A DNA stretch of 64,000 nt from Amoebidium appalachense. Taxonomy: Eukaryota; Protista; Ichthyosporea. Within the stretch, counting starts at the first letter, position 1. Each line of letters opens with the position of its first letter. The stretch covers positions 9,032,334 to 9,096,333 of the forward strand of contig CAVNZM010000005.1 of the NCBI GenBank assembly GCA_963693365.1, read 5' to 3'. The notes beneath the pieces were generated by a model that was given only the letters and a program-made list of their open reading frames with translations, had not been told where the DNA came from and did no database searches. This document shows, one piece after another, positions 1-64,000 of this stretch. The translations under genes and the position numbers were made by a program.

Positions 1-521
1 CAGACATTGTACGTTCACAGTTTCTGTCACACAGTCACCGTCCAACACAAATGGAAAACTATCGTTCTCTGAGCACTTGCAAGAATACCAGTTATAATCC
101 ACCTCCACCATTTTAAAGCCTTTTTTTTAATTTTTTTTTATTTTAATTTTAAGGTCTAGAAGATATGATGATCAAAAAAAAAAAAAAAAGAAAAAAAAAG
201 AAAAGAAAAAAAGAGAGAAAAAAAAAAAAGTGGCCCAAGTGACTACGTACGTGCACATACGACCCACTTTGCATGCAAGCAGTGGACTGAAAACCACAAA
301 GGAACACACGTGGATTGTGGGAGCCCACATTCATTGATTTGCTCTACACGGTGCAGTAGCACAATCCGTATAGTTTGTGTGGTTGCTGCAATGTCGAAGC
401 CCTAGTTAGTACCACACATAATATAAAAACACTCCACAATACCTAAACACACACGGCAAGTGTGATGCAGACAAAGTGGGGAAATAACACATGACGGGGG
501 AACACACACCCCCCCCCCCTT

Positions 522-553
<32 letters not shown>

Positions 554-989
554 AAAAAAAAAACCACCCCAACACCCACCATAAACCCCCACCCACGTGC
601 AGCTGTGCAACACCGAAGCCACACATGCCCAGCCAGTCCACCAAGGAGAGTTAAATCACACCTATTGTTCCCACAGCTAATGGCCCTACTCTTTGTTCGA
701 GAAAAGGGTGGAGAAAACTAAATCGTATTAATACCTACTAATAAGATTCATCAAAGTCACGGCGATAAAGACACGACTTCAGATAGACATCGTTAACCCT
801 AAGAAGACGTGCAACCCCCCCCCCCCCCCCCCCCCCCCCTCTCCCCCCCCCCCTCCGGGAGACGCCACCTGAAAAAAACAGCACAAAACCAAAAAAAAAC
901 AAAACGAGAAAACGAGAAAAAAAAAACAAAAGAAAAAAAAAACAAAAACAAAACAAAACAAAAAAACATAATTTTCATCACACTCTTTC

Positions 990-1425
990 TTATTCCTTAT
1001 TCTTGATCAGCCGGTAGTTCTCCAGGTCTGCCGGGCGCAGCTTAGCCCTCTGCATCTTAACCCATTTGCGGTAGTCTGCCAGGGTGGCAATCTTTTCGCC
1101 GTAAAAGTCCTCCCCCATCTTCTGCAGGTCAAGCACCCGGTGCCTGTTGATGCGTTTTTGATAGTCCGTTGTGCGCTGTTGGGGTTGTGTCGTGTTAATC
1201 TGTGTTGTTTGTTTGTTTGTTTGTTTCTTTCTTTTCTTATTATTATTATTATTATTATTATTATTTTATTTTATTTTGGGGGGGGGGGGGGGGGGGGGGG
1301 ATGTGTTGTCGAGTGCGAAGGGCACATTCACAACAGAGAACACAATGCAGAGTGCACATCAAGCATCAGAGTATACTAATCAGCAAAGCATATGGGGCGG
1401 AGGGGTTAGGGTGGGGCAGGGAAAG

Positions 1426-1471
<46 letters not shown>

Positions 1472-1698
1472 ATGGATTAACAGATCCTACCGAAATTGTC
1501 TGAATAGAAGTCCATGGCAGAATATGAGGGGGGGGGGGGGGCTTCTACGTGTAGTATACAGTGAGTGCAAACTCTTCAGAGCAAAGCAGTGCCAGCCCAA
1601 GAAATGAAAAGGGAGAGCCTATAGAGTCCACCCAGAACTCTGGCTGTATACGTAAGCTTTCACGCCAGGACTTACAGAGACATGAACACGGTTTGCAC

Positions 1699-1733
<35 letters not shown>

Positions 1734-2191
1734 TGTGATCACGTGCCCACGGGTATGTGTGCGTGTGTAGTGCTTCATTGTGGGGCCGGTGGTGTGAACG
1801 TGGTTGTGTCTGTATGTTCTTGCGCACGTGTGTTTGCATACGCGTGCTCTGGGGATGGCGGGTGGGCGCCGGGGGGAGGGGGGGGGTTGTGCGGAACACG
1901 GTACGAGGTACACATACACGATGAGAAGCATGGTGCAGGACACATGCAAAGTATGCAACATCAGCAATGCGCACAGTATGCATCATAAGCAGAGCCCATT
2001 CTCAGGGAGGGCCCAAGTCATCAAATGTGTCTGAGTTTCAGCCCCTGAGCTCGCGTACTTACGACTCTCCAACTCAGACAGCAGCATCAGGGGGTATGGG
2101 GGGATGTTACAGAGTGTAGAATCACACACGAGTCATGACTTATTGTAGATAGGCAGAGGAAAGAGAGAATAAAGAAAAAAACATGCAAACC

Positions 2192-2228
<37 letters not shown>

Positions 2229-2410
2229 GGGGGGGGGGGGGGGGGGGGAAGAGTATGCAGGTCCAGTAGAGCCCATTGTCCAGGGGAAGCGGGGTATGTG
2301 GGAGGGTAGGGAGGGTAGGGTTGGTGGGTGATTTATTAATTTTTTTCTTTCTTTCTTATCTTTTTCTTTTTTTTTCTTTCTTTTTTTTTTTTTTTTTTTT
2401 GTGTGTGGGT

Positions 2411-2445
<35 letters not shown>

Positions 2446-2576
2446 GGGATGGCAAGGATGGAAGCATAAGAAATTGAAAAAAATGAAGTAAACCCATCAT
2501 CAAGGAGGTCCACATGCATCCACAAACGAATGTCCTTCGACAGACCCACAGGGGCCGGGGCCAGGGGAGGAGGAGC

Positions 2577-2615
<39 letters not shown>

Positions 2616-3735
2616 CATCAACATGGGCAGGAAGTGGGAAAGGTGGGAGGGGGGAGGGGGGGGGGGGGGGGGGAGGAATATCTCACCAGCTGAATCTGGT
2701 TTGCAAGATCGCGATTGAAAATTCTCCATGCACCGCGGAACACGCTGCCACCCACAACATAGCCGATACCCATGGCCACGAGGTTGCTGGCAATCATCGC
2801 AATCATGGGGTCGACCATGCCCCTGCAAAAAAAAAAAAAAAAGAAAAGAAAAAAAAAAACAAAAAAAAAAACGATTAAGTTTCCGATTAGATAAAGATTA
2901 AGCCGATCAATAGACTCGAGCAGATAAACGACCACGTGTACGACCAGATGGGAATTAAAAGCTATTGGTGAGCATTGCATGGAATACTAAAATCTGAATG
3001 ACAATGAGATGGAAAAAAATCAATGTCTTGTTGGTGTCACAGTTATTGAACTACACGAAGCCAACCAAGCCCCCACTCCCCTTCCCCCCCCCCCCCCCCC
3101 CCCCCCCCCTTCCCCCCTCCACCCTTCCCGTGCCTCCCCCCTACCCCCCCTCCATACCCATGTGCACACCGGAACCCCCCCCCCCCCCCCTCACACACAC
3201 ACACACACACAAGCGAAACCCCCTTCCCATCTCTCCTACTTCTATGTGCCTTGATATGCTCCCCCCTCCCCCCTCCCACCCACCCACCCTTCCACCCCCC
3301 CCCCCCCCCCCCCCCCCCCACCATACACACACACACAGACACACCACCACCACCACCACACACACACACACAAACATACACACCACCACGACCACACCGC
3401 CCGCCCGCTCCCACGCCTGCCTAAATCAACGCAGGAACACGCACGCTCCTTTACCCCACACCATCCACAGCACAATAAGTCTCATTTCAGCACACATACC
3501 TTTTACAAATGCCCCCCCCGCCCCCCCCCCCTCCACCCATCTCCCCCCCCCCCCCCCCTTTTTTTTTTCCGTTTTGCATCCAAACTGATACACTATAAAG
3601 AACCCCTCCCATATGTACCCCAGGCCATTCCCTCCAACCCACCCCTCCTCAACCATCCACCTTCCCACCACACAAGAACATAAAACACACACACAAACAC
3701 TCATTGGCAACCCCCCCAAACCTCTCAAAAAAAAA

Positions 3736-3778
<43 letters not shown>

Positions 3779-3886
3779 AATACACACACACAAAAAAACA
3801 CACACACCAAACATCAGCCACGAACGAGCAACGAACAAAGAGTCAACCCACCCCCCCCCACCCCCCCCCCCCCCTCCCAAAAAAAA

Positions 3887-3922
<36 letters not shown>

Positions 3923-5625
3923 CAGGAAAAAGCGGCCCACTTACATAATCAGCATCGCCTGTGGGTTCTGAGGGTCGAAATTCGGGTCCTGATCAGGAGC
4001 AAAGATGTACGGGTTCTGCCTCACCCACGTGAAAGACGACCCGAACCCAAACCCAAAACCAAACGGAATACCCGCAAGCCTTCCCCTCAACTTGAGCTTG
4101 TTCATCCACTCTCTGTACTGCTCAAACGGGAGGGTTATCGCTCTTCCCTCCCCGGCGGAGGCAGCGGTTTTGGTTGACTGTTGCGTTAAACGCTGTGCGG
4201 TGCTGTGGAAGAGGGTGGTGTTTGAGTAAATAGACTGTACTGGATGAGAAAAAGGGTGGAAAGTAAACGAAATATAAAAAGCCAAGAGGGAAAAGGGGTT
4301 TGCTTCTTTTGCTTCAAGGAATGAGGAAGCGCGGGGTGAGGCTGGGGGGGGGGGGGGGGGGGGGGATTCTTGGAATGCAAGGCCATGAGAAACGGCATGC
4401 GAGCAGGGGAGAAGGGTGGGCTTTGGGTGTGGCCTGGGGGAGACGGGGGGGAGGGGGGGGGAGAGGGGCACGACCTGGGAGGGGGGGGGGGGGAGGGATG
4501 AGAGAGGAGAGAGAGAGGACGGGAGGGAGGGAGAGAGAAATGGTGTGCGTGTGTGTGCACGTGCACATGTGCGCATACGGGTTCATACATTGCACGGGTT
4601 AAACAACCGTAAGACATTCATGCAGGAGCACACACGTGTGGGTGTGCAGTGCGTGTGCGCACACACATACACACGTGACTCTTCCACGTATAACTTGTAA
4701 ACCCGTACCGTGGATGTCTCCATACACAAGTGCACACGCATAGAACACACACTCTTTCTATCTCTCTCCCTCTCCCTCTCCCCCCTTCTTTTTCTCTCAA
4801 GCTCGTCTTTCTTCCCTCTGCCCTGTCCGTTTCTGCCTCTCCACCACTTTCTCTTCCCGGCCCCCCCCCCCCCCCCCCCCCCCCCCTCCCCCCCCCTGCT
4901 TTGTCCCCCCTCAGCCACATCCTCTCACTTCATACCGTCGCTTACCCCGCCCTCCCTCCCTCCCCCTCCCCTCCCCCCCCCCCCCCCCCTCCCTTCCCGC
5001 CCCTCTCGTCACCCGTCGCGTGACCCCCCCCCCCCCCCCCCCCCTTCTCCCCCGCCTCAAAAAAACGACATTCGTAACGTGTGCACGTGCAGCTTGTCTG
5101 CAATGCTTGGTCTGCCACAAGTACAGCACAGTTCGTATACTTCATTCCCACATGCAAGAAAACCACAGTTCAGTTAGTTCCAAACAGTTGAAACCCGCAG
5201 TGGTCGTGTACAATACATGCGGTGAAAAACGCGCGAGGGTGCTTCAAGCCAAGCATTGAAAGAGGCCACAAAGTCAGCCAAAAACTAAGATGGCACCAGA
5301 AAAACCAAGTCTCAGAGAAACAGAACGCCGAAAGAACGGTTGCATGTACCTGTCCTTATTGTCTGAGTGTTTGCAACCGATTGCTTCTTAGATGACGAGA
5401 AGCGGCCCGGGGAGGGGGGGGGAGAGAGGGTGTGTGTGTGTGTGTGGGGAGGGGGGGGGGAGAGGGGGGGGGGGGGGGGGGGGGGGGGGGGAGGGGGAAG
5501 AGAACAGGTTTCACCAACCTTCTAAAGGAGCGAGCTGCCGTCTGGGTTGAAGACGAAACGTTGAGTGAGGCAACCGCTAACCGCCTGAACGGCGCAGAAA
5601 AATTCTGAAGACCAGCAAGTGCCAT
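990..5625 (-). CDS. PAM17: Pam17-like presequence translocase-associated motor subunit (mitochondrial), 4 exons, 226 aa
   Basis: Exons complement(5515-5625, 3945-4192, 2687-2822, 990-1175), all GT-AG and phase-consistent, 681 nt. The Arg/Ser-rich N-terminus lacks acidic residues, as in a presequence (MALAGLQNFSAPFRRL...). Two hydrophobic segments follow (GIPFGFGFGF; GMVDPMIAMIASNLVAMGIGYVVGG). The C-terminal KRINRHR...EDFYGEKIATLADYRKWVK matches the Pam17 signature DYYGEKIxSLxxYRxWL. Confidence 0.82.
1887..2008 (-). repeat. Diverged copy of the poly-C-flanked repeat in Pam17 intron 3
   Basis: Minus strand reads ccctgagaatgggctctgcttatgatgcatact...tgtgtacctcgtacc...caa followed by a C tract. 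Confidence 0.7.
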
Positions 5626-6212
5626 CTTGGAAAATCTACCACCGAAAAGCGGGTGTGATTATCAAGTACTGCTGGAAAATGGTGGCGTTTAGGTCCACAA
5701 CAATGACGATGGAACAAGAACCAGTCTTCCGAAATTCTTGTGCCCAGCGTAGCGACAACGAAACGTACAAAGTCGCCGTACGTTTTTGATAACTTCTCAA
5801 GAAAAAAAACCAAAAACAAAAAAAAGGGGGAAAAAAACTGCGTTGAGCACTCAAGAAACACGAAAAAGTGGCACGGCCGCGGTGGCTGGGCCATGTGGCT
5901 TATCAAGGCGTTTTCGCGCCTTACCATTTTTGGTGCATTTGCGTCTTCAATCGTGCCTCAGTGAAAGATCGCCCGTCCATGAGTTGCTTTAAGGTTTCGG
6001 CTCAGTTTCCCAAACTTTTTGTTCAACTTACAATATCAGCCCATTTTTTGTGCTGGAAAACATGAACATTATTGACTGCGAATGATTAACAGCTAAAACA
6101 GGAGAGGGTGGCCCAGTGAGTGGGTGGGTGGGTGTGCGGATGGGTGGGTGGGGGGCAGGCTGTGTGTGTGTACATGTGTGTACGCGCGCGCGCGTGTGTA
6201 TTTGTGTGTGCG

Positions 6213-6274
<62 letters not shown>

Positions 6275-6297
6275 TGTGTTTGTGTGTGTGTGTAAAC

Positions 6298-6342
<45 letters not shown>

Positions 6343-6449
6343 CGTGTACGTGTGTACGTGTGTGTGTGTGTGTGTGTGACACTGTGTGCGTGTGTGTGCG
6401 TTTGTGTGTGATGGTGGGCATGGTGGTGGTGATAATGGCGGGTAGGTGC

Positions 6450-6522
<73 letters not shown>

Positions 6523-6656
6523 GTAATGATTCGGTGGGATTTGGAACCGATAGAGCCTCAGGGGGAACGCCTGTCATGTGGGTCCCGAGTCACCCTCGAG
6601 AAGGGGATGGAGGTGGTGGCGGCACGGTGGTGGTGGTAATAAGCAATTAGTAGTGG

Positions 6657-6688
<32 letters not shown>

Positions 6689-7348
6689 AGACCTCTGGCT
6701 GGTGTCCGTGTATTGAATCACAGTGCTACGACCAATATATATCACAGCATATGCTGCTTCATTATTCTTACCGTGAATACAAGCAATTTGAAACCTTTTT
6801 GGGCACTGCCCACCCCGGATTTACCGGGTTTTGTGTATTCTTCCAAGTTTAAGTTTACCTCCTAGTCAGGTCACGGCCGAGACCTTTACACGGCCATCTC
6901 GAAATACCAAACCGATCAACTCAGTCAGTCTATACACGTGACAAAAAGCCACCTACTCCCATTGAAAAGCTGAATCTGAAGTTAAAAAACGACGGAATCT
7001 GTTGCAGTGTTAACTTTGAACATCATTTCTAATAAGAAATAGTTCCTGTATTCCAATGGACAAACGAAGGACTTCAAGGGTCGACAAGGGTGAATAATAC
7101 ATCATAATATATCCTTTTTTCGCCTCAAAAGAACTGAGCCTGTTCTTTCTAACTCACCAAATGTGTGATGAGATGTCCTTAGAACTCGGTACAAAACATC
7201 AGGTCATACTGATACTGAAATACTTTGAAGTTATGAAAAAATTACAACATTATGCCTTGCCTTCTTAGTGCCTATAGAAGTACAACAGTCGCGCGAACGG
7301 TTAGTTTTCCATCTATTCCTGCAATGGGATAGGCCTGAGTGTCCAGAA

Positions 7349-20072
<12,724 letters not shown>

Positions 20073-21672
20073 GGTGACTAATTGAGCTAAGTGAACGTAT
20101 GCCTGATGTTAGACGGCCAACATCAGAACCTCCAGAACTTGCGAAAACTGCGGTGACTCGAGTGTGGTTGTTTGTTTTTCGATGCCTTCCAAATAAGGTA
20201 AAAACTGGTTGATAAAAGCGCACTGGCCTTTCCTCGATAGTGTCAAAGAAAATCATGATTCAAACAAAAGTTGTAGCTCAGTACCGAAATTCGAGTACTT
20301 TTCCAGAAGAATTTGCCACGAGCAAAAAGGTTTTTCATAATTGAGCTTTGGTTTCTATAAAATAGAGCCATGATTGGTTTTGTGTTGGATTGGTGTTGGA
20401 ATACATGTCCATCGCCACTGTTTCACAAGTACATTTTCCTTGTTTATATCGATCTCTCCGACTTGTCAGAGGTCGTCACTTATCGCTGATGGCGCCCAGA
20501 TAAGCAGACGCGCCGGCTCTCTCACTTTTCCGTCTTTGGCTGAGGCTAGCCACCTGAGCACATGAACCCGAGAAAGTTAGATAGGACGCATATGCCTTGC
20601 CATCTTCATACCACATATCAAGCATTGTAAGCTTGTTTATTTTGTATGTAAGAGAAGAATAAACGTTCGCATGTAAAGAACATGTGCCAGATGCATGATC
20701 CCATGGCCACATATTGAAAGATGGCCATGGCGATGGCCCTGGCCGCACAGATCTTCGAATGCCGCGGCCGCCCTTAGCACAGCTCCTCAGAACATCATCT
20801 GTAATAAATAATACTTTGGCTGAATGTGAAACTCCCTCCCTCGTTCCTCGTGGGGGGACCTTCCCCCCCCCCCCCCCTTCCTCCCCCAATCCCCCCCTTC
20901 CCCTCCTTCCCCCCCCCCTCCCCCCGGCGGTCCCCCCCTTCCCCCCTTCCCCCCCTCCCCCCCCCCCTTCTCCCCCATCATATCCCGGTCCCCTCCCTCC
21001 CTTCCCCCCCCCCCCCCCCCCCCCCCCGGCCCTTCTCGAGCTCCCCCTCCCCACTCCCCCCTTCCAGATTACGCCCCGGATTCATGATTAACCTGCAGAA
21101 CATGTTGCAGCCTTCTGCGGAACCCTCCATAACAATGGCGTGGATTTCAGAAAGGTCAGCCTTCTTTGCCCTCTATGACTGTCACAAACTAAATGCATCC
21201 ACAGGTGTGAATGCCAACCAATAACGTTGATGAGCTTCCCAGCCTTCCCGATCGGTTAATTTATTAATAAAACAAATATTTTACACTAGAAAATGTGCCT
21301 GTGCCATGCACGACCGCAAGTTTTAACCATGGTGCACGTGTTATATGAGGACTGTGTGACTCGGAGCCGCTGGTGTTAACGGCAGCACCGTCTCTGTATT
21401 TACTTGTGTGTGTGTGTTTGTCCTTATGTCAAACCGCATGCTTGCGCGGGGGAAGGTGATGTTTGTTTTTGCAAACACAAACAAATTGTGTGATTGTGGC
21501 TGTTTTGGTTGTGTGACGGTCACTTGGCTTTTAGTTTTGTGTGTGTGTGTGTGTGTGTTTAAAGTGTGTGTGTGTCACACGCGTGGTGCTTGTGTGTGTG
21601 TGTGTGTGTGTGTGCGTGTGCGTGTGTGTGTGTGTGTGTGACACTGTGTGTGCACGTGTGTGTGATGTCACA

Positions 21673-21712
<40 letters not shown>

Positions 21713-21717
21713 GCAGT

Positions 21718-21748
<31 letters not shown>

Positions 21749-22275
21749 TGTGTGTGTGCATGTGTGTGCACGCTTGCGTGCATCACTACTGCCACCGTAT
21801 GCCATCAGTAGTTGTTTGCACACGTAAGTAATTTTTTTCTAGCATGCATACGATGTTAATCATTTAAGGTTGCCGTATATACTATCACACGGTATTTATG
21901 CATGGGGTTGACAGTCTTCGCACAGTGCTTACATCAGGTGTTCGGATGCGATGGAGAAGGGGGCAGGAGAACGAGAACGAAGGAGGGAGGGAGGGGGGAG
22001 AGGGGGGGAGGGGGGGGAGGGGGGGGGGGGGGCAGGTTGTACGGAAGGGGGTTGCATTCATAATGTTACTTTTGTATTTTATGAGTTTATTTGTTTTAAT
22101 CAGACATTCGAGAGTGGTTGATGCACAGCATCATCGTTTCTTGCACAAGACAGCCGAAGTAAACTTTCACCGCCATACGATATAGACGTATACACATAGA
22201 TGTATCATAAAAGTTACATGTCTCGTAACATCCGCGCGTGTGGCCTCACTGCCTTTGTTCGTGTTCGGGCCATAT

Positions 22276-23694
22276 TCAAGCGTCAACCTTCTTTTCGCTC
22301 AACTCCACGGGCACAGCCGAGTCCACGGCGTCAGCTGCGGCGTTGATTCTCTTGTGGGCCACGAGGCCCGTGAAGGGGATGGAGACCTCAAACAGCACCC
22401 AGCAGATGACCATCTGCACCAGCCACGAGTGCGTGTGGTTGGCCAGGCTGTTGTCGATGCTCCACGCCACCGCCGCCCCGGCCGACTGCACCCCCTTGTA
22501 GTAGCCGGCAAACCGCGCAGACTCGTCGCAGTCGTCCGTGATGGCGCCCATGACCCAGTAGGCGTAGGTCTGCAGCATGGCGTCGGCCATGCCGTACATC
22601 AGGAACACGAGGATGGGGTACAGGTAGTCCGCACCGTCCGTAACGTCAATGCGGGGCCGGCACGTGTTTGTGTTGGGGTTGTACACCATGCCGGCACAGG
22701 CGGGGTCGGTGGACAGGTTCTTGTCGTAGCCGCCCTGGTAGCCGATCTGCAGGTACAGTCCCAGGCAATAGGTGACGGTGAAGAAGACGCCGAGGATGGC
22801 CAGCCCGTACAGACCGCGCAGGCGCTTGCTCATGCTGGGCCGGTCCAGGAACACCTGCCCAAACAGGTAGGCCCCGAGCATCTGCGAGCCCCAGTACAGC
22901 GCACTGTTGAGGCCACGGGCACGCACACTGAACAGACCGCCATTGACAGCGTTGAACTGGTAGGTGTAGAACCAGTTGGAGGCAATAAACAGGGGCGTGA
23001 GCAGCAGCATGTTGACGTTGGTGAACATCATGGCCACGTTCTTGAACTCCTCCAAGGGGCCGGTGGCCTTTGCAAACGACACGGGCATGCCGTCCTCACG
23101 CACGACACTCTTGGGGTTGGCAAGAAGAACAAAGGCCGCAATGGAGCCACAGCCCATGAGGGCAGCAAAGGCGAAGTAGGAGGCGGGGTTGGCCTTTCCG
23201 ACCTCGTTGTTGTAGTTGAGGGCAAACGAGAGGATGCCGCCCACTAGGCCGCCGAGGTTGAAGATGATCCAGAAGATGGAGATGTACGTGCCCTTCTTCT
23301 CGGGCGTGGCATAGGCCATCATCATGGCGCCCTGGGCCGTCCAGAACAGGCCGGCACCAATGCCCAGCACGGCGCCCGAGAGGATGGCCAGCCAGCCAAG
23401 GTCGGGATTGACGCCGGCCAGGTACTGGGCCACGGCATAGAAGCAATAGGTGGCGCCGCCCACGCCCATGAGGATGCGGTTGCCAAAGATGTTGAAGAAC
23501 AGGCCGCCAAAGTAGCCAAAGACGGCAAAGGTGGCGTACAGCGCCGTGTTGGCATTGTTGGCCACCGTGGGGTCATCGGACCCGGCACCGCCCAGCCCGG
23601 AGAGGGCGTTGAAGATGCCCGGGCAGCAGAAGGCGATGAACGACACAATCACTATCTGTGACTTGGCCGACGTGTACTTGTCCGCAACCCCCAT
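22276..23694 (-). CDS. Intronless MFS transporter, UNC-93-like (DUF895) family, NOPE1/NGT1-type putative GlcNAc transporter, 472 aa
   Basis: Uninterrupted ORF with about 12 hydrophobic segments and strong GC3 bias. Signatures FCCPGIFNALSGLGGAG..DPTVANNANTALY, GAGLFWTAQGAMM.Y...KGTYISIFW.IFNLGG, SNWFYTYQFN and G.YKGVQSAG.AVAW are typical of plant/fungal UNC93-like (NOPE1/NGT1) proteins. ATG 23694 is preferred to the upstream 23805 because codon bias and homology start there. Confidence 0.92.
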   Translation of the reverse strand: MGVADKYTSAKSQIVIVSFIAFCCPGIFNALSGLGGAGSDDPTVANNANTALYATFAVFGYFGGLFFNIFGNRILMGVGGATYCFYAVAQYLAGVNPDLGWLAILSGAVLGIGAGLFWTAQGAMMMAYATPEKKGTYISIFWIIFNLGGLVGGILSFALNYNNEVGKANPASYFAFAALMGCGSIAAFVLLANPKSVVREDGMPVSFAKATGPLEEFKNVAMMFTNVNMLLLTPLFIASNWFYTYQFNAVNGGLFSVRARGLNSALYWGSQMLGAYLFGQVFLDRPSMSKRLRGLYGLAILGVFFTVTYCLGLYLQIGYQGGYDKNLSTDPACAGMVYNPNTNTCRPRIDVTDGADYLYPILVFLMYGMADAMLQTYAYWVMGAITDDCDESARFAGYYKGVQSAGAAVAWSIDNSLANHTHSWLVQMVICWVLFEVSIPFTGLVAHKRINAAADAVDSAVPVELSEKKVDA

Positions 23695-24398
23695 TTTTCG
23701 CGTTTTGCTTGCACCTACCGAATGAATTGTGTTTGTGATCCTCACCACTAAAGAATGATAGCGGAACAATGCCACAGCAGCGTCTATATAGCCGTTGGCT
23801 TGCATTCGTCAGCCTGAGCCAGGAATCCATCAACCAATCGGCGACGAGTAGATCTTCTGATAATCGGCTCTACCTTCAAGTCACAACCTGCCCCCCCCCC
23901 CCCCCCCCCCCCCGCGGCCATTCAAGGCCCGGCCGGAGCTAGCCCTCAGTGCCACACTGTGATCCGTCACCACCTTCCACTGGTGTCGAACCCACCCTTA
24001 ACCTCGACCAACACTACCCTAGGCCTTCCCCCAGGCCCAGCTAGCTATAGTGCCCCCCAGCCCGCAGACCATCATATGTTCATGTATGCATGTATTAGTT
24101 CGTAGGCTTAAGGTATACAAGCCTGCTCGCATTGCAATTGAAGCGTTGGGGCACTCAGAGAACGTATTTATAAAACAAACAAAAAAGTAGGAATATCAGA
24201 ACAGCTTGGTAAAGGCGTGATTTCCAAACATGTACAGGATGGCGACAACAACAACAAAGGTATATATTGATATGGTCCCGGTGCGCCACAGTGACTGTGT
24301 GTCTTACCTTACAAAGACTCGTGTCCACCGTTACATGCACAAACAAACTTGACAGACAATACATTTCTTGTGTGTGCATGCACCTCATCATGACACGG

Positions 24399-24488
<90 letters not shown>

Positions 24489-24533
24489 TGTGTGTGTGTA
24501 TGCGTGCGTGTGTTTGACTGTGTGTAATGTGTG

Positions 24534-24578
<45 letters not shown>

Positions 24579-25136
24579 CTGTGTGCCGTAATGCTATATG
24601 GCTTTGACGTACGGTACAACAAAACCAGAGGTGCTTCAGATTATTGCTATCAGTTCCCCCCTTCTGAAAAACATAAAGATTCAAAATAACACAAATACCG
24701 ATAAAGCCAAAACTACACACGCCCTCTGAGTCATTTTTTGACAAGTCCACTGCATACAGCATGTACACCCAAACCGAGAACTTGGCCCGCCAGAACACAC
24801 ACTGCCTACATGTACGTACAATGGTAAGGTCACGATATTATTCGGTTTGTGGGTGCATGGCCTAAACCTATCTCATATAGATGCATGTAGGGCGCAACTG
24901 GGCTGCCGTGTGGCAACGTGTTTGCAGGCCCAAGCCAGTAGTCTCATGGCCTTAGTGATGGTGGGTGGCTGCAGAATCATTGCGCCGTCATGCTACTCAT
25001 AGATCCTGCTGTGATCGTGTGCGTACATCATGGTTGTGTTTGTGCGCGCATGTGGGTGCATGTGTGTGTGTGCTCATGCATTGCCAATCGTGTGTATCAG
25101 GTACTGTTCGTGTGTCACAGGGCTTGTGGGTTGTTG

Positions 25137-25243
<107 letters not shown>

Positions 25244-25252
25244 CGCGCGCAA

Positions 25253-25337
<85 letters not shown>

Positions 25338-25373
25338 GAGGGGGGGGGGGGGGGGGGGGAGGGGGGGAAGCGG

Positions 25374-25517
25374 TTAGGATACGGAACATTGTACGAAGTA
25401 CAACTACGCGACGAGAAAAACCGGGCCATGAAACTGCAAAAGCTAACTTGCAAGAATGCAAGATCATCATTGTGTGGTATGCAACATGGAAATAAGGAGA
25501 GCCCATCCTCAGAGGGG
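25374..25517 (-). repeat. Diverged copy of the poly-C-flanked repeat
   Basis: Minus strand reads cccctctgaggatgggctctccttatt...tgtacttcgtac...cctaa, with C tracts nearby on both sides. Confidence 0.6.
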
Positions 25518-25559
25518 TCGTTAACTGAAAATTATTTTCAAAGGTTGGAATTTTTGGGG

Positions 25560-25598
<39 letters not shown>

Positions 25599-25740
25599 TC
25601 CGGTTCAGTCAATGGCTGAATCGAGAAACAAACTTGAAATTGTGTGCGTGTCTGTGTGTGTGTGCGCGCGCGGGTGTGTGTGTGTGCCCACGGGAGGAAA
25701 AGAGAAGGGGGGGGGGGGGGGGGAGGGGGGCCTCGGAGTG

Positions 25741-25785
<45 letters not shown>

Positions 25786-26143
25786 CGTGTGCGTGCGTGT
25801 GTGTGTGTGTGTGTGTGTGAGTGTGTGTGTGTGTGTGTGTTTGTGTGGAATTCGAAACGTGGTGGGCAGGGGGGGAGGGTCAGTCAATGGCTGAATTGTG
25901 AATCAATTTGTATGTGTGTGTGTGTGTGCGCGCGCACGCACGTGCGAGGAAACAAGGAAGGGGGCAGGGAAGGACCCTCGGCATGTGTGTGTCTGGGTGT
26001 GTGTATGTGTGTGTGCGTGTATGTGTGTGTGTGTCTGTGTGCGTGTGTGAGATTGTGTGTGTGTGTGTGTGTGTGACAGATTGTGTGTGTGTGTGTGGAA
26101 ACGGGGGGGGGGGGGGGGGGGGGGAAGAGAGGGGGGGCTCGGA

Positions 26144-26174
<31 letters not shown>

Positions 26175-28059
26175 CGCGCGCGTGCGCGCACAGCAAGTGC
26201 AGTGGCACATGTGTGTATGTGTATGGTTGCATTGATAAAGGGATCATAAGAGCAGCAGCTTGGAGGGCTACGTAAGAATATTGTGCTTAGGCAACATGAT
26301 GCAACTTGATCACCACTTCTTGGCTATTGTCCCCCCTCCCCCCCCCCCCCCCCCCCCCAACCCACCACCATCACCACATACACACATAAACCCACGTGCA
26401 CACAAGCACTCCATCCCACCCGCTTCCGCAAAAGCTTATTGCTTGTCACATGTGACCAATCAAGACTGTTGACTTGCCTGCAGAACAACTGGCATTGGCC
26501 GGGAAACCATTGTTGACATTGTTCTCGGAAAAAGTGCCTGCAGCCGGATCAACACCACCATGCTGGTTGGTTCAGGCTGTGTGTGTGTGTGTGTGTTTGC
26601 GGGCGCGTGTGCGTGCGTGTGTGTGTGCGTGCATGTGTGATTGCGAGGTGGGGGGGGGGGGGGGGGGGGGCAGGTATCATTTCCCTGTCCCCACGACCCA
26701 TGCAAGTTAATGTGCTCAATACTATCATGCCAACAGTCCCCCCTCTCCCCCCCCCCCCCTCCCCTCCCCATCTCGGCTGCAGTCATACTACCATCCCCAA
26801 CACCCCCCTGCCCCCTCACTTCCTCACAAGAAAAAGAGAAACATCAACAACTCTGAGTCCCCCCCAGCATCCCCCCCCCCCCCCCCCCCCCCAACACACA
26901 CACACACACACACACACTATTACCAACACCACGCAAAACAACAGCCACCGCAACTATCACTGAACCCCCCCCCCCCCCCCCCCTCCCTCTCCTTTTTTCA
27001 GCTACCCTAAGAAATAAAAATTTTAATTAAAAAAAAAAAGAAAGAAAGAAAAAGGCCCCAGCAGCACCGGACCCCTCCTGCACCACACGCCAACCCTCCC
27101 CTCCCCCCCCCCCCCCCCCGGACCCCCGCCCCCCCTGCCTCTCCAAACCCCGGGTTCCTCAAGAGCCTACCCCCCTCTTCTGCCCCCATCTCACTCCCTC
27201 ACTCCCTCCCTCCCTGTGTGTGTGTGTCTGTCTCTCTCTCTCTCTCCCCTCCCTCCTCCCCCTCTCTGCATCCCTTTCACACCCACTCAACCTCCCTCTC
27301 TCCCTCCCTTCCACCCCCTCATTCCCCCCCCCCCCCACCCCCACCCCCACCCCCTCTCACCCCTCTCCAATTTATTCCCTTCTCCCCCCCCCCCCCCCCC
27401 CTCCCCTCCGGCATTTCCTCACATTACGGTAATAAAAGAATACCTCTTCAACCAGCCTTTGTCCCTCCGCAACCACCAACTACACCACTGACCGTTAGTC
27501 TAATCCGACCGGGTGCCAGGGGGTGGAGGGGACAGGGGGGGGGGGGGGGAGGAAGGGGGGAGGGGGGAGGGTGGTGGGAGACCAAAAAACTTAAATACCT
27601 GATTGAACAACTTGACAGTATGTTTGGCTGCAAAAAAAGTCCGCCGTTGCCACGGGTCTCATTCTGGTCTATGTACAAGAAGGGCAGACTGGATCTATTG
27701 GTATGTGTAGTCAGCAGGACTACGTTGGTGCCCAAGGGACCCGTTTACAAAACGCCACGGCGGTCCCATGCTAGACATGTTTCGTGATCACAAGCTTCTG
27801 TGGCCATTTATAAGTGTGCACACGTGTCCGCGCGTGGTTGCGTGTGTGCGGGTGTGTCACAGTATGCGTGCGTGCCCTCGAAGTGAAGCGCTAGCAGGAA
27901 CACAAACGGAAGTGACCAGCGAAACTAACGCCGGTGCCCTGACTTTCAGTCTAAAACAGTATAAGGGCACACGTGTATTCCCCCCCCCCCCCCCCCCCCC
28001 CCTCCCCCCGCAAAGTACGAGTATATTTACCTCCGTGCCCTTTACCCATAGAGCAGTTT

Positions 28060-28560
28060 GATTGGTTCCGCGAACATCAAAACACGAGCCCCTCGGCCCC
28101 GGCGGGGGACCCCGGGTATCCTCTCGGCCCATTTCGGCCGTCAACCCGCCTGGCTCGGGCCCCAAAAAAGTCCGTTGCGAGGTTCGCGGGTTCGCGGGAT
28201 CGCCGATTCCTTCATGGAGGATGTGAGGGTAACACCTGATAATAAGCCCAAATGACGGCCCGTGTGGCACCGCCGTCCAAGCATGCCGCACTGAGTAGGC
28301 CTATAACAAGTTAATTTTTACTTGAGTTTTTTCCATAGTGTCACTTGTATTTTTATTTTTATAGCGCTTCTGCAATGTCCAAAGCTTCATATGCAAGCCG
28401 AATCACGTTGAAACTGAAGTTTGTATCCGGTTGACGACGCTGGAATGTGTTTTCAAAAGCCTTGGAGTTGATCGATTAGTGCTTGGGCTTAAGCCCAATC
28501 AGATGCTTCCAGTCGGGCTTTAATATTGACCAATCGGCTTTTAGAAATGTATTCATTGGT
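28060..28560. promoter_or_regulatory. Putative promoter region with several CCAAT boxes
   Basis: Microsatellite-free, CpG-rich stretch with gattgg at 28060, ccaat at 28495 and 28530, and attgg at 28555, upstream of the large plus-strand gene. Confidence 0.4.
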
Positions 28561-28985
28561 CGGTTAAACCAGCAGCTGACAACAAAGGAATGCTGCAAAG
28601 TTACTCAGTCTCTGCCAGACATGTACAGTCCGCACTCCGCCGTCCGGACTTGAACGGTCACGTATACACAGTGCATTTATTTGTCTGGGCCCCATTTCCT
28701 TTTGAATCCTTGGATATTGATTTATATGGCTTTATTTGTTTTACCGTTTTTGGCTCTTTTTTATTCCTTTATCAGAGAGTTGCCGCCCTATGTAATTAGA
28801 ATTAGACTCCTGCACACATAAAAAGGGCATGTGCCAGACAATGATCACTGACACCCGAAGAACGCATGACCAACATGGCACCTGAACACATATCGTACAT
28901 TGGTCGGGACAACAAGGTTTACGGATTACCGGCCTATACAACTCCCTGCGGCTTCTATGGCATGCGTCTTGTATATCGCCACAAG

Positions 28986-29053
<68 letters not shown>

Positions 29054-29708
29054 CTGTCTCTCTCTCGCCCTCCCTCCCTCCCTCCCTCCCTCCCTCCCTC
29101 CCTCTCCCCCTCCCTCCCTCCCTTCCTCCCTTTCTCTCCTTCTCTCTCTCCCTCTCTCTCTCTCCCCCGCCCTCCCCTCCCCCCTCCCCCCACCACCATC
29201 CTCTCTCTCTCTCAATATTCAGCAAAAAGCAGAATGGTGCCTTCTCTCTAGATCTCTCACCTCCCCCCCCCCCCCCCCCCCCCCCTCCTCCTTCTCCTCC
29301 TCCTCCCCCCCCTCCCCCCCCCCCCCTGCAATTGATCAGAACCTTCCAGATTATTATGCACACAAACTTTCTTTTACACACGCACAAACACAGCACATAC
29401 ACACATACCTGCCCGCGCGCTTGCGTGCATACACGCACACATGCACACACACGGACACGCGAGTGCACACACACACACACGCACACACACGCACACATAC
29501 ACACACATCTCCTGCCGGCGTGGCTGGGGTAGTAGCCCTGGGCAAGGTGTGTACTTATAGTTAGGTTGTGAAGGATGGCTTAGCTGATCTCATAGATAGC
29601 ACCTTAACTAGTGTACTGTCGATGCTGTGTGGTAGACCGTAGTTTCCCTAAAGGGCCTGAAAAGGCCCTCCGGGAACAAACCGTGATAAAATAAAAAAAA
29701 TAAACACA

Positions 29709-29747
<39 letters not shown>

Positions 29748-29880
29748 CACACACACACAAATTTATCATGCCAAGCACACAGTGTCACGCATACACAACC
29801 TAGCACACTTACACACCATAATTATTATAAATACGCGCCCACAGGCATACACGCGCACGGACACGCACACACACGCACAC

Positions 29881-29989
<109 letters not shown>

Positions 29990-30279
29990 CCCTAGGGAGA
30001 GGGAGGGGGCGGGAGGAAGGGTCAGGAGGGAGAGAGACCTAGAGGGGGCGTCTCAGGGGCGGGAGGGGGGAGGGAAATGTGAGACAGAGAGAGAGAGAAA
30101 GGGGTAAAGGGAGAGAGAGTGTGTGTGTGTGTGTGTACACGTGCGTGTTGGGGGGAGGGAGGGAGGGAAGGGGGGAAGGTGGAAAAGAGAGACTCAAAAT
30201 GGATGTGCATGGACGGGAGAGGGGCAACTTTGATATGAGAGGCCCGGAGGAGGGGGGGGGGGGGGGAGGGGGGGGGGAG

Positions 30280-30334
<55 letters not shown>

Positions 30335-32779
30335 GGGGGAGGGGAGGGGCGCCGGGGGGGGAGAATCCGTGCACACTGCAGCACAGCAGCAACACAATTA
30401 ACCAATCCAATACATTTTGAAATGTAGAAAGCCAGCGTTTGAAGCAACCACTGCTCATTTGTTAAACCAAAATAAAACTGTTTGAACAGCGGGAACTTGG
30501 ATGCAGATGCCGTCCGTCATCAAGAACCCCGTCCCTTCCTCCTCAACAAATGTAGTCGCGGTGCATGTTCCGGAAAAAAAACCGTTTTGGGCAGCCGCTC
30601 ACATATTCTTTTTGCCATCGGACCCCATGTGCACGTGCACCGGGGGTGGCCGGTGTGTGTGTGTGTGTGGTGGTGGTGGTGGTGGTGGGGGGGGGTGTCT
30701 GGGGAAGCAGGGAGGGAGGTGGCTGGGGAGAGGTCTGAGTGAACCCGGGGGTGGGGGCGGGGGAGGGGGGAAGGGGGGGGGGGGGAGATTTTTCGAAATT
30801 TCGGCCATTTTGCCAGTAAGAACACCAAAAAAGGTGGAAATGTTTTTATGAAAAACGGCATCTGTATGTATTCGGCACCAGGTTGCACCATCCCTTTCTT
30901 TAAAATATGTTGGACACGTGCTTGCACATATCGCAATGACCAACAATTTACTGGATTAACACGTGGTTCGACTTGTCCATGAGAGGTTGTCGATTGGTAC
31001 CGGGTGGCCACTGGCCCAGCCCTCTGCTGATTTGTGATGGTGGAAGAAAAATGATTGAGATCACTTGATGAAAAGTTAAAGAGAAATAATAAAATAAATA
31101 AAAATAAAAAATTAAATTAAAAACAACCCCCCTTTTTCCCTCTCCCTTCCCTTTCACCCGGCGCCCTGAACAACCACTGTTGTTTTCTCGCTCACACACA
31201 CCAATCGATGTGCGCATAATATGAACTTTAAATGCTCACTTGCTTCATAGCATGGCCGGGGTTGTACGTTCTGTAATGCATGGCGTGTAAATATACATAT
31301 GCAAGTGCACACAGATTTTAAACCGAGGAAAAAAAAAAAGGCAGGGGTGGGGGGGGGGGGTGTGGGGGTGTTCGAAGACCTATTGTAGGTGCTACACACT
31401 GTTGTTCCCGGGTTGAGCTTTCTGACAATGCTATTGCAGAGAGAAGGGACATCTCTTCCGTTTGGTCTGGCATCGGCAGACATGGTTGTGTACATTCACG
31501 TGCACACCGTGCTGTTCCCCCACAACCAGTCTACGTGCCTTTGTGTCTTCTCGCCAGAGGCTGGAATAGAGCCTCGGAAGCAGCTACCAATCGGCTGCAT
31601 CACTTTTAGCTGTATTCCTTATTATTGCAGTTGCTCTGCACCTTAAGTATGCAGTTAGGAGCGATACAAAGAACGTGAACACTTTGCCAGCATGTATCTT
31701 AGGTGTACGGGGCACACTGTGTGCCGTAGACACTTTATTGGGCACTAGACATACACATGTAGCACTGTAGTATAACGTGAAGCTATATTATGATCACCCA
31801 GGAGAAGCTCATGTACTCATGTATATGTCATGTACTTTACTATAAGTAGGGCCACATGCCTATTGGCTGTCGCCTTACAAAAGTATGCGAGCAGTGCTCT
31901 CCGGACCGGCGGAAACCAAGGGACTATAAAAGGCTGGTACATTCCAGACTTGGGTCACTGGGCGGGGCTGTGTGTCCGAGTAAACGTTACACTAGTCGTG
32001 CGGTGTCAGACTAGCTGTAGCACCTGCTTTCTTGTCTCTATACTTACGTGCGTCTCCTAGCCTGCATATGTTAACTAGGGCATAGTATTAGTGTGTACAC
32101 ACCCTGGGTTTCACATCATTGGAGACGGTGTGTTCCCCCAAACCCTGCATCCCCAACACACACAACACACACATCACGTGCAGGCACATGCACACACGTT
32201 TTTTGCGCCACAAGTACATAGACTGAATGCCTATCATCCCCCCCCCTCACCCCTTCCTCCCCCTTCCTCTCCAGTCACCCTTCAATGGCAAAAACATATT
32301 CCTTCTTGACACACCTTCGCACGCTTGACAGCAATGTCTCCCCCCCCCCCCCCCCCCCCTCCAAAGCACCACCACCACCATAAACACACACACACACACA
32401 CACACACGAATTCGTTTCCCTGCCCTCATCTCCTCCCCCCGTGTTCATACCTTTTCCCCTGCTGGCAGCCCCCCCCCCCCCCCCCCCCCTCCCCCCGCGC
32501 CCCGCCCCTTCCTCATCCACCTCCACCTCCCTTGTTTTTTCTTCTTTTCTTCTCTCCATTCACCCCGGCATGCACACACATTTTCTTTGAATGACTCATA
32601 CACCCCTTTCAACGTATACTACCCCTCCCCCCCCCCCCCCCCCTCCCCTCCCCCCCCCTTTCCCCCCTATTATGAACTCTCCAAGTGTCCATTTCCTTCA
32701 TCAAAACGGCTGTCCCTGTGCTGTTCGTATACACGGGCATGTGAATGTACTTATGCATACAGACGTGGCGAAAGGGTGT

Positions 32780-32899
<120 letters not shown>

Positions 32900-33188
32900 C
32901 CCCGGGGGGGGGGGGGGGGGGGATAGATAGGTTTTTTTCCTTTTTTTTTTTTTTTTTTTTGGGGGGGGGGGGGGGGATCATGTAAGAGAGAAAGAGATAA
33001 GAGATAAGCGAGAGAAGGAGAGAAAGGGAATGCTTACTCTCGCGTTCACATGCATGCATACATGCACAAACACACAGAGGCACGAAGATGTGCACGCCTT
33101 ATTATCCAATCCGTTAACATGCGCACAAACACCCACAGAGTGAGATTGAGAATCACACAATCCCTCCATCTTGCTTTTCCCCTCCCCT

Positions 33189-33253
<65 letters not shown>

Positions 33254-33258
33254 ACACA

Positions 33259-33307
<49 letters not shown>

Positions 33308-33477
33308 CCCCTCCCCCGCGCCCCCCTACACACACACACACACAAAAACACACTCCCCCCCTCCCCCCACATACGTCTGTGCACACCTCTTTCTACGCCT
33401 GCAAGCACAAATCTTTTCCACATCATACACTGATGCATCTGGGATTTTTTCCTAATTCTTTTCCGTGTTCTTTCCAG

Positions 33478-36174
33478 TGCACAGACGGATTTCAAGACCT
33501 GCACCGTCAGCAAGAACTGGCTTTGGGTGTGTTGCAGCACACACAGGGCAATCTGGTTGTGCACGTGACCGACATCTTAGGCGCCTACATGTTTGAGTTG
33601 GCAGCTGGTAATACCTACGCCCAATTATTTGTTGAGAAGGAGGAGGAAGGGGAGGGGAGAGTACGGCAAGAGAAGGCTCTTGGGCACTATGGTTCCTATG
33701 GGGGCTGTGAGCAGATCACAACGTTGCAGCTGGGAGATGACCGGGCTGTGCGGGAGCATGCACTTGCTGTGGTGGCTGATATTTGCGCAAATGATAGCCG
33801 CTATCTGCCGGCAACAAATAGGTGCCTTACCGTTGCTATTCAGGTACGGTACCAATGTCTCTTCCCCCCCCCCCCCCCCCCCCCTCCCCCCCAACCACAC
33901 ACACACACGCACACACATACGCACACACATGCACTTGCACAAACACCAGAAGAAAACGTATTTGGGCTGTGTGTTCGTGATTGTACGAGCTTGACTTGTC
34001 CTGTCTTGTTGTGCATCGGATGTGCCACGTACTTATTTCCCCTCCATCTCCCCCCCCCCCCCCCCCCCCCCCTTCCCCCCTCCCTCTCTCTCTCCCTCCC
34101 TCACTCCCTCTCCACTCGCCCTACACACACACACACACACATACAGTCAATACAGTCACACACGGACACACACCCCTCCTCTCCATTCAACAGTATAGGA
34201 TGGAATTGAAGCACTTTTGGTCCGGAGGGGAGTGACGTGCCATGGTTGTGTTTAGACGTCATGTGAAACTGTCTGTGTGGCAGTCTTAGGAGGCCTCAAT
34301 GTTATGTAGGAGTGAAGCGCGCGAACCGGGGGAGGGGGGAGGAGGGGTGAGCCAGGGGGGTTTTTAGTGGGCTTTTGGGAGACGCTGGGGTGATTTGTTT
34401 CTCCGATGTACATGCCAGTGTGAGTGGGATTGTAAGTGCGCCTTTAGCCCCAGCCTAGACAACTTTCGATCGATTTGGTGGCCAACAGACAGCTGTTCTT
34501 TCTTTGATTCGCTTTTTATGCGGCACATTCTTGGTCTTGAAGGAAAGACTGAGTGTGCCTGTTGGAATGTCTATCATCTACAGAGGGGTTTTTTAGGCCG
34601 ATTTCTAGGCTCTTTCGGGTTAGGGAAAAATGCTGTCTGGTGTGCATCTAGCCAATCGCAAAGCGGAACTTGTTTCCAGGTCTGACCCGACCCGGAGTCC
34701 CAAGAAAACTTCCTTTAATATTGCTAAAGGCCAATTTAGCCCTGGCCTGTTCTTTTCTTTCCTTCTCTCTTTCCGTTGTCCTTGCACATCTCCCTACCGT
34801 CTGGTGCTCTGTGGGCTCACACCTACGTTGTGCTTTCACAGCCGAAAACCAAGGAGGATGATCTTGATATTCAATCGGACCTAGACTTTGGTAAGCAGGT
34901 CCCCCCCCCCCCCCCCCCCCCCTGGGCGCCTGCCCGCCCTTCTTCCTCCTTCCCCCCTCCTCACCCTATCCATCCCCCTTCCCCCCTCCCCCTTCCACCA
35001 CCACAAAACCACCGCGACTATCACCAACATAAGTATTAGAAAAAAAAGAAAAAAATGATAAAGGAAAAAAGAAAAGAAAAGTAGGAAAAAACGACCACCA
35101 CCACCACTATTCCCCCCCCCCCCCCCCCCCCCCCCCCTCCCCCGCGCCGGGAAAAAGAGAAAAAAACAAAGACAGAAAGAAGAAAAAGAAAAGAAAGAAA
35201 GAAAGAAAGATGAAAGAGTGGTTCAAAAAGAGACAACCACCATTAGACGAAATGGCCTCACCACGGTGGTTCTCTGCGGCGGGCGTGAAGGGCTACATTG
35301 GGGCTATAATGAAAAAAATTTGCACGCATGTTCTCCCCCCCCCCCCCCCCCCCCCCCCCCCCCGCGCTTTTGTTTTTTCTTTCCCACTTTGCCTGGGATC
35401 GAGTATGGGTCGTCTTCTTCTTTTTCTTCTTCTTCTTCTCTTCTCTTTTTCGAGTCTGGCTGTTTTTTTTTTTTTTTTTTTTTTTTTTTTTGGATGCATC
35501 ATCTGCGTGGCTTGTCGTTAAGATATTAATGGGATGTCCCCTCCAAACCATGATACTCGTATCCATCTGATTGGTTGCTTATCACACAGCTGAATCCGAA
35601 CGTGATGGGATATCAGCGGCTTTATCTGGTGCCTTCGGATGTAAGTGTGAACCTCCCCCGTTTCCTGGTTGTTAACGTGTTCTTCTTTTGTGTGTGTGCT
35701 TGTGCTCCTTACATCCCCGTCATCGTCTTCCCCCCCTACCCCCCTCCCCCCCCCCCCCCCCCCCCCCCCCCACCATTACATCTATAACATGCACACACAA
35801 ACTCGCCCGTGCGCGTGGGCGCACACACACACACACACGCTCGTGCATGCACGCATCAAGATATTGCAATTACTTTTTGGTTACGACGTGCACATTGTGA
35901 CGGACAATACAATGCAGAGTGAAAAGCACACTTAAGGGGGCGGGGGGAGGGAGGGAGGGGGGGGGGGGGGGGGGGGGGTTATGCTATACCGTGGATGATT
36001 TACTAGATTCCAATCGATCATGTTCTCAAGTACCGATAGCCCCAACCTTACATGCACACACGCTTGCCCGAACACCCGTCCACTCGTTGACACACATGCA
36101 CACGTGGTGATTAACTGTATTTACCCCTCCTCCCCCTCCCCCCTTCCCCGCTTCCACCACAGCCCACTGCCTAA

Positions 36175-36234
<60 letters not shown>

Positions 36235-36727
36235 CCGTGAATCTTGTATGCAACCCAGTCGAACACAAGCAGTTTTCTCCTTTAGACGCATACGACGTTG
36301 AGCTTCAGCGTGTGCAGTCGTGCTGGCTGGGTGGGCATGGGGTAGGGAGTATCCTGCAGCAAGACGCCGCCAGTCTGTGTGCTGGCTGCCACGGCCTTAT
36401 CCCCGACTCTACGGGCGTACATGCCATCTGCCCCGCCTGCCTGCTACAACTATGCACGTGCTTACATGACGACAAACCTACGGCCTCCACCGAGTCTATG
36501 CTGCTTGCGGGGAGAGCATCGATAGTAGCTAAAAACATCAAACGCCTGGTGAGTGTCCCTGCAACATCATCAGAAAAACAAGGGGGGGGGGGGGGGGGGG
36601 GGGGGGGGAGGGGGGGGGAGTAGTAGAAGCAGGGGAATGTGTGTGTGTGTGTTTTTGGGTGAGGGGGGGTGGATGTGTGGGTGGGTGGGTGGGTGGTGGT
36701 AGTTTTTTTTTTTTCTTTTCTTTCTTT

Positions 36728-36758
<31 letters not shown>

Positions 36759-37109
36759 GGGGGAGGGGGGGGGGGGGGGGGGGGGGGGCACATGAGTTTA
36801 CCTTGGGTGTCTCCGAATGTGCCATTCACGTCAACCTGTAGGATCTCATTTTTTAAATAGGGATATCACTCAGATTTCAGATTCTGCTATGCTTTACCTT
36901 AGGGTATCCAAGGGTATATTTTCGTTGATTTCCATCAAACACAACCACGAGACACAACTGTTGTGCGCCGAAAGAATCGATGTGCTTATTCTGTGGACCC
37001 AAATAAGTGCACATAAAATGTAGTGCATTCGATATAATTATTTAGCAACAAGTCGAATGCAAAACAGATCTGCCTGCACATATACAGACCAACGACCCTT
37101 CCAAACACA

Positions 37110-37189
<80 letters not shown>

Positions 37190-40100
37190 CACAGACACAC
37201 ACACAGGCCGCAGCATGTCCGTCAGAGCCCATTATAATCAACTTCACTGGCTACGTCTGTAACCAAAAATCCATGGACGAGATATTACATATCGTATCCA
37301 AAGCGGTGGGGTGGCCGAACAGTGTGTTGGTGGGCGAAGGGTGGAAGCATAATTTTGGGGATATGCTATGCCACCCCATCCTCTCCCAGGACACATCCAT
37401 GTACATCCAAACACCAATAACAGGAAAGGCGGAACCAGGGCTCTACGACAAGTTTCTTCATCCATTGGTACCCGGATCTTTCTGGACAAACGACTTCACG
37501 GAGTTGTTGGGCCCGGGACTCCCAATGGTTTATGTATCCGCCAAAATTCCCCGTCACCCATCCACTTGGCTACTGCAGCTTGCAAAGCGTAAGAGCAGGA
37601 AGAGCAGCAGGGAGCAAGCCAGGTTAAACATGTGGGCCTCTCGTCCCATTGATGAAAGCAAAAGAACCATGGAGTTCAGCACCTACAAGGTATGACAATC
37701 CCACTTTTCTTACCATCGTACAACTCTGATCACCACAATGATTTTCTTCCTACGCACTGTGCCCCTCTCCTGTCTTCCCCCCTCCCCCAAAACCCCCTAA
37801 TCCCCCCCCCCCTCCCCCCCCCCCCTCCCTCCCCCCCCCCCCCCCCCCCCCCCCGCCGCCAGCCCACCCAATCCCATTCTCCTTTATTTGTGTGTTTAGC
37901 ACAAACCGGGGATGGGTGGGCCTTACGCGTACACCGGTGAAGCATGGGTATGTATTTGCAGAGTGTGACTCAAGATGGGTGGCTGTAGGGTGTGTCTTGT
38001 TGACTTTCGGAACCCCCCTTGATGATAGGGCCCGTTGAACTGCCTGCATATTTTGTTCATGTCTCTGGCCACGGTGTCATGGGTTTGCCGGGCGTTGTGT
38101 TAACCTATGTTTTTTTTTTCGCCCAAAGACTCGTTCATAGACTCGTGCACAGAGAGAGCTAACCCCCCCCCCCTCCCCCCCCTCCCCCCCCCCCCCCCCC
38201 CCCCCCCCCCCCATTCCCCAAATTTCAGGTTGGCCCCATTGGTGTGCTTCGGCTGTGTGCCCAGCCCAGTGTGCCGGAGTTCACCGGGCAGCTGCTGCAG
38301 CGGCTGGAGCTGGGGTGCGGTGTGGCCGAGGTGCCCTTCGTTGGGTTCCGGCCCAGCAGGGTGCTCACCTCCGTGCACGACGCATTGCTGCTCGCTGCTG
38401 GCGGCTACGTAGTGACGGCACGGGCACCTGCCCAGGAGATGAGGTGGAGCTACCGTGATCGGCCCGGGCAAAGTCATACGGCAACACTTGATTTATTGTC
38501 AACTATTGTTGGCCGCACGGATGCCTGGCAGGATGCGCTTCTCGTGCGCATGGACACCTACACATTCCACCTGCTTACCTGCACAGGCACGAGACCATTC
38601 CGTACATTGGTGACTTCACCAATGTATATTCGCCTCAACAAATCACCACCGGCCAAGCACGTGCCCGATGTTCTCTACAAGGTCACCCGGACAGAGCAGC
38701 TGCAAAATATCCCCGAAGGCAGCGTCCTCAGCTGCTCCGTGGGCCTGGCTTCCAGCCTTGATGAGCGCCGCCTTGGGTTTCCGCTGTTCTACGGGCTGCT
38801 GCTGCACGATGTGCTCTCATGGGGGGACACGTGCACACTCTCCCGGCCACCGACCGCACCAAGGTGCTGATGCGCCTGGCTGCTGACGGCAACATTCCGG
38901 TGTGGGGCAGCGGCTCAACCGCCACATGGGTCACCCCCAAAGAGCCTACCCTTCCAACCAACCAACCCCCAGCCATGCGTGTGGCCATTGTTTCCCCCCA
39001 ACCCGTCACCCCTGCAACCATCGCATCCCTGTTCAGGGGGGGTGGCTGGGACCAAGTGGACCTGAGGTTCCAGCCCGATGGGCCATATCCATTTGGGGCC
39101 GCACCGGGGGGTTTCTACGTCACGTGCTTCCGCGGCGGCTTTTACACATCCGGCACATCCGGGGCACCAGAAATCAGGTGTGAGGGGTGTGGTACCAACG
39201 CCAGATTCACGCACAGTGGGTGCCTTGGTATGGGCTACGTTTGCGTCATGTGTGGGGAGATTTCGAATTGGCCGCCGAGAGCCGGAATCCTTCGACAATG
39301 CCGTGGCCCTTCGTAACCCCCAAAAAGTGGTACACTCGAGCGAGTACCTGAGATTGAACGCCGGGGATTATCCGATACATATGCCCAAAACCAAGCTGCA
39401 CTCGAGCGATGACCTGAGTTTGCTGCTCTTAGTCATGGCCCAAGGCACCACCTTTGGCCCCCCTTCGCCCCCAACCCCCCCCACGCTGCCCCCCGGCCCG
39501 TCCCTCCTGGCCGACCTGCAGGCCGCATGTGCAGACGGCCTCCTGCAGCAACGCACCGACGAGGACACTTATTTTTGATTGGATGGCGCCTAGCAACGCC
39601 AATGGCACCATCCCCCCCCTTGTGGCCGCATGCACGCGCATTGTGTGGGACCTGTCCACGGCCACCGTTGCTGCCCGGGCCCCCGTGGGCCTGCCCTTCT
39701 CGGCCCCCATGGCCCCGCTGCTGGGCACTGCGCCGGTGCGCTGCCAGCCGGCCAGTGTGGGGGCGCTGCTGCTTGTGTTCACACACGGTGACGTCATGGC
39801 TGTCATTGCTGCCAATGCCTACGACCTGCCCCTGGCCAAGCCGGCCAAAACATTCCTTCGTAAGGAAGGCCTGGAGGGTCGCCTGCTGCCCGGCAGGACG
39901 TATGCCATTGAGGTGGTGCCGAAGGACAGCAACTGCGAGGGCCTTGTGGCCAATCACCCGCCGGTATTTTTGCGTGGGTGGGGGCTCTTGCAGGCGGCCG
40001 TGGGGCCGGACGGGGCCGAGGAAGTGGGCACTGGCCTGCAGCAGATGGCCCGGCAGCTGGGGCTGTGGGTGCATGCAGAGAAGTGGGCCCCCCCTCAGGT

Positions 40101-40797
40101 CAGCTGGGCTCGGCAGGTGGGCGCATGCCTGCGTGGGTAGGAGCTGGCGTGGGGGGGCGGCCGGCTGGTGCTGGAGAATGAGCACTGGCAGGAGGCCAAG
40201 AGGCGATTGGCTGACGTTAACCCAGACGTCATCTGTCAGTTTATGATTGGTGGATGCAAGGGCGCCTTCGATGAGTGGCTGGGCCTGCTGCCACCGTTGT
40301 TTGCCCTCGAGGCAAAATCCCTTCTGGCCCATGCCACCACCCTCTACCATGCTGTGCCCCCACCACCCTCGATGGGCAAGAACCCCCCCATCTGGATCGA
40401 TGAAATTCCGCCGCCACAGGCAATCGTTGGCCAGGAAAATGCGACCAGCGCCTCCACCCGCCTGTCAGAGGATGAAAAGCAGCTACATTTGGCTGCTGTG
40501 TGTTCAATCGAGGGGCAGTTGTGCCGGGCAGGCACCTACACCCCCACCGACCCGTTCTGTGAGCTGGAAGTGGCCGGGTGGCTGCCTCGAGATTTGGGCT
40601 GCAACGGCCAGCTGGGCGGTATGATTGACGAGATCACGGCATTGGTCTTCCGCTACGTCCCATTGGCTGATTTCCTCAAGCTGCGATTGGTCTGCAAGAG
40701 GTGAAGGGGCATCGTGGATGGCAGCAGCGTGCTGCAGCGGCGGAAGGAACAGGCAAAGAAATTGGTGGCCGGACATCAAGAGGCTTTCCGGTTATGA
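33478..40797 (+). pseudogene. Large multi-exon gene with a disrupted terminal exon: Cys motifs, degenerate nucleotidyltransferase-like domains, C-terminal F-box
   Basis: Phase-consistent GT-AG exons 33478-33843, 34842-34890, 35590-35640, 36235-36548, 37207-37689 and 38229-40797. Possible further 5' exons 30490-30560 and 31389-31484; start unresolved (candidate 28866). The last exon has frameshifts near 38825, 39275 and 39572 and in-frame stops at 40138-40140 (TAG) and 40702-40704 (TGA). F-box-like LGGMIDEITALVFRYVPLADFLKLRLVCKR*RGIV at 40612-40716. Confidence 0.72.
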
Positions 40798-40881
40798 AGA
40801 TGAGAAGGACAGGTAGAGATGAATTTTTGGGGGAGAGGTGGTGGGGGATGGGGTGTGGGGGGAGGGGGGCGGGGTGTGTGT

Positions 40882-40925
<44 letters not shown>

Positions 40926-41189
40926 CGCGTGCGTGTGTGTGTGTGTGTATGTGTGTGTGCGTGTGTGGAGTCTGGTGTGTGTGTGTGTGTGTGTTTTGGG
41001 GTCTGGTGTGTGTGTGTGTGTGTGTGTGGGGAGGGGGGGGGTCTGGTGTGTGTGTGTGTTGGGGGGGGGGGGGGGGGGGGGGAGGGGAGGGGGGGGGGGG
41101 GGGGGCATGGAGGGTGTTGAGAGGGGATGACTGGGAGGAGGAGCGTGATTTGGGGGCGGTTGGGAGAGGGCGGGCTGTGTGGGAAATAA

Positions 41190-42048
41190 ATATGATATGA
41201 AATCTGAGAGGGAGGGTATTGGAGGGATGGCTTTAGGGTGACATCTAGAGTTGGGTAGGTGAGCATGGGTGTGGAGTGAAAGGACGATAAAGAGGACGAG
41301 GATGAAAAGTTGGGGGATGAAATGTGAGGAGGAAAAGGCTGGAACGATAGGGATGATCTGAATTTGGATAACATTACGAGGGAGAATGTGGGAAAGGCAA
41401 GAAAGAGGTCGAGGATGAAATTTGGGAGGAGGCTATATGGAAGGGATATAACTGGGGCAGGAAGAGTGATCTGGTGTAGGTTAGCATAGGAGGTTCAGAT
41501 GATATGCACGAGGGAATCGGAGGATACGAAAGTGCACAAGGATGAAATCTGGGAGGCATATGGAGGGAAGGCTTAAAACGATTTGGATTATGGGGTCGGT
41601 GGGAGGGATATGAAAGAGGGTGGGGTTGAAAACTGGGAGGTCATGTACGAGGGACGATGGGACGATAAGTTGGTCTCTGGGAAGGATGTGAATTTTAATT
41701 GGGCGAGGATGAGATCTGGGAGGTGTATGGAAGGAAAATGGGACGATAGGGAATATGGGTCGGTGGGAAGGATCTGAAAGAGGGCGAGGATGAAATCTGG
41801 GAGGGCATGGATGAGGGAAGTTGGGACGATGAGGATTTTGGGGTCGGTTGGAAGGATATGTAAGAGGGAGAGGATTAAATCTGGGAGGAATCCTATGTAG
41901 GGAAGTTGGGACGATAAGGAATATGGGGTCGGTGGGAAGGATATGAAAGTGGGTGAAGATGAAATCTAGGAGGAGGTATATGGAAGGATAGGTTGGGAAG
42001 GATCATCTAGGGTGACGATCGGATCTTATGTGCAAATGTAATGTTTTT

Positions 42049-42093
<45 letters not shown>

Positions 42094-42360
42094 CGGGAAT
42101 GCTATCGAGGATGAGGATGAGAATCGGGAGGAGAGGCACGAAGAGGATAATTGGGACGATACAGATAGTCTAACTAGGGTCAGGGAATTGTATGAGGAAA
42201 TGGGAGGACGCGAAAGAGGATGAGGATGAAAATCTGGGAGGATGTATGTGAAGGAAGAAACTGAGAGATGGATAGGGAAGATCTCCGTTCTTTGATACAT
42301 ACGAGGGTGAGGTGGGATGAGGATGAAAGAGAGGGTGATTGTGAAATCTAAGAGGAAGGG
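41190..42360. repeat. Degenerate purine-rich minisatellite, period about 82-85 bp
   Basis: Recurring gaggatgaaatctgggagg...gggacgat...ggggtcggtgggaaggatatgaaagaggg units near 41539, 41705, 41786, 41870 and 41956, with weaker copies on both sides. Confidence 0.8.
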
Positions 42361-44960
42361 ATGAGTGGGTTTGCCGAGAATGATATTTACTGTGAAGTGA
42401 AAGTGGGGCTTTGGCTACGCTGGTGGGTATTTGACTGTGTTTGTGCGGGGGTCGTCGTTATATGTCTATGTGAATTATGTACGTCTGGTTAATGATTTGG
42501 GGAGTTCGAGATATCTTTTGTAGTGTTGTGTGGTGTTATTGTGTATGGTTATGTATATGTGGAAAGCCCATCTTATGTTTATTCCGAATACGGCGTTATA
42601 TTAGTGATATATGACTACTACAGATGTTTATGCGGATTACAGTGGTTGTCCTTTTCTTTGCAAGCATTTAGGAATTATCTTTTCTCGGTATTGTCTTTCT
42701 TTTTCTCGTTTTCCTTGCTCATTGGGAACCTACTTCGTAAATACTATGAATATGAATATGTCGGATGCACACTGGCAATACAAACACATTGGTTGCTAAC
42801 GAAAACAGCCCGTGAGAAATAAATGCACCAGTGCACACATAATATAGAGCACACTTTCATCGCTTGGCCACAGCATCCTCGTCGCTATGTATGCACGTGT
42901 GTGTGTGCGTGTGAATGTGTGTGCGTGTGCGTGCGTGCGTGTGCCCCGTCCCTAATAGGCGTGTGTGCGCATGTGCCTGTTTGTGTGTGTGCGCGCGCAC
43001 TCGCATGTGCCTGTGTATGTGGGTGTGCGCCTGTGCATATGTCCGTGTGTGTGTGTGTGTGTGCGCGCGTGTGTATTAAAGGTGCATGTGCATTCATATG
43101 TGTGCCCGACGGTACTCAAAACATGCTCACACTCAAGCACACACCGGTGTATGCCACACTCCTACCCTTACTTGAAACACACATGTGAATATAAACATGT
43201 GCATATACACTCACACGTGCACGCGTGCACGCATGTCAGGCATTCGCGTACCCCCCAAAAATATGAGCTTGTAGGATTGCCCCCTCCCCCCCTCCCCCCC
43301 CCCCCCCCCCATTCCCCCCGGGGCCCCCTCCAATCCCGTCCCAGCCCTTCCTCCTCCTCCCAATAAATCTTTGCTGGGCACGTGCACCCCCCCATCCCTT
43401 CCGCACACTCCTGGTCTAGTGCACAATTTCAAGTCTCCCCGTGTACCGGCAAATCACGTGATACTTTCTTTACCTATTACCATATAGCGCATGCCCGCCA
43501 TGACATGTAGTTGAGATGCCACCATCATCGAGTCTTCGTGGTTTTTTTTTTTAAGTCTCAGCTTCACACATATTTCATACTTTTATTAAGTTGAAACCGA
43601 GAGATACACTAGCTGTATCAAACAACTTTCTTGAATACACTGTATCAAGCAACTTTCTTAGCTCAGTTTCTTTCACAACTAAATTAGATTTACGACTACT
43701 GTTGTCCCAAATCACCAAAAAGAGGAAATGATGCACACATGTACTTAAATTAGACTGTTTTAGTTTGTGCATCTATATGCTTAGATCACAAAAGAATAAT
43801 TTTTATTCCCTGTGACATATATTTTTCTTTTTTCATTCATTTTTCACCGGTTTAAACAACGGCGCAAACCCTCCCCCCAAACCTCAGAACACAACACGAC
43901 CCCCTCCCCTCCCCCCCCCCCCACCCACCCACCAATAATCAACAACAAACTCAAAATTAAAAATTCAAACTAGATTCGCAGTATTCAAATATTAATGTAT
44001 CCATGTATCTACCTACTTCTCGATAACTATCTACACACAGCTATCTCACCTAAGTATATCACCTTGCCAATTGAATTTTCGCATATCACCGGGCCCCGGC
44101 ATGCTGCAGCCACACATAATCGCCCCCGGCCTCTTCATCCTCTTCAATATCGTTTGGAAGGTCTGCCCAAACAGCATATCCGTTAGTTTAATGTAGGTCT
44201 ATCATGTAGTGTGAAAGGAAACAAGCAACCCAATAAGAAAGTCTTCCAAGTTAGGTTCATTTATAGCCATATGCCCACAAAACGGGTGCACAGTCTACAG
44301 CCCAAAGGGGAATCCACAAGAAGCCCCCCCCCCCCCCCCCCCCCCCCACAAACAAACAAACAAACAAACAAACAAACAAAAAAAAAAAAAAAAGAAAAGA
44401 AAAAAAAGAAAGAAAAAAAAACAAAAAACCACCCACCCATCTCACCAGTTCAAAGCAACCCCCCCCCCCCCCCTGAGAGGGTGTTGTTTGAGAGGGGGTT
44501 GTTTCGCGCGCGCAAGCGAGGAGGAGAGCGGGGGGGGGGGGGGGGGGGGGGGGATGTTTGACTACAGAAGTGAGCTCTTACGGGGGGAAAGCAAAGTTCA
44601 GTTTTAGTGCGCATGCCTGTTGTCGTATTTTTACAAAAGTAACGGGCACGAAACATCATTTTAAGCTCGCAGCCTTGTGAAAAAAACCGCTTGTGTTCAC
44701 GGGTGGAAGGCACTATATAGTGTTCCATTGATTCATGCTGAAAGGAGATGTCATCAGAGATAAAGCACCTTCTTCTTGCGCTTTCTGTTTTCCTTTTTTT
44801 TTTTTTTGTTTCTCTTTTGTTCCCGCCATTATTTTCATCAGCGGCAACCAGTTGACAGCAACGCAATTCACCACCAAAAACTTCTGATCAAAGCCTCCAC
44901 ACACAAACACAAAGTCATGTTTTTCACACAACCAAACACAAAGAGCCCACACCACTCTAC

Positions 44961-46101
44961 CTAACATGGGTACCTACCAAGCAGCAGATAATCTCCATCC
45001 TCGGCCACGTTTATGATGCTGCCGTCCGGCTGCACAATGGTAAAACTATCCTCCTGTGTCTGCCGCATAGACTTCCCCAACTGCTCAAACTCGCACTCAA
45101 ACTCTTCCTCACGCACGTGCGTAGGCAAGGAAGGCAATCCACCATCTTCCTGCCCATGTGTGGGGTTCATGGGGGTAGCATTGGTGTGGGCACTGATCTG
45201 CTGACCCCAGACTCGAGGTGATGTTCCATGTGTGTGGTCTAGAAGGGGAAGCAGGTGCACACCCTCGACGTTATAAAAATCAACCAAACCAGCAAGGCCG
45301 GGTGGGCGGACGACGAGCGCCCCCCCGGAAGAGCTGCGTGGCGAGGAGGAAAGTTGGGGAACAGAGGCGGGGGGCGTGCATGGGTAAGTCCTTTCCGTGT
45401 TCTGCTCAGAGCCTTTCGAAGTTGCCATGGGGACAACCTTCGCGCTACTGCGTGGAGGCTCCCTGGCCGGGATGGGGCGGGGCTTGCTGACTAAAGGCTG
45501 TAAAGAGCCGGTTGTAGACCGCTTTAAAGGCGCGATGGTTTGGTTTTGGCGTGAAATGGTGGTCATGTTAGAAGCTGTGTGCGTGCTTGAACTCGGTGTG
45601 TCCGGCACTCGTTGCAGAACCTCGCTATAGGTAAAGGGACGGGCGCACCGTTGCATTTCCGAAGCGGATGATTAAAGAGAAGAATAAAAAGACAAAACAG
45701 AAAGACTTCAAACATACATAGGTAAAGGACTCCAAGTATTGTTCCAGTGGTGCAGTAGGAGGTTTACTGTTTGACAACGGGAAGAGTAGGGTGAAGATCT
45801 GAAACCTGATGCCTTACGGAAGGAAACTTGCAATGTTTGGGTGCTGTTCATGCTATCACTCGTTGGCCTGTACTGGTAAATCTTTTTCACAAGTTTTGCA
45901 GCGTTCAAACGAACTCTAATCTCTAGAAAATAGGTATAATGACCTTGTACATACACTCTCCTGAAGTAGAAAATGATTTGTTTCTACAGTACGTTTTGAG
46001 TACATACGTTTTTCCTGCGCAACGGAGCCACTGCCCGCTTTCAGATTCGGCCGTTGCTTATCACAGATTCCTGAGCCTCGGCAAATACTACACCTGATCA
46101 T
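44961..46101 (-). CDS. Hypothetical Ser/Pro-rich protein, 3 exons, about 320 aa
   Basis: Exons complement(46008-46101, 45718-45922, 44961-45624) joined by two short GTATGT...TAG introns (85 and 93 nt) with matching phases. No recognisable domain; both termini uncertain. Confidence 0.5.
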
Positions 46102-47074
46102 TATCTAATCAAATATCGGTAGCCATTATATCACACTCTGCATACGGGTGCCGTTTTTACGGTAAAAAATACCCTAAACTTTTCAAAAATACCATCAAAT
46201 TTTCAGTTTATGGTAAGCCTCCGCAAATTTCATGGTAAGCTTAAAAAGGAACCCCCCTTTACCCCCTTTGACTGGGGATGAAAAATACCATACACCCCAG
46301 GCAAAAACACTCCGGGGCTTGAAAAAATACCAAGAAACAAATCCGAATTTTCGGGCTTGACTCGGGCTAGAGAGTGATGTACCAAAGTCATTTCAAAAAC
46401 TGCTCTTTCAGAGATATCATCGATTAAGGCTTCAATAATGTATTTTGTTTCAATAATACGCTTTTCTTTAGCATGCTAGGTCTTCCAGTGAACAGAAGGT
46501 TAGAGCCACACCGCATAACACGTCCTAACGGTTTTATTTGTCTGTGAAGGCCAGCCGTCAAAGGTTAGTTAGCTTTTTGCTTTTTACCGAATAGTAAGCC
46601 AATCACAACCAGCCATGACACTTCGCGATTGGTTCCGCAGACCCACGGCACTCGGTGTATTTCCGTCACTTTTCAACGGTAAAATGAAATAAACAAAGGA
46701 ATATTGTTAGTACAGCAATAATCATTTTATATTGCTTTCTTATGTAATAACTTGATACTCCATTTCCGGGAAGCGGTGAGAGGCAGAGGCTAACGGCTGA
46801 GACCGCCGAGTCACTGACCGCAGAAATTACGTGATCGATTTCCATATGTGGCTATTGCAAAACATAAATGATTTGTAGATCTTTGATGGCGCGAAACTGA
46901 AGCAAGTTGACGCATTCCACCCAGCCTGACCTGGTCGCGGAACGAATTTTGATTCCGTTTCAGAAGCAAGCCCAGGCTGAGAAGCGCAACTTGCTGTTGA
47001 GGTTCGGTTCACGTGTGTTCATGCTGGTGCATGTGTGCGATCAGGCGAAGCTTGAGCACCGTGCATACAAGTAT

Positions 47075-47118
<44 letters not shown>

Positions 47119-47233
47119 CCCGGCCCCCTCCCACCCCACAGAAGTACTGCGCGACTATCAGCTAGCCGATTCCCTGGGCCTTGCTCGCGAGGCTCAGTTG
47201 ACGCCGCGCGCGCGCGTGTGCGTGTGTGCGTGC

Positions 47234-47355
47234 GCGAGCGCACGTAGTATGTGTGTGTGCGTGTGTGTGCTTGTGTGCATGCGTGTTTTTGTGTGCGAGC
47301 GCACGTAGTATGTGTGTGTGCGTGTGTGTGCTTGTGTGCATGCGTGTTTTTGTGT
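47234..47355. repeat. Exact 61-bp tandem duplication
   Basis: gcgagcgcacgtagtatgtgtgtgtgcgtgtgtgtgcttgtgtgcatgcgtgtttttgtgt at 47234 and 47295. Confidence 0.85.
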
Positions 47356-47860
47356 GTGCTTGTATGTGTGTTGTGTGTGTGTCGTGTGTGGCTGGGGCGG
47401 GGGGGAGGGGGGGCTGGGGGCACAGGGAAGGGCGTCAGCGAGGATCCGCGGGAAGGGCGGCGGAGGGGGAAGCCTCTGCGAGGAGCTCGAGGGAGGGACA
47501 AATATTAGGTAATACAGCCATCAAAGACGCTCTTCGATATGCATATGTATTAGTAAGAAACGATGCACATGTACGAGCTAAATAAACACCCCTTGCACAT
47601 GTCACGGGTGATGGTCATCCCACGTCGGACGCCTCGGGCACGTGGCTAAAAACATCATTCACCACTGGCAATATCATCATTAACAATAATCACTAACGCT
47701 ACGACATCCCTCTCGCTCGAGAGCCCCACAGTTGAAATACTAGGGTAGTTGGTGTTCCAGAACCTCTCACACCCCGACAGGCTTCATTCATGCATGATAC
47801 ATTGTTCTTCAGCATAAAATCAAGTGTTCGTGGGTGCATGCATGTGTGTGTGTGTACTTG

Positions 47861-49182
<1,322 letters not shown>

Positions 49183-50202
49183 CGAGTCAGGCTGGCTGCC
49201 GGAAAAGCCCACCAATCATTCAGGGCCGGTTCTCCTAAACCTTCAAATTCTTAGTGTGTATCGAGCTCCCGCGAATCTACAAATTGTCGTAACGCTGTTG
49301 GCATGATGTTTAGGTGGTGATTTCTGCTATCTGAGTTTTTGGTTTTTGTTAGATGGTGTTTTTGTTTGATACACAGGGCAGTTGGTGTTCCATGCCTGTA
49401 CGTAGCCGCGTAGCAGGCCTATGGCCAAGATTTCGGAATCACCGGTATGCATGATCCATTGCGGTTTTTGGGGATTCAAAGCCTTTTGGTAAACCAATCA
49501 GCAAAAGGCAAGACAGTCGATGATTGGTTCACTAATTTGGGGAAAAGCCGACAAAACAGGAATTTTTGTACTCTGGTATGATAGGCCGGGTCTCCTGGTG
49601 AGGAGAATAGATTCCGGATTCCAGGCAGATCGAGGATGATGAAATCAGAATAAGGTCAACCAGATTGTCGACAATAGAGCTATATGTACAACTGTATAAT
49701 GTAACTTATTTATGCATCAATATATCAACCAACTAACCGGCGAACTGCTTGTCACTCCGATGAATTAATATTTCAGCCCCAGTAATCATAAACTTTGTCG
49801 TGTCGCAACTGTCGAATGTCGTTTAGAGAGTGGTATCTTTTATTGGCTATTTATCATGAAATTATTTCGGCCCAGTTCTGACCTCAGCCCGCCAGCCGCC
49901 GCCCTCGAACACAAAGGCATGCGTGAAACAGCAGCCTACGGTTTTTTTCATACTGTCTGCTGTTGAACTTTCTTGAATGCACATAGCTAGTGCTGAAAAG
50001 CGATAGAAAAAGCATTAGTGAGGTTCAAACAATCACCGTGTAACTCCCACGGCGATACACACCACCACACACCTCCACACAACAACTCTATATAATTGGC
50101 AACTCAATAATCAGTCTCCTTGCTCACTTTCCAAGTCAAAAATCCATTTCTTGTTAATCCGCTCAACCCTATACCAACCTCTCTCACACACACACAAACA
50201 TC

Positions 50203-58450
<8,248 letters not shown>

Positions 58451-58712
58451 ATGCCAGAAACCAAAAAAACCATCTAATCACATGCAAGTGTTCACACCTC
58501 GAAGTTGTACGCACCGTTGAAAACATATCATAGTCTAATTCTCTTTCCCCCCCCCCCCCCCCCCCTTTCTCCTCATCCCCTCCCATAAGCAACCCTGCTC
58601 GTCTCTGATCAAGACGGGTGACAATTACCCATGTTCAAGTGAAACAGTATCTGAGTTGGGTTTCGTTAACGAGGTGATTAGGTCGAAACTCGGGTACTGT
58701 GTATGACGTGGG

Positions 58713-58825
58713 CCCCCCCTGAGGATGGGCTCTGCTTATTATGCATACTCTTTATGTATGGCTTGCATTCTGCATCGTGTTATCCGTTTGTTCTTGTGTA
58801 CTTCGTACTTTTTGACGCATTCAAA
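58713..58825 (+). repeat. Poly-C-flanked dispersed repeat of about 110 bp, best-preserved copy
   Basis: ccctgaggatgggctctgcttattatgcatactc...cttcgtactttttgacgcattcaaa followed by poly-C. Positions 58757-58825 are identical over 69 nt to 52466-52534. Confidence 0.85.
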
Positions 58826-59291
58826 CCCCCCCCCCCCCCCCCCCCCCCTCCACCTCCCACCACCACTACACACACACCTCCGCCCCTCCCCTTCCCCCCC
58901 TGAAGTCCATTAATATTAGGAGAACGCTTGTGTCGGTTTGGATCAGTGGGATTCGTCTTAACTTTAAGTGACGCCTTGCTACGGTTTGTGGTTTAATACA
59001 ATGGTGACATGATAAAAAAGAAGCAAAGGAACTTCAGAACAGCATCACGAAAACTTTTATAAATAAGATGTGTGTAGTGAAATAGTTAGCCTATTGCAGA
59101 TATGTAAGCTGGGGCATCATTATGATGATCGGATACTATACCTGGCAAAGATATTCCGTATGCTGGTTATCGAGTCTCTCCGATTTGAACAATCAATATA
59201 CTATCTGAAATGTCCATACTAAAACAAAAATTGATAATCTCGCTCTCGGAAATCACGGTGGGGTTTCTGTACGTGTGGCCATATTGTCAAA

Positions 59292-59337
<46 letters not shown>

Positions 59338-59596
59338 AAGTAGTGGATGACGTAGGCACCGAGTTAAGCAGTAAAGTTTCAGTGGGTCCTGGAATGCCAT
59401 GTGAGATGAAAAGGTGTGCTGATTGCAAAAACCTGCTTTGTATATTAAGGCAAAATTTTACGTGTTGGCCCGGCGGATGTTGTTTGGGCAGGTTCTTAAG
59501 TATGGGCATCTCAAATTGACGAGTATTGTGAGTACGTATACTGTGTACGGAACGACGCACACACATACACAAGAGCCACTTACTATCACACACCGT

Positions 59597-59653
<57 letters not shown>

Positions 59654-59718
59654 ACATACACACACACACACAAACAGACACACACACACACACACACACC
59701 GTGACACAAGCACACGCC

Positions 59719-59773
<55 letters not shown>

Positions 59774-60089
59774 GCGCGAACACACACACACCTCGCTGGA
59801 TGGCCTGGCCCAGGGGGACAGACCTGGAGGTGGGGAGGATGGGGCGAGAGCTCGAGAGGGGTGTTCATTCACTGGGGGGGAACATGTGAACCTAAGGGGG
59901 GAGGGGGAGAGGAGGGCCCGAGGGGGCGGGGGGCTGCTGAGCCTCGGAGAAAAAAACGACAGAGGCAGTATTTTTTTAGAGTTTATTTAACAATAAAGTG
60001 TTAAACGTTTAAGTGACTACAGCCATGGCTTTAGAGGGGATCCAAAGGGACATCGGGCAACCTAAATGAAATGGCCTGGGGGGGAAGAA

Positions 60090-60129
<40 letters not shown>

Positions 60130-60164
60130 CCTCAGGCACAGTCACTCCGGGGTGGCTCTCCCCG

Positions 60165-60201
<37 letters not shown>

Positions 60202-60319
60202 CCTAGAGGCAAGCCTGAGAGAGAGAGGGCGAGTCCGGGAGAAGGAGGATCCGGAGGGGGGCGGGGGGGGGGGGGAGAGACAGAGAGAAAGAGTGAGAGA
60301 TCGGACTCGGTGAGAGCCT

Positions 60320-61080
<761 letters not shown>

Positions 61081-62275
61081 TCTCAGTGAGGGCTCGAGAG
61101 TGATCAAGAGAGGAAGCCAAATTTGTGAGGGAGGCCATCAAGGGACAAATTAATCGGTCAGCATACCTGGTCCTCAGCAAGGCCTCCAGTGCTGAGTTAG
61201 TCATGCATACTGATCATCACACGTGCATTGCAGTGCATCATCACCCTGATGCCTGAGTTGCACTTGCATGCCCCACTTTTGTCATCAAGTTATTGCCCGA
61301 CGCGACGGTGGGCCGGGTGGCGCAGCTCTCGAGTTCGGAATCCTCAGCCTATATAGGCTACGTTGACTGATAACGATTGCCACGGCTTCGTTATCAGCGG
61401 CCCGGGTACCATATCAGGAGCGGGCAATTTTTGAATTCTCCCTCCCCGGCCCCGCCGGGGAAAATTTGAGGTTTTTGGACCTCAAAGAAGTCAAATCCTG
61501 CAAAATCCACTACCGGGAGGCCAAAAAGGGTGATTTTACAAAAAAGGAGGGACATACATGAAAAAGAGAAAATGGGCGAGTTCAGTGGGCTGCCGATAAG
61601 TATATTTCGTGCTGGGCCGGTATACATGCTGCCGTGGTTGTTGCTGTAGACGGCAGTATGGCATCGCATGTGTCACGTGACCTGCACGTGAATGCGACCA
61701 TGTGCAGGCACTGAGTCTAGGGGGATTTGTATGTGTGTTTTGGAGCACCGACAAGGCAGAGCCAGGGTGAGGGATGTGTAAACATGGAGTTTAGGGAGAT
61801 CGTGCTGCTATTGTAACATGTGCACAAAACAGCCACGTGCACCGGCACACTCCGGTGTACAGAACAATAATATGCACATGCGTCACTGTAATATCATGTA
61901 TGCGCATGCCGCACAAGGTTTAGGAGACCACCACAGTATATACTATTTTCTTTTGGTTGATATCCATGTAGGAATGGTGTGTTGCAGTTGTCATGATCAG
62001 CCTGAGGCAGGCACGTGCACTCACTGAATCACTAGAACTCATGAATAAAAAATACATTCGCTAAAAACGGCAAGGTAAATTTGGGGCCAAGCTATTATTT
62101 CCCCCTTTTAAACGTTTTTTTAGCTCCAAGAACTTCGACGCCAAAATTTCTATATTTGGCCATCGTATATGATAATGAACACGTGTACTTAAATTAAAGT
62201 AGTTATATAAATATGAGCGGCCCGTTACAAATACAATGACGAAAAACAGTGACCCACGAGCAGTTTTTCTTTCTA

Positions 62276-62323
<48 letters not shown>

Positions 62324-63648
62324 ACACACACCAGACACACACACCACCACCACGGTGACCACCACCACCACCACCACCACCACTCACCCCTTAAAAAAAC
62401 CACACACATACGTGCACGTGTACACACACACACAGAACACCACCACCACCTCCACTGGACCCCATTTCCTCGTTGTTTTCTTAAGCCTTCAGACCAGTCC
62501 TGCACACTGGAGTTAAACAATTGAATTCACCTAGGCTGACATGCATCCACCCCCGCCTTCCACTTCCCCCTCCCCCCCACCCCCTCCCCCCACCCCCCCC
62601 CACCCCCACCCCCTCCCCCTCGATGAAGAAGGGCCCCCGTAAGCCTTGGGGGGGGGGGGGGGAGGGGGGGGGGAAGGGGAAGGGGGGAGCTCTTGAGCCT
62701 CCGGGTAGGGAAGTGGGGTCCGGGGATCCGGAGAGGAGGGGGGGGGGGGGGGGGGGGAAGGGGGCATATAATATTGGGCCTAGATATCATAGTATGGGGC
62801 CCCGGGGGGAGGGGAGAGGTGGGGGGGGAGGGGGGAGGATCCACGGGAAAGACCTTTAGGTGCATGTTCTTATTTATACCCCCTTCGAATCATCCCCCCT
62901 CTCCCCCCCCCTCCCCCCCCTGAGTGCAGGCCGTGACGTAGCTACGATAACCCTGCAGAAGGCAACAAAAATGTATTAATTACTAGCACTATACATGTGT
63001 TCATAGTGCAGCTTGCACCACGTATGATCTCAGCAACTTTAAAGTAGTCACAAAGTTTAGTTATTTTCATTATTTTCATTGCTCTGAACTCTATTACTCT
63101 GAAATGATCACCGTGCATGTGCCGCAAGATAACAACCCTATATGTGTGCAGCTGCTGCCTGCAGGTTAGACTCGCTGAAAAGACAATTGTCAGTGTGCAT
63201 CCGACGCTTGCAGCTGCAGCTAGCCTCTGCAACATTAATACTTGCCAAGTGAATGCTCTTACACTTGATCATCATTCACTCAAAAAACCGAGGACCGACA
63301 GATTAAATATTAATGTCGATCCGAATGATCAGCAAGTGTCTATGCGTACTACTATATATACACACACGTAAAATGCGAAGCTATCAGTTACAAGGCACAC
63401 CTGCTGCACTGGCACACATACACATACACACCGGCAGATCGATGCTGTCAAAATTTACTTTCATGTACTTCGTAGGTCCGACACAGGTGCACATGAACAC
63501 GTACATATGTACAAGCCGCGCACACACCACACCACACATACACACACACACACACACACTCACACACACACACGCACACACGCACACACGCACACACGCA
63601 CACACGCACGCACGCACGCACACACACACACACACGCACGCACGCGCG

Positions 63649-63718
<70 letters not shown>

Positions 63719-64000
63719 GACACACACACACACACACACATCACTGGGTGCGCTCGCTGGGGATTAGTTTTTTGGCACGCTGTTGACTTTATCGTGTGTT
63801 TATTATTTGCTATTTATTGGCCAGCGGCCAACATTTAAAAATATACTATATACCTAAAAATAGATACTGACTACGGCCAGCAGACATTATACACCTTCCA
63901 GGACACATTAACACCAATAGTCTAACACACCATACTCTCGATCACAAAGAATTCCTAACAAACAGAGAAAAGTGCAAAGGCTCTGTACTATTACTCAGAT

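Follow-up and report, generated by a model that had tools for sequence, protein, structure and literature searches.

A pseudogenised F-box gene of the ichthyosporean Amoebidium appalachense with a probable, catalytically dead RNA ligase remnant

In plant NLR receptors with integrated decoy domains, a borrowed inactive domain serves as bait, and in F-box families with fast turnover duplication is followed by loss; the gene described here resembles both by analogy only. The guanylyltransferase-like domain of CMTR1 is inactive. As presented in an excerpt of its published description (PMC6071836), this domain offers a precedent for the reuse of a nucleotidyltransferase-like fold inside a larger protein, although CMTR1 is a cap methyltransferase without an F-box. 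A further parallel concerns domain order, since in the poxviral ANKR/F-box adaptors of the SCF complex, as outlined in part of PMC9414399, the recognition module comes first and the F-box last, with predicted recruitment of Skp1. The gene reported here shares this order, and differs in carrying a probable pseudo-enzyme in place of ankyrin repeats, a canonical PF00646 F-box, and the introns of a host gene. Among enzymes, the closest described counterparts are the Rnl1 family of RNA ligases (T4 Rnl1, PF09511, and the phage and bacterial RnlA-like proteins). In the nucleotidyltransferase superfamily, according to the portion of PMC7261155 that describes its motifs, these motifs carry catalysis, and the lysine of the KxDG of motif I takes the AMP.

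The locus lies in a stretch of 64,000 nucleotides from A. appalachense (contig CAVNZM010000005.1), which is referred to throughout, at its full length, as the window. The original prediction, made from the sequence alone, described a long last exon encoding a capping-enzyme-like segment (a), a CxxC motif, an Rnl1-like segment (c), and a C-terminal F-box (d), and stated that no described protein is known to have this architecture. No such protein was found in the databases or literature searched, and none of these sources showed an F-box protein in which a dead Rnl1 ligase serves for recognition. Segments (c) and (d) returned 0 homologues among 1.84 billion representatives, and no relative was detected in the candidate stretches from viral contigs (0/10 and 0/5) or in the candidate metagenome contigs (0/100 and 0/129). 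Two supplements of PMC11244446 contain no ligase, capping, or F-box terms, and the figures and other tables of that work may bear on the question. The features of the locus are as follows.

33478..33843, + strand: predicted coding exon of 122 aa, upstream, without family assignment (bounded by AG and GT, open, and part of a phase-compatible chain; 0 Pfam/NCBIfam matches)
34842..34890, + strand: predicted small exon (AG/GT ends, phase 0 to 1)
35590..35640, + strand: predicted small exon (AG/GT ends, phase 1 to 1)
36235..36548, + strand: predicted exon encoding a zinc-finger-like cluster rich in Cys and His (sequence and splice phases; no Pfam match)
37207..37689, + strand: predicted exon, 161 aa, no family (splice phases; atlas matches under 0.82 only)
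38229..40797, + strand: long last exon (disrupted by two stops and three frameshifts, all of them also found in raw contigs)
38337..39100, + strand: segment (a), a remnant possibly, but not provenly, of capping-guanylyltransferase type (motifs ordered by visual inspection; no significance in profile tests; frameshift near 38825)
39179..39253, + strand: CxxC-x17-CxxC, likely zinc ribbon (sequence)
39255..39315, + strand: second frameshift, approximate place (the open frame changes; paralogue spacing across it 606 against 589 bases)
39495..40350, + strand: segment (c), probable Rnl1-like ligase remnant without catalytic residues (profile and secondary-structure tests; frameshift near 39570, stop at 40138)
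39732..39773, + strand: degenerate motif I loop, PASVG instead of xKxDG (alignment; apparently identical in the paralogue, from contig break points and flanking differences)
40612..40728, + strand: C-terminal F-box with a stop at 40702-40704 (PF00646, 22.1 bits)

The five predicted upstream exons join the last exon in phase, yielding 619 codons with 0 stops before the first frameshift, and the full predicted product comprises about 1,270 residues, the position of its start codon not being fixed. No family in Pfam or NCBIfam matches the upstream exons, nor does a kinase/phosphatase profile or any of 18 other decoy families, and the first match of the 37207 exon in the ESM Atlas (0.81) falls below the usable range. 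Two more exon-like open stretches upstream on the + strand (30492-30650 and 31389-31640, the second running into a stop) may be 5' exons of the predicted gene. The last exon, in three-frame translation, extends from an AG acceptor at 38229 to a terminal TGA at 40795-40797, and all peptides quoted in the original prediction were recovered in it at their places. Its frame shifts close to 38825, at a point within about 39255-39315, and close to 39570. The presence of frameshifts had been recognized beforehand; two in-frame stops had been missed, a TAG at 40138-40140 and a TGA at 40702-40704, the latter within the F-box. Third codon positions in the assigned frames are 69-78% G+C, which matches the expectation for former coding DNA.

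Assembly error as the source of these breaks was ruled out by the raw contigs of three runs (X1, X2, and X8). Contigs of X1 and X2 across 38227-40830 show 0 differences and 0 gaps with respect to the window, either of these runs possibly being its source, and the copy in X8, a run with another organism label, keeps both stops and shows no indel undoing any frameshift, all five breaks being common. The X8 copy differs from the window copy at 21 places and has an additional 2-base deletion at 38484. Among the coding differences listed, 6 are synonymous and 22 non-synonymous (28 codons, 13 in the 37207 exon and 15 in the last exon, after two with uncertain frame were dropped), for a neutral expectation of 24-29% synonymous. 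On the basis of the genomic frame breaks and of this neutral-looking divergence, the window copy is a real pseudogene that cannot make the protein, and it died before the lineages of X1/X2 and X8 split. None of the runs listed with this copy is an RNA run, which says nothing about its expression. The C-terminal F-box is nonetheless still recognizable, as had been predicted, with PF00646 matching 40627-40728 at 22.1 bits against a Pfam cut-off of 20.5 (E=1.4e-4, with the stop read as X).

The relationship of segment (c) to Rnl1 was assessed with reference ligases gathered by motif from viral contigs (77 full-length sequences of 119 extracted), of which the four checked all belong to PF09511. 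Aligned with hhalign to these 77 proteins, segment (c) scores 28.4 over 257 columns (E 0.0034), a score reached by 0/300 of its shuffles, the longest of which spans 91 columns; the reversed segment scores 18.2. A separate profile aligner yields z values of 2.8-5.1, and in pairwise comparison with 151 Rnl1-like members both the best score (131; 0/300 shuffles, shuffle maximum 106) and the mean (59.3, shuffles 46.1+/-1.8) exceed those of shuffled sequences, with a z of 0.4 in a control against 150 unrelated ORFs. The Rnl1-like profile is the best of 23 profiles tried on the segment. In other tests, a sub-profile drawn from 25 sequences near the best match yields z 2.0 (5/150 shuffles), an ordered-block test is reached by 0/150 shuffles with ten blocks and 14/150 with eight, HMMER with home-built profiles returns P values of 0.02 and 0.09, and the hhalign probabilities for the link are 1-20% only. 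When compared with guanylyltransferases, segment (c) outscores its shuffles as well (0/100), which may reflect a superfamily signal or a lenient shuffle control.

In general libraries the same segment is silent. It has 0 matches to ligase families in Pfam, PHROGs, and NCBIfam, below every library threshold, with the curated Pfam cut-off of PF09511 unreached and no match to that family at E<=1; PDB sequences provide no ligase link, and tblastn against phages yields 2 records only, at E 4. Such blank searches are what would be expected of an ordinary lineage-specific F-box protein whose middle part resembles ligases and capping enzymes by chance, a reading that also draws on the failure of segment (a) in every test and on the pairwise E-values of segment (c) (0.001-0.06), which lose significance once about 25,000 families are corrected for. 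A chance likeness is harder to reconcile with the colinear alignment of segment (c), over its full length, to four profiles that all share one register (212-257 columns), and with an independent agreement in secondary structure. Folded without an alignment, segment (c) agrees with the model of the reference ligase L023 (pLDDT 94; top PDB match T4 Rnl1, E 1.5e-16) at 65% of 249 aligned positions, while 248 shifted registers agree at 34+/-7% and none as well (0/248). The single-sequence model of segment (c) alone has a pLDDT of 37.5, and a fold search with this low-confidence model reaches a best Z of 4.8, with no match at Z>=5. On balance, a fortuitous resemblance appears improbable, and the profile and structure comparisons make descent of segment (c) from an Rnl1-like ligase very probable. 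The Rnl1-like match of the original prediction is supported by tailored profile tests, and finds no counterpart in Pfam, PHROGs, or NCBIfam.

Segment (c) is 23% identical to L023 over 267 residues. As in the Rnl1 family, it appears to present an N-terminal strand, a CRG-like strand, VAR, a motif I loop, motif III (TYxxE), a motif IV/V region, and the first helices of the C-domain in the same order and spacing. Unlike in that family, the motif I Lys and Asp (K97>A, D99>V), the motif IV Glu (E217>V), and both motif V Lys (K231>V, K233>E) are replaced in the mapping on L023, as is R56, the Arg of CRG, by T; E152, the motif III Glu, is kept, together with G100 and G218. The loss of KxDG reported initially is hence confirmed for this segment, and the domain would be inactive, given the replacement of its catalytic motif residues. 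It further departs from the Rnl1 family in falling below the Pfam cut-off and in lying within a spliced eukaryotic gene with an F-box. Since the defining lysines are missing, the predicted protein is not a member of the Rnl1 or the capping-enzyme families.

The capping-like reading of segment (a) fares less well. By eye, the segment shows look-alikes of FPG, motif III, motif IIIa (D...R), and motif IV (FQPD.PY) in the order of mRNA capping guanylyltransferases (PF01331; PBCV-1 type and cellular). In contrast to these enzymes, it lacks KxDG, as the original prediction had stated, with YVVTARAP at 38406-38429, devoid of lysine, in place of the motif I KxDGxR, and a Cys4 motif stands at the position expected for the OB domain, where no match to the C-terminal OB domain (PF03919) is found within 38825-39310 at E<=10. 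Against guanylyltransferase profiles (viral, of 78 and 25 sequences; cellular-enriched, of 21; and broad, of 142), hhalign finds only local matches of 10-31 columns (E 0.1-0.4), which coincide with motifs IIIa and IV, correctly ordered. Pair scores are reached by 41/300 and 109/300 shuffles and are not significant, ordered-block scores are reached by 65/150 and 47/150, HMMER with home-built profiles finds no match, and the first match in the ESM Atlas (0.82) lies below the usable range. The C-terminal half of the segment, a post-hoc choice, is equalled by 3/200 and 16/200 shuffles in pair tests and, when tested against the broad profile, by 4 to 21 of 300, with z values of up to 2.8 for this half; it gives no signal with the cellular guanylyltransferase profile. 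A capping profile matches the CMTR1 entry 8p4e_O of the PDB at E 1.5e-5, and a search of PDB sequences revealed no link between segment (a) and CMTR1. The proposed capping-enzyme identity accordingly does not rise beyond chance against three guanylyltransferase profiles, and an origin of segment (a) from an enzyme of this kind is tentative, somewhat short of an even prospect. The ranking of the ligase match above the capping match made at the outset agrees with these results, tailored tests supporting (c) and leaving (a) unproven. The CxxC-x17-CxxC motif is present as originally described. In the linker before the ligase remnant (39331-39428), two imperfect units of about 27 bases lie 66 bases apart (HSSEYLRL / HSSDDLSL).

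A second, diverged copy of the gene occurs in runs X1, X2, X8, and X13, with about 80-90% DNA identity where aligned. This paralogue is known from separate contigs, its F-box contig not being joined to its ligase contig, and X13 is taken as RNA by guess only. An 822-base contig links 38917 to 39507 by 606 bases, a number divisible by three, against 589 in the window; in a contig of 653 bases over 39585-40228, one joint is as long as in the window and the other is shorter by 3 bases; and a 214-base F-box contig shows TGG at the position of the TGA of the window. Contigs of both copies stop at 39761 and restart at 39744, and the differences listed bracket 39732-39773, from which we infer that the two copies do not differ in the 42 bases that encode the degenerate motif I loop. 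Based on the differences listed, an identical run as long as this arises in 116/20,000 random placements. Because the loop appears to be shared, the catalytic loss is likely to be older than the duplication. At sites where the window copy departs from Rnl1, the paralogue carries G and VVAR as Rnl1 does, but it has lost C, and its 11 listed residue changes sum to +0.8 bits on the Rnl1 profile, with no better fit overall. The search for an intact paralogue called for in the original prediction therefore led to a diverged copy seen in pieces, with in-frame lengths where readable and, by the above reasoning, the same dead motif I.

That the window copy is dead, that the paralogue is seen only in pieces with its expression a guess, and that synonymous changes account for only 9/20 of the codons listed as changed between the two copies would also fit a family in decay as a whole, in which a ligase gene that had once been active lost its lysines after becoming a pseudogene, the paralogue is equally non-functional, and no adaptor ever worked. 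Several observations speak against such general decay. The contrast between 23% identity to the best ligase and about 80-90% DNA identity between copies implies catalytic losses far older than the duplication, all readable joints and loose ends of the paralogue (the latter read by eye) are open and in frame, and the dead motif I loop is the putative longest identical run between the copies. Decay of the whole family is quite improbable in our judgement; the paralogue is reasonably likely to be whole and expressed, and there is a strong likelihood that the ligase fold was dead already in the working gene.

The explanation favored here takes the window copy for the pseudogenised duplicate of a lineage-specific spliced host gene, the working paralogue of which would be an SCF substrate adaptor with a pseudo-ligase binding module, a proposal to which we accord about an even chance. 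The pseudo-enzyme SCF module originally envisaged retains in this form its ligase remnant without KxDG and its C-terminal F-box, while its capping-like domain is unproven, the suggested decoy or sensor role is conjectural and, as the window copy is a pseudogene, the adaptor idea applies to the paralogue, seen in pieces. This paralogue, which is likely intact, would give rise to an adaptor about 1,270 residues long, in which the C-terminal F-box is predicted to bind Skp1 and the dead, Rnl1-derived ligase fold would likely serve as the binding module for targets. The pseudo-ligase, possibly assisted by segment (a) and the zinc ribbon, might take hold of the end of an RNA or of a protein that partners capping or RNA-repair enzymes, with a parasite or virus as the most plausible source, and the F-box would bring the SCF complex to ubiquitylate the bound protein. 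The adaptor is predicted neither to adenylate itself nor to seal RNA. The role assigned to the F-box follows the established function of its family, whereas the target is one that we infer. A paralogue acting in the predicted way would represent a new class of pseudo-enzyme linking RNA-end repair to SCF ubiquitylation, and would make defence in the unicellular relatives of animals accessible to experiment. A bolder and distinctly unlikely extension is an antiviral SCF adaptor of this animal-relative protist, in which dead RNA-end enzymes (a capping guanylyltransferase, an Rnl1 ligase, and perhaps more in the upstream exons) would bait the transcription, capping, or RNA-repair machinery of giant viruses to the proteasome; if true, this would constitute an integrated-decoy F-box receptor outside plants.

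The favored host origin has to be weighed against an origin of the fusion in a giant virus or endosymbiont hijacking the SCF complex, with later acquisition by the host and gain of introns. C-terminal F-boxes are typical of poxviral adaptors in the part of PMC9414399 that treats them, the last exon runs for 2.6 kb without introns, and sections of PMC11244446 describe virus-linked genes kept among host genes with host-type methylation in Amoebidium and discuss their domestication. The closest ligases found also come from viral contigs, but the reference ligases derive mostly from a viral collection and their origin says little on the donor; moreover, no relative was found in the viral contigs or phages searched, and a Pfam scan of 140 window ORFs revealed no viral hallmark gene. 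With five introns predicted and no hallmark, the locus does not resemble a giant endogenous viral element, defined as intron-poor, gene-dense, and bearing hallmark genes. In those sections of PMC11244446, Amoebidium methylation is further reported to prefer CGC/GCG, with methylation of other CGs marking silenced viral and transposon DNA. Over 37150-40830, run X11 behaves as a cytosine-converted library, with CG protection mainly in the CGC/GCG context: in one run, at the level of the contig consensus, 271 conversions are seen where 321 are expected without methylation, 285 if only CGC/GCG is methylated, and 238 if every CG is (sum over 7 of 8 listed pieces; the piece dropped had a depth of 2 and showed 4 differences). 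This pattern suggests that the locus lies outside any obviously hypermethylated viral island. A domesticated viral or parasite effector is, on this evidence, unlikely.

Judged by their sequence matches, the neighbours of the pseudogene are host genes. Besides a second transposase piece, 7/140 ORFs have Pfam matches at E<=0.01, namely Pam17, five hexosaminidase pieces, and a pogo-like transposase. The Pam17 exon (993-1202, - strand; PF08566, E 1.5e-11) encodes a mitochondrial import protein, and the beta-hexosaminidase gene (GH20; about 10846-18883, - strand) is intron-rich, with five exon pieces matched by Pfam. Within it, on the opposite strand, sits the Pogo/Tc5-like transposase (13600-15169, + strand), with weak matches to HTH_Tnp_Tc5 and DDE_1 split over two frames. 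An UNC93-like MFS transporter (PF05978; 22279-23808, - strand) is intact and intronless, with 510 codons, in an intron-rich genome, and its best database relative is only 67% identical. Downstream of the gene, 41200-42400 is a purine-rich region of degenerate repeats, and simple repeats (poly-C/G, CA, GA) make up about 14% of the bases of the whole window, many of them adjoining splice sites.
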